Origin: Candidatus Minusculum obligatum
GTDB lineage: Bacteria > Patescibacteriota > Minisyncoccia > Phycocordibacterales > Phycocordibacteraceae
Assembly: GCA_045401155.1 (NCBI GenBank)
Contig: CP174360.1
Coordinates: 310,769 to 374,768, forward strand
Direction: 5' to 3'
DNA length: 64,000 nt
Made by a program: the position numbers and the translations under genes. The first letter of the stretch is position 1. Each line of letters begins with the position of its first letter. Below the pieces are notes generated by a model. The model had not been told where the DNA came from and made no database searches. It saw nothing but the letters and a program-made list of their open reading frames with translations. Below, in pieces: positions 1 to 64,000 of this stretch.

Positions 1-1
1 T

Positions 2-1609
2 GTCTCACCGTACGTAAAGCTAAAGAAAGCGGGGCGGTACTACAAAGGACTTTCTCCTTTTACCAAGGAGAAAACACCATCGTTCTTTGTATCTCCAGAT
101 CGGGGAACGTATCACTGCTTTTCAAGCAATCAGGGGGGGGACATCTTCACGTTCATTGAAAAGATGGAAGGAGTGGACTTTAAAGGTGCACTTAAGATTC
201 TTGCAGAGCGTGCTGGTGTAGAGATTGTCTATGAAGCACCCAAGAAAAAGGATGCGAGAGACAAACTCTATCAAGCAGTCGCTTTGGCTGAGCAGTTCTA
301 TAAAGAGCAGCTGCAGGGAAGTGCTCTTGCAAAGGAGTATGCCAAGAGTCGGAATATCACAGGAGAAACTGCACGCGATTGGGGGATTGGATATGCGCCA
401 GATGATTGGCGACAATTCCTCTCTTACGCTGAAGAGAAGGGAATAGATGTAAAAACTCTTCTTAGTGCGGGTCTCATAAAGGAGGCAGATGGCAAGAAAG
501 GAACGTATTACGATAGGTTTCGTAATCGCCTAATGTTTCCGATTCGTGATATTGCGGGGCGTGTGGTTGGATTTTCTGGCCGCACACTCGGCGATGATGC
601 TGCAAAGTACCTAAACTCACCTGAGACTGAGATCTACAAGAAATCAGAGCTCCTCTATGGTCTTGATATGGCAAAGCAGGAGATGCGATCTCGTGGTTAC
701 GTACTTGTGGTAGAGGGACAGATGGATTTGATTCTTGCGCATCAAGCAGGATTTACAAATACCATCGCACTCTCTGGTACCGCATTTACGCAGACGCAGA
801 TGAGTCTTGTGATGCGCTTTAGCAAGAATGTCATGCTCGCGCTTGATAGTGATAAGGCAGGTATAAGTTCTGCTGAGAAGTCAGCACTACTTGCGCTGTC
901 TCTTGGATGTAAGGTGAAGGTGGTACCGATGCCAGAGGGTGAAGATCCTGCTGACATTATTGGGAAAGATCCAAAGGTATTCACCGACATGGTGAAGAAG
1001 TCAGTGCACATTATTGATTTCTTAACCGCACACTATATCAAGAGTGCGCACGATACTCGGGCGGCACTGGCATTAGTTGAGGAGCACGTGCTCCCACTTG
1101 TGAAAGTGATTGTAAGTCCTATTGAGCGTGAACACTTTGTTAATGAGGTTGCGGAGATGCTTGGGGTATCAAATACCGCAGTATCTGAAGCACTTCAAAA
1201 TGTTAGTGTGACTCCTGTCGAAGTACAGGAAGTTAAAAAGGCAGTAGAGGAAACTCCTTCCGTTGATGTGTATATGGGTCGTCGCAGAATGGTGCTAAGT
1301 GCACTCCTAGGGGCGTATAAGGACCATGAGGCGATAGAAACTATTAAATGCACACTAGATGAGCTTGGAGGAGCTCTTCCGGTAGAGGAGAGGGTATACT
1401 TTGAAGTTGAAGAAGCATTTGGGGAATCTCCAAGTACTGAAGATATTGAAACGTACTGTACTGAATGTAAGAGAGAGCATGTAAAGAATGAACTTGCTTC
1501 ATATACGCACAAGATGCGTATTGCAGAGAAAGGAGGGGTTGAGAAGGATGTAGAGGAGTGTGCCAAAAAGGTACAAGAGCTCACCGAAATCCTTCGCACA
1601 TATTCATAA
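2..1609 (+). CDS. dnaG: DNA primase DnaG, 5'-truncated by window edge
   Basis: Frame is open from position 2. Zinc-finger-like stretch [24 protein letters not shown] motif [12 protein letters not shown]-terminal helicase-interaction region. Confidence 0.9.
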
Positions 1610-2883
1610 TGGCAACAAAGAAAACAACAACTAAAAAAGTGACTAAGAAAGGCGTGACCAAAACGTCTAAGACGACTGCTGCGCGTAAGACAGCAACTAA
1701 AAAGACCGCACCAAAGAAAACTGCGGCAAAAAAGACGGTAACAAAAACTACCGCAAAGAAAGCGCCTGCCAAGAAAGCTGCACCAAAGAAAAAGGCAGTA
1801 ACAGGGAAAGTGAAGAAGATGCAGGAGCAGGCAGAGGCGCTTGTTGATAAGGGGCGTTCACGAGGATACGTTACCTACAGCGAAATTTTAAAAGAGTTCC
1901 CAGATATTGAAAAAAACATTCCATTTCTTGAGGAAATGTATGAGCGATTCAATACTGTTGGTGTTGATGTGCTTGAGGGAGGAGGAATGCTTGAAAATGA
2001 TGCGGATGAGTATCTGCAGAATCGAAATGTATATCGAAAGGGAGAAGGTGGAGGATATGACTCTATCCAGATCTACCTTCGAGAAATTGGACAGTACCCA
2101 CTCCTAAATGCGGCGCAGGAGCGTGATCTTGCGAAGCGTATTGTAGAGGGAGATGAGGAAGCTAAGCATATCCTTGCACGAAGTAACCTTCGTCTTGTAG
2201 TTTCTATTGCAAAGAAGTATGCAAATAGAAGTCCAGATCTTACACTTCTTGATCTTATTCAGGAGGGAAATATCGGACTGTATAAGGCAGTAGAGAAGTT
2301 TGACTATACAAAGGGGTATAAGTTCTCTACATATGCGACATGGTGGATTCGTCAGGCGATTACACGAGCGCTTGCTGATCAGTCACGAACTATTCGTATT
2401 CCTGTGCATATGGTTGAGACTATCGCTAAGTACAAGCAGGTCTCACGACGGCTCTCGCAGGCTCTAGGACGTGATCCTATGCCAGAGGAGATTGCAGTTG
2501 AGATGAATGTAGAGGTGGAGAAAATCTATCAGATTGAGAAGATCAACCAGGATACACTTTCTCTTGAGAACCCAGTTGGTTCAGATGATGATGAGAAGTC
2601 TACACTTGGAGACTTTATCGCAGATGATCGTATGCCAACTCCAGATCAGGATACTTCAGAGCGCATTCTTTCAGAGCAGCTTGAAGATATTCTTGATGAC
2701 CTATCAGATAAGGAGCGTAAGATTCTTGAGATGCGTCATGGACTTCTAGATGGTGTGTACCACACACTTGAAGAGGTTGGAAAAGAGTTTGGTGTTACGC
2801 GAGAGCGTATTCGTCAGATTGAAGCAAAGGCTCTTGAGAAGATTCGATCTCATGAGAAGGCTCGACGATTGAAGAGCTACTAA
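1609..2883 (+). CDS. rpoD: RNA polymerase sigma-70 factor RpoD with N-terminal K/A/T-rich histone-H1-like tail
   Basis: Conserved regions 2-4: [34 protein letters not shown]. Start chosen at MATKK (1609) rather than ORF-track 1558, because 1558 would overlap dnaG. Confidence 0.9.
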
Positions 2884-2884
2884 C

Positions 2885-2918
2885 AAAAAGCCCCGCATGA
2901 GCGGGGCTTTTTGTTTTG
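2885..2918. terminator. Bidirectional rho-independent terminator
   Basis: aaaaagccccgc-atga-gcggggcttttt hairpin between convergent rpoD and a transporter gene. Confidence 0.8.
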
Positions 2919-2920
2919 TC

Positions 2921-4291
2921 TTAGTGACTTTCTACCATTTCTTGTTGAGGTGTGTGTGGTGATGCTTCTACGTACTCTGGTGTGAAGAGCGCGTATTGTC
3001 CAACCCATACTGCGATAGCAAGGAAGTATCCCACAAGTACAGGAGTGAATGCATACCGTGCATATTTACCAAAGGTAAGCTCTGGTACCATTCCTGCAGC
3101 AATAACTCCAGCCACAGATCCCACAAGAAGAAGAGATCCTCCTGTTCCTACCGTCACGGCAGTAAGCGCCCACAATGCAGGATTTTCAATGTGGATCAGG
3201 TCAATCGCAAGAGCGGTAAGTGGCACGTTATCAACGATAGCTGAGAGTAGTCCCATTACTGAGCTTCCAATTCCAAGGCGCATGATGCTTGGTGCTTCTC
3301 CAAACACAAGAAGAGATAGTGCATCAAGCAGCCCAAGTGCTCCAAGAGCTGAAACTGAGAGCAAGATTCCGATAAAGAACTTAATTGAAGCGATATCTGT
3401 TTTTTGCACAAGGCGCTCTAGGTTTGTTTGCTTTGTCTCAAAGTCTTGTTTTGAGTGGTGCTTAAAGTATTCAATAAACAGCCATGTGACTCCAAGACCA
3501 AAGAGAAGCCCTAGGTACGGAGGAAGGTGCGCTAGGTGGAAGATAACCGGTAGTGTAAAGCTTCCAAAAGCAAGAGTAATAACCGTCTTCTCTGGAGCAC
3601 ATAGGCGCACCTCTTCGCACTTTTCATTTCCACCACGATTTTTAGATAGGTGGTTACCAATCAAGAATGTTGCAACAAGTCCCATCGCAAGAGATGGAAG
3701 GAATCCCCAAGAGATAATCTGAATCGCTGAGAATTTATCAGCAAGCCACAGCATGATTGTTGTAACGTCTCCAATAGGACTCCATGCTCCACCAGCATTT
3801 GCCAGAATTACAATTCCGGTTACGGCAATAAGTAGACGCTCTTCAGCAAAGAATCGTCGTGCGATCTGCACCATAATGATCGTAACTGTCAGGTTATCGA
3901 GTACTGCAGAGAAAAAGAATGTAAGCGCTGCAATAAGGAAGAACTGTCCTCGGTCTCCGAGTCCCAGTTGTGTAATTTTTGCACGTACCACATCAAAGAA
4001 GCGGTAGTGGATCAAAACCTCAACCAGTGTCATTGCAGCAAGCAAGAAGGTGATAAGACCAAAGATCTCAGCACCGGCATGATTTAGAAGCTCTGTAATT
4101 GTATTCGAGTTAAGCCCAGAAAATGCAACGGTGGTCCAAAGGAGCGCCGCCATAAGGAGGGCAATACCAGACTTGTGAGTCTTTACGGTATGCTCAAGTG
4201 TAATAAATAGGTATCCAGCAATGAAAATCGCAACGGCAATAACTGAAAGGGATAACATAGTTGTTTTGTTAGAAAAATAAAGCACCGGCAA
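2921..4291 (-). CDS. Ion transporter of the ArsB/NhaD/CitMHS permease superfamily
   Basis: 456 aa, about 12 TM helices, duplicated-halves architecture typical of NhaD/ArsB permeases. Start may be the internal Met at 4258. Confidence 0.6.
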   Translation of the reverse strand: MPVLYFSNKTTMLSLSVIAVAIFIAGYLFITLEHTVKTHKSGIALLMAALLWTTVAFSGLNSNTITELLNHAGAEIFGLITFLLAAMTLVEVLIHYRFFDVVRAKITQLGLGDRGQFFLIAALTFFFSAVLDNLTVTIIMVQIARRFFAEERLLIAVTGIVILANAGGAWSPIGDVTTIMLWLADKFSAIQIISWGFLPSLAMGLVATFLIGNHLSKNRGGNEKCEEVRLCAPEKTVITLAFGSFTLPVIFHLAHLPPYLGLLFGLGVTWLFIEYFKHHSKQDFETKQTNLERLVQKTDIASIKFFIGILLSVSALGALGLLDALSLLVFGEAPSIMRLGIGSSVMGLLSAIVDNVPLTALAIDLIHIENPALWALTAVTVGTGGSLLLVGSVAGVIAAGMVPELTFGKYARYAFTPVLVGYFLAIAVWVGQYALFTPEYVEASPHTPQQEMVESH

Positions 4292-4380
4292 CCTCGCCGG
4301 AGTAATGAGGAAGATATCACATTTTTAGGCAAATAAAAGCGTTTTTGCACCTTCTGTGTACACGGTATACTGGGGTATAT

Positions 4381-7245
4381 ATGAATGCGTTTGAAGAGGC
4401 ATATGGGCGGTTAAATGAAGCTCAGAAAGAAGCGGTAGATACGATAGATGGACCCGTGATGGTTATCGCAGGTCCCGGGACAGGAAAGACCCAGATTCTA
4501 ACGCTTCGCATCGCAAATATTCTAAAGCAAACAGACACGCCAGCTTCTGCAATTTTGGCGCTTACCTATACAGAGGCGGGAGTGTCCGCTATGCGTGAGC
4601 GGCTTGCTTCTTTTATCGGCGGGGAAGCATATGCCGTTCGTATTCACACGTACCACTCATTTGCAGAGAGTTTGATTAGTGAGTATGGATCATACCTTCC
4701 ACGGCTTCGAGATGGGGTGTTGGTAGATGATGTAGATCAACGAGAAGTGCTAGAGCGAGCTTTTGATAGCGTGTCCGTACCGCTACTTACTACTCGTGCA
4801 AATCCATATCGTGCACTTTCTGAAGTGTCTCGATTTATAGATGAGGCAAAGCGAGAGCTTTACACGCCAGAGAAGTTGCGGGAAGAATATAAAGAAGATG
4901 AGGTGCGCATTAAGTCTCAAGGAGATTTTGTACATGAGAAGGGTGCACATAAAGGAAAGATAAAAGGTGAGTATGTGAAAGCGCTACAAAAGATTGAGAA
5001 AAATCTTCAGGCCACTGATGTGTTTGAGGCGTATGAAAAGATTTTACAAAAGGAGCAAAAGTATGATTTTCAAGATTTGTTGCTCGATGTGGTTTCTGCG
5101 CTTAAAGAGCATGAGGAGTTTAAGTTAATGCTTCAAGAGAGTTTCCATTATTTCCTTGCAGATGAGCATCAGGATGCCAATGCTACGCAGAATGAAATCT
5201 TGCTCTTACTTTCAGATTTCCATGAGAATCCAAATGTGTTTGTAGTGGGGGATGAGAAGCAGGCTATCTATCGGTTCCAGGGGGCAGACCTCGATACGTT
5301 TTTAACACTCAAGGAGCGGTATCCAGAATCAAAAGTTATTTTGCTTGATACTAATTACCGCTCTTCTCAAGAGGTGCTGGATGCAGCTCATACACTTATT
5401 GGGAAGGCTCCGATTCCAGATCCTTCTTTGCGGAAAGAGCTTACAGCGCACCATGGAAATAATGTAAAAGTTTCTTTGCTTGCTGCAGAAGATTATGAAA
5501 AAGAAATAAATGCAGTCATTTCATATATACAGGACAAGGTGGATTCAGGAGTTGCACTCGAGGATATAGCTGTGCTTGTTCGAAATAATAAGGATGCATT
5601 TCCTATTGCTAATGCGTGCTTTAGAGCGGGTATTCCATATGCGCTTCGAGCAAAAGAAAATGCGCTAGAGCACGCATTTTCTAAACTGTATATTCATCTT
5701 CTAAAGGGCATATGGGATTTTGATCCTGTATCACTTAGTCGAGCATTGTTTATTCCAGGAATCGTAGAGGATGCAACAGAGCGCCTTAGGGTGATTGAGG
5801 TACTGCGTAATAAAGAAGATCATGAGACTGTAGGGGTATTTAAAGAGTTGCATGAAGAAGTACATGCGCTTCCTGCAGTTAGGGCGATTCCACACATTCT
5901 TTCTAAATGTAATGTTATTTCAGGAGTCGCGTCTCGCTTTGATGCTGCAGAGCTCTATGTAGTGCTTGAGGCGCTGCTATCTGACATGGAGAAGTTCTCT
6001 GCGCTTCATCCTGGGGCGGATATCGGAGAGTATTTAGATCGACTTACACGCATTCAAAAGCATGAGCTATCAGTTGTTTCTTCAAAGAAGAAAACCACGG
6101 GTGTACAGATTCTAACTGCACATAGTGCAAAGGGTCTTGAGTTTCCATATGTTGTCATCCCATTTGCGACAGATCGCAGGTATGGAAGCAAGCGAGCAAG
6201 TGAATTATCCATTCCAGGATCATTTGAGGCAGAAGAGCATGATGAGCGGCGCCTTTTGTATGTGGCGCTTACGCGAGCAGAAAAAGAGGCGTGTATTACA
6301 TATGCAAAGAAAAATAGTATGGGGCGCAGTGAGACACCGTCTCGATTTATTTACGACATGGAGGAGCTGCTAGAAGATATGAATGTAAAAGAGATTAATC
6401 TGCCACTTCTTGCGGAAGAAAAAGAAATATCTCTTATTGATCCAGAGTTTATAAAAGAAAGACTACTTACACTTGGACTATCTGCTACAGCGTATGGAAA
6501 TTACAAAGCATCTCCATGGAAGTATTTCTTTAGGAATTTAATAAGATTGCCGGAAGGGAAGACAATCCCACTTATTTACGGGTCAGCAATTCATAGGGCA
6601 CTTGAGGAGGCAGGGAAACAAGCATTTAAAGGAGAAGAAATTTCTATTCCTGCAGTACTTTCTGTATTTGAAAATGAAATGCAAAAAGCTCCACTTACAG
6701 AGAAAGAAAAAGAAGAGCACATTCCTTCTGGAAAAGAGCTGCTTGAGGAGTATTTGGGGCAGGCAAGTTTTGCAAAAGAAGGTGCAGTTGAGTTTAGCGT
6801 GTCCGTGCCATTTGAAGTGCCAGGAGTAGGAGAAGTTTTGTTAAAGGGAAATCTAGATCGTATTGATGTAGTAGATGGTGGTGTCGTGGTGCTTGATTAT
6901 AAGACTGGCGCGCCAAAGAGTGAGAATCAGATACGAGGATTAACTGCAGAGGCGGATCCTTCATATTACGTGCAGCTTATGTTCTATGCACTTCTTCTAA
7001 AGCACGATCCACAAAAGCGCTATCACATGAAAGAAGGTGTACTTGAGTTTGTAGAGAAGAATCAGACAGGGAAGTATGTGTCTCGACGATTTGTGATTGA
7101 TGAGAAGGAGCTAGAGGAGTTTGAGGAAGAGTTAAAGAAAGATATTGCTGATATAGCAAACGGCGCACTAATAAGTGCGCCGCCAGCTGATGAGTATCTC
7201 GAATTAATTGAGATGCTTATGAAGAAGAAAGAATCTGATCAATAA
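4381..7245 (+). CDS. UvrD/PcrA-like helicase fused to C-terminal RecB-family PD-(D/E)xK nuclease (AddA-like)
   Basis: Walker A VIAGPGTGKTQ, DExx LADEHQD, helicase motifs VGDEKQAIYRFQGA and LTRAEKE. C-terminus carries GNLDRIDVVDGGVVVLDYKTG and YYVQLMFY (nuclease motifs). Start at MNAFEE preferred over ORF-track 4345. Confidence 0.8.
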   Translation: MNAFEEAYGRLNEAQKEAVDTIDGPVMVIAGPGTGKTQILTLRIANILKQTDTPASAILALTYTEAGVSAMRERLASFIGGEAYAVRIHTYHSFAESLISEYGSYLPRLRDGVLVDDVDQREVLERAFDSVSVPLLTTRANPYRALSEVSRFIDEAKRELYTPEKLREEYKEDEVRIKSQGDFVHEKGAHKGKIKGEYVKALQKIEKNLQATDVFEAYEKILQKEQKYDFQDLLLDVVSALKEHEEFKLMLQESFHYFLADEHQDANATQNEILLLLSDFHENPNVFVVGDEKQAIYRFQGADLDTFLTLKERYPESKVILLDTNYRSSQEVLDAAHTLIGKAPIPDPSLRKELTAHHGNNVKVSLLAAEDYEKEINAVISYIQDKVDSGVALEDIAVLVRNNKDAFPIANACFRAGIPYALRAKENALEHAFSKLYIHLLKGIWDFDPVSLSRALFIPGIVEDATERLRVIEVLRNKEDHETVGVFKELHEEVHALPAVRAIPHILSKCNVISGVASRFDAAELYVVLEALLSDMEKFSALHPGADIGEYLDRLTRIQKHELSVVSSKKKTTGVQILTAHSAKGLEFPYVVIPFATDRRYGSKRASELSIPGSFEAEEHDERRLLYVALTRAEKEACITYAKKNSMGRSETPSRFIYDMEELLEDMNVKEINLPLLAEEKEISLIDPEFIKERLLTLGLSATAYGNYKASPWKYFFRNLIRLPEGKTIPLIYGSAIHRALEEAGKQAFKGEEISIPAVLSVFENEMQKAPLTEKEKEEHIPSGKELLEEYLGQASFAKEGAVEFSVSVPFEVPGVGEVLLKGNLDRIDVVDGGVVVLDYKTGAPKSENQIRGLTAEADPSYYVQLMFYALLLKHDPQKRYHMKEGVLEFVEKNQTGKYVSRRFVIDEKELEEFEEELKKDIADIANGALISAPPADEYLELIEMLMKKKESDQ

Positions 7246-7906
7246 CTCCTTTCATTTGCTCATATGGTAGAGCGCTTGAGAAGCTTGCAGGATCCTGCCC
7301 TTCTACAAGAACAATGTTAAATGGTGTTCCTGTAGCTCCTGCTGCGATAGCAGTGTTAAACGACTCTTCAATTTTAGTCATAAGAGATCCGTCAGCAATA
7401 CATGCTTCAAAAGCCTGTGTATCTAGACCAATTTCCGCTGCGAACTCACTATATCGAGAAGGATCAGTTTGTTGATTTCCTGGGGCGTTCTCTAGCATAA
7501 CGTCAATGATGCTCCAGAATGACTCATTTCCTCCAACTTCTGCTGCACACTCAGCTGCTAGTGCGTGTCGTGCTGCGTTTGGATGAATGCTTGTAAGAGG
7601 GAAGTGTCGGTACACCCACGCCACGTCTCCAGATGGACCATATTCATCAATAATTTGCTTCATGGTCTCATGGAAGTTCTTACAGAATGGACAATCAATA
7701 TCTGAGTATTCAATGATTGTGATCTTTGCATTAGGGCTCCCAAGGATGTGATCATCCTCAGTTACAGGAAGCGCCACTGTTACATCAGCCTCCTGTTGAT
7801 TTTGAGGTGCAGATGGTGCATTTGAGCTATAAAATACCGCGCCAGCAATCAGAAGTCCTGCCACTACGATCGCTCCGGGAATTGCAATTTTTGCCATATC
7901 AATCAA
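7217..7906 (-). CDS. DsbA-like thiol:disulfide oxidoreductase, membrane-anchored
   Basis: N-terminal TM helix, CPFC active site, thioredoxin fold. Paralogous to 14882..15538 and 39255..39980. Confidence 0.8.
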   Translation of the reverse strand: MIDMAKIAIPGAIVVAGLLIAGAVFYSSNAPSAPQNQQEADVTVALPVTEDDHILGSPNAKITIIEYSDIDCPFCKNFHETMKQIIDEYGPSGDVAWVYRHFPLTSIHPNAARHALAAECAAEVGGNESFWSIIDVMLENAPGNQQTDPSRYSEFAAEIGLDTQAFEACIADGSLMTKIEESFNTAIAAGATGTPFNIVLVEGQDPASFSSALPYEQMKGVIDQILSSS

Positions 7907-7938
7907 TATTATCGTGCTATTATAGCCGTCAGTATATC

Positions 7939-8748
7939 ATGGAAGTTTTAGTTGCCATTATTCTCGGAATCGTGCAGGGATTGACTGAATTCCTACCTAT
8001 TTCATCTACCGGACACCTTGTTTTAGTACAGGAGTTTTTGGGTGTGGCAGATGTATACGGACTTTCATTTGATGCAATTTTGCACTTAGCTACCGCACTT
8101 GCGGTAGGAATCTATTTCTTTAAGGATTTTTTACGTATCGCGTATGCGTTTTTGTATCGCATTACAGGGCGTCCAGTAAACAAAGAAGATGAGAAGCTTT
8201 TGTGGCTTCTTGTGGTTGGTACGATTCCAGCTGCAGTTCTAGGATTCTTCCTAGAAGGGTATATGGAAACTGTGTTTAGAAGCGCAATCCTTGTTGCGTG
8301 GACACTTATTGTTGGTGCGCTCGTATTTCTTGCTGCGGAGTGGTTCTCTAAGCGATATATGGAGAAGGAAGAAGTACCAACCTTTGCGAAAGCAATTGGT
8401 ATTGGATTCTTTCAAGCGCTTGCGCTTATTCCGGGAATGAGTCGCTCAGGGATGACTATCTCAGGAGGGCTTTTCTTGGGTCTTTCTCGAGAAGCTGCAG
8501 CACGATTTGGATTTATGCTTTCACTTCCAATTATTTTAGGATCAGGAGGGAAGAAGTTTCTAGAACTACTTAATGCAGGAGCATTTGATACAGGAGCAAC
8601 AGCTATTATTTGGGGAAGTATTGCCGCATTTGTAAGTGGTCTTATTGCAATTCATTTCCTTCTAAGGTTTGTAAAGAATCATTCACTTACTGTATTCGCA
8701 GTGTATAGAATTATTTTGGCGGTAATTGTGTTGTGGTGGTTTGTTTGA
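7939..8748 (+). CDS. uppP: Undecaprenyl-diphosphatase UppP/BacA
   Basis: MEVLVAIILGIVQGLTEFLPISSTGHL and the SRSG motif. Start at 7939 rather than ORF-track 7807. Confidence 0.9.
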   Translation: MEVLVAIILGIVQGLTEFLPISSTGHLVLVQEFLGVADVYGLSFDAILHLATALAVGIYFFKDFLRIAYAFLYRITGRPVNKEDEKLLWLLVVGTIPAAVLGFFLEGYMETVFRSAILVAWTLIVGALVFLAAEWFSKRYMEKEEVPTFAKAIGIGFFQALALIPGMSRSGMTISGGLFLGLSREAAARFGFMLSLPIILGSGGKKFLELLNAGAFDTGATAIIWGSIAAFVSGLIAIHFLLRFVKNHSLTVFAVYRIILAVIVLWWFV

Positions 8749-8824
8749 CAAATACACAATAATTGTGGTATTTTATTGCGGGTTTTGACCCTTCACATTA
8801 ACATTGAAATGGGAGATTTCAATC

Positions 8825-9394
8825 ATGAGCAATGCTCAACAGGCAACTGTTCTGGACCAGATGCAGGCTGAACTGGCGGGGATCGATCTCGGTAACTACG
8901 AGATCAATCCGATGGAAGACGAGGGGTTCGATTCGAACCGCATGATTCACGTCGGTCCGGCGCCCGATCAGGTCAAGCGCCTGATCGTGTTGCGGTATCT
9001 TCTCGAGAAGCAACTCGACCAGGAAAAACGCTTTGGCCACAATGCGGTCGAGGTGTTGCGCAATCTCGGTGGCGACGTTGTCGCGACCGTTCGTGCGGTC
9101 AGGGCTATGAAAGATTTCACGGAAATCGATGAAGCTCTCCAGAACATTGCCGACGCGAACGAGCGGATCAATACGCTCTCGCGTAAGCTCGAGCTTCTGA
9201 ACATCCTGACCCAGGAAGAACTTTCTTGCCATTTCGGCGACAAGATTTCCCGGGTCAAGTTTCAGGGCGGTGAAGCCGCCCTCATGGTGATCCTGTCCGA
9301 CTGGACGGTCGCGACGATGAAGGATGCTGAACGCATTTTCGGTCGTCCTGCCGACGGCTTCATGGAAATGCTTCACGAGGCCATGGGCGGCTAG
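8825..9394 (+). CDS. Hypothetical protein encoded in GC-rich island 1 (foreign codon usage)
   Basis: RBS GGGAG 7 nt upstream of ATG 8825. About 57% GC with high GC3, against about 42% in flanks. Own GC-rich terminator. No family recognised. Confidence 0.6.
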   Translation: MSNAQQATVLDQMQAELAGIDLGNYEINPMEDEGFDSNRMIHVGPAPDQVKRLIVLRYLLEKQLDQEKRFGHNAVEVLRNLGGDVVATVRAVRAMKDFTEIDEALQNIADANERINTLSRKLELLNILTQEELSCHFGDKISRVKFQGGEAALMVILSDWTVATMKDAERIFGRPADGFMEMLHEAMGG

Positions 9395-9417
9395 GCGACC
9401 CACGTCGTCTCCAGAAC

Positions 9418-9458
9418 AAAAAGGTCCCACCAAGTCAGTCTTGGTGGGACCTTTTCTT
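9418..9458. terminator. Rho-independent terminator
   Basis: ggtcccaccaag-tcagt-cttggtgggacc followed by tttt. Confidence 0.8.
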
Positions 9459-10033
9459 TATAGTCCCAGAGTTTGCGTCACCGCGCCTCCATCAGCTTCT
9501 TCCCATGCAGATGTATCAATTTTAATATCCTTAATTTCATTAAGATCTTTCCACTTAATGATCTTATTCTCTTTAGCGTATTCAAAAATATCTTTTGTTA
9601 CTTTTACGTCTTGAAGACAGTACTCACGTACCTTGTCTACTTTTCCTTGCTGCCACCACTCAATAGCTTTAAGCCCATCAGCGCTCTTTCCTTCGCCAAG
9701 CGTTGCTTCAGCTAGGTTGTTGAGACGAATACGTCGTCCAAGAGACCGATGCACATCCTTAAGGAGGTCAATACTTTTAATGCTTGTTAAGTCTCCCGGA
9801 TAGTATTTATTGAGTAGGGGGATATCAAAGGTGTCTGAGTTAAACCCAACGATTGCGTCTGTTGCCTCAAGAAGCGGCCAGAAGTTCTGAAGTTCTTCCA
9901 CAGTGTAGCTGGTGTACTCATCAGTATTGCTGTCATATACGCCCAAGATCGCAATATCAAGCTCTGTTACGTTCTTCTCATTAATATACGGAAGCGTGTC
10001 CGTAGTTTCTATATCAAATACTATGTATCTCAT
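9458..10033 (-). CDS. DEDD-family 3'-5' exonuclease (DnaQ/oligoribonuclease-like)
   Basis: Exo I FDIETT, Exo II GFNSDTFDIPLL, Exo III YCLQD. 4-bp overlap with hisS. Confidence 0.75.
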   Translation of the reverse strand: MRYIVFDIETTDTLPYINEKNVTELDIAILGVYDSNTDEYTSYTVEELQNFWPLLEATDAIVGFNSDTFDIPLLNKYYPGDLTSIKSIDLLKDVHRSLGRRIRLNNLAEATLGEGKSADGLKAIEWWQQGKVDKVREYCLQDVKVTKDIFEYAKENKIIKWKDLNEIKDIKIDTSAWEEADGGAVTQTLGL

Positions 10034-11292
10034 AGTTCTTCGTACAGTAGGTCAATTAGATTTTCCTTTTTAGTTTCCACCTCTTCTCCTGTAGAAATGT
10101 TCTTTAGAGTAATAAGAGACCCCTCAGCCTCATCTTCTCCAAATACTACAAGATTTTGAATGCCTCGCTTCTCAGCATCTTTAATCTGCTTATCAAGCTT
10201 TCGATCAAGAATATTTACGATCACTGAGAGACCTTCATTTCGAAGTTCTTCTGCATACTTTTGTGCAGGTTCAATATTGCTCTCTTGTACCGTTGCGATA
10301 TACAGGTCAGGAGTGGTTAGTGTGTCAGGAAGTAGCTCGTGTGCCTCAAGGAAATCAATAAGACGCATATCACTTAGCGCAAATCCAATTGCAGGCATCT
10401 CATCATTTGAGAAAAGGTTTAGAAGGTTGTCATATCGTCCGCCACCAAGAAACGCTTTTTGGTTCTCGGGATCTGTATCAAAGAACTCAAACACAAAGCC
10501 AGTATAGTAATCAAAACCACGGATAAGTGTCGGGTCGTATACGGCATTTTCTACACCGCGTAACTTGAGATTTTTTATGAATTCTTGTGTTTTTTTAAAT
10601 TCTTTTTGAACCTCTTCATTCGTATTGTTTTCTAGATCTGCTAGGGGATCAGCCATGCCGTTAAAGATGTTTTCAAATTGAGCCTCATATTCACCCTTAT
10701 CCATCTTTGCCTTACGGTCTAGCAGGTGTAGATATGCTTTTTTATCATCATCTGACACTCCAGCAGCTTCACATGCTCGATCAAGTAATGCGCGATTGTT
10801 GATACGGATTGTGTACGCTTCATCTCCTACAGAGAAGGCGCGAAGGAGGTTTCGTGCCATGCTAATGATTTCAAGATCAGCTTCTCCTTCAGGAGCACCA
10901 AGAAGATCCACGTCTACTTGATAGAACTCTCGGCCGCGTCCTTTTTGTGGTCGTTCGTATCGAAAACGATTTCCAATTGAGTACCATCTAATTGGAAGAG
11001 GGAGTTCACGTCGTCGTCTTGCAACCATGCGTGCAAGAGTTGGTGTCATTTCAGGACGAAGAGTTACCTCACGATCTCCACGATCTGCAAATGTATATGT
11101 TTGTTCATTTACAATTTCTTCACTTGTTTTTGTTTTATAGAGCTCAGCGCGCTCAAGAGGAGAAGCGTCATATTCTTGGTATCCTGCACGTGAAAGTACA
11201 CCACGAATAGTGGCAAAGAGTGCTTGTTGGAGTGCCTTATCTTCAGGGTAGAAGTCTCGTACACCCTTATATGGGTCTGTATCTAATTTCAT
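10030..11292 (-). CDS. hisS: Histidyl-tRNA synthetase
   Basis: Class II motifs: RPEMT, RWYSIGNRFRYERPQKGRGREFYQVDVDL, C-terminal anticodon-binding domain. Confidence 0.9.
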   Translation of the reverse strand: MKLDTDPYKGVRDFYPEDKALQQALFATIRGVLSRAGYQEYDASPLERAELYKTKTSEEIVNEQTYTFADRGDREVTLRPEMTPTLARMVARRRRELPLPIRWYSIGNRFRYERPQKGRGREFYQVDVDLLGAPEGEADLEIISMARNLLRAFSVGDEAYTIRINNRALLDRACEAAGVSDDDKKAYLHLLDRKAKMDKGEYEAQFENIFNGMADPLADLENNTNEEVQKEFKKTQEFIKNLKLRGVENAVYDPTLIRGFDYYTGFVFEFFDTDPENQKAFLGGGRYDNLLNLFSNDEMPAIGFALSDMRLIDFLEAHELLPDTLTTPDLYIATVQESNIEPAQKYAEELRNEGLSVIVNILDRKLDKQIKDAEKRGIQNLVVFGEDEAEGSLITLKNISTGEEVETKKENLIDLLYEEL

Positions 11293-11310
11293 ATCTTTAT
11301 TCTACAAATC

Positions 11311-11850
11311 TTACACGCCATGTAAACTTCCTGGCTTTTCTTTTATTACATCCATAATTGCTCTTCGGATTGTTTGTGGGGATCCAACGGTCTGCATGAC
11401 TAGGTCGTGTTGGTGTCCGGCTGTTTCAATATGTACATCTCCAATACCAAAAAGGGTTGGAAAAAGACCATGTATATCTGTCTGTACATCTTGGATACGC
11501 TCAATACGAAAACTGTTTATTTGTCTTGAGAAAAACCCTCGCTGTAATATTCCGATAATTCTCTGGTCTGTAATAATCCAAGTGTCTAGGTAAAAATCAG
11601 TGAGCAGGTGTGTTGCGCCAAACCACAAGAAAAGTAGGAGTAGATTTGCACCTATAAGTACATACTCTTCTGGAAATGCGGGGAATGTAGCATACCCAAG
11701 TGGTGTCCAAATCTCTCCATTAATAAATGCACCTTGTAGTACAAGCGTTAGGTATGCTCCAAATACAAAAGGAAGCATTTGGAACACGAGTACCAAGGGG
11801 TGCCTTCGAATGGTTTTTATGTGCTTTTCTTGTGCGGAAAGTTTAAACAT
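11311..11850 (-). CDS. Membrane protein with bacterial PH-like (DUF304/YdbT-like) domain
   Basis: Two N-terminal TM helices followed by a roughly 100-aa soluble domain. Confidence 0.45.
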   Translation of the reverse strand: MFKLSAQEKHIKTIRRHPLVLVFQMLPFVFGAYLTLVLQGAFINGEIWTPLGYATFPAFPEEYVLIGANLLLLFLWFGATHLLTDFYLDTWIITDQRIIGILQRGFFSRQINSFRIERIQDVQTDIHGLFPTLFGIGDVHIETAGHQHDLVMQTVGSPQTIRRAIMDVIKEKPGSLHGV

Positions 11851-12067
11851 ATGAAAGGCTGCTTACGATTGATCCAATTAGAAATAGTGATACCCCGTAA
11901 TACAGTATAAGTACGATCACCATTCGGATAGGGTTTCGACTATACACTATCCAGTGATAGGTAATAGAGAAAGAGAAGATAATAAAGAAGATAAGCAGTA
12001 CTCCAGAGAGAATGGAAATAACCGGAAGTGTCTGTAGAAAGGTTATAAAAGATGGAAGATCACTCAT
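11843..12067 (-). CDS. Small membrane protein, hypothetical
   Basis: 74 aa, two TM helices, start overlaps the downstream gene. Confidence 0.35.
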   Translation of the reverse strand: MSDLPSFITFLQTLPVISILSGVLLIFFIIFSFSITYHWIVYSRNPIRMVIVLILYYGVSLFLIGSIVSSLSYV

Positions 12068-12792
12068 CCTTTATAGTGTGCCACGGTATAGCGTGATACA
12101 CCATACTGGTCTGTGCGATTCTCTGCGGAAAATGAGGCAGGGAAAAGTTCAAGGATTTCATCCTTTTGTTCTGTGTCGTGCTCTAGATAAAGTGCGCCTC
12201 CCACATGCAGATGCTCATGGAGCTCGTTGATAAGCGTTCGTATATATACGAGACCATCTTCTCCAGCAAAAAGTGCAATAAGTGGCTCAAAATTAATCAC
12301 ACCCTTAGGAAGATCTCGATCCTTTGGGATGTATGGCGGATTAGCAAGGATTACATCAAATGTTCCTTCTACGTTTTTAAAAATATCACTCTCAATAATT
12401 TCAACAGGATTTGAAATGTTGTTTGCTTCAATATTCTTTTTGATAGTTTCTAGGTGTTGCGGATCAAGCTCTGCAAATGTCACGTGATCTTGCGGACGTG
12501 CTTTTGCCCACGCAATACCGAGTGCGCCACTTCCAGCAAAAATATCTAAAACCTTTTTTGGAGACTCATCAGTTTCTTTAATTGCTTGTTCAAGCCAGTA
12601 CTCACTTTCTACACGGGGGATAAGTGGTTTTGAATCAAGGTAGATTGTTGTATTTAAAAACGGAGTATTTCCAATGACATATGCCAAAGGCTCACCATTG
12701 TCTAGGCGTTCTTTATCTTTTTCAAACTCGGCAGTTGGAGTTCCGTCGTACTTTTCTTGCAGCAATTGCTGCTCCTCTCTCGTATCTATCAT
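12064..12792 (-). CDS. prmC: Release-factor glutamine N5-methyltransferase PrmC/HemK
   Basis: SAM motif DIFAGSGALG and catalytic NPPY (ILANPPYIP). Confidence 0.85.
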   Translation of the reverse strand: MIDTREEQQLLQEKYDGTPTAEFEKDKERLDNGEPLAYVIGNTPFLNTTIYLDSKPLIPRVESEYWLEQAIKETDESPKKVLDIFAGSGALGIAWAKARPQDHVTFAELDPQHLETIKKNIEANNISNPVEIIESDIFKNVEGTFDVILANPPYIPKDRDLPKGVINFEPLIALFAGEDGLVYIRTLINELHEHLHVGGALYLEHDTEQKDEILELFPASFSAENRTDQYGVSRYTVAHYKG

Positions 12793-12902
12793 ATGAGTTG
12801 TCTCATCATATATATAAGAATTAGAAATGCAATCAAGAGGAGAAGGTAGGCTAAATGTTGGTAGGTCATGGACGCGCTATATATTGAGAGTATACTACCT
12901 GC

Positions 12903-13589
12903 ATGTTCGGGATACGAAAGAGATTCCTTGGTTTAGGAATCTTTCTCATTCTAATGCCAATTATTTGGTTTGTTTTAAAGGACGTCATTACACTTGAGAC
13001 GATCCACATGAAGCAGTCTCTGCTTAAGGCATATGTTGCAGAGCACCATATTCTTTCAGTTCTTATCTTTGGAGGTATTTATACGGTGTCTGCAGCACTT
13101 GCCTTTCCACTTGGGGGTATTTTTGTACTTTTAGCAGGATTCTTATTTGGTGCATTTATTGGGACAGTGGTTACCGTGCTTGCGGCAACATTGGGGGGAG
13201 TGATTATTTTCTTACTTACGCGGTATTTCTTTAAAGATTGGGTAGAGAAGCATTATGGAAAGTATCTAGCACCTATTGAAAAGGAGCTTGCAGAGCACCC
13301 AGCATCGTATCTCCTTTTCCTTCGGTTTATGCCAGTGGTTCCATACCTGGTTATTAATGTGGTGCCGGCTTTGGTAAATGTACGGTTCTCTACATTCTTG
13401 TGGACAAGTATTGTGGGGCTGCTTCCAGGAGCGTTTATCTTTGCCCTGGCAGGGAAGGAGCTCTCTCGTATTGCGAGTACGGGAGATGTTTTAACACCGT
13501 CTCTTATTATTTCTTTGTTGTTACTGGCGGGACTTTCGCTTGTTCCCCCAGTGTATAGAAAGTACGCGGCATATAAGAAAAAGCAATAA
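12903..13589 (+). CDS. DedA/TVP38 family membrane protein
   Basis: Typical DedA core: LAGFLFGAFIGTVV, FLRFMPVVPY. Confidence 0.75.
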   Translation: MFGIRKRFLGLGIFLILMPIIWFVLKDVITLETIHMKQSLLKAYVAEHHILSVLIFGGIYTVSAALAFPLGGIFVLLAGFLFGAFIGTVVTVLAATLGGVIIFLLTRYFFKDWVEKHYGKYLAPIEKELAEHPASYLLFLRFMPVVPYLVINVVPALVNVRFSTFLWTSIVGLLPGAFIFALAGKELSRIASTGDVLTPSLIISLLLLAGLSLVPPVYRKYAAYKKKQ

Positions 13590-13596
13590 ACGAAAA

Positions 13597-13621
13597 TCGC
13601 CCATCCCTAGTAGGGATGGGC
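13597..13621. terminator. GC-rich bidirectional terminator hairpin
   Basis: cgcccatccctagtagggatgggcg, at the edge of GC island 2. Confidence 0.7.
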
Positions 13622-13638
13622 GATGGTTTCCTTGGAGT

Positions 13639-13944
13639 TCAGTTGCCCCAGGTCATTTGGCCGAAAAGATTGCCGGTAGCCGTCATGCGACAGATGATGC
13701 CGCCCGCACGAGCACGATTTTCGGAGTCGTACGCAGTGAAGCCGCTAACGACTTCGGTCGTGATGCCATCGACGTGACACGCTTCGATGTCACCTTCGCG
13801 TGCTTCGTGAAGGCGCGTTTCCGCAGCATCGATGTAGTCGGCCGCAACAAGGTGATCTGCAAAGCTTTGCTGGGTGTTTTGTTGCTCTTGGCTGCCACAC
13901 CCACACAGGGTCGTGACCACGAGAATTGTAAGGATCATTTTCAT
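13639..13944 (-). CDS. Small secreted/lipoprotein-like hypothetical protein in GC-rich island 2
   Basis: RBS GGAG upstream of MKMILTILVVTTLCGCGSQ (signal peptide with Cys). About 58% GC against about 42% host. Start at 13944, not ORF-track 14106. Confidence 0.55.
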   Translation of the reverse strand: MKMILTILVVTTLCGCGSQEQQNTQQSFADHLVAADYIDAAETRLHEAREGDIEACHVDGITTEVVSGFTAYDSENRARAGGIICRMTATGNLFGQMTWGN

Positions 13945-14029
13945 CAGAACTTCTCCACTGGATTGATGACTTATGTTAATTATACTATAACATTGACATG
14001 TGTCAAGATATGGTGTATAGTGCGCATAT

Positions 14030-14296
14030 ATGAAAAGTAATCCAGCAGCAATTCGAGAGTGTCTGCAAGGGGATTGTAATGAAATCCTTAAGCAGAGTAT
14101 GCACATGATTGATGGAGATCGGGAGACCGCAACTCTAAATGTATGTGCGATTGATGTTGATGCGGTACTACAAGCTCCTCTAAAGAAAATTGATTATGGA
14201 CGTTTCGCTGAAGTGCCAAAAACAAATATGGTAATTCCACGAAGTCCAAAGGCAGTGAGCTCTCGAGGATTTGTGGCAACACTCTTCAACAAATAA
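14030..14296 (+). CDS. Hypothetical small protein
   Basis: 88-aa ORF in host-like composition, no clear RBS. Confidence 0.3.
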   Translation: MKSNPAAIRECLQGDCNEILKQSMHMIDGDRETATLNVCAIDVDAVLQAPLKKIDYGRFAEVPKTNMVIPRSPKAVSSRGFVATLFNK

Positions 14297-14338
14297 ACAT
14301 TTACACATAGCAAAGAATACGCATCACCTGATATACTT

Positions 14339-14803
14339 ATGGTGATGCGTATTCATTTTTGGCACACAGCATTTTCACTTCTATTTTTCGTACTTGCTAT
14401 TTTTGCAGTTGTTCATCTAGATAGAAGCGATCTTCTTCCAACATGGATTCCTGTATTTGATTTTATTTTGCTTGTGCTTGCTACATTCCGTCTTACACGA
14501 CTCTTTGTGTATGACAGTATTACAGCCTTTATTCGAGGGTGGTTTTATGGGCAGCCAAAAACATCATTTTTGGGGACCATGGGGACACTTATTAATTGTC
14601 CATGGTGCACAGGGCTTTGGTTTGCGCTCGTGCTTTCATACTTTTATTTCATCACACCGTACGCATGGTTCTTTATCCTATTCCTAGGTATTGCAGGTCT
14701 TGGAACACTAATGCAAATTCTTGTTAATTGGATTGGATGGAGTGCTGAAGGGGCAAAGAAATCTGTGCAGACAGGGGATGGTCCACATGTTTGCGGAGGA
14801 TAA
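14339..14803 (+). CDS. DUF1360-family membrane protein
   Basis: LTRLFVYDSITAFIR and CPWCTGLWFA motifs. Confidence 0.55.
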   Translation: MVMRIHFWHTAFSLLFFVLAIFAVVHLDRSDLLPTWIPVFDFILLVLATFRLTRLFVYDSITAFIRGWFYGQPKTSFLGTMGTLINCPWCTGLWFALVLSYFYFITPYAWFFILFLGIAGLGTLMQILVNWIGWSAEGAKKSVQTGDGPHVCGG

Positions 14804-14881
14804 ATAATATAAAAAACAGCCTCAAAGTGGGGTTGTTTTTGTATTAGCAGATATATCTACTTCCTGATATTCTATGTCTAT

Positions 14882-15538
14882 ATGAATCAGGGAATGTACG
14901 TAGCAGGAGCAATTATTGTTGGAGGGGGTCTTATTGCAGGATCTATTATTTACACAAACAATAATAATAATAATGGAGCTCCTCAGGAAGAGGAGGTGAG
15001 GGTTACGGAGGTGCGAGAGATTGGAGAAGGGGATCATACATATGGGAATCCTAATGCGCCGGTACAAATAATCGAATATTCAGATTTTGAATGTCCATTT
15101 TGTGCGCGATTCCACCCAACTCCAGAGCGTATCGTAGAGGAGTCAGATGGAGGCGTAGTTTGGGCGTACCGCCACTTCCCACTAAATATCCATAGAAATG
15201 CTCCATTTGCTGCAGAGGCATCAGAATGTGCTGCAAAGCTTGGAGGCAATAACGCATTTTGGTCATACTCAGAAGGTCTTTTTGAGAACCAAAATAGGCT
15301 AGGAGATGCCCTGTATCTTGAGCTTGCAGAAGTCGAAGGAATTGATGTAGAGGCATTTAACGCATGTCTTGCGAGCGATCGGCATATTGCAAAAGTAGAA
15401 GCTGAGTTTAATGAAGCTCTTGCGGCTGGTGCTCGGGGGACTCCGTACAATATAGTTATTGGTCCAGACGGGACACAGATCCCATTCTCTGGAGCGCTTC
15501 CATACGAGACTGTTCTGCAAATTATCGAGTCACTATAA
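14882..15538 (+). CDS. DsbA-like thiol:disulfide oxidoreductase
   Basis: TM anchor, Asn-rich linker, CPFC active site. Paralog of 7217..7906. Confidence 0.8.
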   Translation: MNQGMYVAGAIIVGGGLIAGSIIYTNNNNNNGAPQEEEVRVTEVREIGEGDHTYGNPNAPVQIIEYSDFECPFCARFHPTPERIVEESDGGVVWAYRHFPLNIHRNAPFAAEASECAAKLGGNNAFWSYSEGLFENQNRLGDALYLELAEVEGIDVEAFNACLASDRHIAKVEAEFNEALAAGARGTPYNIVIGPDGTQIPFSGALPYETVLQIIESL

Positions 15539-16302
15539 TGCTTGAGTTAGGGTTTATTTTCTCAGCATTTATTGCGGGGGTGCTTATGTTCTTGGCGCCT
15601 TGCACTTTGCCAATTATTCCTGCGTATCTTGGGTTTATTAGTGGCGTGTCACTAAAAGATTTTGAATCTCTTACAGGGGCGCAAAAAACTCGAGCGCGCA
15701 GAAAGATATTCTTTAACGGACTTGCGTTTGTGCTCGGGTTTACAATTGTATTTGTACTCTTTGGAGTTCTCGCAGGGCTGCTTGGAGAGTTCCTCGCGCC
15801 AGTGCGTATTTGGCTTTCTCGTATCGGGGGAGTAGCAATAATTTTCTTTGGGTTGTTTATGCTTGGCGTGTTCAATCTAAAGTTTTTAGATGCGCAGCGA
15901 AGATTTAAAACTCCGTCATTTTTAAAAGTGGGGAAGGAAAGTACGTCATTTTTTATTGGGGCACTTTTTGCCTTTGGGTGGACACCGTGTGTTGGGCCTA
16001 TTCTTGCAAGCATTTTGTTCCTTGCCTCAACTTCTGCTACAGCATTATATGGAGGATTTCTTTTGTTGGTGTTTTCTTTAGGACTTGCAATTCCATTTCT
16101 TCTCGTCGCGCTTGGTATTAGTTATGCAAGTAAGTTTATACAAAAGGAGAGTAAGTACTTAAAATTTGTTTCAGTTATTGCAGGAGTATTCTTGATTGGG
16201 ATAGGAATCTTGCTTGTGACAGACAATTTTGGACTTACGATTCAGTATGGATATAAGTTGTTTGAGTTTATACAGTACGAAAGGCTTCTAGATTACCTAT
16301 AG
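15538..16302 (+). CDS. ccdA: Cytochrome c biogenesis/thiol-disulfide transporter CcdA (DsbD TM domain)
   Basis: Two conserved Cys in TM segments (LAPCTLPIIP and WTPCVGPIL). Start overlaps the dsbA-like stop (ATAATG). Confidence 0.8.
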   Translation: MLELGFIFSAFIAGVLMFLAPCTLPIIPAYLGFISGVSLKDFESLTGAQKTRARRKIFFNGLAFVLGFTIVFVLFGVLAGLLGEFLAPVRIWLSRIGGVAIIFFGLFMLGVFNLKFLDAQRRFKTPSFLKVGKESTSFFIGALFAFGWTPCVGPILASILFLASTSATALYGGFLLLVFSLGLAIPFLLVALGISYASKFIQKESKYLKFVSVIAGVFLIGIGILLVTDNFGLTIQYGYKLFEFIQYERLLDYL

Positions 16303-16469
16303 ACAACACAAAAATAGGGAAGTCAAAGGCAGTTTCTTGTATATAAGTTGGCTCAACAGAGCCTTTTTATAAGTGCTTTAGTATGTAAAAAGTTTGACAG
16401 AAGTGTGGTATATGTATTATAATATGCTTGCATTAATCTAATACGGTACACTGTTACCTTAATAAATTT

Positions 16470-17030
16470 ATGATGCATATTGTTACTTCACTCGCTATTG
16501 CGAATTTTTTGTTTGGAGGAGCATTTGTTTCTCCAACCGCAGACGCGAACCTGAAATCAGCTGAGGAAGGATACTTCCTTGCGGCGCACATTCAAAAGGA
16601 ATATACCGTAAAGCTAACTGGCTACAACGCACTTGTTGCACAGACTGATGACGATCCATTCACTACTGCTAGTGGACTCTACTCTAATCCTGAGATTATT
16701 GTAGCGAAAAGTCGAGACCTCGACCTTCCATTTGGTACCGTGATTAAGATCGATGCATCAAATCGTGCTCTAAACGGAAGTTGTGGTGTCGAGGTAGTTT
16801 CTGATCTGATTGGGTATCGTGTTGTCGGAGATGTAACACATGCGCGTAAAACCTCTCAGATTGACGTACTCCTCGATCATACCAAGCCCGTTACCTTTAA
16901 CGGTAAGCAGATGAACCCAAGTATTATTCTTGGAATCTGTGACGGCGTAAAGATTACAGCAGTAGGACATATTGATCTTGCTGATGTGCCTGAAACGCAG
17001 GAAGAGCTCAAACAGATGATTGAAGGATAA
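16470..17030 (+). CDS. 3D-domain (MltA/YuiC-like) cell-wall-associated protein
   Basis: Signal/TM N-terminus; QTDDDPFTTASG, PFGTVIKID and DVLLDH motifs of the 3D double-psi barrel. Confidence 0.6.
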   Translation: MMHIVTSLAIANFLFGGAFVSPTADANLKSAEEGYFLAAHIQKEYTVKLTGYNALVAQTDDDPFTTASGLYSNPEIIVAKSRDLDLPFGTVIKIDASNRALNGSCGVEVVSDLIGYRVVGDVTHARKTSQIDVLLDHTKPVTFNGKQMNPSIILGICDGVKITAVGHIDLADVPETQEELKQMIEG

Positions 17031-17035
17031 AAACA

Positions 17036-17064
17036 AAAAGAGCACCGATACGGTGCTCTTTTTG
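17036..17064. terminator. Bidirectional terminator
   Basis: aaaaagagcaccg-atac-ggtgctcttttt between convergent genes. Confidence 0.8.
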
Positions 17065-17068
17065 TTAT

Positions 17069-17269
17069 TTATGCTCGGGATACATTCACGGCGTTTGGTC
17101 CCTTTGGTCCATCACCAATCTCAAATGTAACTTCCTCACCTTCCTTTAGGTCGTTGAATTCAACTCCGTTAAGCTCATTTGCGTGGAAGAAAAGATCCTT
17201 ATCTCCCTCATCTGGCTTAATGAATCCAAAGCCCTTGTCGGTAACACGAGCGATAGTTCCTTTATTCAT
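17069..17269 (-). CDS. cspA: Cold-shock protein
   Basis: GTIARVTDKGFGFIKPDEG: RNP1/RNP2 motifs. Confidence 0.9.
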   Translation of the reverse strand: MNKGTIARVTDKGFGFIKPDEGDKDLFFHANELNGVEFNDLKEGEEVTFEIGDGPKGPNAVNVSRA

Positions 17270-17369
17270 TTCTACTAGAGAAATTATCTACTAACTCAAA
17301 ACCTCGGTAGAAAAATTTCTCTCTCTCACCAGAATGCTTTGATGTGTGTACCATAGTACATTTGGTGGT

Positions 17370-18155
17370 TCACGTCAATCTAATTGGGATAAAGAAGGGG
17401 ATAGAAAGAATGGTTGTATATCTTCCAATTTTGTTTCGATGAATAGAGAGTGCGCATGCATTTGTGCCAAGGTGCCTTCCAATACGCTCTGCAAGAGACC
17501 GCATATATGCTCCTGATCCGCACGTCACTTTTATTGTAATAATTTGATAGTGCTGACGATTGTTCCAGAGTGTATTCATCCAAGTTTTTTTTATTTCTTC
17601 TTGCCGGAAATCTTTTCCAATAGTTTTTCGAGGGTCATCTGATATAGGAGCGTGTTTTAATAGGTGCTGTACTTTTTTATATAGTGTATTCGGGTCAATA
17701 AGTTTTGTTCTAAGCAGTTCAATACGATAAAAGGTTTCTTCGTGCGTTGGAATTTCTATATCTTTTAAGGTTCCTTCAAGTGCATGTAAAAATAAAGGCT
17801 TTCCATTAACTGGCTTTGAAGAGAAGTGTGGGTAAGGTAGCGTTTTTGTCCCAACTTCTTTTTTTAAGATGTCTTTTAAGATATTGTTGGATGCTCGCGT
17901 ATGTCTATTTGCATGTATTGGCATTCCTAATATATCTCCCGTATCAGTGCTGATATCTAAAAGCACTTCAACGACATACTCCTTATCAAGGTTTTGATAG
18001 TGTTCTTTTTTATATACATCTTTCCCTGAAAGAATTAAAAGCTCTCCCGTTGCCATTGGATCAAGGCGGCCTACATATGTTGCCTTATCTTTCGTTGTTC
18101 GTTGAAGTGCCTCAAGAGGTGTTTCTCCAAGTTTCTTATTAATTATTTTTTTCAT
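17370..18155 (-). CDS. truB: tRNA pseudouridine(55) synthase TruB
   Basis: GRLDPMATGELLIL catalytic motif. Start at MKKIINKK (18155). Confidence 0.8.
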   Translation of the reverse strand: MKKIINKKLGETPLEALQRTTKDKATYVGRLDPMATGELLILSGKDVYKKEHYQNLDKEYVVEVLLDISTDTGDILGMPIHANRHTRASNNILKDILKKEVGTKTLPYPHFSSKPVNGKPLFLHALEGTLKDIEIPTHEETFYRIELLRTKLIDPNTLYKKVQHLLKHAPISDDPRKTIGKDFRQEEIKKTWMNTLWNNRQHYQIITIKVTCGSGAYMRSLAERIGRHLGTNACALSIHRNKIGRYTTILSIPFFIPIRLT

Positions 18156-18673
18156 TAAAACTTTCTTGAATCGTATGCCCAGTGTAGGAGAGACTGTCGC
18201 TGCTTCTTCCTGCATGTTAGGTCTTTAGCTCTACAGTTTTGCATGACTTGAGAAGCATGTCTTCTGTAGGCAAACCATCGTTTAATTTGACGTTCATCAT
18301 CTTCATGTCTTCGCCCCATGTAATATCTGCAATACCACTGAAACCAGCCTCGAGGATCATCTTCATGCATCCATCCTTTTTCTCTCCAGACCTTTAAGGG
18401 TTGAGAAGCATTGATGCCAAAGAAGTTTAGATTCTTGTCTCGCTTTTTATTTATTGCAAGTTTTGCTTTTGTAAACCATTCTTTGGGAAACTCTTTTGCG
18501 CCGTCAGTCATGTATAGTCCTCCAAAGACACCAAGTTCAAGCATTTCTTTTGGTGTGAGTTGCGGTTTAAAGTCTTTGTGAAAATTTTTACCGACAGGCT
18601 CTGTTAGGTAGTACGTGTAATTTTGGAATACGTCTCGCACAACAACTTTTTTCTTCATACGTATAGTATACAA
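18155..18673 (-). CDS. Conserved hypothetical protein
   Basis: 172 aa, basic C-terminus, no recognised family. Confidence 0.45.
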   Translation of the reverse strand: MYTIRMKKKVVVRDVFQNYTYYLTEPVGKNFHKDFKPQLTPKEMLELGVFGGLYMTDGAKEFPKEWFTKAKLAINKKRDKNLNFFGINASQPLKVWREKGWMHEDDPRGWFQWYCRYYMGRRHEDDERQIKRWFAYRRHASQVMQNCRAKDLTCRKKQRQSLLHWAYDSRKF

Positions 18674-18698
18674 AAAAAGGCCTCACGGCCTATTTTTT

Positions 18699-18890
18699 TT
18701 ATTTACGCCCCATTTGCCAGCCGTTAAATGCCATAACGGCAGCAACAATTCCGATAACAAGACTTGCCCACAAAGGCACTTCAAAGTTTGAAATGGTCAA
18801 ATCCCATGATCGGAAGAATCGAATAAGGTGTAATACAGCTACGGCACTAAAGATGATCGATGCAATGTTAAAGAAATCTTTTCGCTTCAT
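18699..18890 (-). CDS. Small membrane protein
   Basis: 63 aa, two TM helices. Confidence 0.4.
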   Translation of the reverse strand: MKRKDFFNIASIIFSAVAVLHLIRFFRSWDLTISNFEVPLWASLVIGIVAAVMAFNGWQMGRK

Positions 18891-18970
18891 GTGTGTATTG
18901 TTACTTTTAAACGCTCTTATTATTTGAGTGTAGCAATAAAAAAGAGGGGGTTGCTCAAAACAAATCTTTT

Positions 18971-19399
18971 TTGTTGATATACTTTAAGCATATGACACTT
19001 ATTCAAATAGTATATCTATACCTTTTGACGGTCCCGGTCTTCTTTATTATAGACATGGTGTGGTTGGGACTTGTTGCAAAAAATTTCTATCAAAATCAAA
19101 TTGGATTTTTACTTGGTCCCGTTAACTGGACTGCTGCAATTGTTTTTTACCTCCTCTTTATAGTGGGGATTCTTGTGTTTGCAGTTCTTCCAGCTCTTGA
19201 TGGTGGAAATCTTATGAAGGCCGTATTGCTCGGCGCGTTCTTCGGCTTTGTTGCATATGCAACTTACGATCTTACAAATCTTGCAACAGTAAAAGACTGG
19301 CCATTTTTAATTGTGGTAGTGGACATGATTTGGGGTGCAGTACTTTCTAGCTCTGTTGCTGCTGTTAGTTATCTTATCGGCTCACGACTATTCCTATAA
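18971..19399 (+). CDS. Hypothetical membrane protein
   Basis: 142 aa, 4 TM helices, start-stop coupled with the next gene. Confidence 0.5.
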   Translation: MLIYFKHMTLIQIVYLYLLTVPVFFIIDMVWLGLVAKNFYQNQIGFLLGPVNWTAAIVFYLLFIVGILVFAVLPALDGGNLMKAVLLGAFFGFVAYATYDLTNLATVKDWPFLIVVVDMIWGAVLSSSVAAVSYLIGSRLFL

Positions 19400-20172
19400 T
19401 GGATATATATCAACTTCTTCTCATAACTGGTGGTGTCGTGTTTGTATACGTCACCATTTGGTTTATCGTTTCACTTTTATTAAAGCGTAATGACCTCGCG
19501 GACATTGCTTGGGGCCCAGGGATATTTCTTGTAGGTCTTGTTGGGTTCTTCTTTTCAGAAGGAGGATTATCTTTACTCGTGACGATACTTATGGGTATTT
19601 GGGCACTGCGCTTAGCTTCACGTATCGCAGCACGTAATTTAAAGAAAAAGGAAGATAAGAGATACATAGAATTAGCAAAGACGTGGGGGAGGTGGTTTTT
19701 GCTTCGGAGCTATCTTCAAGTGTTTCTGCTTCAAGGACTTCTGATGATCTTTGTTGGGTATCCGGCTCTTCATATTGCTGCATTTGGAAGTGAAATGTCA
19801 GTTTTGGTGTATGTAGGTCTGGGACTTTGGCTTGTCGGTTTCTTCTTCGAAGCAGTGGGAGACTATCAACTTGATCAATTCTTATCTAAAGAAGAAAATC
19901 GCGGCAAGATTATGCGTTATGGTCTTTGGAAATATACTCGCCACCCAAACTATTTTGGAGAAGTAACACAGTGGTGGGGGATATTTCTAATGGTGGTAAG
20001 TGCACCTTTTGGACTTGTGGCCTTTATAAGTCCTCTTATGATCACATATCTCATTCTTTTTGTTTCAGGGATTCCAATGCTTGAAAAGATGTTTGAAGGG
20101 AATCCTGAGTTTGAAGAATACAAAAAACGCACAAGTGCGTTTTTCCCATGGTTTAGAAAACCTGTCTCTTAG
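19399..20172 (+). CDS. DUF1295 / ICMT-like membrane methyltransferase-reductase family protein
   Basis: MRYGLWKYTRHPNYFGEVTQWWG motif. Confidence 0.6.
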   Translation: MDIYQLLLITGGVVFVYVTIWFIVSLLLKRNDLADIAWGPGIFLVGLVGFFFSEGGLSLLVTILMGIWALRLASRIAARNLKKKEDKRYIELAKTWGRWFLLRSYLQVFLLQGLLMIFVGYPALHIAAFGSEMSVLVYVGLGLWLVGFFFEAVGDYQLDQFLSKEENRGKIMRYGLWKYTRHPNYFGEVTQWWGIFLMVVSAPFGLVAFISPLMITYLILFVSGIPMLEKMFEGNPEFEEYKKRTSAFFPWFRKPVS

Positions 20173-20351
20173 AGACTTGGTGCGAAATGTCCGCCAAGGA
20201 AGTATGGCCAAAGGATAAGTGCAAGTAATCCGTTAAAGAAATTTAACTGCAAAAATCCAATGGTAAATAGCCATGCCGCAAACCAAAATCCTTCAAAGAA
20301 GTAATGTGTAATTTTTATATTCTGCATACGTATATAGTGTAGCATCAGGTG

Positions 20352-21041
20352 CTACATGGGCACTTCAAAGAAGAGGATTTCCACGTAGTCTTCTGGCATT
20401 ACTATAATCTCCTCGCCCAAGATTCCAAGTGCGTCTTTTCCACTAAGAGCTGTTCCATTTACACGCGCCTTTCCTTTTATTGCAAAAACATACACGCCAT
20501 GGTCAGGTTTTTCTTTTTTGTAAGAGATTTCTTTGTTTCCAGAGAAAGATGAGATAAATGCATCTTGGTGGATTTTTAGTGGGGCGCCACTTTCCATGCT
20601 TCCAATAAGTTGTGTGATGGCGTTTTCTTGCGTAGGTATCTTTTTTTGATCATATCGAGGAGCTACATTTTTTGTATTTGGCTCAATCCAAATTTGGAAG
20701 AGGGAAAGTGGTACATCCTCATCATTCATCTCTGCATGTAATACGCCTGTTCCTGCCGACATAACTTGGATTTCTCCCTTACTAATAGATATGTCTTTAT
20801 TACCCATATTGTCTGAGTGAGTAATTCTTCCACTTTTGACGATGGTGATAATTTCCATGTCTTTGTGTCCATGCATCGGAAATCCCGAATGTGGTGCAAT
20901 AAGATCATCATTTATCACACGAAGTGCTCCGAATCCCATTTTTTCAGGATTAAACCAATTTGCAAAAGAAAAACTATATCGTGTCTTAAGCCAGTCTAAG
21001 TTTGCTGCACCTCTTTCCTCTGCTTTATGTAGTATCTGCAT
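20352..21041 (-). CDS. Pirin-family cupin protein
   Basis: HSGFPMHGHKDMEIITIV and later cupin His residues. Start at MQILHK. Confidence 0.75.
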   Translation of the reverse strand: MQILHKAEERGAANLDWLKTRYSFSFANWFNPEKMGFGALRVINDDLIAPHSGFPMHGHKDMEIITIVKSGRITHSDNMGNKDISISKGEIQVMSAGTGVLHAEMNDEDVPLSLFQIWIEPNTKNVAPRYDQKKIPTQENAITQLIGSMESGAPLKIHQDAFISSFSGNKEISYKKEKPDHGVYVFAIKGKARVNGTALSGKDALGILGEEIIVMPEDYVEILFFEVPM

Positions 21042-21088
21042 ATTGCTTGAGAGTATAACAAAATGCCTCACAGATGTGAGGCATTTTG

Positions 21089-21655
21089 TTATAGAGAGAT
21101 ATTTATCTCAGCTCCTTTTCTAAGTTCCTGGATTACGGTTCCAAGGTACTGCTGCATTTTTTGTTGCCCAAGCTCCATTTTGATTTGCTCCTTAATTTTA
21201 TCGAACTCAGGAACTCCTTCTTTGTCTTTTAGGTGTGCATCGTAAAGCTTTTGTGCCTCCTCATCTGTTGCAGTAAGATCTTGTCCTTCAAAGATTTCTT
21301 TGTAGTACTGATCAATAGTTCGCTGTCGAGAAATCGTATTTTTAAGACTTTCTTCAGTCAGGCTCATTGCTTCAAGTTGCTTCTTGAATGTATCTGCATC
21401 AGGGAATTTTGCTACGATTGCATCAAATTCTTTCTCTACATCCTCGTCTTTTACGTCGTATCCCTTATCCTTTGCTGCGGCAAAAATAAGGGCGTCGTTT
21501 ACAAGTTGCTGGGCAACCATCTCCTCAAACTTTTTATAAGATTCCTCATCAGTTTTCTCTGGTGTTGGAATATTTGGATTCTGTGATAGTTGTGCAATTT
21601 GAGCATCAAGCTCCTCTCTTGTAATTTCTGTTCCGTTTACGGTTGCAATAGTCAT
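21089..21655 (-). CDS. SurA N-terminal-domain-like chaperone / PPIase-associated protein
   Basis: Helical SurA_N-like architecture, terminator hairpin downstream at 21061-21086. Confidence 0.45.
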   Translation of the reverse strand: MTIATVNGTEITREELDAQIAQLSQNPNIPTPEKTDEESYKKFEEMVAQQLVNDALIFAAAKDKGYDVKDEDVEKEFDAIVAKFPDADTFKKQLEAMSLTEESLKNTISRQRTIDQYYKEIFEGQDLTATDEEAQKLYDAHLKDKEGVPEFDKIKEQIKMELGQQKMQQYLGTVIQELRKGAEINISL

Positions 21656-21686
21656 AGTTTGGACAGGCTATCATGTATAGGATTTC

Positions 21687-22271
21687 GTGCAATTAAGATT
21701 CTTTTTGATGCTACAATTTTTTTATATGAAACAAATCGCAATTCTAATAGGAGCACTCATTATTATAGGTGGAGGCATTTGGCTTTTCTCTGGAGAGAAA
21801 AAAGAAGAAGTTACTGAGGAGGTGCAAGAAGAAGAGGTGGTAGAAGAGGAAGAAGTAACTGGAGTATTTATTCCAGGAGAAGAGGAGGAAAAGAAATCTT
21901 TCCCAGATTCTTGGGGACAATATGCAAGTGCGGTTAATAAGGAGGGGTGGTACTTTACGGTTCGACACCCACAGGGTACTGCAGTGAATCGTCTTGATGA
22001 TGATTCACACGTTATCTCTCACATAGGCTGGAATATCTCAGTACAGTTTGACGGAGGGGGTGGATTTAACGTAGAAGATATTGTTGGAGAGGTTGAGCAG
22101 ACAGATTTCAATGGGTATGCAGCACTCTCATATATGGTAGACGGAGAAAATAAACTTCTCTTTGGTCTTGGGTCTCGAGCGCCCGTGGTTGAAGTTGCGT
22201 ATACGACAGGGGAAAATTACACAGAAGTTGTAAGCCTAATACTAAGTTCACTCGTGTTTAAGGAAGGGTAA
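21687..22271 (+). CDS. Membrane-anchored hypothetical protein with acidic linker
   Basis: TM helix, then an E-rich segment and a beta-rich domain. Confidence 0.45.
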   Translation: MQLRFFLMLQFFYMKQIAILIGALIIIGGGIWLFSGEKKEEVTEEVQEEEVVEEEEVTGVFIPGEEEEKKSFPDSWGQYASAVNKEGWYFTVRHPQGTAVNRLDDDSHVISHIGWNISVQFDGGGGFNVEDIVGEVEQTDFNGYAALSYMVDGENKLLFGLGSRAPVVEVAYTTGENYTEVVSLILSSLVFKEG

Positions 22272-22294
22272 TCGAGGCGTGATACTATGCCTGC

Positions 22295-23941
22295 ATGAGA
22301 CAGGCAGATGCTCTCAATATTCTAAAGGCGGGAAGAAATGTATACCTTACGGGAGCCGCGGGGAGCGGTAAGACGTATGTGTTAAATCAATATATTTCAT
22401 ATCTAAAGGATAGAGGTATTTCTGTTGCAATTACTGCCTCTACAGGTATTGCGGCAACACATATAGGAGGAGTCACTATTCATTCTTGGAGTGGCATGGG
22501 TATAAAAGAGACGTTGTCTGAGGCTGATATAGATCAGATGGTGCAAAAAGAGCATCTTTTTAAGCGATACGAAAAAACGAAGGTGCTTATAATTGATGAA
22601 GTGTCGATGATGCATCCGGAAATGTTTGATGCACTCGATCGGTTGGCTCGCGCAATGAAAATGGTAGATGCGCCGTTTGGAGGTATACAGATCGTACTCT
22701 CGGGTGACTTTTTTCAGTTACCACCTGTTACCAAAAATGCTCGGGCTCGGTATATAGATAGTTCTCGTGCTTGGAAGACTATGAATGTCAAGGTCTGTTA
22801 CTTAGAGGAGCAGCATCGCCAAGAGAGTGGATCTTTGGGGAATATCTTATCTGAGATTAGGGATGGAGAGATTTCATATAGTAGCCAAGAGATATTTGAG
22901 GAACTTTTAGAAAATAAACAGAGATTAAATGGTGAGCCGACACGTTTGTATACACATAATGCAGATGTTGATGCGATAAATGAAAAGGAGCTTGAGAAGC
23001 TTCCGGGAGAACTTCATTCATATGAAATGGATTCAAGTGGGAAGGCAAATTTGGTTACGGGGTTGTCTAAGAGTATTTTGGCGCCGCAGTATTTAAACCT
23101 TAAAAAAGATGCAATTGTGATGTTTGTAAAAAACTCTTTTGAAGAAGGATATGTAAATGGCACGTTAGGAAAAGTAATAGATTTTGAAGATGGACTTCCC
23201 GTTGTTGAGACATATGAGGGAAAGAAAATAACTGTGACCATTGCAAAGTGGGAGATAGAGGATGAAGGAAAGATACTAGCGTCTGTGTCACAGCTCCCTA
23301 TACGTCTTGCCTGGGCTATTACGATTCACAAAAGTCAGGGCATGAGCCTTGACGCAGCTGAAGTAGATCTTTCAAAGTCATTTGTGCCAGGGCAAGGGTA
23401 CGTAGCACTTTCTCGATTGCGTAGTATAGAAGGGCTTACGCTTCTTGGGCTTAACCGCATGGCGCTTCAAGTGGACCCTCATGTTATTGAGCTTAATAAG
23501 TGGCTTCAGTCAGAGTCTTCAAAATGGCGTAAGAGAATAGAATCTTTTTCAAAAGAAGAGTTTAAAAAAATGCATGAAGAGTTTGTGGAGTGCTGTGAAG
23601 GCACAAATGACGAAAAAGAAATTGCAAAAAATCAGGCAGTAAAGGAGGTAGGCGTACTTGAGGATATTGTTCCATCACATCACAAGACACGCATCCTTTT
23701 AGATGAAGAGATGAGTTTAGAAGATATGGCAAAAGAACGAAAAGTTACAAAAGCAACCATCATTTCTCATTTAGAAAAGTTACAAAGCGAAGGAGAAGGT
23801 GATTTTGCGTATTTAAAACCAAAGAATCTCGCTGCAATGAAGAAAGGCTTTTCAAAGGAGAAAAAGCTTTCAGATGCGCATAAAAAGTTAAAAGGGAAGT
23901 ATACGTATGAAGAGTTGCGTTTAGCTAGGTTATTTTTGTAA
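22295..23941 (+). CDS. PIF1-family ATP-dependent DNA helicase with C-terminal HTH
   Basis: Walker A GAAGSGKT, DE box IIDEVSM, ITIHKSQGMSLD motif. Confidence 0.8.
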   Translation: MRQADALNILKAGRNVYLTGAAGSGKTYVLNQYISYLKDRGISVAITASTGIAATHIGGVTIHSWSGMGIKETLSEADIDQMVQKEHLFKRYEKTKVLIIDEVSMMHPEMFDALDRLARAMKMVDAPFGGIQIVLSGDFFQLPPVTKNARARYIDSSRAWKTMNVKVCYLEEQHRQESGSLGNILSEIRDGEISYSSQEIFEELLENKQRLNGEPTRLYTHNADVDAINEKELEKLPGELHSYEMDSSGKANLVTGLSKSILAPQYLNLKKDAIVMFVKNSFEEGYVNGTLGKVIDFEDGLPVVETYEGKKITVTIAKWEIEDEGKILASVSQLPIRLAWAITIHKSQGMSLDAAEVDLSKSFVPGQGYVALSRLRSIEGLTLLGLNRMALQVDPHVIELNKWLQSESSKWRKRIESFSKEEFKKMHEEFVECCEGTNDEKEIAKNQAVKEVGVLEDIVPSHHKTRILLDEEMSLEDMAKERKVTKATIISHLEKLQSEGEGDFAYLKPKNLAAMKKGFSKEKKLSDAHKKLKGKYTYEELRLARLFL

Positions 23942-23975
23942 TAATTTTATAGAGACAGTATAGGTAAGATATACT

Positions 23976-25148
23976 ATGCAGATGGAAGAGTTCTATCCAT
24001 TTTTTCTAATTATTTTTGTCGGAGTATTTTTTTCTATGGTGTTCCGGCGAATGCATGTGCCGTGGGTAGTAGGTCTTATTCTAGGAGGTTTGTTTGTAGG
24101 GCCTACAGTTTTAGGGCTTGTAGGGCCCACACCGGCTGCGAGTTTTATTGCACAGATTGGTTTGATGTTCTTAATGTTTATCGCCGGTCTTGAGGCACGC
24201 CCATCAAACTTTAAAGATTTTCAATTTAAGTTATTTACGCTCGCTCTTATTAATGGCCTTGTCCCATTTGCAATAGGATTTGGTCTGACGCTGTATTTTG
24301 GGTACGACATAATTGCAGCGCTTCTTGTTGGCATTATCTTTATTTCTTCTTCTATCGCTATTGTTATACCTGCACTTGAGCGCACTGGTCTTATTCACAC
24401 GCGGTTGGGGCAGTCAGTGATTATGACAAGTGTGATTCAGGATATTGGAAGTCTTATTTTGCTCTCAATTGTTCTTCAGAACATTGATCCAGTTACAACA
24501 CTACCGCTATACATCTTTTACCCGCTTGTATTTGCTGCACTCATTGTATTTCGATTACTTATCCCTGCAGTCCATAAACTTCTTACGCTTGGTATTGATA
24601 GATCAAAGGATGTGTTTCAACAAGATTTTCGAGTGGCGTTTCTTATTCTTTTGGGGACGGTGATTGTGTTTGAGTTTCTTGGACTACACTCTATTGTTGC
24701 TGCATTCTTTGCAGGATTTGTTCTCTCTGGAGCACTTAAGGATAGTGGATGTAAGCTTCGAGAAAATATTCATACGGTAAGTTATGGAGTATTTATCCCC
24801 GCGTTCTTTATTTTGGTTGGGATAGAGACCGATATATCTATTTTGGCAACAAGTGAAAAGGCTCTTATTCTAGCTGGGGCACTTATTGCGGGCTCTGTTC
24901 TTTCCAAGTTTATAAGTGGATGGGTCGGCGCACGCATGGTTGGATTTACTGGAAACCAATCTTTGTTGTTTGCTGTTTCTTCTATCCCACAGCTTTCTAC
25001 GACGCTTGCTGTTGCGTTTACTGCTCTATCGTTGGGAATTATTGATGAGTCTCTTCTTGCTGCAATGGTGGCACTAAGTATTTTGACGGTTGTTGTGAGT
25101 CCTACACTTATGCGTCTTTTTGAGAAAAAGATTCATGATGCAGTGTAG
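23976..25148 (+). CDS. Cation:proton antiporter (CPA/Na+-H+ exchanger family)
   Basis: 390 aa, about 11 TM helices, Kef/NhaP-like. Confidence 0.7.
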   Translation: MQMEEFYPFFLIIFVGVFFSMVFRRMHVPWVVGLILGGLFVGPTVLGLVGPTPAASFIAQIGLMFLMFIAGLEARPSNFKDFQFKLFTLALINGLVPFAIGFGLTLYFGYDIIAALLVGIIFISSSIAIVIPALERTGLIHTRLGQSVIMTSVIQDIGSLILLSIVLQNIDPVTTLPLYIFYPLVFAALIVFRLLIPAVHKLLTLGIDRSKDVFQQDFRVAFLILLGTVIVFEFLGLHSIVAAFFAGFVLSGALKDSGCKLRENIHTVSYGVFIPAFFILVGIETDISILATSEKALILAGALIAGSVLSKFISGWVGARMVGFTGNQSLLFAVSSIPQLSTTLAVAFTALSLGIIDESLLAAMVALSILTVVVSPTLMRLFEKKIHDAV

Positions 25149-25223
25149 TTGTTTGGAGTATTAAAAAACATCTTTCTATATAAGGCTATCTTTGCTTGCT
25201 CCGTATGGTGCGAGATGTTCGAA

Positions 25224-26192
25224 CTATTCCATTTCAGACTTAATTTTTCTCAACCTATCAGTAAGGGAGTCCCATTGCCTGCGAAGTAGTGGGGCAGGGG
25301 CACCTGAGCCGTAATTAACTGAGTCTGCAAGTGCTTGAGCGTATTCATCTCGCTTACCAGCAAAGAAACGTTTGCTTGGGTTAAAGCTTTCAACTATTTC
25401 AAAATCAACGAAATGAGGCCACCTTCTCTTGTTGATAGGAATGTTTCCATCTTCAAAGAAAGTTCCTTTTTCTCCTTCAAGAATCATGTAATAGGGTTCC
25501 TTTATTTTTGTCAGATACCATGCAGAAACATCTAGAGGGAGTTTTGGGTTTGCGCTTACTCCCATTCCTTCTTTTGCATACCCAAGTATAAATAGACAGT
25601 AGTCTCCTTGTTGAATATCAAGAATATTTCTTAGGGCTTTTTCATTCTGCGTGTATGCCCAGAATGGTGAGTTCGGAGATGCTGTCAACATTCGCTCGAA
25701 GTTTTTATGAGATGTTCCTCGTAGAAACACAATCCAATATTGTGAAGAAGAAGAAAGGTCTTTGCTTTTTGCCTGATAAATAAGAGATTCTCGGGCAAGT
25801 TTTGAAACATTCTCCTGCATCCATGAAGTAAAGTCATCCTCATTAATAGTTACGTGAGGAACTAGTCCGTCGTTTTCTTTTTCACCAAACGACACAAGAA
25901 AACCTTCATTTTCTTGCAAATAAGAGAGTTGATTGTTCTTTGTTAAATCCTTTGCTGACCATTTTACTTCAACAGGAATGCCGCGATCGTAGTCTTTAAA
26001 GTAGATTGTGAGATCTGCTCTATAACCTGACTCTTTGTGAGTTTCTTCTGGTGCTATTAGATTTATCTTCTTACCATGAAATTTTTCAGGCAAAAGACCG
26101 TCTCTTACTTTTTTAGTTCCAAAATAATAACGTTCGAATAAGTATCGATGAATCAGTTTTTCATTGAAAGCATTCCTATTAATTTTTTTCAT
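25224..26192 (-). CDS. PD-(D/E)xK nuclease-like protein with C-terminal EVE/PUA-like domain (cassette gene)
   Basis: RADLTIYFKDYDRGIPVEVKW (D...EVK motif). The C-terminal beta-rich domain is speculative. Flanked by direct repeats that end in GCTCCG. Confidence 0.45.
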   Translation of the reverse strand: MKKINRNAFNEKLIHRYLFERYYFGTKKVRDGLLPEKFHGKKINLIAPEETHKESGYRADLTIYFKDYDRGIPVEVKWSAKDLTKNNQLSYLQENEGFLVSFGEKENDGLVPHVTINEDDFTSWMQENVSKLARESLIYQAKSKDLSSSSQYWIVFLRGTSHKNFERMLTASPNSPFWAYTQNEKALRNILDIQQGDYCLFILGYAKEGMGVSANPKLPLDVSAWYLTKIKEPYYMILEGEKGTFFEDGNIPINKRRWPHFVDFEIVESFNPSKRFFAGKRDEYAQALADSVNYGSGAPAPLLRRQWDSLTDRLRKIKSEME

Positions 26193-26300
26193 TTATTCCG
26201 ATTGTACCAAAAGGTTCGAACTCCTGCTCAGGGTATCAAAAAAGAGCCCTAAAAATAAGGCTCTTTTTGCTGGCTCCGTGTGGTGCGAGATGCTCGAACC

Positions 26301-26825
26301 TTAGTTGGGTAGTTTTTCAATAATCTCCGCGACCACATCATCTGATGGTTTGTTTGTGTGTATGGTGATGTTACCGTATTTCTTATACTGCTCAAAACGT
26401 TCTAAGAATTTTTTCTTTTCCCTTTTCTTGTCTAGACCATTCCATCGTTTTAATTGTCTTTCTGCAATCATTTCTACGTCTTGTTCCGGATTAGGAGAAG
26501 GAAGGAAAAGTATAGAATAACCAGTAGCTAGAATCTCTTCATTTTGCTTTATAACTTCTGGTAAATGTGTATGAACAAGAAAGCCAGATGATGTGGCGAG
26601 TACGGCTGGTTCTGAGATAGTTTCGGAAAGAAGTTTGGTAAGTTCTGAATTTTTCTCACAGTACTTATCGTATCCTTTGGTATCTATATAAGTTCCTATG
26701 TTTTCAATTTGAGTACAAAATTCTGAATCTACATCTATAAACGTGTATCCAAGTTTTTGTGCAAGTAGATTCCCGATTGTTGTCTTACCAACGCTGGCTG
26801 GTCCGATAAGAAGAATTAGTTTCAT
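26301..26825 (-). CDS. Shikimate-kinase-like P-loop NTP kinase, paralog 1 (cassette gene)
   Basis: MKLILLIGPASVGKTTIGNLLAQKLGYTFIDVDSEF. About 40% identical to 27801..28313. Start at MKLILL (26825) preferred over ORF-track 26885, which would read through the terminator hairpin. Confidence 0.65.
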   Translation of the reverse strand: MKLILLIGPASVGKTTIGNLLAQKLGYTFIDVDSEFCTQIENIGTYIDTKGYDKYCEKNSELTKLLSETISEPAVLATSSGFLVHTHLPEVIKQNEEILATGYSILFLPSPNPEQDVEMIAERQLKRWNGLDKKREKKKFLERFEQYKKYGNITIHTNKPSDDVVAEIIEKLPN

Positions 26826-26902
26826 TTTCTCTAGGATACCAAGGTTCGGAAATCCTCTACAGGGTATTAAAAAATAGCCCGTCAAATAAGGCTATTTTTG
26901 CT

Positions 26903-27162
26903 GGCTCCGTATATATGATGAAATCCGAATGTATTTCAGACGGAGTCTGAAATGAACGGCGAGAGCGCGTGGTACCTCGCACGTAAACCTCCGCAAGGTG
27001 ATTTCCTACTAGCTCCCGCACCCGCACGCCTCGCTGTACTCGCCGTGCACAAATAGAATCCTTCTTTGCACTTTTATCCTTTCCCGCGCCCCCATTTTTT
27101 GGGAAATAGGGAAAAGAAGTTTCTATTTGCCTTCTGCTTCGCGCAGAAGGGGTGCTTGTGCC
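26903..27162 (+). repeat. Core GGCTCCG + Y repeat, copy A (internally diverged)
   Basis: Shares 5' (TATATATGATGAAATCCGAATGTATTTCAGACGGAGTCTGAAATGAACGG) and 3' (TTTCCCGCGCCCCCATTTTTTGGGAAA...CCTTCTGC..GCAGAAGG) segments with copies at 28360, 30015 and 41075(rc). Confidence 0.85.
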
Positions 27163-27217
27163 TCGTATATAAAAGTGTTGCCCCACCTGGGAGGGTGGGG
27201 CAAGACGCTTCTCGTTA

Positions 27218-27427
27218 TCACGCACTTTCAGTCTCCCGAACGTGTTCGTTCATGGGACAGTTCTCCCGATGAACCAAGTTGTTGTTTCGGTTCAGCGGGG
27301 GAACGTCGTGCGGATAGCCAAGATGTGTGGGTCCTGTGTCGATGCCGGTAGCGCTGCAGCACAAGCAGCGGTAGCTTGACGGCTCATCGACGATTGCAGA
27401 CCGTACAGGGACAGGGACGGTTTTCAT
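27218..27427 (-). CDS. Hypothetical 69-aa protein, GC-rich island 3, gene B
   Basis: RBS GGAGAG, then spacing, then ATG. GC-rich. Followed by hairpin ttgccccacc-tggga-ggtggggcaa at 27178-27203. Confidence 0.45.
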   Translation of the reverse strand: MKTVPVPVRSAIVDEPSSYRCLCCSATGIDTGPTHLGYPHDVPPLNRNNNLVHRENCPMNEHVRETESA

Positions 27428-27448
27428 ATTTTCTCTCCGATCCAGAGG

Positions 27449-27745
27449 TTATCGCTTGTCAGTTCTGATGCCGTGGCTTGCTCGACAGGTGAGAAAGCAT
27501 AGGTTTCGAACTGCATCTTCCGGTAGTCTGCTCCAGCCCGTGAAGACGATATCTTCTTCGTGAGCCTGAAACATTGCGAGAAATCCCTCGCCATCATCAC
27601 CGCGCCGTCTCCGCGCACGGTGTTTCCTGACGATAATTTCTCCGTATCTTCCATTGACCATCTTTCGAAGCCAACGTTGTCTGCGCCTATGGCTTTGGGG
27701 TTTCATCCCTGCGCCATGAGCGAGAGCAAGGAATACATCCGGCAT
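27449..27745 (-). CDS. Hypothetical basic 98-aa protein, GC-rich island 3, gene A
   Basis: Strong RBS GGAGGG 5 nt before ATG. Arg-rich segment HRRRQRWLRK...RKHRARRRRG. About 55% GC. Confidence 0.5.
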   Translation of the reverse strand: MPDVFLALAHGAGMKPQSHRRRQRWLRKMVNGRYGEIIVRKHRARRRRGDDGEGFLAMFQAHEEDIVFTGWSRLPEDAVRNLCFLTCRASHGIRTDKR

Positions 27746-27800
27746 ATTGCCCTCCAGTTGGTGGTAAAAACTCTGTTTAGAAAGTAGTACAAATATTACC

Positions 27801-28313
27801 TCATGTCAATTTTTGGATGATTTCTTCAACTATGGTTTCTTTGTCTTTGCTTGGGTCAATTTGTATGTCTCCGTACTGTTTATATTTTGCATGTCTATCT
27901 AGAAACTTTTGTTTTTCTTTCTCAAAATCCAGATTCCACCGTTTTATCTGTCGAGCTGCTATTTGATCTGCAAATGATTCAGGAGGGAGTAGGAGTATAG
28001 ATACTCCATATTCTTTTAGAAGCTTTAAATGCTTTTGTACAAGATGTGGCGACTTCTCGTGTACAAGAAAACCTGAAGGAGTTGCAAAGATTATGTCTTT
28101 TGGATTTTCCTTTGTAAGTTTGAGAGCAAGTTCGGAGTTTGCTTCACAATAACTCTCATAACCATATTCTTTTAAATATTCTGATATTGGAGCAATTTGT
28201 GTACAGAATTCTTCGTCTATATCAATAAAGTTCTTATCAAGTCTCTTTGCGAGGCTGGTTCCAGCTGTTGTTTTTCCAACACTTGCAGGTCCGATCAGGA
28301 AGAGATTGTTCAT
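27801..28313 (-). CDS. Shikimate-kinase-like P-loop NTP kinase, paralog 2 (cassette gene)
   Basis: MNNLFLIGPASVGKTTAGTSLAKRLDKNFIDIDEEF. Same architecture as paralog 1. Confidence 0.65.
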   Translation of the reverse strand: MNNLFLIGPASVGKTTAGTSLAKRLDKNFIDIDEEFCTQIAPISEYLKEYGYESYCEANSELALKLTKENPKDIIFATPSGFLVHEKSPHLVQKHLKLLKEYGVSILLLPPESFADQIAARQIKRWNLDFEKEKQKFLDRHAKYKQYGDIQIDPSKDKETIVEEIIQKLT

Positions 28314-28359
28314 TAAAAAAAGTATAGCAAAACCTCCCAAAAGGAGGCCTGTACTGCCT

Positions 28360-28616
28360 GGCTCCGTATATATGATGAAATCCGAATGTATTTCAGACGG
28401 AGTCTGAAATGAACGGCGAGAGCCGGTGGTACATCAGACATACACCTCCGCGAGGTGATCTCCACATACTTTCCGCACCGCACGACTCGCTCCGCTCGCC
28501 GTGCACAAATAGAATCCTTCTTTGCACTTTTATCCTTTCCCGCGCCCCCATTTTTTGGGAAATAAGGAGAAAGAAGTCTCTATTTGCCTTCTGCTCCACA
28601 GAAGGGGTGCTTGTGC
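28360..28616 (+). repeat. Core GGCTCCG + Y repeat, copy B
   Basis: Nearly identical to copy C. 35-bp palindrome at 28382-28416. Confidence 0.85.
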
Positions 28617-28852
28617 TTAATCTTAGATATAGATATTGCTTATATTAATGCGGTTAATTTAGATAAAGCTCTCAAGTTTGGTTTGAAATGGGAACTTGAT
28701 TATAAGAGATTTTATACTTAGCTTAGTGATAAGTATAAAATTGAACAAACACACCTTTTTATTTGGCTATGGCAGAGTACTTTTACACATCAAGCCTTAC
28801 TGCAGAGAAAGCGGAAATGGTGTAGGGAAGTAAGTTGCTGTTACAGGAACAG

Positions 28853-29821
28853 TTATTCGTCATCTCCATCCTCATCCTCTTGCTCGTCTTCATCCTCATC
28901 TTCTGTTTCGTTATCTTCATCGTCCTTATTATCTTCATTTTCCTCATCCCCGTTCTCCAGTTCTTCTTCAAGCTTCTCTACAGTTTCCTCAATATCTTCG
29001 AGCACCTCATCTGCTTGTTCTGCAAGGTTCTCTGCCTCTTTGTAGTCACCTGCATCAAATGCATTTTGTGCTTGTGAGATTAGGTTATTAAATTGGAAAA
29101 AAGCACTTACTGGAAGTGTTACACCATCTTTAGTTGCTTCGTCTATTATTTCTTGCTTTTCTTCTAGCGCTTCTTCAATCTCTCCCTCCGCTTCATCGCT
29201 ATCTTCCATCTCTTCTTCAAGTTTCTCTTCCTCGGCCTCTAACTCATCTTCGAGTTCCTCTTCTTTTAATTCCAAAAGCTCAAGTTGGGCTTTTACTTGT
29301 CCAAGTTCTTCCGCGATTATTTCTGCCTGTGTGGTGTCGCCAGCCTGATAGGCTTCTCGTAATGCTCGTTTAAGCTCATCCTCTTGTGTCTCAAGCATTT
29401 CTTCTTGTTCATCGAAACTCGCTTTTAGCGCGGATTTTGTTTCGTTATAATTATCGTCAAGTTCTTTGGCAAGCTTGCTTACATCTTTTCCTTTGCCTTT
29501 TTCCTTTACAACAATTTCCGCCGCATCACCAAGGTGTTTCTGTAATCGCGCTTCAGCAACTGCCAATCCTTCTGCTTCCACACCTTTTGTTTCCAACACA
29601 ATCTTAATTTCTGCTATTCGCTCGGCGGCAAAAGCTATTTGGAGGTGAGCCTTGCCTTCTTGGCTGAAAGTAAAGAACTCTTGAAGAGCTTCGCCTAATT
29701 TATCAACAAAGTAGAAAGGGTTTTCCGGTGTAAGTCCTGCGCTTGGTAGTGTCTGTTCATTTTGAGCAAAAGCTAAAAATGGAACAAAAAGTAGTGAAAG
29801 GATAATTGCTTTAATTTTCAT
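28853..29821 (-). CDS. Secreted poly-acidic coiled-coil protein (cassette gene)
   Basis: Signal peptide MKIKAIILSLLFVPFLAFAQ. Highly E/D-rich, with a poly-D/E C-terminus. Confidence 0.6.
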   Translation of the reverse strand: MKIKAIILSLLFVPFLAFAQNEQTLPSAGLTPENPFYFVDKLGEALQEFFTFSQEGKAHLQIAFAAERIAEIKIVLETKGVEAEGLAVAEARLQKHLGDAAEIVVKEKGKGKDVSKLAKELDDNYNETKSALKASFDEQEEMLETQEDELKRALREAYQAGDTTQAEIIAEELGQVKAQLELLELKEEELEDELEAEEEKLEEEMEDSDEAEGEIEEALEEKQEIIDEATKDGVTLPVSAFFQFNNLISQAQNAFDAGDYKEAENLAEQADEVLEDIEETVEKLEEELENGDEENEDNKDDEDNETEDEDEDEQEDEDGDDE

Positions 29822-29910
29822 TGTTATTGTATTAAAATTTAATAATTGTATGAATGGTAGACTAATTACAGTATATCACTAAGTCTATAGCTTAAATCTT
29901 GTTTTTTGGT

Positions 29911-30270
29911 GGACAAACGAGTGTCCTTTTTCTTCAAAACCCCCTGGGAAATCCTTGCAAATTTCCCCCTTCAGAATTTGGGAAATCTCCCAAAATCTGA
30001 ACTCTGTACTATCCGGCTCCGTATATATGATGAAATCCGAATGTATTTCAGACGGAGTCTGAAATGAACGGCGAGAGCCGGTGGTACATCAGACATACAC
30101 CTCCGCGAGGTGATCTCCACATACTTTCCGCACCGCACGACTCGCTCCGCTCGCCGTGCACAAATAGAATCCTTCTTTGCACTTTTATCCTTTCCCGCGC
30201 CCCCATTTTTTGGGAAACAAGGAGAAAGAAGTTTCTATTTGCCTTCTGCTTCGCAGAAGGGTGCTTGTAC
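29911..30270 (+). repeat. Intact X-core-Y unit, copy C (direct orientation)
   Basis: X has three hairpins (ggaca..tgtcc; gggaaat..atttccc; attttgg..ccaaaat). Core GGCTCCG is at 30015-30021. Y follows, with its palindrome at 30037-30071. Confidence 0.85.
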
Positions 30271-30390
30271 CTCCAGGTATGTGTCTACTTCCTCTAGAGA
30301 AGCAAAATGCACTTTCCAGAGCCTCTAGCGAGGCTTCCAAACGCTTCAATTACACCAATTGAAGCGTTTGAGGGGAAAGTGCGTTAGAAG

Positions 30391-30813
30391 CTAGATTTTA
30401 GTGTAAAAAACGGATTTTCCAGTGTTTCCAACTTGTTTTATCTTGTTTTGCTTCTCTAGGATATTGAAATAGCGGAATGCTGTTGTTCTTGAGATTCTGA
30501 GTAGTTTTTGTGCATCTTTGTTTGTTATTTGTTCTTGTGTGTCGAAAAGAGACATAATTTTGTCTAACTTCTTCTGTTTTCGTGTTTGGATTGCTGCGCG
30601 TGCTTTTGCAAGGAGTGTTTGTATGAAAGGTTGAGAAGGTTGTGTTGGTTGTGGAGTGGGTAGGGGAGTTTGGGTTGGTTCTTGTGTAGGTGTAGGTTCT
30701 TCAGTTTGAGGTTCAGATGCTTCTGGTGTTGTTTCAGATCCCTCTGGTTGTGGAGGGGTAGAGAGAACAGTTTCTTCAATTTGCAGTTCTTCTGTGAGAG
30801 GTTCTTCTTCCAT
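30391..30813 (-). CDS. Pro/Thr-rich protein with C-terminal winged-HTH (HTH_24-like)
   Basis: C-terminus ITNKDAQKLLRISRTTAFRYFNILEKQNKIKQVGNTGKSVFYTKI. Paralogous C-terminus in 31530..31811. Confidence 0.55.
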   Translation of the reverse strand: MEEEPLTEELQIEETVLSTPPQPEGSETTPEASEPQTEEPTPTQEPTQTPLPTPQPTQPSQPFIQTLLAKARAAIQTRKQKKLDKIMSLFDTQEQITNKDAQKLLRISRTTAFRYFNILEKQNKIKQVGNTGKSVFYTKI

Positions 30814-30814
30814 A

Positions 30815-31489
30815 TTAGATTTCTTTTATAAGTTTTTCAATAATATCTTCTTCTGGGTATCCTTCTACAAAACTAAAGCCTGTTCCAATTTCCCACAGAA
30901 ATGATGACAGCATTCTATTGTCACGTGCTGTTACTTCCATATTCTCAATAGAATAGATCATTCGCGAAAGACCAGAATATACATTATAAAGTCTTTCATC
31001 TTTTACTTCTAAAGTGTTAAATACAACGCTCATAAAATCCCTAAATACCAGAAGCTCAATAAGAATTTGTCTTACAAAAACTTCACCATCATCAGCTTCC
31101 ATTTTGTTTCTGACACGATCCCAGCGTGTTTCGCCAGTATTCAATTCTTCCTTAAAGAATCTACGAAAATTATCTCGCTTGGATGTTTCTTCAATCCTTT
31201 CTGCATTTATCAGTTCTTCTTGTGTTCCTAATAAGATGCGAGTTAAATCCTCCCTAAATTTCCCGTAGTGTTTTTTGAGATTTTTTCGAAGTGTTTGGCG
31301 GTGTCTTCTTTCCGGTTCTTTTCCAAGTTGATAAAAGGTGATGGCAATTAGAATGGAAACAATCAACTGTAATATCAAATCGGAATAGTTTATAAATAAA
31401 TAGGGCAGATCTTTAAAAAATATAAGCACGAGAGCGAGAAATAAAACATGTGCTGCGTACAAAAGGTTATTATCTTTTACAAGATTCAT
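30815..31489 (-). CDS. Membrane protein, partner of the wHTH protein
   Basis: Two TM helices and a cytoplasmic domain. 1-nt intergenic gap to the downstream gene. Confidence 0.5.
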   Translation of the reverse strand: MNLVKDNNLLYAAHVLFLALVLIFFKDLPYLFINYSDLILQLIVSILIAITFYQLGKEPERRHRQTLRKNLKKHYGKFREDLTRILLGTQEELINAERIEETSKRDNFRRFFKEELNTGETRWDRVRNKMEADDGEVFVRQILIELLVFRDFMSVVFNTLEVKDERLYNVYSGLSRMIYSIENMEVTARDNRMLSSFLWEIGTGFSFVEGYPEEDIIEKLIKEI

Positions 31490-31529
31490 TATAAAAACAG
31501 TATACCAAACGGCTCAATGCATTGAGCCG

Positions 31530-31811
31530 TTAAATTTTTTTGTAGTAAACGTGTTTTCCTGTTGTTCCTATCTGCTTTATTTCTCCTTCATTCTCTAATT
31601 CTTGGAGATATCTGGTTGCAGTTGCATCTGATACATTAAGAAGCTTTTCAATGTCATTGTTTTGTATTTTCTGGGCAGTTTTTAGGTGTTCAAGAATTTG
31701 CTCTTTTCTTTTTGTTTTCTGAGAGAGGGGGAGAGTGACTTGTCTTCGTGCAAGGTAAAAGCCGATAATTATTCCAGCAAATGCAATAAGAATAAAGGTA
31801 AGTATATTCAT
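31530..31811 (-). CDS. TM-anchored winged-HTH protein
   Basis: N-terminal TM helix. [34 protein letters not shown]. Confidence 0.55.
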
Positions 31812-31834
31812 TAGTTAGATTTTAGCACCTGTGC

Positions 31835-32812
31835 TCAAGTTCCAAGATCTTTTTTCGACTTTTTTGGGCAAGACCTTGAAAAATTACTTGTATGTATGTT
31901 TCCTGTTGATTCCTCCATGATAGTCATCTTAAACATTTTCTTTTCTTTGTTTAGATCTCCCCAAGGTATTTTGTCTTCTACTGTTTGAACAAGGACTCCT
32001 CTCAGTCCGCCAGGAAATTTTTCTTTAGACGCGACTTCTCCAAGAAGGAAAATAATAATTTCTCTTGAAAAGTAGAAAAACTTTATGGGATAAAATTTAA
32101 AAGCATCAGCAGCATTTTTCTTAAGAATAAGTGGGAAATAAGGTATCAATTTTTCAAATTTATTAGTGTGATATTCAATCGAATCTATTTTAAAGATTCC
32201 ATGTTCAACATCATTTCTTGCTTTTACAAATTCAGTTAACCACTCTTTTTTATTTTTTTGTATGAACTCCTCTAGTCTTCGCGCTTCATTTTTATCTGTA
32301 AATTTTGAAGAAAGGTTGCTCAACTTAGTTTCAAACTTTTTATGATCGTCTTTTCCAAAAAGAAACTCTATATTAAATCCTAAGTCACGAGAAAGTTTAC
32401 AAAGTGCATCTTTAACAATATCTCCATCTACAAATAAGTGCCTTGTATAGAAAGAGCAAATATGATCAAAATCCTTTACTTGCCACGTGTTGTTATTTTT
32501 TGTTACTCCAATACCCTCCTTCAGGTCGAATGTGTGTTTTTTGTAATCTTCCATGGCTCGTTCAGAGAGGGAAAATAGATCAAGTAATGATTCGTATAAT
32601 TTATTAAGATTCTCTGTCTCAATACATAAGTTTTGTAGTATTCCATTTATTTCAAAAAGGAAAGTGGTATGTATATCGTTAAAATTTCTTGGCGCCTCCT
32701 TAATCAAAGGTCCTTTTCTTGGGTACGGCTTACAGCAATTTTTAAATTTCACTCCACTGCCACACGGACATTTCGAATTAATTGTGAATCTATTTTCTTT
32801 TTTGGAAGCCAT
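31835..32812 (-). CDS. SEC-C motif (CPCGSGxKFKNCC) domain protein
   Basis: N-terminal SecA-C-terminal-like zinc motif CPCGSGVKFKNCC. Remainder unrecognised. Confidence 0.5.
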   Translation of the reverse strand: MASKKENRFTINSKCPCGSGVKFKNCCKPYPRKGPLIKEAPRNFNDIHTTFLFEINGILQNLCIETENLNKLYESLLDLFSLSERAMEDYKKHTFDLKEGIGVTKNNNTWQVKDFDHICSFYTRHLFVDGDIVKDALCKLSRDLGFNIEFLFGKDDHKKFETKLSNLSSKFTDKNEARRLEEFIQKNKKEWLTEFVKARNDVEHGIFKIDSIEYHTNKFEKLIPYFPLILKKNAADAFKFYPIKFFYFSREIIIFLLGEVASKEKFPGGLRGVLVQTVEDKIPWGDLNKEKKMFKMTIMEESTGNIHTSNFSRSCPKKSKKDLGT

Positions 32813-32884
32813 TATTCGTGTGTCACGTTTTAAATTCTCTGCTGTCTACCACATCTGTTTTTTGGTCTATTTTATTGAATGTTT

Positions 32885-33271
32885 CTAAGCAAGGGCATCA
32901 ATGCTTTGTTTGAGTTGTTTTTCTACATCTTGAGCAACATCTTTAAGTATATCTGATTCAACCATACTCATTGCGGCAGAAGGAAGGATAGAAGAAACAT
33001 ATGTATTCTTGTTTTGTTCGTACACAATCACATTACAAGGAAGAAGGAGTCCTATTTCTTTTTCTGCTGAGAGTGCTTTGTGCGCAAATGCAGGATTACA
33101 CGCGCCAAGAATTGTGTAGCGATCATAATCAACACCAATTTTTTCTTTCATGGTTTTTTGTACATCAATAGTTGTAAGTACTCCAAAACCATTATCAGCA
33201 AGTGATTTTTTCACAGCACCAATTGCCTCATCAAAAGGAAGGGACGTCTTTACGGTGTGACTGTATTTCAT
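32885..33271 (-). CDS. DUF302-family protein
   Basis: GLLLPCNVIVYEQ motif. Confidence 0.6.
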   Translation of the reverse strand: MKYSHTVKTSLPFDEAIGAVKKSLADNGFGVLTTIDVQKTMKEKIGVDYDRYTILGACNPAFAHKALSAEKEIGLLLPCNVIVYEQNKNTYVSSILPSAAMSMVESDILKDVAQDVEKQLKQSIDALA

Positions 33272-33507
33272 GCAAGTTTATTGTATGTCACTGCAAATAG
33301 ATAGAAAGCAATAAATGACATAACTGCAGCCTCAATCATTCCTGTTAGTGTTCCAATAACAGTGGGGGAATAGAAGAGGTGCATTTCTTGCATTGCTGAA
33401 ACGGCAATCGTATAAATTCCTAGAGAGTTAAAGATGGTTAGAATGAGCATAATAAGTGCAGAAACAATTCCTGCTGCATACCCAAGTGCTTTTGCGTGTA
33501 ATTTCAT
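33268..33507 (-). CDS. Small membrane protein
   Basis: 79 aa, 2-3 TM helices, 4-bp overlap with the DUF302 gene. Confidence 0.45.
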   Translation of the reverse strand: MKLHAKALGYAAGIVSALIMLILTIFNSLGIYTIAVSAMQEMHLFYSPTVIGTLTGMIEAAVMSFIAFYLFAVTYNKLA

Positions 33508-33552
33508 AGTAGAAAAAATTTACTTTAATAAAATAGGGGATAAAGAATTGAC

Positions 33553-33580
33553 GTATAGTACCCCCTAGGGGTATTATACC
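33553..33580. promoter_or_regulatory. Putative CsoR/RcnR-type operator within a TTGACG-N18-TATTAT promoter
   Basis: GTATAGTACCCCCTAGGGGTATTATAC: G/C tract flanked by an AT-rich inverted repeat, located in the divergent promoter region directly upstream of the csoR-like gene. Confidence 0.6.
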
Positions 33581-33585
33581 TGCTA

Positions 33586-33858
33586 ATGAAGAAAGATATC
33601 AAGAAGAGAGTTGTGCACAGGTTGAAAATCATCGAGGGGCAAGTAAAAGGTTTGCAAAGAATGGCAGAAGAAGAAGAGTATTGTATTAGCATCATTACTC
33701 AAGTTTCAGCAATGAGACAAGCACTTTCTTCTGTAGAAGACTTAATGCTTGAAAATCACTTACTTACACACGTGGTAAGCCAAATGAAGAGTGAGAAAGG
33801 TCAAAAGAAAGCAGTGGAGGAGATGTTGTCCATTTATAAACTTTCAAAGAAAAAGTAG
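33586..33858 (+). CDS. CsoR/RcnR/FrmR-family metal- or persulfide-sensing repressor
   Basis: DUF156 fold with YC at residues 32-33 and NHLLTH (His58, His62). Fingerprint is x-C-H-H. Confidence 0.7.
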   Translation: MKKDIKKRVVHRLKIIEGQVKGLQRMAEEEEYCISIITQVSAMRQALSSVEDLMLENHLLTHVVSQMKSEKGQKKAVEEMLSIYKLSKKK

Positions 33859-33862
33859 ATAT

Positions 33863-34690
33863 ATGAATGTAAAAATACTTGGAATTGGAGCTTTTGTCGC
33901 ATTACTCATTGCTGGCTTTGTGTTGGTGCAAGGTGGTGTTCCAGAATCTAAAATGGTTGAAGAGCATAGTGATTCTCTAGAATCATACGAAATGAGTCCT
34001 TCACAAGCTGTTAGCCGAATGCAAAGCAAAGATGATGTTGTGGTTCTTGATGTTCGAACAATTCAAGAATATGAAGAAATTCACCTTCAAAATGCTCTCT
34101 TGCTCCCCGTGCAGGAACTTTCTCAAGCTTCACTTGATGCGATTGGTCTTTCTGACAAAGATCAGGAAATAATTCTCTATTGCAGGAGTGGTGCTCGGAG
34201 TAAGACGGCTTTCGATATCATGAATTCTCTTGGGTATACAAACATAAAGAGTGTTGCAGGGGGAATGGTTCATTGGCAAGAAGATAATTACCCGCTTACA
34301 GAGGTGGGAAAGTTCAATGAATCAAAGAATATTCAGGAAAGTGAGGAAAATACAACAGGTCCAAAGATAAGTATCGATCGTAAATTACATGATTTTGGAG
34401 AGATTCCTCAATTTGCAGGTGTAGTACAGACAATGTTTACCGTTACAAATTTGGGGACAGAAACTCTTATTGTTGGCGATATTACAACCAGTTGTAGCTG
34501 TACGTCAGCAACACTGTCTTCATATTCTATTGGGGCAGGAGAGAGCGCTGAACTTACCGTTCTCTTTGATCCTGATTTACATGAAGAGCCAGAGGGTGTG
34601 TTTACGCGAACGGTATTTATCCCAAGTAATGACGTGAACACTCCAGAAGCAGAAGTTGCAGTACAAGTCGATATATTAGAAGGAGTTTAA
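33863..34690 (+). CDS. Membrane-anchored rhodanese-domain protein with C-terminal DUF1573 (SCxCT) domain
   Basis: TM helix. Rhodanese fold with active-site CRSGARS. C-terminal TSCSCTS motif. Confidence 0.65.
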   Translation: MNVKILGIGAFVALLIAGFVLVQGGVPESKMVEEHSDSLESYEMSPSQAVSRMQSKDDVVVLDVRTIQEYEEIHLQNALLLPVQELSQASLDAIGLSDKDQEIILYCRSGARSKTAFDIMNSLGYTNIKSVAGGMVHWQEDNYPLTEVGKFNESKNIQESEENTTGPKISIDRKLHDFGEIPQFAGVVQTMFTVTNLGTETLIVGDITTSCSCTSATLSSYSIGAGESAELTVLFDPDLHEEPEGVFTRTVFIPSNDVNTPEAEVAVQVDILEGV

Positions 34691-34701
34691 AATTAGATAA
34701 T

Positions 34702-35172
34702 ATGAACAATTACATTATAGGAGCACTAGTTATTGCAGGAGCACTTATTGCAGGAGCAATATTCTTTGTGGGTGGAGGTCCTGTTATAGAAAAGGTTGTG
34801 GCATCGGAGATTACTCTTGAGGCAAATGAGTATGATTTTGGCGATATTGACATTTTTGGTGGAAAGGTAAAAACAACTTTCCCTATCACAAATACTGGAA
34901 ATGCTGATGTGACAGTATTGTCTGGAGTTACAAGTTGTATCTGTACGGAAGGAGAAATAGATTCACTTTCCTTTGGTATGCATGGAAGTGATGGCGAGAC
35001 AGTAATACCGGCAGGAGAGACAAGGGAGTTGGTTGCAATATATGACCCATTAGCACACGGTCCTGATGGAGTTGGGAAAATAAAACGACAGTTGCAACTA
35101 AAAACAAATTCTTCAGTAACTGAGTACATCGATGTAAGTTTTACAGGAAATGTAGTAAAGAATGCTGAGTAA
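34702..35172 (+). CDS. DUF1573-domain protein
   Basis: TM anchor, TSCICTEGE motif. Confidence 0.55.
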   Translation: MNNYIIGALVIAGALIAGAIFFVGGGPVIEKVVASEITLEANEYDFGDIDIFGGKVKTTFPITNTGNADVTVLSGVTSCICTEGEIDSLSFGMHGSDGETVIPAGETRELVAIYDPLAHGPDGVGKIKRQLQLKTNSSVTEYIDVSFTGNVVKNAE

Positions 35173-35186
35173 CAAATAATATTCTC

Positions 35187-36140
35187 ATGGATAAAGTAAA
35201 AATAGCACTTGTAGGTATTGCATTCATTCTCTTGTCAATCATGCTTGTAGGAGGATTTAGTTTGCTAACTTCTCCTACTATGGTTCCAGGATTTTCTTTG
35301 GCATTTTTGGCAGGGATATCAATGATTGTGCTTCCGTGTACTTTTCCTCTTGTGTTTATCATTGTTCCTCTTGCGCTCTCAAAACAAAGCGTGAAAAAAG
35401 GAATCGTTATGGCGCTTCTTTTTGGTCTTGGTCTTACCGTTACATTTACGCTATATGGTCTAGCACTTGGATGGCTTGGTGGTTTTGTCGGATTGTACAA
35501 AGTTGTCAGTGCAATGCTTCTTATTGGGGGTATAGCAGCACTTTTCTTTGGATTGGCAGAGCTTGGCTTAGTAAACTTCTCTTTGCCATTTCGAAAAACT
35601 ATTCTTCCACAGTCGCTCCAGCAAAAGAATGACTACATACGGAGCTTCTTTCTAGGTTTCTTCTTGGGAAACGCCGGAGTTGGTTGCCCAAATCCAGCTT
35701 TCTATATTCTTTTTGGATATGTAGCTACACTTGGAGATCCTATTACTGGAGCATCTCTTGGAGCATTACATGGAATAGGGAGAATGGCTCCACTTCTATT
35801 TCTAGTAGTTCTTGCAATTCTTGGAATAAATATGATGGAAAAGGTGAGTACATATCAGGAAAGAGTGAAGCGCTGGGTTGCATGGTCGCTTGTCGTACTT
35901 GGGGCATTCATACTTAATTACGGACTTTTTGGCATGGCATGGTTTGAAAAATCAGGTATTCATGAAGCATGGAATCAGTTCCTTCTTGCGGTGGTTCCAA
36001 AAATTGCAGAGTCGGCAGAGCTTGAGTCAGCACTCCAGCTTCCACAAGGTGTTGGTGGTGTTATGCCTTGGATAGTTCTTGGTGCGGTTATAAGTGGAGT
36101 AATTGTATGGAGTGCAGTTAAGGCACGAAATAGTAAATAA
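35187..36140 (+). CDS. CcdA/DsbD-family thiol-disulfide transmembrane electron-transfer protein
   Basis: Conserved Cys in TM helices (LPCTFPLV and GVGCPNPAF). Confidence 0.65.
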   Translation: MDKVKIALVGIAFILLSIMLVGGFSLLTSPTMVPGFSLAFLAGISMIVLPCTFPLVFIIVPLALSKQSVKKGIVMALLFGLGLTVTFTLYGLALGWLGGFVGLYKVVSAMLLIGGIAALFFGLAELGLVNFSLPFRKTILPQSLQQKNDYIRSFFLGFFLGNAGVGCPNPAFYILFGYVATLGDPITGASLGALHGIGRMAPLLFLVVLAILGINMMEKVSTYQERVKRWVAWSLVVLGAFILNYGLFGMAWFEKSGIHEAWNQFLLAVVPKIAESAELESALQLPQGVGGVMPWIVLGAVISGVIVWSAVKARNSK

Positions 36141-36142
36141 TT

Positions 36143-36289
36143 ATGACTAACTTTATACAAATAGCATATGCACATGGAGGAGAGGAGGTTGAAACTGTAA
36201 CAACTCTTGATTTCTCAGGGCCACTTATTGCTCTGGGAATGATTGTCGCAGCAATTATTATTGCAAAAGTTATTTCTAAGAAAAAATAA
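36143..36289 (+). CDS. 48-aa small membrane protein (not in ORF track)
   Basis: MTNFIQIAYAHGGEEVETVTTLDFSGPLIALGMIVAAIIIAKVISKKK, tightly packed between ccdA-like and trx-like genes. Confidence 0.35.
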   Translation: MTNFIQIAYAHGGEEVETVTTLDFSGPLIALGMIVAAIIIAKVISKKK

Positions 36290-36290
36290 C

Positions 36291-36548
36291 ATGATTAAAG
36301 TAACGCTTGTTCGTCCAGAAGGGTGTCATCATTGTAAGGAGGTTAAAAATACGCTTGAGGGAATGAGAGATGAATTTCCTGATATTTCAATTGAAGAAAT
36401 TGATATGGTTACACCTGAAGGAAGGGAGCTTGTTCAAAAATATCGCATTCTATCAAGTCCGGGGATTTTAATTAATGATGAATTCTTTGCTTTTGGTGGC
36501 GCTACTGAGGAGCAGTTTAGAAAAAAGTTTAACGAAATTAATGGCTAG
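36291..36548 (+). CDS. Small thioredoxin/glutaredoxin-fold protein (CHHC active site)
   Basis: MIKVTLVRPEGCHHCKEVK. Start at ATG 36291 rather than ORF-track TTG 36243. Confidence 0.6.
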   Translation: MIKVTLVRPEGCHHCKEVKNTLEGMRDEFPDISIEEIDMVTPEGRELVQKYRILSSPGILINDEFFAFGGATEEQFRKKFNEING

Positions 36549-36562
36549 GCCCGATAAAGAAA

Positions 36563-37276
36563 ATGTTATTGGGAATTAAAAGTAAAAAAGTTGCACTCTT
36601 GCGCCACTTAGCAATGGCTATCGTTGGAGGACTGCTTGTATATTTGGTTTGGTCACTTAATGGTACGTGGAGTCCAGACATGCGATTGTGGAAAGCTTTT
36701 GGCGGAGCATCTTTTTTCCTCCTCTGGTTTGCTGTTGTTATTGGACCATTAGCGAAACTTCTTCCATCATTTAACTTAATGCTCGCATATCGTCGCGAGG
36801 CAGGAGTTTGGTTTTTTATCATCGCATTGGTGCATGGGTACCTCATTCTTGATGGCTGGGTGCGGTGGAATGTATGGGAATTTTTCGGCTATCAATACTT
36901 TACTGAAGTAGAGATGTATTTACGAGTTGAGCCTGGGTTTGGATTAGCAAGTTTACTTGGATTTGTTGCTCTCATGTTTGCTCTTGCGCTTGCTGCAACA
37001 TCTTTTGATTGGGCAGTTAATCTTCTAGGTATTACTTCTTGGAAATGGTTGCATATGTTTGCGTACGTTGTGTTTTATTTGGCAGCAATGCATGTTGTAT
37101 ATTTTGCTTTTATTCACTACACACCTTCGTTTAATAGGCTTGCAATGGGGCTTCCAACAGATTATCCAGATAACCCATTGAAATATTATTATCTCAACGC
37201 ACTTTTGAGTGTGTTTGTTTTGCAGACATCTGCTTTTATTGCAACGGTACGTAAAAATAAAAGAGCAAGCTGGTAG
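36563..37276 (+). CDS. Ferric-reductase-like transmembrane heme-binding component (MsrQ/YedZ-like)
   Basis: 6 TM helices with paired His (ALVHGY, AAMHVVYFAFIHY). Confidence 0.5.
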   Translation: MLLGIKSKKVALLRHLAMAIVGGLLVYLVWSLNGTWSPDMRLWKAFGGASFFLLWFAVVIGPLAKLLPSFNLMLAYRREAGVWFFIIALVHGYLILDGWVRWNVWEFFGYQYFTEVEMYLRVEPGFGLASLLGFVALMFALALAATSFDWAVNLLGITSWKWLHMFAYVVFYLAAMHVVYFAFIHYTPSFNRLAMGLPTDYPDNPLKYYYLNALLSVFVLQTSAFIATVRKNKRASW

Positions 37277-37279
37277 CGT

Positions 37280-37960
37280 ATGGTATTTGAAACAACAATT
37301 AAAGGACGTAAAAAAGTTGCAAAAGGTACTTGCGAAATAACTTTCAAAAGACCCGAGAAATTTGTATTTAAAGCAGGGCAATATATACAAATTGCCATAC
37401 CAGAATTACTCAAGTCAGATTTAAGGGGTAATTCACGACTATTCTCTGTCACTTCATCTCCGGATGATATAGAAAATATCCGCGTAGTTTTTAGAGTCTC
37501 TAATAGTGGGTTTAAACAAACACTGGTAAGCATGCCAGTTGGTGCAACGGTACATATTGAACAGGCTGCTGGAAGTTTTGTTTTACCGCAATCACCAAAA
37601 CAGCAACAAATTTTTGTTGCTGGCGGTGTTGGCATCTCTCCATTTATGAGTTACTTCAATCAAAAGAACACTCCATTTGAGAATGGACAGATCATTCTTT
37701 TTTATGGAAATCAAAACGAAGAAAGTGCCGCATACATTGCTGAGCTTCGCTCTTTTGCAAAGAGGTATCAATCTTTTTCACTACAAGAGCTGTATGAAAG
37801 ACCTTCCTCTGAATTCTTTAGGAGAAATGCGCAAATGTATAAAAATGCCGCATGGTGGGTGGTTGGGCCACCGGCAATGGTTGGAGTTGTTGTAAACGGA
37901 CTTCAATTAGGAGGTGTGGACCAAAATAATATTATAACTGAACCCTTTGAAGGATATTAG
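37280..37960 (+). CDS. FNR-like FAD/NAD(P)H oxidoreductase domain protein
   Basis: RLFSVTS (RxYS FAD motif), GGVGISPF (NAD motif). Confidence 0.6.
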   Translation: MVFETTIKGRKKVAKGTCEITFKRPEKFVFKAGQYIQIAIPELLKSDLRGNSRLFSVTSSPDDIENIRVVFRVSNSGFKQTLVSMPVGATVHIEQAAGSFVLPQSPKQQQIFVAGGVGISPFMSYFNQKNTPFENGQIILFYGNQNEESAAYIAELRSFAKRYQSFSLQELYERPSSEFFRRNAQMYKNAAWWVVGPPAMVGVVVNGLQLGGVDQNNIITEPFEGY

Positions 37961-37964
37961 ATAT

Positions 37965-38735
37965 ATGAAAAATACTTTAGGATTAATTGTTTTTATTCTC
38001 GTGCTTGTTGCACTAACTGCAATATTTTTTCTGAATGGCAGAAATACAGAAGTAACACCCGATGAAACATTTTCTATATCTGCTCAGGATATCAAAGACC
38101 AAATTACCATTGATCGTGTTGTTATGGACCAGCCAGGATTTATTGTGGCACGAGAAATTATAGATGGAAAACCGGGGCAGATAGTGGAAGTAAGTAAGTA
38201 TTTAAAGGTGGGTGAAAATGTTGATGTTGTTATAGGTCTTGCACAACCATTAATTGAGGGGGTTGGTGTGAGCAGTGATCAATTTGATCAAGAAATTGTT
38301 GTTGCTGTGTATTATGATGATGGAGATAAGGGGTTTAATCCGTCTCTTGATTCTCTTGCGTATCGTGCAGGAGAAGTGCTCGCACGGTTTGTCAAAACAG
38401 GAATAATGGCGCCTGAGTCAGCAGTGGTGCCAAACACTAAGGGTGAAAATATTGATGTTGCTCAAATAGTTACCTATACAGACAGTGGGTTTATTCCTCG
38501 GAACAGTGAAATTTCTCCTGGTGATACTGTTCGATTTATTAATAAGAGCAGTAATCAAATGTGGGTTGCTTCAAATGGGCACCCAGCGCATATGATACTT
38601 CCAACATTTGATCAGTTCAGTGCTTCTTCATATGGTGAAAGTTATGAATACACTTTTGAAAAAGAGGGGGTGTGGGAGTATCACGATCACATAAATGCTA
38701 GCCAGGTTGGTGTCATATTAGTTCATTCAAATTAA
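37965..38735 (+). CDS. Secreted hypothetical protein with C-terminal cupredoxin-like beta domain
   Basis: TM/signal N-terminus. C-terminal His residues (NGHPAH, YHDH), no Cys. Confidence 0.45.
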   Translation: MKNTLGLIVFILVLVALTAIFFLNGRNTEVTPDETFSISAQDIKDQITIDRVVMDQPGFIVAREIIDGKPGQIVEVSKYLKVGENVDVVIGLAQPLIEGVGVSSDQFDQEIVVAVYYDDGDKGFNPSLDSLAYRAGEVLARFVKTGIMAPESAVVPNTKGENIDVAQIVTYTDSGFIPRNSEISPGDTVRFINKSSNQMWVASNGHPAHMILPTFDQFSASSYGESYEYTFEKEGVWEYHDHINASQVGVILVHSN

Positions 38736-38740
38736 ATTAC

Positions 38741-39211
38741 ATGCAAAATACAATAAATATTTGGGGAGTGTCTGCCATTATTGGCATAACTATTCTATTG
38801 ATTGGTGGCGTCGCGCTATTGCCAAAATCTCCTGCGGGAGGGGGAGACGCTGTTGCTGCGGGACTCCATTGGCATCCCGAATTACAAATTTTTGTTGATG
38901 GAGAGAAGCAGCAAATTCCAGCAAATATAGGACTTGGTGGTGGCGGACATCAGCCAATACATACGCATACAGAAGACGTTGGGCAAGGAGTTCTTCACTT
39001 TGAATTTGGAGGAGTTGCCTATACAGGAGATCTCCGTTTGGGAAACTTCTTCCGTATTTGGGGAAATAAAGATATACAAACAGCGTTTGGCGTACTTGAA
39101 CAAATGATAGTAAATGGAGAAGAAAGCAGTGAATTTGGAGAATATGTTGTGCAAAGTGAAGACAAAATAGAGCTCCACTACAAGACTTTATTGCAGGGAG
39201 AGGTTATGTAG
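38741..39211 (+). CDS. His-rich putative metal-binding secreted protein
   Basis: TM anchor. LHWHPELQIFVDGEKQQIP, HQPIHTHTED, LHFEF. Confidence 0.45.
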   Translation: MQNTINIWGVSAIIGITILLIGGVALLPKSPAGGGDAVAAGLHWHPELQIFVDGEKQQIPANIGLGGGGHQPIHTHTEDVGQGVLHFEFGGVAYTGDLRLGNFFRIWGNKDIQTAFGVLEQMIVNGEESSEFGEYVVQSEDKIELHYKTLLQGEVM

Positions 39212-39254
39212 GCATGTTACTATTACTTAAATAAAAAAATAAAATATTGTTACT

Positions 39255-39980
39255 ATGGAAGAAAAAAAGAAAGAAGGGATGAATTTGGCAGTTCCGGGTG
39301 CGATTATGTTTGCTGGAATACTTATCGCTGGTGCACTAGTGTTCTCTTCACTGCAAAGCAGTGGGGGACAGCAAGTAGCTGAAGAGGCTCCACAAGACGC
39401 AGGGTCTCTTGACGCAATGGATCCAGTGTCAGAAAAAGATCACGTTCGAGGGAATCCAAATGCTCCAGTTATGATTGTTGAGTATTCAGACTATGAATGT
39501 CCTTTCTGTAAGCGCTTCCATGAGACCCTGAACCAGGTTATGGATACATATGGTGCTGAAGGAAAAGTTGCGTGGGTATATCGGCACTTTCCTCTTGACC
39601 AACTCCATCCAGTAAAAGCTCGGCAAGAAGCCGCAGCAGCAGAATGTGTTGCTGAAATTGGTGGAGATGACATGTTTTGGAGGTTCTCAGATAGATTCTT
39701 TGAACTTACGCCATCTAACAATCAAACCGACCTCACTGTGGTTCTTCCACAAATTTATTCTGAGTTAGGTCTTTCGCAGGCAAAGGTGGATGAGTGTGTT
39801 GCAAGTGGAAGGTATGATGATCATATTCAAGCTGAGTTTGAAAATGCTGTGGCAACTGGAGGTCGTGGTACGCCGTGGAGTATTCTGATAGCTGCAGACG
39901 GTACAAAGTACCCACTCTCTGGCGCACAACCTCTTAGTGCTATAAATCAGCTTATTGAACTTGGATTAGGAAACAACTAG
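39255..39980 (+). CDS. DsbA-like thiol:disulfide oxidoreductase, paralog 3
   Basis: TM anchor, CPFC, same architecture as the other two paralogs. Confidence 0.8.
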   Translation: MEEKKKEGMNLAVPGAIMFAGILIAGALVFSSLQSSGGQQVAEEAPQDAGSLDAMDPVSEKDHVRGNPNAPVMIVEYSDYECPFCKRFHETLNQVMDTYGAEGKVAWVYRHFPLDQLHPVKARQEAAAAECVAEIGGDDMFWRFSDRFFELTPSNNQTDLTVVLPQIYSELGLSQAKVDECVASGRYDDHIQAEFENAVATGGRGTPWSILIAADGTKYPLSGAQPLSAINQLIELGLGNN

Positions 39981-39984
39981 TCTT

Positions 39985-40506
39985 ATGGAGAAGCAAAGAA
40001 TATTCGCATATATTCTTATTGGAGCCATCATTTCTTTCATTGTTTTTTCTCTTGCTGTATTTCTTCCAAACCTTACTCTTGTATGGACGATAGCAAATTC
40101 TCCTGCTTTGTTAGGTGAAAAATTTGCACTGCTTGTGAGTTTATATGGTGCTATTGGAACAAACTTTACATTTCTTGCAGCGGGGTACACCATTTTGATG
40201 TCTCTCTTGTTTGGCTTAAATGTCGCACTGCTGATTTATCTTGTGCGTAGCAGGAGTGTTGGTGCTGTTGGTAAAAATGCCGCAGTTAGTATAGGGGGTC
40301 TTATAAGTGGAATACTGGGTGTTGGGTGTGCTGCTTGCGGCACATTTATTCTCTCAGCAATGCTTGGGCTTGTGGGTGCAGCGGGACTACTCGCGCTATT
40401 GCCACTTGGTGGAGAAGAGTTTGGAATAGTGGGAGTTATTTTGCTTGCCTATACAACATATGCACTGATCAAAAAAATTCGTGAACCAAATGTTTGCAGT
40501 GTTTAG
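39985..40506 (+). CDS. Membrane protein with intramembrane CAAC motif
   Basis: 4 TM helices, GVGCAACGTF in TM3. Possible DsbB/VKOR-analogous role is speculative. Confidence 0.45.
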   Translation: MEKQRIFAYILIGAIISFIVFSLAVFLPNLTLVWTIANSPALLGEKFALLVSLYGAIGTNFTFLAAGYTILMSLLFGLNVALLIYLVRSRSVGAVGKNAAVSIGGLISGILGVGCAACGTFILSAMLGLVGAAGLLALLPLGGEEFGIVGVILLAYTTYALIKKIREPNVCSV

Positions 40507-40515
40507 ATAATTAGT

Positions 40516-41001
40516 ATGGATATACTCATTATATTTCTTGGAAGCTATTTGCATTTCTTCATTATTGCAACAGCTTTATTAAGTGTTATTTTTGCATCTT
40601 CAAAAATACGTCTAGAATACATCTCTTTCTTAATTTTTGTTGGGCTGCTTGCTTATTTGTTAGGAGAGTTAGTTGGTATGGTTGTATATAATCCGCGACC
40701 TTTTGTTGTCTTGGATGTTGTTCCACTTATTCCTCATGATCCAACGAACGGATTTCCTTCTACGCATGCACTTGTTTCTATAAGCATTGCTTTTGCTGTG
40801 TTTATCTTTAACAAGAAACTTGGATTTATACTTTTCTTGTTTGGAATACTTGTTGGTGTTGGTCGTATTTTTGCTCAAATACACAGTGTTGAAGATGTTC
40901 TTGGGAGCATTGTTGTGTCGCTTGTAGCAGTATGTGCGGGGCTATTTGTTAAAAAGGTTTTTAGAAAACTCAAGGAGCAGAAGATTCTCATGAAATTTTA
41001 A
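40516..41001 (+). CDS. PAP2-superfamily phosphatase
   Basis: PAP2 motifs RPF, PSTH, GRIFAQIHSVEDV. Confidence 0.7.
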   Translation: MDILIIFLGSYLHFFIIATALLSVIFASSKIRLEYISFLIFVGLLAYLLGELVGMVVYNPRPFVVLDVVPLIPHDPTNGFPSTHALVSISIAFAVFIFNKKLGFILFLFGILVGVGRIFAQIHSVEDVLGSIVVSLVAVCAGLFVKKVFRKLKEQKILMKF

Positions 41002-41034
41002 TCTCTCTATGTAGAAATAGTGCAGTATAATATT

Positions 41035-41058
41035 AACGGCTCAGGCGGGTGAGCCGTT
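41035..41058. terminator. Terminator hairpin
   Basis: aacggctca-ggcggg-tgagccgtt. Confidence 0.6.
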
Positions 41059-41074
41059 TGGGAGAAAAAATCGC

Positions 41075-41392
41075 GCACAAATAGAAGTCCGTCATTTGCC
41101 CTTTCCCAAAAAATGGGGGCGCGGGAAAGGATAAAAGTGCAAAGAAGGATTCTATTTGTGCACGGCGAGCGGAGCGAGTCGTGCGGTGCGGAAAGTATGT
41201 GGAGATCACCTCGCGGAGGTGTATGTCTGATGTACCACCGGCTCTCGCCGTTCATTTCAGACTCCGTCTGAAATACATTCGGATTTCATCATATATACGG
41301 AGCCGGATAGTACAGAGTTCAGATTTTGGGAGATTTCCAAAATTCTGAAGGGGGAAATTCGCAAGGATTTCCCAGGGGGTTTTGAAGGAAGC
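41075..41392 (-). repeat. Y-core-X unit, copy D (inverted relative to copy C)
   Basis: Reverse complement matches Y over about 205 bp (palindrome at 41248-41282), core at 41298-41304, and X over about 90 bp. Confidence 0.85.
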
Positions 41393-41410
41393 AATATAGA
41401 CCAAAAGCTT

Positions 41411-42904
41411 ATGAGATTCTTTTTATACATACGCAAATCAACCGATGAGGATGATAGGCAGATATTGTCGCTTGAAGCGCAAGAATTTGAATTGAAGCAG
41501 TTGGCTTCGCAAGAGCAAATAGAGATAGTAGAGGTGTTTCGAGAGTCACAGACTGCAAAAGAACCAGGGCGGAAAGTTTTTAATGAAATGCTCTTGCGAA
41601 TAGAGAATGGGGAAGTTGATGGAATTCTATCGTGGCATCCGGATAGATTGGCACGCAATAGTGTAGATGGCGGACGTATTATTTATTTAGTGGATGCGGG
41701 GAAGATACAATTCCTCAAATTCCCAACATTCTGGTTTGAGCCAACGCCTCAAGGCAAATTCATGCTGAACATTGCTTTTGGTCAGTCGAAATATTTTGTT
41801 GATAATCTTTCAGAGAATACTCGTCGTGGACTTCGTCAAAAATTGCGCCGTGGCGAATGGCCGGGACCAGCACCCATTGGCTATCTAAACGATAAGTTAG
41901 GTCACACTATTGTGCTGGATCCCGAGCGTGCGCCACTTCTGCAGAAGTTGTTTGAGAAATATGCAGAGGGGAATTATTCTCTGAAAGATTTACAAAATAT
42001 TGCAAAGTCTATTGGCTTGTTTAGTAGGGGAGGAAAGGTGTTATCTGTTTCGCTTATTCAAAACATCCTCTCCAATCCTTTTTATTATGGAGTTATGAGA
42101 TATGGAGGAGAATTGTATGAAGCAAAACACGAGCCTTTGATTTCTAAGAAACTGTTTGATTCCATTCAGAAGATAATGGCTAGCAAGTCGAGACCTCGCA
42201 AACATGGAGAGGTAGAGTATCCACTGCGTGGATTATTTGAGTGTGGCGAGTGCTCGTGCGCCATTACTTCTGAAATGCAAAAAGGACATCATTATTATCG
42301 CTGCACGAAAAAGCGTGGCGCTTGCTCGCAAAAATATCTTCGAGAAGAGCTTTTGGTTGAGCAGGTTGATGATGTCCTTTCAAACGTTTCTATACCTGAT
42401 TCGTGGGCAGAGGAGATGCTCGTGAGATTGGATGAGGAGAAGGAGTCTGAGGAGAGAGAAACTTCTCTGTATGCTCAAAAATTAAGAGACGATATTGCAT
42501 CTTTTGATCTCAAGCTTGATGCACTTCTAGATACTTATTTAGAGAAAAGTATTTCAAAAGAGGAGTATCAGAGCAAAAAGCAAAAACTGTTAGATCAAAA
42601 GATAGATTTGCAGGAGAAATTAGACTCAATTTCGCATACAGGAAGTTTCTGGCTCGAACCGATGCGAAACTTAATTTTAGATAGTAAACAAGCCAAATAT
42701 ATTGCTTCACAAAAATCTCTCTTCGAGAAGAGAGATTTTTGCAAAAAGGTTGGCTCGAACCTTGTTTTAGTGGACAAACGAGTGTCCTTTTTCTTCAAAA
42801 CCCCCTGGGAAATCCTTGCGAATTTCCCCCTTCAGAATTTTGGAAATCTCCCAAAATCTGAACTCTGTACTATCCGGCTCCGCGGACAGGATTCGAACCT
42901 GTGA
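41411..42904 (+). CDS. Large serine recombinase (resolvase-domain integrase)
   Basis: N-terminal YIRKSTDEDDRQILSLEAQ with catalytic Ser. Recombinase domain, zinc ribbon CGECSCA...YYRC, coiled coil. ORF runs through repeat X and stops inside the tRNA 3' end. Confidence 0.85.
   Translation: MRFFLYIRKSTDEDDRQILSLEAQEFELKQLASQEQIEIVEVFRESQTAKEPGRKVFNEMLLRIENGEVDGILSWHPDRLARNSVDGGRIIYLVDAGKIQFLKFPTFWFEPTPQGKFMLNIAFGQSKYFVDNLSENTRRGLRQKLRRGEWPGPAPIGYLNDKLGHTIVLDPERAPLLQKLFEKYAEGNYSLKDLQNIAKSIGLFSRGGKVLSVSLIQNILSNPFYYGVMRYGGELYEAKHEPLISKKLFDSIQKIMASKSRPRKHGEVEYPLRGLFECGECSCAITSEMQKGHHYYRCTKKRGACSQKYLREELLVEQVDDVLSNVSIPDSWAEEMLVRLDEEKESEERETSLYAQKLRDDIASFDLKLDALLDTYLEKSISKEEYQSKKQKLLDQKIDLQEKLDSISHTGSFWLEPMRNLILDSKQAKYIASQKSLFEKRDFCKKVGSNLVLVDKRVSFFFKTPWEILANFPLQNFGNLPKSELCTIRLRGQDSNL
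42772..42890 (+). repeat. X repeat + core GGCTCCG, copy R, abutting the tRNA 3' end
   Basis: Identical to X in copy C. Inverted relative to X in copy D, so the recombinase gene is bracketed by roughly 100-bp inverted repeats. Confidence 0.85.
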
Positions 42905-43495
42905 CCTGCCGGTTACGCTTGATCCCACTATTTCTAGGGGTGCGGACTATATCATCACCCATCTTGCGATTAGGGTGGAAGGCGCTTCCCAAAGCTTTCG
43001 CTCCAGTACTCCCGTAAGGGATAGTCTCTGAACCTTCCTCGTGAGAGGCTTGGCTGCTGATTACCTGCAACATTACTTGCTAAGGCTTCCAGCAATTCAC
43101 CTTCTTTTCAACCTAAGTTTCCTTAGGAGGCTGCGTGGTGCCTGCGTGCAGTTCTGCGTGGCAATTTGCGCAAACAAGAATACATTTATCAAGTTCTTTT
43201 TGGATTTTCTCCCAAGAACGAGTTAGTCCTCTTGCTGATAATCCAAAATCTTTTTGCTTTGGATCTTTGTGATGAAAGGCAAGCGCTTGCTTACATTTTT
43301 TATATCCACAAATTTTGCATTTACCACCTCCGTATTCAAGAGCTTTGTTGCGAAGTTCCTTTCGTCGCTTTGCAACTGCCTTGCGGAGATATTCTGCACG
43401 GTCAGCGTATGTTCTTTTATCTGGCATACACATATGTAGTATACCAGAGGAACATGCGTTCACAGCCGGATGCTCTACCGCTGAGCTACCGCGGA
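42886..43495 (-). tRNA. tRNA (Asn-GUU if spliced by group I rules; His-GUG if co-linear) split by a ~538-nt anticodon-loop intron
   Basis: Exon 1 (43495..43462) is TCCGCGGTAGCTCAGCGGTAGAGCATCCGGCTGT. Exon 2 (42923..42886) is TAACCGGCAGGTCACAGGTTCGAATCCTGTCCGCGGAG. Acceptor stem is 7/7, D-arm and T-arm (GGTTCGAATCC) are canonical, discriminator is G. Confidence 0.75.
43113..43433 (-). CDS. Intron-encoded HNH homing endonuclease
   Basis: CKICGYKKCKQALAFHHKDPKQKD...CANCHAELH (HNH with two zinc knuckles). Lies wholly inside the tRNA intron. ORF-track N-terminal extension to 43571 rejected. Confidence 0.75.
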   Translation of the reverse strand: MCMPDKRTYADRAEYLRKAVAKRRKELRNKALEYGGGKCKICGYKKCKQALAFHHKDPKQKDFGLSARGLTRSWEKIQKELDKCILVCANCHAELHAGTTQPPKET

Positions 43496-43594
43496 ATATA
43501 AATACGCTCATGTGAAGCGTGAAGGCATTGTACCCAAAAAGGGTCATTTTGCAATGTGATATACTCACCAAATAGTAAGTAATGAATGTAATTT

Positions 43595-43837
43595 ATGATG
43601 ACGCTTTACGTGAAAACAGGATGTCCATTTTGCAAGAAAGTACGAGACTGTGTTGCAGAGATGGGTATTCAAGACATGATTGAAGAGAAGAATGTTGCGG
43701 ATGATGGAGTTGTAGATGAGTTGATTGAAAAAGGAGGGAAGAAGCAGGTTCCATACCTTATTGATGCAGAGAAGGGTGTAGAGATGTATGAGTCAGATGA
43801 TATCTGTAATTATCTGAAGGAGAATTACGGAAACTAG
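43595..43837 (+). CDS. Glutaredoxin/NrdH-like redoxin
   Basis: TLYVKTGCPFCKKV active site. Confidence 0.75.
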   Translation: MMTLYVKTGCPFCKKVRDCVAEMGIQDMIEEKNVADDGVVDELIEKGGKKQVPYLIDAEKGVEMYESDDICNYLKENYGN

Positions 43838-43842
43838 TACAT

Positions 43843-44064
43843 ATGTACGTAAAAGTTCGTGCCAAACCGGATGCGAAGAAGGAGTTGATCATTGAGATGG
43901 ATCGGTACGAACTTGCAATACATGTAAAGGAGCCGGCCAGGCAAAATATGGCAAATAGGCGTATTATTGAGATATTGGCGGAACGGTATGCTGTTCCAGC
44001 TCGGAGCATACAAATGCTCTCAGGATTCCGTTCCCCAAATAAAGTATTTTCAATTGATCCATGA
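43843..44064 (+). CDS. DUF167 (YggU-like) protein
   Basis: KVRAKPDAKKELI...VKEPARQNMANRRIIEILA. Confidence 0.6.
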   Translation: MYVKVRAKPDAKKELIIEMDRYELAIHVKEPARQNMANRRIIEILAERYAVPARSIQMLSGFRSPNKVFSIDP

Positions 44065-44426
44065 ATATCTTATTTAAGGGAACAAATTACACTATTACTC
44101 CAGAGATTGAGTCTCTGTGTACCTCAAAGATTACTTCTGCAACAAGAATGCTTGGTGCAGATCAGGAAAAAGCCCTAACTGAGGTTGAGTTAGAGCTTGT
44201 GGAAGAGCGCAAAAACAACAACGCAGTATATCGGGCCGAGGTAAATGTCTCACTTGATGGAAAGTTGTATCGTGCAGAGAGTACTCGTCGTTCAATGCAA
44301 AATGCTATTAGCGACGTAAAGAAAGAGCTCTCAAATGAGATTCGAAGAGACAGGGGGAAGGACAAGTCTCTTATGAAGCAGGGAGGTCGCGCAGTGAAAT
44401 CATTCTTGCGGGGCTTCGGGCGGTAG
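44061..44426 (+). CDS. hpf: Ribosome hibernation promoting factor / RaiA
   Basis: Typical HPF fold sequence TPEIESLCTSKI...YRAEVNVSLDGKLYRAES. Confidence 0.8.
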   Translation: MNILFKGTNYTITPEIESLCTSKITSATRMLGADQEKALTEVELELVEERKNNNAVYRAEVNVSLDGKLYRAESTRRSMQNAISDVKKELSNEIRRDRGKDKSLMKQGGRAVKSFLRGFGR

Positions 44427-45254
44427 AGGAAGAGTAAGTTCGCGATAGCGAACTTCTTTTTTACCCTCAGGAGTAACTTTTGTTGGAAGAAACACGCCTT
44501 TGTAGAAGGTTGCGTCATTTATTTTTATTCGTGTCCCATCTTGTGCAAAGAAGAATGTTCCAGGCCATGGGTGATATGCGCAGAATTTTAGGAAGTTCTG
44601 ATATGCGTCATTTTTAAAATCAATTTCTCCATCCCCTTTCTTTATTTTTGAAGTAAATGTTGCCTGCTCATGATCTTGTTCTTCGGGGGTGACTTCTTCT
44701 TTTACGGTTTTTTGCATTGCCTCAGCAAGTAATTCTCCTCCAAAAGCTGCAAGTACTGTGGTAAGTTCATTTTTTCGTATTGGCCAGGCAGGAAGCTCCT
44801 TGATCTTTTGAAATACAATCGGTCCGTGATCAAGCTCTTCATCCATTTGCATGATCGTTACCCCAACCTTTTTTTCATCTTCTAGAATTTGTCCTTCGAT
44901 AGGAGAGGCTCCACGGTACTTTGGAAGCATTGAAGGGTGTACATTAAGCGTTCCATATTTTGGAAGTTCGATAAGCTCTTTTTTAAGAATCTTTCCATAT
45001 GCTGCAACAACAAACATGTCGAAGTTTTTTTGTAGCTCCTCTGGAATTTCTTTAAGAGATTCTGGTTGAATATATGGGATACCTTTTTCCTCTGCGTATA
45101 CCTTTACGGCAGGAGGCGTCATCTCCATACCGCGTCCAGCTTTTTTGTCTGGTGCAGTAACAATAAGGGAGGGGGCAAGTCCTCGCTCTTCAAGCTCCTC
45201 AAGGATTCGTACGGCAAATGGAGGAGTGCCAAAGTATGCAAAATTAACGCTCAT
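44400..45254 (-). CDS. fmt: Methionyl-tRNA formyltransferase
   Basis: FGTPPFAV, NVHPSMLPKYRGASPI. Confidence 0.85.
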   Translation of the reverse strand: MSVNFAYFGTPPFAVRILEELEERGLAPSLIVTAPDKKAGRGMEMTPPAVKVYAEEKGIPYIQPESLKEIPEELQKNFDMFVVAAYGKILKKELIELPKYGTLNVHPSMLPKYRGASPIEGQILEDEKKVGVTIMQMDEELDHGPIVFQKIKELPAWPIRKNELTTVLAAFGGELLAEAMQKTVKEEVTPEEQDHEQATFTSKIKKGDGEIDFKNDAYQNFLKFCAYHPWPGTFFFAQDGTRIKINDATFYKGVFLPTKVTPEGKKEVRYRELTLPLPPEAPQE

Positions 45255-45750
45255 GTTGTTCTAGGTTTTCTGCATGATCAATAAACAAAATACCATCTAA
45301 ATGATCAATTTCATGCTGATATGCCTGCGCCAGGATTCCGCCTCCGCCACGAGTAAACCAGTTCCCATCAGCATCTTGTGCTTTTACAGTCGCGCGCTCG
45401 TATCTTTTTGTTGTCCCAAAAATCCCATCCACAGAAAGGCAGCCTTCAGGCATCTCAGTCTTCTTTCGAGATGTCTTAACAATAGTTGGATTTATAAAAA
45501 CACCAACCTCTGGCTCTGCTTCTTTTTCTTCTTGAGGAGGGAGCATTCGATCATATCGCACAATAAAAATACGATATGGAATTGCAATTTGTGGTGCAGC
45601 GAGTGCCACGCCATATTCTTTTGCATTAAGAGATGCTTCCATTTGGGCAAGCATGTCCTTTAGTTTGTCAGATCCAAAAAGGTCTGCGGGAACCTCTTTT
45701 GCAGTTTCTCGCAGCACCTCGTCTTCGCCTTCTTGTACAATCGGCTTCAT
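45244..45750 (-). CDS. def: Peptide deformylase
   Basis: EGCLSV and QHEIDHLDG motifs. def-fmt operon. Confidence 0.9.
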   Translation of the reverse strand: MKPIVQEGEDEVLRETAKEVPADLFGSDKLKDMLAQMEASLNAKEYGVALAAPQIAIPYRIFIVRYDRMLPPQEEKEAEPEVGVFINPTIVKTSRKKTEMPEGCLSVDGIFGTTKRYERATVKAQDADGNWFTRGGGGILAQAYQHEIDHLDGILFIDHAENLEQHER

Positions 45751-45762
45751 ATTTTGAGTATA

Positions 45763-46045
45763 AACAAAAAAGCCACCTATGCATAGGTGGCAAAAGGGCC
45801 AGGTGAGGTGACCAGAGAACTCGCGCTACCAAGGCGAGGGTTCAAAGGAAGCACGTGCTTCTGGCCACCTCGGGGCGCACAGGAGAAGTATATCATAGAA
45901 GAAAGGGCGGAAAACGTTGTGGAGGGCACACAGCGTTTTCCGCCCAGAGGCGAGCGCATCAGGCTCAGTCACGAAACCTTTGCGCTCGCGCGGTGCCCGT
46001 CTGCGGGGGGAGATTGCAAACGGGCGGCCTGGATCCATACTACGC
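45763..46045 (-). ncRNA. GC-rich structured RNA candidate ending in an intrinsic terminator (identity unresolved)
   Basis: About 58% GC over about 285 nt with no credible ORF. Minus strand ends with GCCACCTATGCATAGGTGGC + T6 at 45763-45791. Long internal stems such as ggcggaaaacg/cgttttccgcc. Confidence 0.45.
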
Positions 46046-46065
46046 CTTTAGGTTAGAATTGCAAT

Positions 46066-46353
46066 ATGGAGCACATTGGCGCAAATCTTCCAGAATTTAA
46101 ACAAGAAAAAACACGTAAGACAGAGCGGGGAGAGCTTATGGTGTATTTTTGTGCGAAATTAAATGCTTCAAGAGAAAAAGATGGATTAAAACCTCTTTCT
46201 ATGGGGCGTATGGGTATGCTTTTGCAGGGTATCCCTACGAAAGACCTCTATTATTTAAAAAGTATTTGTGAACAAGCAAAACACTTTTCTAAAAAGTTTT
46301 GGTGGGAAATTAATCCAAAAAATCACGACGGGAAGCAATTTGGACAGAAGTAA
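46066..46353 (+). CDS. Hypothetical protein
   Basis: 95-aa basic protein upstream of murA. Confidence 0.4.
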   Translation: MEHIGANLPEFKQEKTRKTERGELMVYFCAKLNASREKDGLKPLSMGRMGMLLQGIPTKDLYYLKSICEQAKHFSKKFWWEINPKNHDGKQFGQK

Positions 46354-46374
46354 AATACTGCGTACAATGGGTGT

Positions 46375-47670
46375 ATGAATTCGCGCGAAAAACTTATTGT
46401 AAAAGGATTAAACGGAAGAAAAACTCTAGAAGGTGAAGTAACAATTAATGGGGCAAAAAATGCTGCGCTACCTCTTATGGCAGCAGCAATGCTTGCAGAT
46501 GATCCATTTGAAATAAAGGATCTTCCAAATATTAGGGACGTGATTGCAATGAAAGAACTGCTCTCAGGACTTGGTGCGGAAGTATCTCAAAAGGGGAAAG
46601 TGACATCTATTACACCTGCTAAAAAATCAAAAGGAGAACTTGTGGAAGATGTGGCAAAGCGACTGCGTGCATCAATTATTCTCACAGGTCCAATTCTTTC
46701 TCGATATGGGAAGGTTGTATTCCCGCACCCAGGAGGATGCGTGCTTGGATCACGGCCTATTGACCTGTTTTTGGATGCGTATGAAAAGATGGGGGCAACC
46801 GTAGAACACTCAGGGGAGGCATACATTATTTCTGCTCCAAGAGGAGGACTTAAGGGTGCTGATATTTTCTTTAAGACCATGAGTGTTACGGCAACTGAAG
46901 CGCTCATGTTTGCTGCGGTATTTGCAAAAGGAAAGACGGTGCTACATAACGCTGCAATGGAGCCAGAGATTCCATTCCTTGCAGAGTGTTTAAATGCTGC
47001 AGGAGCTAAGATTGAAGGGGCTGGTACACCAACCATTACTATTACGCCTGTAAAGAAAATAAAGCAAAAGAAAGCTTGTCCTGTGCTCCCGGATCGTATT
47101 GAAGCAGGAAGTTTCCTTATTTTGGGTTCACTCTTGGCAAAGAACTTAACTATTAAAAATGTAGTGCCAGAGCATCTACAGATTGTCACTGAACTTTTGA
47201 AAGAGTCTGGTGTTCCAATTGAAGTTGGAAAAAATAGTATTTCAATTGTAAACAATACAAAACCTAACACTTCATTTAAGGCAATTAGCTTTAGGACACA
47301 TGAGTATCCTGGATTTCCCACAGATCTTCAGGCGCCAATGGTAGTCTTCCTCACACAGGTAAAAGGAGAAAGCACGGTTCTAGAGACAGTGTTTGATAAC
47401 CGGTTTAATTTTGTGCAAGACCTTATTCGTATGGGTGCTCGTGTATCTGTGTGGAATCCACATCAGGTTACGGTCTACGGACCATCTAAATTAAAGGCGC
47501 GAAATCTAACAGGTCCAGATATTCGAGCAGGTCTTGCGTACATTATTGCTGCGCTTCTGGCATCAGGGGTAGGTGAGATTGATAATGTCCATCTTATTGA
47601 TCGAGGATACGCAGATATTGAAGGGCGATTATCTGCACTAGGTGCAAATATTACACGAGTAAATTCATGA
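46375..47670 (+). CDS. murA: UDP-N-acetylglucosamine 1-carboxyvinyltransferase
   Basis: Full-length EPSP-synthase-fold match. N-terminus LIVKGLNGRKTLEGEVTINGAKNAALP. Confidence 0.9.
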   Translation: MNSREKLIVKGLNGRKTLEGEVTINGAKNAALPLMAAAMLADDPFEIKDLPNIRDVIAMKELLSGLGAEVSQKGKVTSITPAKKSKGELVEDVAKRLRASIILTGPILSRYGKVVFPHPGGCVLGSRPIDLFLDAYEKMGATVEHSGEAYIISAPRGGLKGADIFFKTMSVTATEALMFAAVFAKGKTVLHNAAMEPEIPFLAECLNAAGAKIEGAGTPTITITPVKKIKQKKACPVLPDRIEAGSFLILGSLLAKNLTIKNVVPEHLQIVTELLKESGVPIEVGKNSISIVNNTKPNTSFKAISFRTHEYPGFPTDLQAPMVVFLTQVKGESTVLETVFDNRFNFVQDLIRMGARVSVWNPHQVTVYGPSKLKARNLTGPDIRAGLAYIIAALLASGVGEIDNVHLIDRGYADIEGRLSALGANITRVNS

Positions 47671-48680
47671 GCTACTTCTCGCCAAAGTTAGGAATTGATC
47701 TTGGAACCACAAACATTCTTGTGTATGTACCAGGAAAGGGAGTGGTGTTAAATGAGCCATCTGTTGTTGCAGTATCAGAGCAGAGCAATAAGGTGCTTGC
47801 GATTGGTGCTGAGGCAAAGGAAATGATTGGACGTACGCCAGATGATATTGTTGCGTACCGACCAATGAAAGACGGTGTGATTGCTGATTATCGTGTGACT
47901 GAAGCCATGCTCCGATACTACATGCGTAAGGCGCTTGGCCAGTGGAATTTCTTTAAACCAAACGTGATGATCTCAGTTCCCGCAGGTGTCACGGGCACAG
48001 AGCGTCGCGCTGTTGTAGAAGCTGCGGTTCGTGCAGGAGCTAAGAACGCATACGTGGTGAAGGAGCCAATCTTGGCTGCTATTGGTGCAGGTATTCCTAT
48101 TCAAGAGCCATATGGTCACATGATCGTAGATGCTGGCGGAGGAACCATTGATGCCGCCGTAATTTCTCTTGGAGGAATTGTATGTGCTAATTCAGTAAAG
48201 TGTTCTGGAAATAAACTAGATCATGCAATCATCGATTTTTGTAAGAAAAAATATAACCTTGCTATTGGAGATAAGATGGCTGAGATGATAAAGATTAAAA
48301 TAGGCGCTGCGCTTCCTATGCAGGAGCCACTTGTAATGGAGGTTCGAGGTAGAGACCTGGTATCGGGTCTTCCGCGCACGGTGGAGCTCACAACTAATGA
48401 TGTAGTTGAGGCTCTAAGCAAAGAGCTTCGAGAAATGATTCGTGCAATTAGAACGGTGCTTGAGCAAACCCCTCCAGAGCTTGCGTCAGATATTATTGAT
48501 CGGGGAATTATTATGACAGGAGGGACATCACAGCTGCGTAATTTTCCAGAGCTTGTATATAGAAAGACAGGAGTTAAGGCGCGTCTTGCAAGTGATGCGT
48601 ACTACTGTGTGGTGAAGGGGACCGGTATTGCACTTAAACATTTGGATACATATCAAAGAAGTATTATTTCGAAGCGGTAA
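47667..48680 (+). CDS. mreB: Actin-like rod-shape protein MreB, paralog 1
   Basis: LGIDLGTTNILVYV, DAGGGTID. Confidence 0.85.
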   Translation: MSYFSPKLGIDLGTTNILVYVPGKGVVLNEPSVVAVSEQSNKVLAIGAEAKEMIGRTPDDIVAYRPMKDGVIADYRVTEAMLRYYMRKALGQWNFFKPNVMISVPAGVTGTERRAVVEAAVRAGAKNAYVVKEPILAAIGAGIPIQEPYGHMIVDAGGGTIDAAVISLGGIVCANSVKCSGNKLDHAIIDFCKKKYNLAIGDKMAEMIKIKIGAALPMQEPLVMEVRGRDLVSGLPRTVELTTNDVVEALSKELREMIRAIRTVLEQTPPELASDIIDRGIIMTGGTSQLRNFPELVYRKTGVKARLASDAYYCVVKGTGIALKHLDTYQRSIISKR

Positions 48681-48685
48681 AAGGA

Positions 48686-48711
48686 AAAGGGCGGGTCCAA
48701 AGACTCGCCCT
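48686..48711. terminator. Bidirectional terminator
   Basis: aagggcgggtc-caaa-gactcgccctt. Confidence 0.7.
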
Positions 48712-48738
48712 TTCGTATTGCTTTGCTTACGACCTGTT

Positions 48739-49434
48739 TTACCAGGTGCGGCTCACGCTCGCTCCGTAGGTCACGTGATGTGCTTCCGGTCCGGAGGGAT
48801 TGAATCCACCGACAGAAAGCGTGAGTGACCAGTTCTCGAAAGACCGTGTCGTCGAAGCTTCCCATCGTGGAGACGTGTAGTCCGAATCGGTACTGTGCGT
48901 GACGCCCAGAAGCATATTGGTGCTCCAGCTCTCACTGACCGTATGATTCCAGCTCGCGGCGGTGCGCCACAAGTTGGTTTCAATCAGGCCGGTGAGTTGA
49001 TCAGCGCCGAGCATCAGGTTGATGCTGTTGTTGGCGTCGATCTCGATCGTGTCACTCACCGTGGCGCGGAATCGGATGATGTCCGTGCCGGTAAAGTCGA
49101 GGTCGCCGACATTGGGAGTCGGAATATCGAACAACGAGATCGAGGCACTGCAGGAAAGGTTCCCGCACGCGCCTGCCCAGCCGACAGTGTAGTCAACCTC
49201 ACGGCCCTGGACATTTCCATCGAGCGCTTCAGAGCGCCAGTAGTCAAGGAAGAATCCATTCCCGTAGGAGGTAGTGATGCCGCCTTGAAGAACGGGTTCG
49301 TCGTATTGGGTGAAGCCGAACTCCGAGAAGGAGTAATCCGACTTCACACCGACGTAGATCGTGAGTTCTTGAGCGCTCGCTGTCGAGCCAAGAAGCGCAA
49401 CAGCAGCAAGCATGGTAAGGATCGTTTTCATCAC
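48739..49434 (-). CDS. Proteobacterial-type outer-membrane beta-barrel protein (TIGR02001/MipA-like) in GC-rich island 4
   Basis: Signal peptide. LTIYVGVKSDYSFSEF...GFFLDYWRSE. Alternating amphipathic strands, C-terminal W. About 58% GC. Confidence 0.6.
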   Translation of the reverse strand: MMKTILTMLAAVALLGSTASAQELTIYVGVKSDYSFSEFGFTQYDEPVLQGGITTSYGNGFFLDYWRSEALDGNVQGREVDYTVGWAGACGNLSCSASISLFDIPTPNVGDLDFTGTDIIRFRATVSDTIEIDANNSINLMLGADQLTGLIETNLWRTAASWNHTVSESWSTNMLLGVTHSTDSDYTSPRWEASTTRSFENWSLTLSVGGFNPSGPEAHHVTYGASVSRTW

Positions 49435-49516
49435 ATCCCCCTTTCTATATGGTCTGATGAATTGTTAATATTATAACATAAAATACATAAAAATCAATAT
49501 ATAGTAGAATGGTCAT

Positions 49517-50137
49517 ATGCATCACGCACTACTATACATACAGCCTTTTAATACGTGTGAAGAGTGTATTTCTTCACTACAAAAAGAACTTTCTGTAGAT
49601 GCTGCAGATACACGTGTATTTAAGAATGAAAAGTTTTTAGTAGATGATGCACGAGATCTCGTGCGCGCTATTTCAATGACACCAATGGTCGGGGAGAAAA
49701 CTCTTACTGTTGTGGCTGCAGAAAAAATAGATAGAGAGGCACAAAACGCGCTTTTGAAAGTCGCGGAAGAGCCACCAGTATTTGCACACATTGCACTCAT
49801 GCTTCCGAGTGAAGATATGGTGCTTCCCACACTTCTTTCACGGTTTGTGCGTGTAGATAGTAATAATGTAAAGCAAGACCTTTCCTTAGCTAAAGAGTTT
49901 TTGGCAGGATCTACTGCTTCTCGACAGAAATTAACTACAAAGATAGTGAAAGATAAAGATCACGCTGCTGCTAAGAAGCTAATACATGAATGTGAAGTTA
50001 TTTTAGGGAAAAATGTAGAAGAATATAAAGAGCATCTTTCTGATCTTGTGGCATTTCATCAGTATATTGAGCAGCGAGGTGCGAGTATTAAATTTATGCT
50101 TGAGCACATGGCCCTATCTCTTCCACAAGTAAAGTAG
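49517..50137 (+). CDS. holB: DNA polymerase III delta-prime-like protein lacking the N-terminal P-loop module
   Basis: LLKVAEEPPVFAHIAL (delta-prime LLKTLEEPP motif), but no Walker A. Confidence 0.55.
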   Translation: MHHALLYIQPFNTCEECISSLQKELSVDAADTRVFKNEKFLVDDARDLVRAISMTPMVGEKTLTVVAAEKIDREAQNALLKVAEEPPVFAHIALMLPSEDMVLPTLLSRFVRVDSNNVKQDLSLAKEFLAGSTASRQKLTTKIVKDKDHAAAKKLIHECEVILGKNVEEYKEHLSDLVAFHQYIEQRGASIKFMLEHMALSLPQVK

Positions 50138-50159
50138 ATCATGCTACAATCATCTCACT

Positions 50160-50699
50160 ATGGATGAACTCAAAACAAATATTGAAGAGACAAAGAAATG
50201 GCTTGTTAAAGAGCTTTCAGGTGTACGTACAGGGCGTGCAGCTCCGCAGCTCCTTGAGAATGTGCGTGTAGAAGCATATGGAGTAGCAACACCTTTATCA
50301 CAGGTCGCAACAGTTGGTGTAGAAGACGCAAAAACACTCGTAGTATCCCCATGGGATAAAGATCATATTAAGGGTATCGAGAAGGCAATTTCAGATGCTG
50401 ATCTTGGTGTGTCCACACAGGCAGGAGATGTAAGCGTACGTGTGATGTTTCCAGATCTTACACAAGAGCGACGAGACATGTTGCTAAAATTGGTTGGAGA
50501 CCGTCTTGAGCAAGCAAAAGTTACGCTTCGTGGTGCTCGAAATGAGGCGATTGATGTATATGAAAAACAAGAAAAGGACGGAGAGATAAGCGAAGATGCA
50601 CTATTTAAAGCAAAAGAAGATATTCAAAAGCTTATTGAGGCAGGGACTAAGGAGCTTGAGGCATTAGCAGAGAAGAAGCGAGAAGAAGTTAAATCATAA
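50160..50699 (+). CDS. frr: Ribosome recycling factor
   Basis: Full-length RRF match. Confidence 0.9.
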   Translation: MDELKTNIEETKKWLVKELSGVRTGRAAPQLLENVRVEAYGVATPLSQVATVGVEDAKTLVVSPWDKDHIKGIEKAISDADLGVSTQAGDVSVRVMFPDLTQERRDMLLKLVGDRLEQAKVTLRGARNEAIDVYEKQEKDGEISEDALFKAKEDIQKLIEAGTKELEALAEKKREEVKS

Positions 50700-51784
50700 T
50701 GGGAGTCCTACTTTTTATTGTTGTTCTTGTTGCGCTTATTGTTGTTCATGAATTTGGGCACTTTATTGCAGCAAAGATCTCAAAGATGCGTGTTGATGAA
50801 TTTGGTTTGGGATATCCGCCAAAGCTTTTTGGTAAGAAGATAGGAGAGACTGAGTACACGCTAAATGCGCTTCCATTTGGAGGGTTTGTAAAAATCCACG
50901 GAGAAGATATGGATATGGTAGAGGAAGATCATGCGCGTGCATTTGCAAGTCGTCCACGAATTTTACAGGCTTTTGTGCTAATTGCAGGAGTCGCAATGAA
51001 TGTACTTGTTGCATGGATTCTTCTAGTTGGAGTGTTGGCATCAGGAGCTCCTCGTGCACTTACACCAGAGCAGGTTCCATTGGCTGAGAATGTAGCACTC
51101 ACTGTTACATATGTAGTGCCTGGAACTCCAGCAGATGAAGCGGGACTCTCAGCAGGAGACGTACTTACCAATGGGGTATATGGAGAGGTGTCATTCTCTG
51201 GGACAGATGTAGATTCATTTGTGTCATTTGTGGGAGGCGCTGTGGGGGAAGAAGTTTCACTTACATTTTTAAGAAATGGAGAAGAACAAATGATTTCAAT
51301 TGTTCCTGAAGAGGGAATTGTAGAGGGGCAAGGTGCTGTTGGCGTGGGGCTCGCACAGATTGGAGAAATATCAGTGCCGTTACAGCAAACATTTGTTGAA
51401 TCATTTGTAGTTACGGGGACGCTTCTAAAAGACATTACGATCGGTATTGTTACGTTCTTGTATCAGGCATTTACATTCTCTGCGGACTTCTCTCAAGTTG
51501 CAGGGCCAGTTGGTATTGCAGGAGTGGTAGCTGATGCGGGAGAGAATGGCATCATTCCACTTCTTTCGCTTACCGCGCTTATTTCTCTTAATCTTGCAGT
51601 GATTAATATGCTTCCAGTGCCAGCACTTGATGGGGGGCGGCTGCTGTTTGTTGCAATCGAGTCTATTATAAGGCGGCCTCTTCCAAAACAGTTTGCGCAG
51701 ACTGCAAATGCAATTGGATTTTTATTGCTCATTCTTTTGATGATTGTGGTTACGGTAAGTGATATAGGAAAGCTTTTGGGGTAA
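50699..51784 (+). CDS. rseP: RIP site-2 metalloprotease RseP
   Basis: HEFGHF (HExxH), PDZ domain, C-terminal LDGG. Confidence 0.85.
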   Translation: MGVLLFIVVLVALIVVHEFGHFIAAKISKMRVDEFGLGYPPKLFGKKIGETEYTLNALPFGGFVKIHGEDMDMVEEDHARAFASRPRILQAFVLIAGVAMNVLVAWILLVGVLASGAPRALTPEQVPLAENVALTVTYVVPGTPADEAGLSAGDVLTNGVYGEVSFSGTDVDSFVSFVGGAVGEEVSLTFLRNGEEQMISIVPEEGIVEGQGAVGVGLAQIGEISVPLQQTFVESFVVTGTLLKDITIGIVTFLYQAFTFSADFSQVAGPVGIAGVVADAGENGIIPLLSLTALISLNLAVINMLPVPALDGGRLLFVAIESIIRRPLPKQFAQTANAIGFLLLILLMIVVTVSDIGKLLG

Positions 51785-51832
51785 ATAATAGGTATTTGCT
51801 CATATATCTTTACTCCCATATAATGAGTGCTA

Positions 51833-53068
51833 ATGCGACAAAGTACTCTAATTTCAAAGACACGTAAGGAAGCCCCAAAAGACGAGGAAGCAAAGAATGC
51901 ACAGCTACTTATTCGTGCAGGATATGTACACAAGGAGATGGCGGGAGCGTACACCTTCTTACCTCTAGGGTGGCGCGTACTACAAAATATTGAGCGGATT
52001 ATCCGTGAAGAAATGGATAAGGTTGGTGGACAGGAACTACACCTTACTGCACTTCAAAATAAAGAGATTTGGGAAGAGAGTAATCGGTGGAGTGATGAAG
52101 TTGTTGATGTGTGGTTTAAGGCACAGCTTAAGGCAGGTGGTGAGGTTGGGTTTGCGCCAACGCATGAGGAGCCGCTTACAAATCTTCTGACAGATCACAT
52201 TTCAAGCTACAAGGATCTTCCTCGGTACGCGTATCAAATTCAAACAAAGTTTAGAAACGAACTTCGCGCAAAGAGTGGATTGCTTCGTGGACGAGAGTTT
52301 CGAATGAAAGACCTTTATTCATTCTCAAAGAATGAAGAAGAGCATGAAGTTTTTTATGAAAAGATGAAAGAAGCGTATATGAATGTATTCACGCGTCTTG
52401 GTATTGGAGACCGTACGTTTATTACCTTTGCGTCAGGAGGAAGTTTTGCAGAGTTCTCACATGAGTTTCAGATGGTTACAGAGGCTGGAGAGGATACCAT
52501 CTACCTAGATGAAGATAAGAAGGTTGCGGTAAATGATGAAGTGTATACAGATGAGGTGCTTGAGAAGCTTTCTCTTTCTAAAGATTCACTAAAGGAGGTG
52601 CGGGCATCTGAGGTTGGAAATATCTTTTCTCTAGGAACTCGTTTTTCTTTACCACTTAAGCTTATGTATAAGGATGAAAGTGGAGAAGCAAAGCCTGTTG
52701 TGATGGGTTCATACGGCATTGGCTCATCTCGTCTTGTGGGAGCTATTGCAGAGGCATTGGGGGATGAGAAGGGGCTTGTGTGGCCAAAGGAGATTTCTCC
52801 ATTTGATATCCATCTTGTACAGCTACAAGATGAAGTCTCTGCGGAAGCTGAGAAAATGTACAATACGCTTATCGAAAAAGGATACAGTGTGCTTTGGGAT
52901 GATAGGGATAAGGGTGCTGGAGAGAAGTTCGCAGATGCTGATCTTATTGGTATCAGTAAGCGTGTTGTGGTGAGTAAGCGAGGAGTCGAAAATGGGGTGT
53001 ATGAGGTTGTAGATCGAGTTACGGGAGAAACTGCCGAAATGAAAGAGGAGGAAGTATGGACTATTTAA
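51833..53068 (+). CDS. proS: Prolyl-tRNA synthetase, reduced form without INS editing domain
   Basis: Class II core motifs. About 410 aa. Confidence 0.8.
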   Translation: MRQSTLISKTRKEAPKDEEAKNAQLLIRAGYVHKEMAGAYTFLPLGWRVLQNIERIIREEMDKVGGQELHLTALQNKEIWEESNRWSDEVVDVWFKAQLKAGGEVGFAPTHEEPLTNLLTDHISSYKDLPRYAYQIQTKFRNELRAKSGLLRGREFRMKDLYSFSKNEEEHEVFYEKMKEAYMNVFTRLGIGDRTFITFASGGSFAEFSHEFQMVTEAGEDTIYLDEDKKVAVNDEVYTDEVLEKLSLSKDSLKEVRASEVGNIFSLGTRFSLPLKLMYKDESGEAKPVVMGSYGIGSSRLVGAIAEALGDEKGLVWPKEISPFDIHLVQLQDEVSAEAEKMYNTLIEKGYSVLWDDRDKGAGEKFADADLIGISKRVVVSKRGVENGVYEVVDRVTGETAEMKEEEVWTI

Positions 53069-54117
53069 AAAAAGCATTTAACGGACTGTTTGGAAACGAC
53101 ATTGGAATAGACTTGGGTACTGCAAACACCTTGGTATATGTTCGTGGTAAGGGGATTTTAATAAATGAACCATCTGTAGTTGCAGTAAATGAGAAGACCG
53201 GGCAGGTGGTAGCAGTTGGTGTTGAGGCGCGTAATATGATCGGGCGCACACCGCCACATATTAAGGCTATTAGACCATTGCAAGATGGTGTTATTTCAGA
53301 CTTTGAGGTGGCAGAAGAAATGCTTGCATATTTTATTGATAAGGCACAAGGAGATGGTCGGAGACTCTTTGGTCCACGTGTGGTAATTGGTATTCCATCT
53401 GGCATTACCAATGTGGAGAGTCGTGCGGTACGTGATGCTGCAATTAATGCGGGTGCACGAGAAGTGCATATTGTAGAGGAGCCGATGGCAGGAGCAATTG
53501 GCGCAAAGCTTCCTATACGAGATCCTGTTGGAACCATGGTGATTGATATTGGTGGAGGAACCACAGACATTGCCATGATTTCTCTTGGAGGGATTGTTGC
53601 CTCAAAGCAAAGCACAATTGCAGGAGATACATTTAATCGAGATATTGTCGATTACATTCGAGATGAGTTTAAGATGATCATAGGAGACAAGACTGCTGAA
53701 GATCTTAAAGTAAAGGTTACAAGTCTTGTTCCTACAGAAGAAGCGCTTTCTATGACTGTTCGTGGGCGAGATATTTTGACTGGACTTCCACGGGAAGTAG
53801 TTATTACGGATACGCACATTAGGAGCGCGCTCGGGCCTTCTATTGAGAGCTTGATGGAGGTGATTCGAGAAGTGGTGGAGGTAACGCCTCCTGAGGTGTT
53901 GGGGGATATTATGCAGCGCGGGGCCTATGTGTTTGGGGGTGGCGCGTGTGTACGCGGGCTTCCAAAGATGTTGCAGAGTGTGCTTGGCGTGCCCGTGCAT
54001 GTTGTTGAGGAGCCACTTACTGCGGTAGTACGAGGTACTGGTATCATTACAGAGAACGTAAAAGAGTATAAGGATATTGTATTAGCACATGAAGAAGACT
54101 TGGCGCCGAAAACATAG
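53056..54117 (+). CDS. mreB: MreB, paralog 2
   Basis: IGIDLGTANTLVYV. Followed by mreC and mreD. Confidence 0.85.
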   Translation: MDYLKKAFNGLFGNDIGIDLGTANTLVYVRGKGILINEPSVVAVNEKTGQVVAVGVEARNMIGRTPPHIKAIRPLQDGVISDFEVAEEMLAYFIDKAQGDGRRLFGPRVVIGIPSGITNVESRAVRDAAINAGAREVHIVEEPMAGAIGAKLPIRDPVGTMVIDIGGGTTDIAMISLGGIVASKQSTIAGDTFNRDIVDYIRDEFKMIIGDKTAEDLKVKVTSLVPTEEALSMTVRGRDILTGLPREVVITDTHIRSALGPSIESLMEVIREVVEVTPPEVLGDIMQRGAYVFGGGACVRGLPKMLQSVLGVPVHVVEEPLTAVVRGTGIITENVKEYKDIVLAHEEDLAPKT

Positions 54118-54883
54118 TCCAATTTCTATCCCGCCGTTTTTTATAATTACGGGATTAGTATTTTTAATAGGATGGGGGACTGTCTCAGCTCTTTCTCATA
54201 CACGACCAGGCTTTTTGGAAAGTATTTTTGCAAAAAGTACGGTGGTGCAAACAAGTACCGCAAGTGCAAGTCAAAGCTTCTTTTCTTTTTTTAAAGACAA
54301 AAGTGATTTAGAAGCAAAAATTAAACGTTTAGAAGATAACGAATTGGCATTGCAATTGCAGCTACAAATTAGTTCATATACAGAAGAAGAGAACAAAGAC
54401 CTTCGAGAGCTTCTAGGGTATCAAAAGGATGATGGAGTGCTTGGAAGCGTGCTTGCGTGGCCACCAAAGACAGCGTATGACACGCTATTGCTTGAGGTTG
54501 GCAAGCCTGTATCTGTTGGAGATTTAGTATTGGGACGAGGAGTTGCGCCTATTGGTACGATAGAGCGTATAGAAGGGTCATATGCGTATGTGCGCCTATT
54601 TACGCACGGAGGTGCAGAAGTACAGGTACGCGTGGGTTCTGAGTACATTCCACTTACTATGGTTGGAATGGGTGGGGGTGCTGCGGTTATTAATGCACCT
54701 AAAGATATTAGTGTGACCACGGGAGATTCTGTATTTTTCCCATATAGTGGAAATACAATTATGGGACGAGTGGGTGCAATTGAAACAGATTCACAATCAC
54801 CAAATCAAAAGCTGTGGTTAGCATTTCCAAAGCACTTTTATGCATATACGTGGGTGAGTGTAGTTCCATATCAAAATATATGA
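54089..54883 (+). CDS. mreC: Rod shape-determining protein MreC
   Basis: TM helix, coiled coil, beta domains. Position after mreB. Confidence 0.7.
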   Translation: MKKTWRRKHSPISIPPFFIITGLVFLIGWGTVSALSHTRPGFLESIFAKSTVVQTSTASASQSFFSFFKDKSDLEAKIKRLEDNELALQLQLQISSYTEEENKDLRELLGYQKDDGVLGSVLAWPPKTAYDTLLLEVGKPVSVGDLVLGRGVAPIGTIERIEGSYAYVRLFTHGGAEVQVRVGSEYIPLTMVGMGGGAAVINAPKDISVTTGDSVFFPYSGNTIMGRVGAIETDSQSPNQKLWLAFPKHFYAYTWVSVVPYQNI

Positions 54884-55122
54884 AGTATGTAGGGGCAGGT
54901 GTTGTAATGGCATTAGGATTTCTTTTTTTGCCATGGTGGGCAACTTATCTTTTAGGAGTGCTCATGCTTATTTTTGTACCAGGCTATGTGCCTCTTGTAT
55001 TTATTATTCTTTTAGATTTTTTCTCATTGCCGCAAGAATTCCCGTACGCATCAGTTATATTTCTAATCTTTATGGGGGTAGGTTACGTCATTAAGGACAG
55101 AATGTTTGATGGTGTAGTATAG
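54880..55122 (+). CDS. mreD: MreD-like small membrane protein
   Basis: ATGA start/stop coupling with mreC. 3 TM helices. Start at 54880, not ORF-track 54814. Confidence 0.55.
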   Translation: MKYVGAGVVMALGFLFLPWWATYLLGVLMLIFVPGYVPLVFIILLDFFSLPQEFPYASVIFLIFMGVGYVIKDRMFDGVV

Positions 55123-55128
55123 GAGTGT

Positions 55129-56817
55129 ATGGCACGTGGGAGAATTACACGGAGGGTAGATTTTGAAATTGAACCAGATGAGGTGCTTTTGGATGCATCC
55201 AATCTTCCACATTTTGATACAAATCAATTTCAGGGACGCATTATTGCTCCCATCGAGAAACGATCACTTGTGACGTTTGGGATTGGAGCTGCACTCGTAT
55301 TTATTATCTTGATAGGAGAACTCTTTAGTCTGCAGGTATCACATGGAGAAGAGCACGCACTACGGAGTGAGAGTAATAGGCTAGAGCAATCTATTTTATT
55401 TGCAACACGAGGCGTTGTCTTTGATCGAAATGGGGAAGAGCTCATCTCAAATGTAGATGATGGTGAGACGTTTAGCGCAAGAGAGTACAGGTCTCCTGGG
55501 TTTGGTCATTTACTCGGATATGTCACATATCCCAAAAAAGACTCCGCAGGATTTTACTTTTCAACAGAGATTGAAGGAGTTTCTGGCCTGGAGGCTGTGT
55601 TAGATGAAAGACTGCAGGGGGAAAATGGCTTAGTGTTAGTTGAAAGTACTGCCCGTGGAGAGGTTCGTTCTAGTGAGGCTGTGCTAAAGCCAATTAATGG
55701 AGAGAATGTGACGCTTAGTATTGATGCACGTATACAAGAGAGTCTGTACACACATATAAAAACATTGGCAGATCAAATTCCGTTTCGAGGAGGTGCAGGT
55801 ATCATAATGGATATACATACGGGGGAGGTTTTAGCTCTCACAAACTATCCGGAATATGACCCAAATGTTCTTGCCGCGGGGGATGATAGGGATACGATTG
55901 TCTCATATCAAAATGATTCTCGTAAACCATATCTAAACAGAGCAATTTCAGGACTCTTTGCGCCTGGGTCTGTGGTAAAACCGTTTGTGGCAATTGCGGC
56001 ACTTGAAGAAAATGTTGTAGACATTACAGATACGTTTTTGAGCACAGGTCAGATTAGTATCCCAAATCCATATTTTCCAGATCAACCAACTATTTTCAGG
56101 GACTGGAAGGCACACGGGTATGTAAATGTGGTGCGCGCGCTTGCAGTTTCTTCAAACGTATACTTTTACATTGTGGGAGGAGGGTATAACGGCCAAGAAG
56201 GTCTTGGAATCGATCGACTCGCGTCTTGGTTCTCTAAGTTTGAGTTTAATAAACCAACCGGGATTGGGCTTAATAACGAAGCAACAGGATTTATTCCAAC
56301 GCCAGCTTGGAAAAAAGAAACATTTGGAGAGGATTGGAGAATTGGAGACACATACTATACGGCTATTGGGCAGTACGCAGTACAGACAACTCCAATTGCA
56401 ATGGTCCGTGCGGTTGCTGCAATTGCAAATGGTGGAGATTTAGTCACGCCAACAGTACTCAAGGGAGAAATCGGTCCCAAGAAGCACATTTCATTTAGTG
56501 AAGAGACACGACAGATTGTTATTTCTGGAATGAAGGAGGTGGTAAATAATTCAGAAGTTGGTACTGCACGAGGTGTAAAAAACAATCATGTGTCAGTTGC
56601 AGCAAAGACAGGAACTGCACAGGTTGGAAATAATAACTCCCTTCACAATGCATGGATTGAAGGGTATTTCCCAGTAGAAAACCCCAAATATGCCTTTGTG
56701 GTAGTTATGGAGCGGGGGCCAAGCAGTAACTTAATTGGTGCGGTGTCAGTGATGCGAAATGTGTTGGAAGATATAGCGATTTCAGCACCTGAGTATTTCA
56801 CAGTTGACGGAGAGTAA
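55129..56817 (+). CDS. mrdA: Penicillin-binding protein 2 (elongasome transpeptidase)
   Basis: SVVKP (SxxK), SxN, KTGTAQ. Confidence 0.85.
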   Translation: MARGRITRRVDFEIEPDEVLLDASNLPHFDTNQFQGRIIAPIEKRSLVTFGIGAALVFIILIGELFSLQVSHGEEHALRSESNRLEQSILFATRGVVFDRNGEELISNVDDGETFSAREYRSPGFGHLLGYVTYPKKDSAGFYFSTEIEGVSGLEAVLDERLQGENGLVLVESTARGEVRSSEAVLKPINGENVTLSIDARIQESLYTHIKTLADQIPFRGGAGIIMDIHTGEVLALTNYPEYDPNVLAAGDDRDTIVSYQNDSRKPYLNRAISGLFAPGSVVKPFVAIAALEENVVDITDTFLSTGQISIPNPYFPDQPTIFRDWKAHGYVNVVRALAVSSNVYFYIVGGGYNGQEGLGIDRLASWFSKFEFNKPTGIGLNNEATGFIPTPAWKKETFGEDWRIGDTYYTAIGQYAVQTTPIAMVRAVAAIANGGDLVTPTVLKGEIGPKKHISFSEETRQIVISGMKEVVNNSEVGTARGVKNNHVSVAAKTGTAQVGNNNSLHNAWIEGYFPVENPKYAFVVVMERGPSSNLIGAVSVMRNVLEDIAISAPEYFTVDGE

Positions 56818-56843
56818 ATGATGCGTAGAATAGTGGGAACTTC

Positions 56844-57311
56844 ATGTCAGGAGAAGACACAGTACTAACACGAGAAAAGTTTGATGAGCTAGTTAAAGAG
56901 CTTGATCATCTTAAAACAACACGTCGCACAGAGATTGCGGAGTCTTTAGAGTATGCACGTTCTCTAGGAGATCTTTCAGAGAATGCTGAGTACCAGGAAG
57001 CACGAGAACTACAAGCTGCAACAGAAGAGCGAATTCGAAAGCTAGAAGACATCATCAAGCGCGCAAAGATTGTCTCACACAAGAAGGGAGACGAGATTGA
57101 TTTCGGGTCAGTGGTGACTATCAAGAAGGTAGATGATGATCAAAAGCATGAGTATACGATCGTAGGTAGTGAAGAGGCAGATATGCGAGAGCGTAAGATC
57201 TCACATGTATCTCCGCTAGGATCAGCAATGATGGGGAAGAAGAAGGGAGATGAGTTTACATTCGAAACTCCAAACGGAAAACAACAGTATAAAATTGTTT
57301 CAGTAAAATAA
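56844..57311 (+). CDS. greA: Transcription elongation factor GreA
   Basis: Conserved acidic tip LGDLSENAEY plus FKBP-like C-terminal domain. Confidence 0.9.
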   Translation: MSGEDTVLTREKFDELVKELDHLKTTRRTEIAESLEYARSLGDLSENAEYQEARELQAATEERIRKLEDIIKRAKIVSHKKGDEIDFGSVVTIKKVDDDQKHEYTIVGSEEADMRERKISHVSPLGSAMMGKKKGDEFTFETPNGKQQYKIVSVK

Positions 57312-57332
57312 GCCCAATAGAGGGCTTTTTTA
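57309..57332. terminator. Terminator
   Basis: agcccaatagagggct + T6. Confidence 0.75.
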
Positions 57333-57360
57333 CTTGTTAAATTCACAAAGCCGTCGTAGG

Positions 57361-58935
57361 ATGGCTTATATGTTTTGGGCAGATAAAATTGCAGAAGAAA
57401 TAAAGAAAGAACGTAGGAACGGTCCACTGATCGTTCGAGATGAGAAGACGTTAAGTGGTCGTGTGCATATTGGATCTATGCGTGGTGTTGCAATTCATGG
57501 AGCGGTAGCTGAAGCGCTCACTGAGCATGGAGTTGAAAATGAGTACCACTATGAACTCAATGACTTTGACCCCATGGATGGACTTCCATCGTATCTAGAC
57601 GAGGAAGAATACAAAGAGCATATGGGGAAGCCGCTTAAGGATGTTCCTGCTCCAGATGGAAAAGCAAAAAACTTTGCAGAGTATTTTGGAAATGAATTTC
57701 AAGAAGTAATTAAAAAGTCCGGGTATACACCAAAGTTTTATCGAGCTTCGGAGCTGTATAAGTCTGGAAAAATGGATCCATACATCAAGCTTGCGCTTGA
57801 GAATCCGGAAAAGATTCGAGAAATCTATAAAAAGGTTTCAGGATCAGAAAAGTCAGATGACTGGCTGCCTTTAAATGTAGTGTGTGAGAAGTGTGGGAAG
57901 ATCGGAACCACAAAAGTTTCTCATTTTGATGGAGAGCAAGTTACCTACACGTGCCAAGAAAACGGAGTTGAGTGGGCGAAGGGTTGTGGGCACGAGGGAA
58001 AGGTTTCTCCATTTGGAGGAAACGCAAAGCTGCCATGGAAGCCTGAATGGGCAGCTAAGTGGGGTGCAATGAATGTCTCTGTTGAGGGGGCTGGAAAAGA
58101 TCACTCTACTCGTGGAGGGTCTCGAGATGTAGCAAATCACATTGCTCGTGAAGTGTTTGATATTACACCGCCATTTGATGTGCCGTATGAGTTTTTCTTG
58201 GTTGGAGGAAAGAAAATGAGCTCTTCTAAAGGTGCCGGATCTTCATCTAAAGATATTGCAGATTTATTTCCGCAAGAGGTATTTCGTCTAGCGCTTATTG
58301 GAAAAGATATTAATAAGCAGATTAACTTTGATCCTGAAGGGGAGACCGTACCAGTTTTGTACGATCAGTATGATTCTATTGCTACGTCATACTTTGCAAA
58401 AGAAGATACAGATTATGTACGCCTTTTTGAGATGTGTCAGCTTCCAGAGAATCGAAAAGATATTAAGGAGCGATATTATCCACGCTTCTCTCAGGTTGCA
58501 TTTATGTCTCAGATGCCGCATGTGGATCTTGAGGTTGAGGTAAAAGAAATGAAAGAATCAGATCTTACAGACCTTGATAAAGAAGTTTTGGAGGAACGAC
58601 TCTCATACGTAAGACATTGGCTAGATACATATGCACCAGAGCGGTATAAGTTTGAGATTCAAGAAGAGATGCCAAAGGTTGAACTATCTGATCTTCAGAA
58701 GACTGCACTGTCTAAACTAAAAGAGTTTATTGCTTCTCATGATGAGATTGATGGACAGATGATGCATACGAATCTTCACGATATTAAGGAAAATGTAGGA
58801 ATAGAGCCAAAAGAATTCTTTAGTGCTATTTACAGTATTATTTTAGGGAAAGAGAGTGGACCAAAGGCTGGTTGGTTCTTATCTGTGCTTGATCGAGAGT
58901 TTCTTCTTAGAAGACTGGAAGAGGCAGTTAAATAA
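57361..58935 (+). CDS. lysK: Class I lysyl-tRNA synthetase (LysK type)
   Basis: HIGS (HIGH) and KMSSSKG (KMSKS) motifs. Start at MAYMFWAD. Confidence 0.85.
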   Translation: MAYMFWADKIAEEIKKERRNGPLIVRDEKTLSGRVHIGSMRGVAIHGAVAEALTEHGVENEYHYELNDFDPMDGLPSYLDEEEYKEHMGKPLKDVPAPDGKAKNFAEYFGNEFQEVIKKSGYTPKFYRASELYKSGKMDPYIKLALENPEKIREIYKKVSGSEKSDDWLPLNVVCEKCGKIGTTKVSHFDGEQVTYTCQENGVEWAKGCGHEGKVSPFGGNAKLPWKPEWAAKWGAMNVSVEGAGKDHSTRGGSRDVANHIAREVFDITPPFDVPYEFFLVGGKKMSSSKGAGSSSKDIADLFPQEVFRLALIGKDINKQINFDPEGETVPVLYDQYDSIATSYFAKEDTDYVRLFEMCQLPENRKDIKERYYPRFSQVAFMSQMPHVDLEVEVKEMKESDLTDLDKEVLEERLSYVRHWLDTYAPERYKFEIQEEMPKVELSDLQKTALSKLKEFIASHDEIDGQMMHTNLHDIKENVGIEPKEFFSAIYSIILGKESGPKAGWFLSVLDREFLLRRLEEAVK

Positions 58936-58938
58936 AAG

Positions 58939-58969
58939 AAGGCCCGCACGCTTAAAGCATTTTGGGCCT
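58939..58969. terminator. Bidirectional terminator
   Basis: aggccc...gggcct hairpin between convergent genes. Confidence 0.5.
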
Positions 58970-59559
58970 CCTGTAGGTGATTGGTCTAGCATGAGCTTTC
59001 CCAACGATTCCGTGAATTGTAAAGTCATCGTTTACTCGGATCCACGTTGCTCGTGGATTTTCCGTATAAAGATATTCCATAAGCCAGTATTTGTCTGAGG
59101 GCAAGATGGTTGCGGTTACCTCGTTGCCTTCAAACTCTGTCTTGGTGATCATGTGTCTTCCATCAGCGCGGTACCAGTCAAATCGGTCATGTTCTCCGCG
59201 AGGATGGATGATCGGGAACGAACCCAATCTCTTATAAAGCTTCCATCGAAAGACGTGGAGCTTCACGTCTTCTTTTTTTGGTTGCTTATAATCACATAGC
59301 CGCAGTAGAAGAGCCGACTTTTTGCCGGAAGTTTTCCGCACTCTTCTTTGCATTCGCGTTGTGCCGCTGCAGTGATTTTCTCTTTGTGTTCGATTTTTCC
59401 ACCCAGACCATTAAGAAAAGGTCCATCAAGGTCTTCAAAAGGTCCTTTGAGATTGGTGGTAAGACCAAGTGCAACAAAGAGATGTGAGGTTGATCCATTC
59501 ATCCCATTGCTGGGATATATCTCCCTACATACAGGGAGAATAACTACCATATGTCGCAT
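58952..59559 (-). pseudogene. NUDIX hydrolase interrupted by a frameshift in an A7/T7 homopolymer
   Basis: Nudix box GGKIEHKEKITAAAQRECKEECG lies in the upstream ORF (59263..59559). The remainder continues in another frame (58952..59353). The two overlap at the T7 run 59273-59279. Confidence 0.6.
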
Positions 59560-59695
59560 GGCTTCCTCCCGTGTTTCTGTTAAGAATGTACCTTATTTTT
59601 TAAAACAAGGCTAATTTTCCATATCCACATGCCAAAAATACAAAGTGGGGGAAAGTGTCATATAATTACATGTATGTGGGGGAATGTGGTGAATT

Positions 59696-60130
59696 ATGTT
59701 AATCGGAGAGTACACACACGCAGTTGATGCAAAAAATCGCTTTGCTTTGCCGGCAAAATTTCGTAAAGAATTTGGATCAAAGGTAATCGTGACTCGTGGA
59801 CTCGACCGTTGTCTGTTCATCTATTCTCCCAAGGCTTGGGAAAAGATTGTTGCTCGTATGAGTGATCTCTCAATCGGCCAAGCAAGCACACGAGGGTTTA
59901 ATCGTTTTTTGCTCTCAGGTGCAGTTGAAGTAGATCTAGATTCACAAGGCCGTATCTTGATCCCGGATTTCTTGAAGGGCTTTGCAAATCTAGATAACAA
60001 GGTGGTATTGGCAGGAGTGCATGATCGAGTGGAGGTGTGGAATGAGAGTGAATGGGAAACCTATAAAGCAGGAATTGAACAACATGCAGACGAACTCGCA
60101 GAGAAACTCGGAGAGATTGGCATCCTCTAA
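59696..60130 (+). CDS. mraZ: Transcriptional regulator MraZ
   Basis: Duplicated DxxxR motifs (DAKNRFALP, DSQGRILIP). Confidence 0.85.
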   Translation: MLIGEYTHAVDAKNRFALPAKFRKEFGSKVIVTRGLDRCLFIYSPKAWEKIVARMSDLSIGQASTRGFNRFLLSGAVEVDLDSQGRILIPDFLKGFANLDNKVVLAGVHDRVEVWNESEWETYKAGIEQHADELAEKLGEIGIL

Positions 60131-61016
60131 TCACCACACATCTGTTCTTTTACAGGAGGTTCTTGAAGCTTTAAATGTTTCTCCAGACTCCATTGTTGTA
60201 GATGGGACCGTTGGTGGAGCAGGGCACCTAAAGGAAATTGCTCAAAAGCTATCAAAGGAAGGAACGTTGATTGGTATTGATGCTGATCCTGCAGCGCTCA
60301 TTCGCGCAAAAGAAAAGCTTTCCAATGTTGATGCAAACGTGTTGCTTATTGAAGGAAATTTCAGAGATCTTAGAGATCATCTGGAGAGTAAAGATATCAA
60401 TGAGGTGACGCATGTGTTGCTTGATCTTGGATGGAGTGGGTTTCAACTCACTGCAGGGCGAGGTTTTTCATTCCTTACAGATGAGCCGCTTCTGATGACA
60501 TATGGCATTCCAACAGAAGAGACGCTTACTGCAAAAGATCTTGTAAATGATCTTGGTGAAGAGCAGTTAGCGGACATTATTTTTGCCTATGGAGAGGAGC
60601 GATTCGCTCGGCGTATTGCAAGGGGAATTGTTGCGTCTCGATCTGAAAAGGAAATTGAGACCACAAAGCAGCTTGCAGATATTGTGAAAAGCTCTGTGCC
60701 TATATGGTACAAGCACCGCAAGGCGCATCCTGCAACAAAAACATTTCAGGCACTACGTATTGCGGTAAATGATGAATTGGATGCACTACGTGATGCGATG
60801 AAGGGTGCGATGAAGCTTTTAAAGAAGGATGGAAGAATCGCAATAATCACATTTCACAGTATCGAGGACCGAATTGTAAAAAGATTCTTTGAGGGGCTTC
60901 AAAGAGATGGTGAGGGAACATTGCTTAGCAAAAAGCCAATTGCGCCATCTGAAAAAGAGATTAAAGAAAACCCACGGGCACGAAGTGCAAAATTACGAGT
61001 ATTTATAAAATCATGA
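60084..61016 (+). CDS. rsmH: 16S rRNA m4C1402 methyltransferase RsmH
   Basis: HTSVLLQEVLEAL, DGTVGGAGH. Start overlaps the mraZ end. Confidence 0.85.
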   Translation: MQTNSQRNSERLASSNHHTSVLLQEVLEALNVSPDSIVVDGTVGGAGHLKEIAQKLSKEGTLIGIDADPAALIRAKEKLSNVDANVLLIEGNFRDLRDHLESKDINEVTHVLLDLGWSGFQLTAGRGFSFLTDEPLLMTYGIPTEETLTAKDLVNDLGEEQLADIIFAYGEERFARRIARGIVASRSEKEIETTKQLADIVKSSVPIWYKHRKAHPATKTFQALRIAVNDELDALRDAMKGAMKLLKKDGRIAIITFHSIEDRIVKRFFEGLQRDGEGTLLSKKPIAPSEKEIKENPRARSAKLRVFIKS

Positions 61017-61330
61017 AAAAAGTACTAGCCATTACACATCCAGTTGAGAAAAAGGTAGTCACCTCACTACTCGTGGCATTTTTGGTACTTGTACTTGCGT
61101 ACACATACTTAATTGCGGCAACCGTATTTCATGTTACTGCACGAAAAAATATCGAATATCAAAGCCAGGTTCTTGCGGCACACGTTGCAGATCTTGAAGC
61201 AGAGTTTCTAAAAGAGAGCAGTAAAATTGCAAAGGAAGCGCAGCACAGCTTTGCGCTTTCACCTGTAAAGGAAAAACGTTTTGTACGAATCGCTCCAGGG
61301 CGTACACTAACGTTATATGACGAGAGCTAA
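61013..61330 (+). CDS. ftsL: FtsL-like division protein
   Basis: Single TM plus coiled coil, positioned between rsmH and ftsI. Confidence 0.6.
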   Translation: MKKVLAITHPVEKKVVTSLLVAFLVLVLAYTYLIAATVFHVTARKNIEYQSQVLAAHVADLEAEFLKESSKIAKEAQHSFALSPVKEKRFVRIAPGRTLTLYDES

Positions 61331-63044
61331 ACTCCGCGGAAGACTCCGGATTATAAGCGGCCTCATATTTCTCATTGTGGCTGTTTTTTTAGTGCGACTG
61401 TATGTAGTGCAGATCGTGTATGGGGAAGAGTTTCGTATTCGCGCTGAGCGTCAGTATGTAAGTGCGCTTGTGGCGCCATTTGATAGAGGAAGTATTTTCT
61501 ATACACGAAAGGATGGGGGGCAAATTTCAGCTGCAACACTCGCAAGCGGATTTACACTTGCGATAAATCCTCGTGATATTGGAGATCCTGACATTGCGTA
61601 CGCAAGGCTTTCAGAATTTGTAGAGATTACAGAAGACGCATTCTTGCATAGGGCAAATAAGATTGATGATCCATATGAAGAAATTTTGCACGAAGTTCCA
61701 CAAGAGATTGGGCAGCAGATAGCAGAAGCAGATATTCCAGGAGTTATTCTTGTCCGTGATAGATGGCGCTATTATCCAGGAGACAATCGAGCAGCACATA
61801 CTATTGGGTTTGTTGCGTACGATGAAGATAAGCTTGAGGGACGCTATGGACTTGAGCGTTACTACGAAGAGGTTTTAAGTAGAGAGAGTAAGAGTTTATA
61901 TGTGAATTTTTTTGCAGAGGTATTCGCGAATCTCGGAAGCATTATTTTTGATAGGGAAAGCGCAAGCGAAGGGCACTTAGTGACAACGCTTGAGCCGACT
62001 GTGCAGGGGCAGCTTGAGAATGTCTTGCTTGGTATTCAAGAAGAGTGGGGAAGTAATGAATCTGCAGGGATCATTATTAATCCTAAGACAGGTGCTATTT
62101 ACGCAATGGCATCTGTTCCGTCTTTTGATCTAAACCGTTTTGAAGAAGCATCTTCTGCTCGGTATCGAAATCCTCTAGTTGAGAACGTGTACGAGTTCGG
62201 GTCAATTTTTAAACCAATTACTGTTACAGCAGGAATTGATAGTGGAGCAATTACAGAAAACACAACCTATTTTGATAGAGGAAAAATCATAATTGATGGC
62301 GCAACGGTTTCAAACTTTGATGGAAAAGGTCGTGGAGAGGTGTTGGTGCAAGAGATACTTAGTCAGTCTCTAAATACCGGAGTTGCCTTTGTGGTGCAGG
62401 AGATGGGTATTCCTTCATTTAAAAAATATCTAAAGAATCTTCGTGTTGGAGAGGAGGTCGGCATCGATCTTCCAAATGAAGTTAAGGGACTCACAAGCAA
62501 CCTTGAGTCGCCTCGAGAGCTTGAGTATGTAACCGCGTCATTTGGGCAGGGAATTGCGCTTACGCCGATTGGAATGGTCCGTGCGCTTTCTGCAGTTGCA
62601 AATGGCGGCGTGTTAGTGCAGCCGCATATTGGGAAGGAGATACGCCATCCCTCAGGGCTTATTACAAAACTTGGGTGGGGGCTTGATGAGAGGGTCTTTA
62701 AAGAGTCTTCATCTCAAACGGTTTCTCGTATGCTTACAAAGGTAGTAGACGAAGCATTGCTTGGTGGTACGGTGAAAATTGACTCAATGAGTGTTGCTGC
62801 CAAGACTGGAACTGCGCAGATCGCATCACCTGATGGTGGGTATTACGATGACCGATACCTTCATTCTTTCTTTGGGTACTTCCCATCATATGACCCAGAG
62901 TTTTTGATCTTTTTATACACTGTAGAGCCAAAGGAAGTGCGCTATGCATCTCAAACACTCACTAATCCTTTTATTGACCTTGTCAGTTTCCTTACAAATT
63001 ATTACGATGTAGAGCCAGACCGTTTGTATGAAAACATTCCTTAA
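61317..63044 (+). CDS. ftsI: Septal transpeptidase (PBP3/FtsI-like)
   Basis: SIFKP, SxN, KTGTAQ. Confidence 0.85.
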   Translation: MTRAKLRGRLRIISGLIFLIVAVFLVRLYVVQIVYGEEFRIRAERQYVSALVAPFDRGSIFYTRKDGGQISAATLASGFTLAINPRDIGDPDIAYARLSEFVEITEDAFLHRANKIDDPYEEILHEVPQEIGQQIAEADIPGVILVRDRWRYYPGDNRAAHTIGFVAYDEDKLEGRYGLERYYEEVLSRESKSLYVNFFAEVFANLGSIIFDRESASEGHLVTTLEPTVQGQLENVLLGIQEEWGSNESAGIIINPKTGAIYAMASVPSFDLNRFEEASSARYRNPLVENVYEFGSIFKPITVTAGIDSGAITENTTYFDRGKIIIDGATVSNFDGKGRGEVLVQEILSQSLNTGVAFVVQEMGIPSFKKYLKNLRVGEEVGIDLPNEVKGLTSNLESPRELEYVTASFGQGIALTPIGMVRALSAVANGGVLVQPHIGKEIRHPSGLITKLGWGLDERVFKESSSQTVSRMLTKVVDEALLGGTVKIDSMSVAAKTGTAQIASPDGGYYDDRYLHSFFGYFPSYDPEFLIFLYTVEPKEVRYASQTLTNPFIDLVSFLTNYYDVEPDRLYENIP

Positions 63045-64000
63045 ATCCCTGATTGTTCCCGTTATTACGCTGCAAGCGAAGATGGTTTTGAAAAAGTACA
63101 AACCTACTATTGTGGTTGTTACTGGGAGCGTAGGAAAAACATCAATGAAGGATGCTGTCGCAGAGGTTCTCTCGCGACAGTTTTTTGTTCGTAAGAGTCA
63201 AAAGAGTTTTAATTCAGAGACAGGGGTGCCTCTTACTATTTTGGGATGTGAGAATCCTTGGAATAATCATTTTCTTTGGCTCAAAGTAATGTTTGAAGGA
63301 CTGCTTCTTATTTTTACAAAAAACCACTATCCAAAAATGCTTGTGCTCGAGGTTGGTGCGGACAAGCCGGGAGATGTAAGTGGCATGATGGAGTGGATCA
63401 CACCTTCTGTGGTGGTAGTTACAAAGCTCCCAAGTATTCCAGTGCATGTAGAGGCCTACGCATCTCCAGATCAGACGCGAGAGGAGGAATTCTCTCCAGC
63501 ACATGCACTTGGAAGTGAGGGAACACTAATTTATAGCAAGGATGATGAGTTTGCAGATGAACTTGCTAGGGGAGTGAACGCAAATATCATGACGTACGGC
63601 TTCTCAGACAAATCTGATGTTCGGGGAGAATATCAAGGTCTTGTGTATGAAGGAAATACTCCAAAGGGGCTTACAGCAGATATTTTAAGAGATGATAAAA
63701 AAGAGTGCGTGGTTGTAAATGGCGCAGCAGGGAAGCACCAGCTGTATCCAGCGCTTGGAGCATTTGCAGTAGGACTGACGTTTGATATGACGCCTTCTGA
63801 GATTTGCGCAGGTCTTGCCTCATATGTGCCTCCACAAGGTCGTATGCGTATCCATGAGGGTATTAAGAACACGCTTTTGATAGATGACTCATATAATGCG
63901 TCTCCTGTTGCCATGATCGCTGCTCTTGAGACATTTGCAGATATTGATGTGTCAGGAGATAAAATCGTTGTGTTAGGAGATATGCTTGAGCTTGGAACAT
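63028..64000 (+). CDS. murF: Mur ligase (MurF-like), 3'-truncated at window end
   Basis: TGSVGKTS P-loop, LIDDSYNASP. Not in ORF track because there is no stop within the window. Confidence 0.7.
   Translation, partial: MKTFLKSLIVPVITLQAKMVLKKYKPTIVVVTGSVGKTSMKDAVAEVLSRQFFVRKSQKSFNSETGVPLTILGCENPWNNHFLWLKVMFEGLLLIFTKNHYPKMLVLEVGADKPGDVSGMMEWITPSVVVVTKLPSIPVHVEAYASPDQTREEEFSPAHALGSEGTLIYSKDDEFADELARGVNANIMTYGFSDKSDVRGEYQGLVYEGNTPKGLTADILRDDKKECVVVNGAAGKHQLYPALGAFAVGLTFDMTPSEICAGLASYVPPQGRMRIHEGIKNTLLIDDSYNASPVAMIAALETFADIDVSGDKIVVLGDMLELGT

Follow-up and report, generated by a model that had tools for sequence, protein, structure and literature searches.

The GC-rich island that lies between mreB and holB in the 64-kb stretch of DNA analyzed here (64,000 nt, hereafter, the window) is, by all sequence comparisons that we performed, a gene native to a marine or aquatic clade of Wolfebacteria-like Patescibacteria, and it encodes a predicted outer-membrane-type beta-barrel of the TorF/Gcw_chp kind. 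The coding part of the island behaves as a cassette that has been replaced or lost among close relatives, within flanks that are conserved. The explanation of the whole that we favor, with moderate confidence, is that of a native, replaceable TorF/Gcw_chp-like barrel gene the product of which is exported and inserted outside the cytoplasmic membrane. CPR/Patescibacteria are regarded as monoderm (PMC7906910; PMC12857230; 10.1101/2021.05.31.446380), and the preliminary description had flagged a beta-barrel gene in a host thought to lack an outer membrane; both the barrel assignment and the placement of the host are borne out by the results below. The features on which these conclusions rest are collected in Table 1.

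Table 1. Features of the mreB-holB slot and its flanks (window coordinates)
Feature	Position	Strand	Basis and remarks
mreB, left flank	47667..48680	+	88-98% amino-acid identity among relatives
12-bp GC-rich hairpin	48686..48713		between convergent mreB and slot gene; terminator scan, inverted-repeat search
Replaceable cassette	48692..49464		blastn break points vs L007, L008, L009, L013, L016, L017
TorF/Gcw_chp-like barrel CDS	48739..49431	-	ORF list; 230 aa; stop 48739-48741
Mature domain, 210 aa	48742..49371	-	about 12 long antiparallel strands (predicted), transmembrane-type barrel, end ...SRTW
Cys pair C90 and C95, motif CGxxSC	49150..49167	-	both invariant in alignment A1
Sec-type signal peptide MKTILTMLAAVALLGSTASA	49372..49431	-	predicted cleavage between ASA and QE; read from sequence
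Shine-Dalgarno AGGGGGA	49436..49442	-	4 nt 5' of ATG 49431; read from sequence
Sigma-70-type promoter of slot gene	49470..49497	-	consensus scan; TTGATT, 16-nt spacer, TATAAT
holB (DNA polymerase III delta'), right flank	49517..50137	+	divergently transcribed from slot gene

A monocistronic gene for a TorF/Gcw_chp-like beta-barrel

The island is a monocistronic gene with its own near-consensus promoter, which matches the consensus at 10 of 12 positions and carries a TG extension of the -10 element, and with a strong ribosome-binding site. The originally proposed length of 231 aa holds for the open reading frame that starts at the alternative GTG codon (49434; 48739..49434 on the minus strand), but the position of the Shine-Dalgarno sequence fits the ATG at 49431 and therefore gives a protein of 230 aa, the length of the NCBI protein that is 100% identical to the query (P0001, named 'TorF family putative porin'). 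The hairpin downstream has a T-run after it on either strand and probably serves mreB and the slot gene as a shared bidirectional terminator. Among orthologues, codon positions 1 and 2 are identical at 69-77% of sites and position 3 at just 41-51%, and a dN/dS of about 0.2 indicates purifying selection in the minus frame. Because of this pattern, we rejected the overlapping antisense ORF (48895-49476, 193 aa) as a real gene and consider it a by-product of composition. A structured RNA within the island was also rejected, with no Rfam match at gathering thresholds.

Both the signal peptide and the C-terminal tryptophan noted previously are evident: the residues around the predicted cleavage site, A21 and Q22, do not vary among six orthologues, and the last residue is W or F in almost all relatives read, at identities as low as 24%. 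In the AlphaFold model, residues 2-14 form a low-confidence helix outside the barrel. The protein matches PF09694 (Gcw_chp) with 25.3 bits (E 1.8e-5), reaching the gathering cutoff of 24 bits, in an alignment that covers only residues 18-113 and profile positions 4-104 of 230. The match to TIGR02001, at 21.8 bits (E 1.1e-4), falls below the curated cutoff of 47.15, with an alignment that is nearly full length (residues 6-210, profile positions 15-216 of 244). No match to MipA was found among Pfam or NCBIfam models at E <= 10, which leaves the 'MipA-like' label unsupported, and no Pfam match at E <= 10 was obtained for the KdgM/NanC family, PF06178. A search with a profile built from the clade itself retrieved 336 proteins at E <= 1e-3, most of them between 220 and 260 aa long; 19 of 40 remote matches hit PF09694 (best E 1.3e-32), and the only other family among these 40 was represented by a single autotransporter beta-domain hit.

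With the TorF/Gcw_chp putative porins, the slot protein shares a length of about 230-250 aa, a signal peptide, a C-terminal aromatic residue and the N-terminal motifs Y..vkSdY.F, QGG.T, W.S and E.DyT.GW, and canonical members of PF09694 are among the proteins recovered with the CPR-clade profile. It differs from them in missing the TIGR02001 cutoff, in a Pfam alignment limited to the N-terminal half, in residing in a Patescibacterium rather than a proteobacterium, in occupying a replaceable slot and in its conserved cysteine pair. These cysteines lie at the hairpin joining strands 79-90 and 93-103 (AlphaFold strand limits) and could form a disulfide; three DsbA-like and two DsbD-TM proteins are encoded in the window.

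AlphaFold2 predicted a closed barrel of 12 long strands (pLDDT 83.2, pTM 0.73) from an input alignment of six sequences, with all five models at pLDDT 80-83. The alternation of beta strands that had been read from the sequence is reflected in a difference between apolar and polar faces (dyad amphipathicity) of 2.1, compared with 1.3 +/- 0.28 in shuffled sequences. When the model was compared with the PDB using Foldseek, the top 50 matches listed were all outer-membrane barrels, including FapF, KdgM, NanC, GalP, OmpG and PcoB; phage barrels, too, occur among the structural neighbours. In predicted size and topology, the model resembles the 12-stranded channels KdgM/NanC/VhGalP (PDB 4fqe, 4pr7, 2wjq, 8xua), as well as FapF, PcoB and OmpG. 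For these outer-membrane proteins, the Foldseek E-value is about 1e-6 and the TM-score 0.55-0.60 when normalized by the query and 0.76-0.77 when normalized by KdgM, whereas sequence identity is about 9-10% and rmsd 3.6-9 A; searching PDB sequences with the family profile returned no chain at a meaningful E-value, only noise. Taken as a structure prediction, these data support the assignment to outer-membrane-type beta-barrels of the TorF/Gcw_chp kind.

The coding cassette is replaced or lost at a fixed expression site

Alignment of the window to the corresponding loci of relatives with blastn is unbroken for the loci that carry the same slot type (type A: L001, L003, L006), whereas similarity to relatives with other types, or with an empty slot, is lost across the cassette and resumes in the promoter/holB region. 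The sharpest comparison is between L006 and L009, which share 98.4% protein identity over MurA and MreB and 93.8% DNA identity over 4.1 kb. Their similarity ends 8 nt past the mreB stop codon and is back at the first five codons of the slot gene (MKKFF) and the promoter; between these points, L006 carries a TorF-like gene, and L009 an unrelated gene for a 289-aa signal-peptide protein ending in VQVRF (type B). A third type, encoding 219 aa (type C), occupies the slot in L007, L008, L014 and L015, and in L016 the slot is empty, which shows the barrel gene to be dispensable. In alignment A8, both the -35 block and the extended -10 block remain conserved among loci with cassettes of type A, B or C and in L013, with its divergent type; the predicted promoter of the slot gene, then, belongs to the conserved flank and not to the cassette. 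These comparisons show the slot, at the level of sequence, to be a fixed expression site with a fast-evolving coding cassette that is replaced or lost among close relatives.

For the product of cassette type B, AlphaFold2 run on three sequences reached a pLDDT of 28.7, and hhalign against the TorF-like profile gave just 60% probability, in the C-terminal third. Type C showed only a weak match to PF13505 (E 0.009), nothing in hhalign against the TorF-like profile and only noise in a PDB sequence search, and phmmer with both protein types against 174 fetched proteins yielded no new links.

Site-specific recombination was rejected as the route of exchange because the cassette borders lack flanking att-like repeats, with 10-nt repeats at chance level only; no recombinase adjoins the slot. 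Exchange would presumably proceed by homologous recombination in the flanks. Strain-variable major surface proteins, such as porins, S-layer proteins and O-antigen, are similarly exchanged by recombination between conserved flanks, within flexible genomic islands, and the mreB-holB slot shares with them conserved flanks including the promoter, unrelated alternatives, an empty allele and a swap at 94% DNA identity. Unlike flexible islands, it involves a single gene of 0.7-0.9 kb, has one junction within the signal-peptide codons, lacks an integrase or att-like repeats and resides in a CPR genome of 0.55-0.58 Mb.

Possible destinations of an exported barrel in a lineage regarded as monoderm

In the mechanism that we propose, the barrel protein would be exported by Sec, C90 and C95 would be oxidized to a disulfide, and the barrel would enter a hydrophobic layer lying beyond the cytoplasmic membrane, where it might act as a small channel or surface receptor; as it would be exposed there, phage or host specificity could drive its diversification. 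The layer that receives it may be an outer layer of the symbiont itself or, about as plausibly, the contact zone of a Gram-negative host's outer membrane, each of these being a tentative assignment, with the remaining weight on other destinations.

We searched for outer-membrane machinery in the 64-kb window, about 11% of the 579-kb contig, and in the loci of relatives. BamA, Lpt and Lol appear neither among the Pfam families that were listed for 48 ORFs of the window, comprising 25 of 50 families for the first set of ORFs, nor in the annotated 4-21 kb loci from relatives, so no known route of barrel assembly is apparent in this material. One relative encodes a SurA_N-like protein, a feature that is also typical of the monoderm protein PrsA. 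In the literature, we found no prior report of porins, beta-barrels or BamA in Patescibacteria, Parcubacteria or Wolfebacteria.

One alternative, which we judge rather unlikely, is that the clade is not plainly monoderm and possesses its own outer lipid or protein layer, resembling an outer membrane or the Thermotoga toga, with the slot supplying its major, antigenically variable barrel. Such a layer would fit the retention of all hallmarks of outer-membrane proteins, including the terminal aromatic residue, over a long CPR divergence, the strong expression signals and unusual codon bias, and strain-level swapping and loss that resemble those known for major surface proteins, and ultrasmall groundwater cells do have an outer layer of unknown make-up with a periodicity of 3.2-3.8 nm (PMC7906910). 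On the other hand, cryo-TEM of CPR cells reveals no outer membrane (PMC7906910), genes for lipid A and fatty-acid synthesis are missing from a Parcubacterium genome (PMC5220378), none of the machinery named above was seen in the window or the fetched loci, and the existence of an empty slot implies that such a layer could not depend on the slot gene.

A second alternative, to which we assign a similarly low probability, places the barrel at the attachment site, in a Gram-negative host's outer membrane, as a channel for metabolites or lipids, with the cassettes tracking host range. CPR cells attach to and depend on Gram-negative hosts, which supply them with lipids and building blocks (PMC7906910). 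The predicted barrel is porin-like with a polar lumen face, the gene is accessory and varies at the strain level, and one relative, P0007, falls just short of the cutoff for PF13557, a family of channels for hydrophobic compounds (21.9 vs 22 bits). Against this, no delivery system is linked to the locus, and we are aware of no earlier example in which a monomeric barrel enters an LPS-covered membrane from outside.

Barrels are found outside the standard proteobacterial porin setting elsewhere, namely, in the arrays of the Thermotoga toga (PMC10160955) and in outer-membrane proteins encoded by phages, for example, Lom (10.1101/2025.02.28.640651). Thermotogae encode BamA, and the host puts phage barrels together from within the cell; no homology of the slot protein to toga or Lom barrels was found. 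A broader conjecture, which we regard as possible and no more than tentative, is that some Paceibacteria-type CPR make and depend on outer-membrane-type barrels without a known BAM, either as a barrel layer of their own or as porins in the host membrane, and that the mreB-holB slot swaps the major exposed barrel. If true, outer-membrane-protein biology would thereby be described for the first time in a phylum that is treated as monoderm. The gene bears on how CPR/Patescibacteria, which are treated as having lost the outer membrane, build their envelope and tap their hosts. Because it is conserved, under selection, apparently strongly expressed, retained at one position over deep divergence and exchanged between strains that are nearly identical, the slot barrel is a concrete candidate for a component of the envelope or of the interface with the host, and one that is easily cloned. 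A direct test of barrel assembly without BAM is also at hand, and surface variation among strains of this uncultured marine clade could be followed with the locus as a natural marker.

It is improbable, in our assessment, that the protein is instead soluble and beta-rich, either secreted or associated with the wall, and that the barrel model is an artefact arising from a shallow alignment. The small number of sequences behind the AlphaFold prediction, the sub-threshold TIGR02001 score and the absence of a solved structure for the TorF/Gcw_chp family in the PDB sequence search would be compatible with this; the agreement of the five models, the membrane barrels that make up the top structural neighbours, the dyad pattern above that of shuffled sequences and a Pfam family link that is independent of the model all argue for the barrel.

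The GC-rich island is native to the clade

The island was initially described as having about 58% GC, and we obtained 56.6% over the barrel ORF, with 200-nt windows reaching 58.5%, against 41.9% for the whole window. With a GC3 of 0.69, the barrel ORF is the strongest outlier among 72 window ORFs (mean 0.345, sd 0.083), at about 4 sd, and the flanking genes have a GC3 of 0.26-0.37. The excess comes mainly from C-ending codons; the share of G in R-ending two-fold codons is not raised, and GC-biased gene conversion and a GC-rich donor were both rejected as its source. The bias toward C-ending codons is most simply read as the mark of selection on a very highly expressed gene, in a window that holds no ribosomal-protein genes for comparison of codon usage. 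High expression of the slot gene is suggested by its promoter, ribosome-binding site and codon usage.

Recent acquisition from a GC-rich diderm donor, as a passenger without a role in the CPR cell, would account for the contrast in GC3 between the gene and its flanks, and the slot does exchange genes. Nevertheless, we consider this scenario highly improbable. The GC richness persists among orthologues in which synonymous sites are saturated and dN/dS is low, and therefore is not a relic of recent transfer, and a GC-rich donor would not produce the C-specific codon shift; a GC-rich island within an AT-rich genome need not be foreign DNA. Peptide patterns from the clade alignment (A1) identified no relative among 185,579 GTDB species representatives and no encoded relative in viral contigs, and tblastn found none in phage and plasmid collections. 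The nearest relatives, down to 24% identity, occupy the same CPR slot, and all close relatives with readable context are in CPR-type neighbourhoods. Across the four type-A loci (the window, L001, L003 and L006), the identities of the slot proteins broadly track those of the flanking genes. Thus, with respect to the horizontal acquisition proposed earlier, a recent proteobacterial donor finds no support, and what remains is horizontal or recombinational replacement among close relatives.

According to its Pfam and TIGRFAM descriptions, the TorF/Gcw_chp family was first described in Proteobacteria. Contamination with proteobacterial DNA, also raised in the preliminary description, or chimeric assembly would seem in line with that first description and with the sharp difference in composition between the island and its flanks but has a negligible probability because the gene lies in the same position, between mreB and holB, and next to the same flanking genes in assemblies made independently from other samples, single contigs span both junctions and the promoter is common to relatives with other cassettes. 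At least six independently assembled relatives have the barrel gene at this position: the slot carries it in L001/L002, L003-L005, L006, L017 and L018, with a divergent homologue in L013, and a more distant relative is annotated from a Candidatus Pacebacteria genome. The contigs of relatives from these other assemblies are 553 kb, 14 kb, 12.7 kb and 5 kb in length.

The host itself is, judging from its genes, a Wolfebacteria-like Patescibacterium. P0001 is named from 'Patescibacteria group bacterium UBA2103' and is encoded on a 578,798-bp contig. The taxonomic check of the flanks that had been suggested points the same way: in a comparison with 185,579 species representatives, the nearest MurA loci were those of Patescibacteria UBA3533, Patescibacteria UBA2103 and Candidatus Wolfebacteria NORP156, at 80-85% identity, with the next best at 37%.

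The mreB-holB gene is selected and encodes a predicted outer-membrane-type barrel

The preliminary description had reported a GC-rich island encoding a signal-peptide, barrel-type product with a C-terminal Trp, and this holds in substance: the island around the barrel ORF covers ~750 nt at 55–59% GC, compared with a window average of 41.9%, and the Sec-type signal peptide at the start of the product is MKTILTMLAAVALLGSTASA|QE, with ...SRTW as its C-terminal residues. The ends had to be moved (table). The Shine-Dalgarno sequence suits the ATG at 49431, which as start gives a 230-aa product, equal in length to P0001 (230 aa), the NCBI protein that matches the query at 100% identity.

A search of 5.8 billion clustered proteins returned six homologues at 55–73% identity, and a profile search added a seventh at 47%. 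Across four orthologous loci, codon positions 1 and 2 are 69–77% identical, compared with 41–51% for position 3, with dN of 0.24–0.39, dS of at least 1.66 and dN/dS of ~0.2; divergence is comparable to that of the adjoining holB. By these sequence measures, the ORF is a real protein-coding gene under selection. The 193-aa antisense ORF was rejected as a by-product of composition, given that both codon-position conservation and dN/dS favor the minus frame, and Rfam gave no match within the island.

Positions of features in the window and, where a locus is named, in relatives
Feature	Position	Strand	Remarks
Barrel ORF	48739..49434	minus	from the ORF list
Shine-Dalgarno sequence	49436-49442		AGGGGGA
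Slot-gene promoter	49497 to 49470		-35 TTGAYT, extended -10 TGnTATAAT; 10/12 matches
12-bp hairpin	48686-48713		T-runs on both strands; probable terminator of both convergent genes
Similarity to non-type-A loci lost	~48692 to ~49464		unbroken with type-A loci
Variable GC-rich segment	45775-46036		~260 nt, between def and a conserved 95-aa ORF
196-aa protein	8804-9394	plus	C-ending signature; no family match
101-aa protein	13639-13944	minus	C-ending signature; lipoprotein-type signal (…LCGCGS)
Dsb-type genes	1-43000 (e.g. 39255-39980)		3 DsbA-like thioredoxin-fold, 2 DsbD-type membrane genes within 43 kb
GC-rich stretch	26951-27750		~800 nt, up to 55% GC, no long ORF
Shikimate-kinase-like paralogues	26301-26885; 27801-28340		flank the preceding stretch
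Large serine recombinase	41411-42904	plus	abuts the group I intron
Group I intron (RF00028)	42924-43197	minus	71.6 bits; in region 42880-43571
HNH-like ORF	43113-43571	minus	extends into the intron 5' end
SurA_N-type protein (L001)	17729-18295		188 aa; PF13624, PF13623; ~7 kb from the slot
Slot region of L018 (Logan SRR31012008 contig)	1880-3726		60% GC; same holB-frr / mreB / murA neighborhood; TorF-like P0014 plus two additional small signal-peptide ORFs (142 and 132 aa)
Empty slot in L016 (Ga0136601_1002614)	3778-3825		44 nt from mreB stop to holB start

The protein passes the threshold of Pfam PF09694 (Gcw_chp; 25.3 bits vs a 24-bit cutoff) over its N-terminal half only. The proposed TIGR02001 pattern ('TorF family putative porin') stands insofar as the NCBIfam alignment is nearly full-length, but the score of 21.8 bits falls under the 47.15-bit cutoff; the 'MipA-like' label is not borne out, with no MipA match in the Pfam search. 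Searching 1.84 billion representatives with a clade profile retrieved 336 proteins at E <= 1e-3, most of them 220–260 aa long; those whose sequences were read have a signal peptide and, in almost all cases, a terminal F or W. PF09694 was matched by 19 of 40 remote profile hits (best E 1.3e-32), the sole other family among the 40 being an autotransporter beta-domain (one hit). Since the Pfam threshold is passed and the profile hits are related, although the stricter NCBIfam threshold is failed, we assign the protein on sequence grounds to the TorF/Gcw_chp superfamily, in which it forms a divergent branch.

An AlphaFold2 model from a six-sequence alignment (pLDDT 83.2, pTM 0.73) predicts 12 long antiparallel strands after an N-terminal helix that corresponds to the signal peptide. 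The predicted strands are two-faced, one side apolar and the other small and polar or charged (face difference 2.1 vs 1.3 +/- 0.28 in shuffles). In a Foldseek comparison with the PDB, all of the best 50 matches listed were outer-membrane barrels (E ~1e-6, sequence identity ~9%), among them FapF, KdgM, NanC, VhGalP, OmpG, PcoB, autotransporter domains and general porins, and the predicted model resembles KdgM with a KdgM-normalised TM-score of 0.76–0.77. A PDB sequence search found no solved structure for any family member. Together with the PF09694 match, the predicted fold agrees with the original proposal of an outer-membrane-type beta-barrel.

The gene is native to a patescibacterial lineage

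The host was correctly anticipated to be of the CPR type: P0001 is annotated from 'Patescibacteria group bacterium UBA2103' (578,798-bp contig), and the nearest loci for the flanking murA product in 185,579 species representatives belong to Patescibacteria UBA3533 (85%), Patescibacteria UBA2103 (83%) and Candidatus Wolfebacteria NORP156 (80%), after which identity drops to 37%. Independent assemblies have the same gene order, mreB-murA, the barrel gene on the opposite strand, and holB-frr-rseP. This order, with a TorF-like (type A) gene, was found in a 553-kb ENA contig (L001) and its Logan counterpart (L002), in three Logan contigs (L003-L005) and in a 5-kb ENA scaffold (L006). The homologues P0157 (L017, 37% identity) and P0014 (L018, 24% identity) lie in the same neighborhood, and in a 555-kb JGI contig (L013) a divergent homologue fills the slot (hhalign probability 97%). 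The suggested contamination is excluded by this recurrence of slot and flanks, and so is chimerism. Annotation places one more distant relative in a Candidatus Pacebacteria genome, indicating that the family extends further into Paceibacterota, and the 60%-GC relative L018 implies a wide range of genomic GC in the clade.

Horizontal acquisition, the other explanation initially offered, fares no better as a recent event. The barrel gene is the strongest GC3 outlier in the window (0.69 vs a mean of 0.345, sd 0.083, for 72 non-overlapping ORFs), and the excess persists in relatives even though dS exceeds 1 in every gene between orthologous loci, that is, synonymous sites are saturated: slot-gene GC3 is 0.69, 0.67, 0.62 and 0.46 in orthologous loci, compared with 0.26–0.37 in flanks. 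It is 0.69 in L017 and 0.53 in L013, and the unrelated type-B cassette has 0.71–0.76. The shift is C-specific, with C raised in Y-ending two-fold codons (0.70 vs 0.29) and at four-fold sites (0.40 vs 0.10), where A falls (0.10 vs 0.39). R-ending two-fold codons keep an unaltered G share (0.45 vs 0.45), and the five other loci examined show no consistent rise in it (0.36–0.65 vs 0.43–0.54 in flanks). Either GC-biased gene conversion or descent from a GC-rich donor should have lifted this G share too, and we conclude from codon usage that the island does not signify foreign DNA. C-ending codons are selected in very highly expressed genes, and the bias resembles such selection by analogy, the window being devoid of ribosomal-protein genes for comparison. 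The same signature occurs in two other ORFs (8804-9394 and 13639-13944), which may belong to the barrel gene's expression or exchange class.

The slot holds a replaceable cassette

Comparison of L006 with L009 (Wolfebacteria NORP156), contigs whose record names suggest a single study, showed 98.4% identity for MurA plus MreB protein and 93.8% for DNA over 4.1 kb. Similarity ends 8 nt past the mreB stop and returns at the slot gene's first five codons (MKKFF), promoter and holB start. Between these breakpoints, L006 carries the TorF-like gene, whereas L009 carries an unrelated 289-aa signal-peptide protein with a beta-rich sequence ending in ...VQVRF, for which PF13505 at E 0.009 is the sole family hint. 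A third type, of 219 aa, occupies the slot in UBA3533, UBA2103 and Tara Oceans contigs; the database contains just three cluster relatives for it. In L016, the slot is empty, and promoter and hairpin are both missing.

The promoter is kept across all cassette types, and the expression site thus belongs to the flank. Inspection of the slot borders revealed neither att-like repeats nor a neighboring recombinase gene, and exchange probably proceeds by homologous recombination in the flanks. These alignments go beyond the preliminary description and show the slot to be, at the level of sequence, a replaceable cassette in a conserved expression site, subject to strain-level replacement and loss.

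Possible export route and receiving layer

Sequence and modeling together show a native, selected, monocistronic gene whose signal-peptide product has a confidently predicted outer-membrane-type barrel. We propose that the protein would be exported by Sec, undergo disulfide formation and insert into a hydrophobic layer beyond the cytoplasmic membrane, where it could serve as a small channel or receptor. C90 and C95, located at a hairpin, are invariant among orthologues, and the three DsbA-like and two DsbD-type proteins encoded in the window make a C90-C95 disulfide plausible. For a ~0.58-Mb genome, this gene density is an unusually rich provision for extracytoplasmic disulfide formation. Conserved Cys pairs are present in cassette types A and B alike.

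An exposed barrel would be subject to phage or host-specificity selection, which we propose as the cause of the swapping, loss and fast divergence of the slot protein (24–73% identity among relatives vs 88–98% for MreB). The receiving layer might, tentatively, be an outer layer made by the symbiont itself; the outer membrane of the host, where the two cells are in contact, is a similarly uncertain candidate, and other fates of the barrel account for the remaining probability. The phylum is treated as monoderm in reviews (PMC12857230; 10.1101/2021.05.31.446380), and lipid A genes are missing from a Parcubacterium genome (PMC5220378). No BamA, Lpt or Lol genes were seen among the families listed for the window (~11% of the contig) or in the fetched loci. 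The terminal aromatic residue is kept over deep CPR divergence, which argues that some barrel-assembly constraint still operates.

The SurA_N-type protein of L001 (table) is a separate observation; such domains occur in the diderm outer-membrane-protein chaperone SurA and also in monoderm PrsA. The puzzle noted at the outset is sharpened by these findings: an outer-membrane-type barrel family is kept, apparently strongly expressed and cassette-swapped in a supposedly monoderm lineage, for which we found no prior report of such a family in the searchable literature.

Other features of the window

Directly 3' of the group I intron, the RNA-sense sequence resembles a tRNA T-arm plus acceptor (GGTTCGAATCC...); ARAGORN found no tRNA or tmRNA in the 64 kb, and none from trial exon joins at the intron. 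The stretch at 26951-27750, which had no Rfam match at E <= 0.1, may be a structured RNA not yet described, or else a degenerated insert. At 45775-46036, likewise lacking an Rfam match, DNA alignments with all relatives stop precisely at the segment and pick up again on either side; it resembles another short variable region, 3 kb away from the barrel slot.
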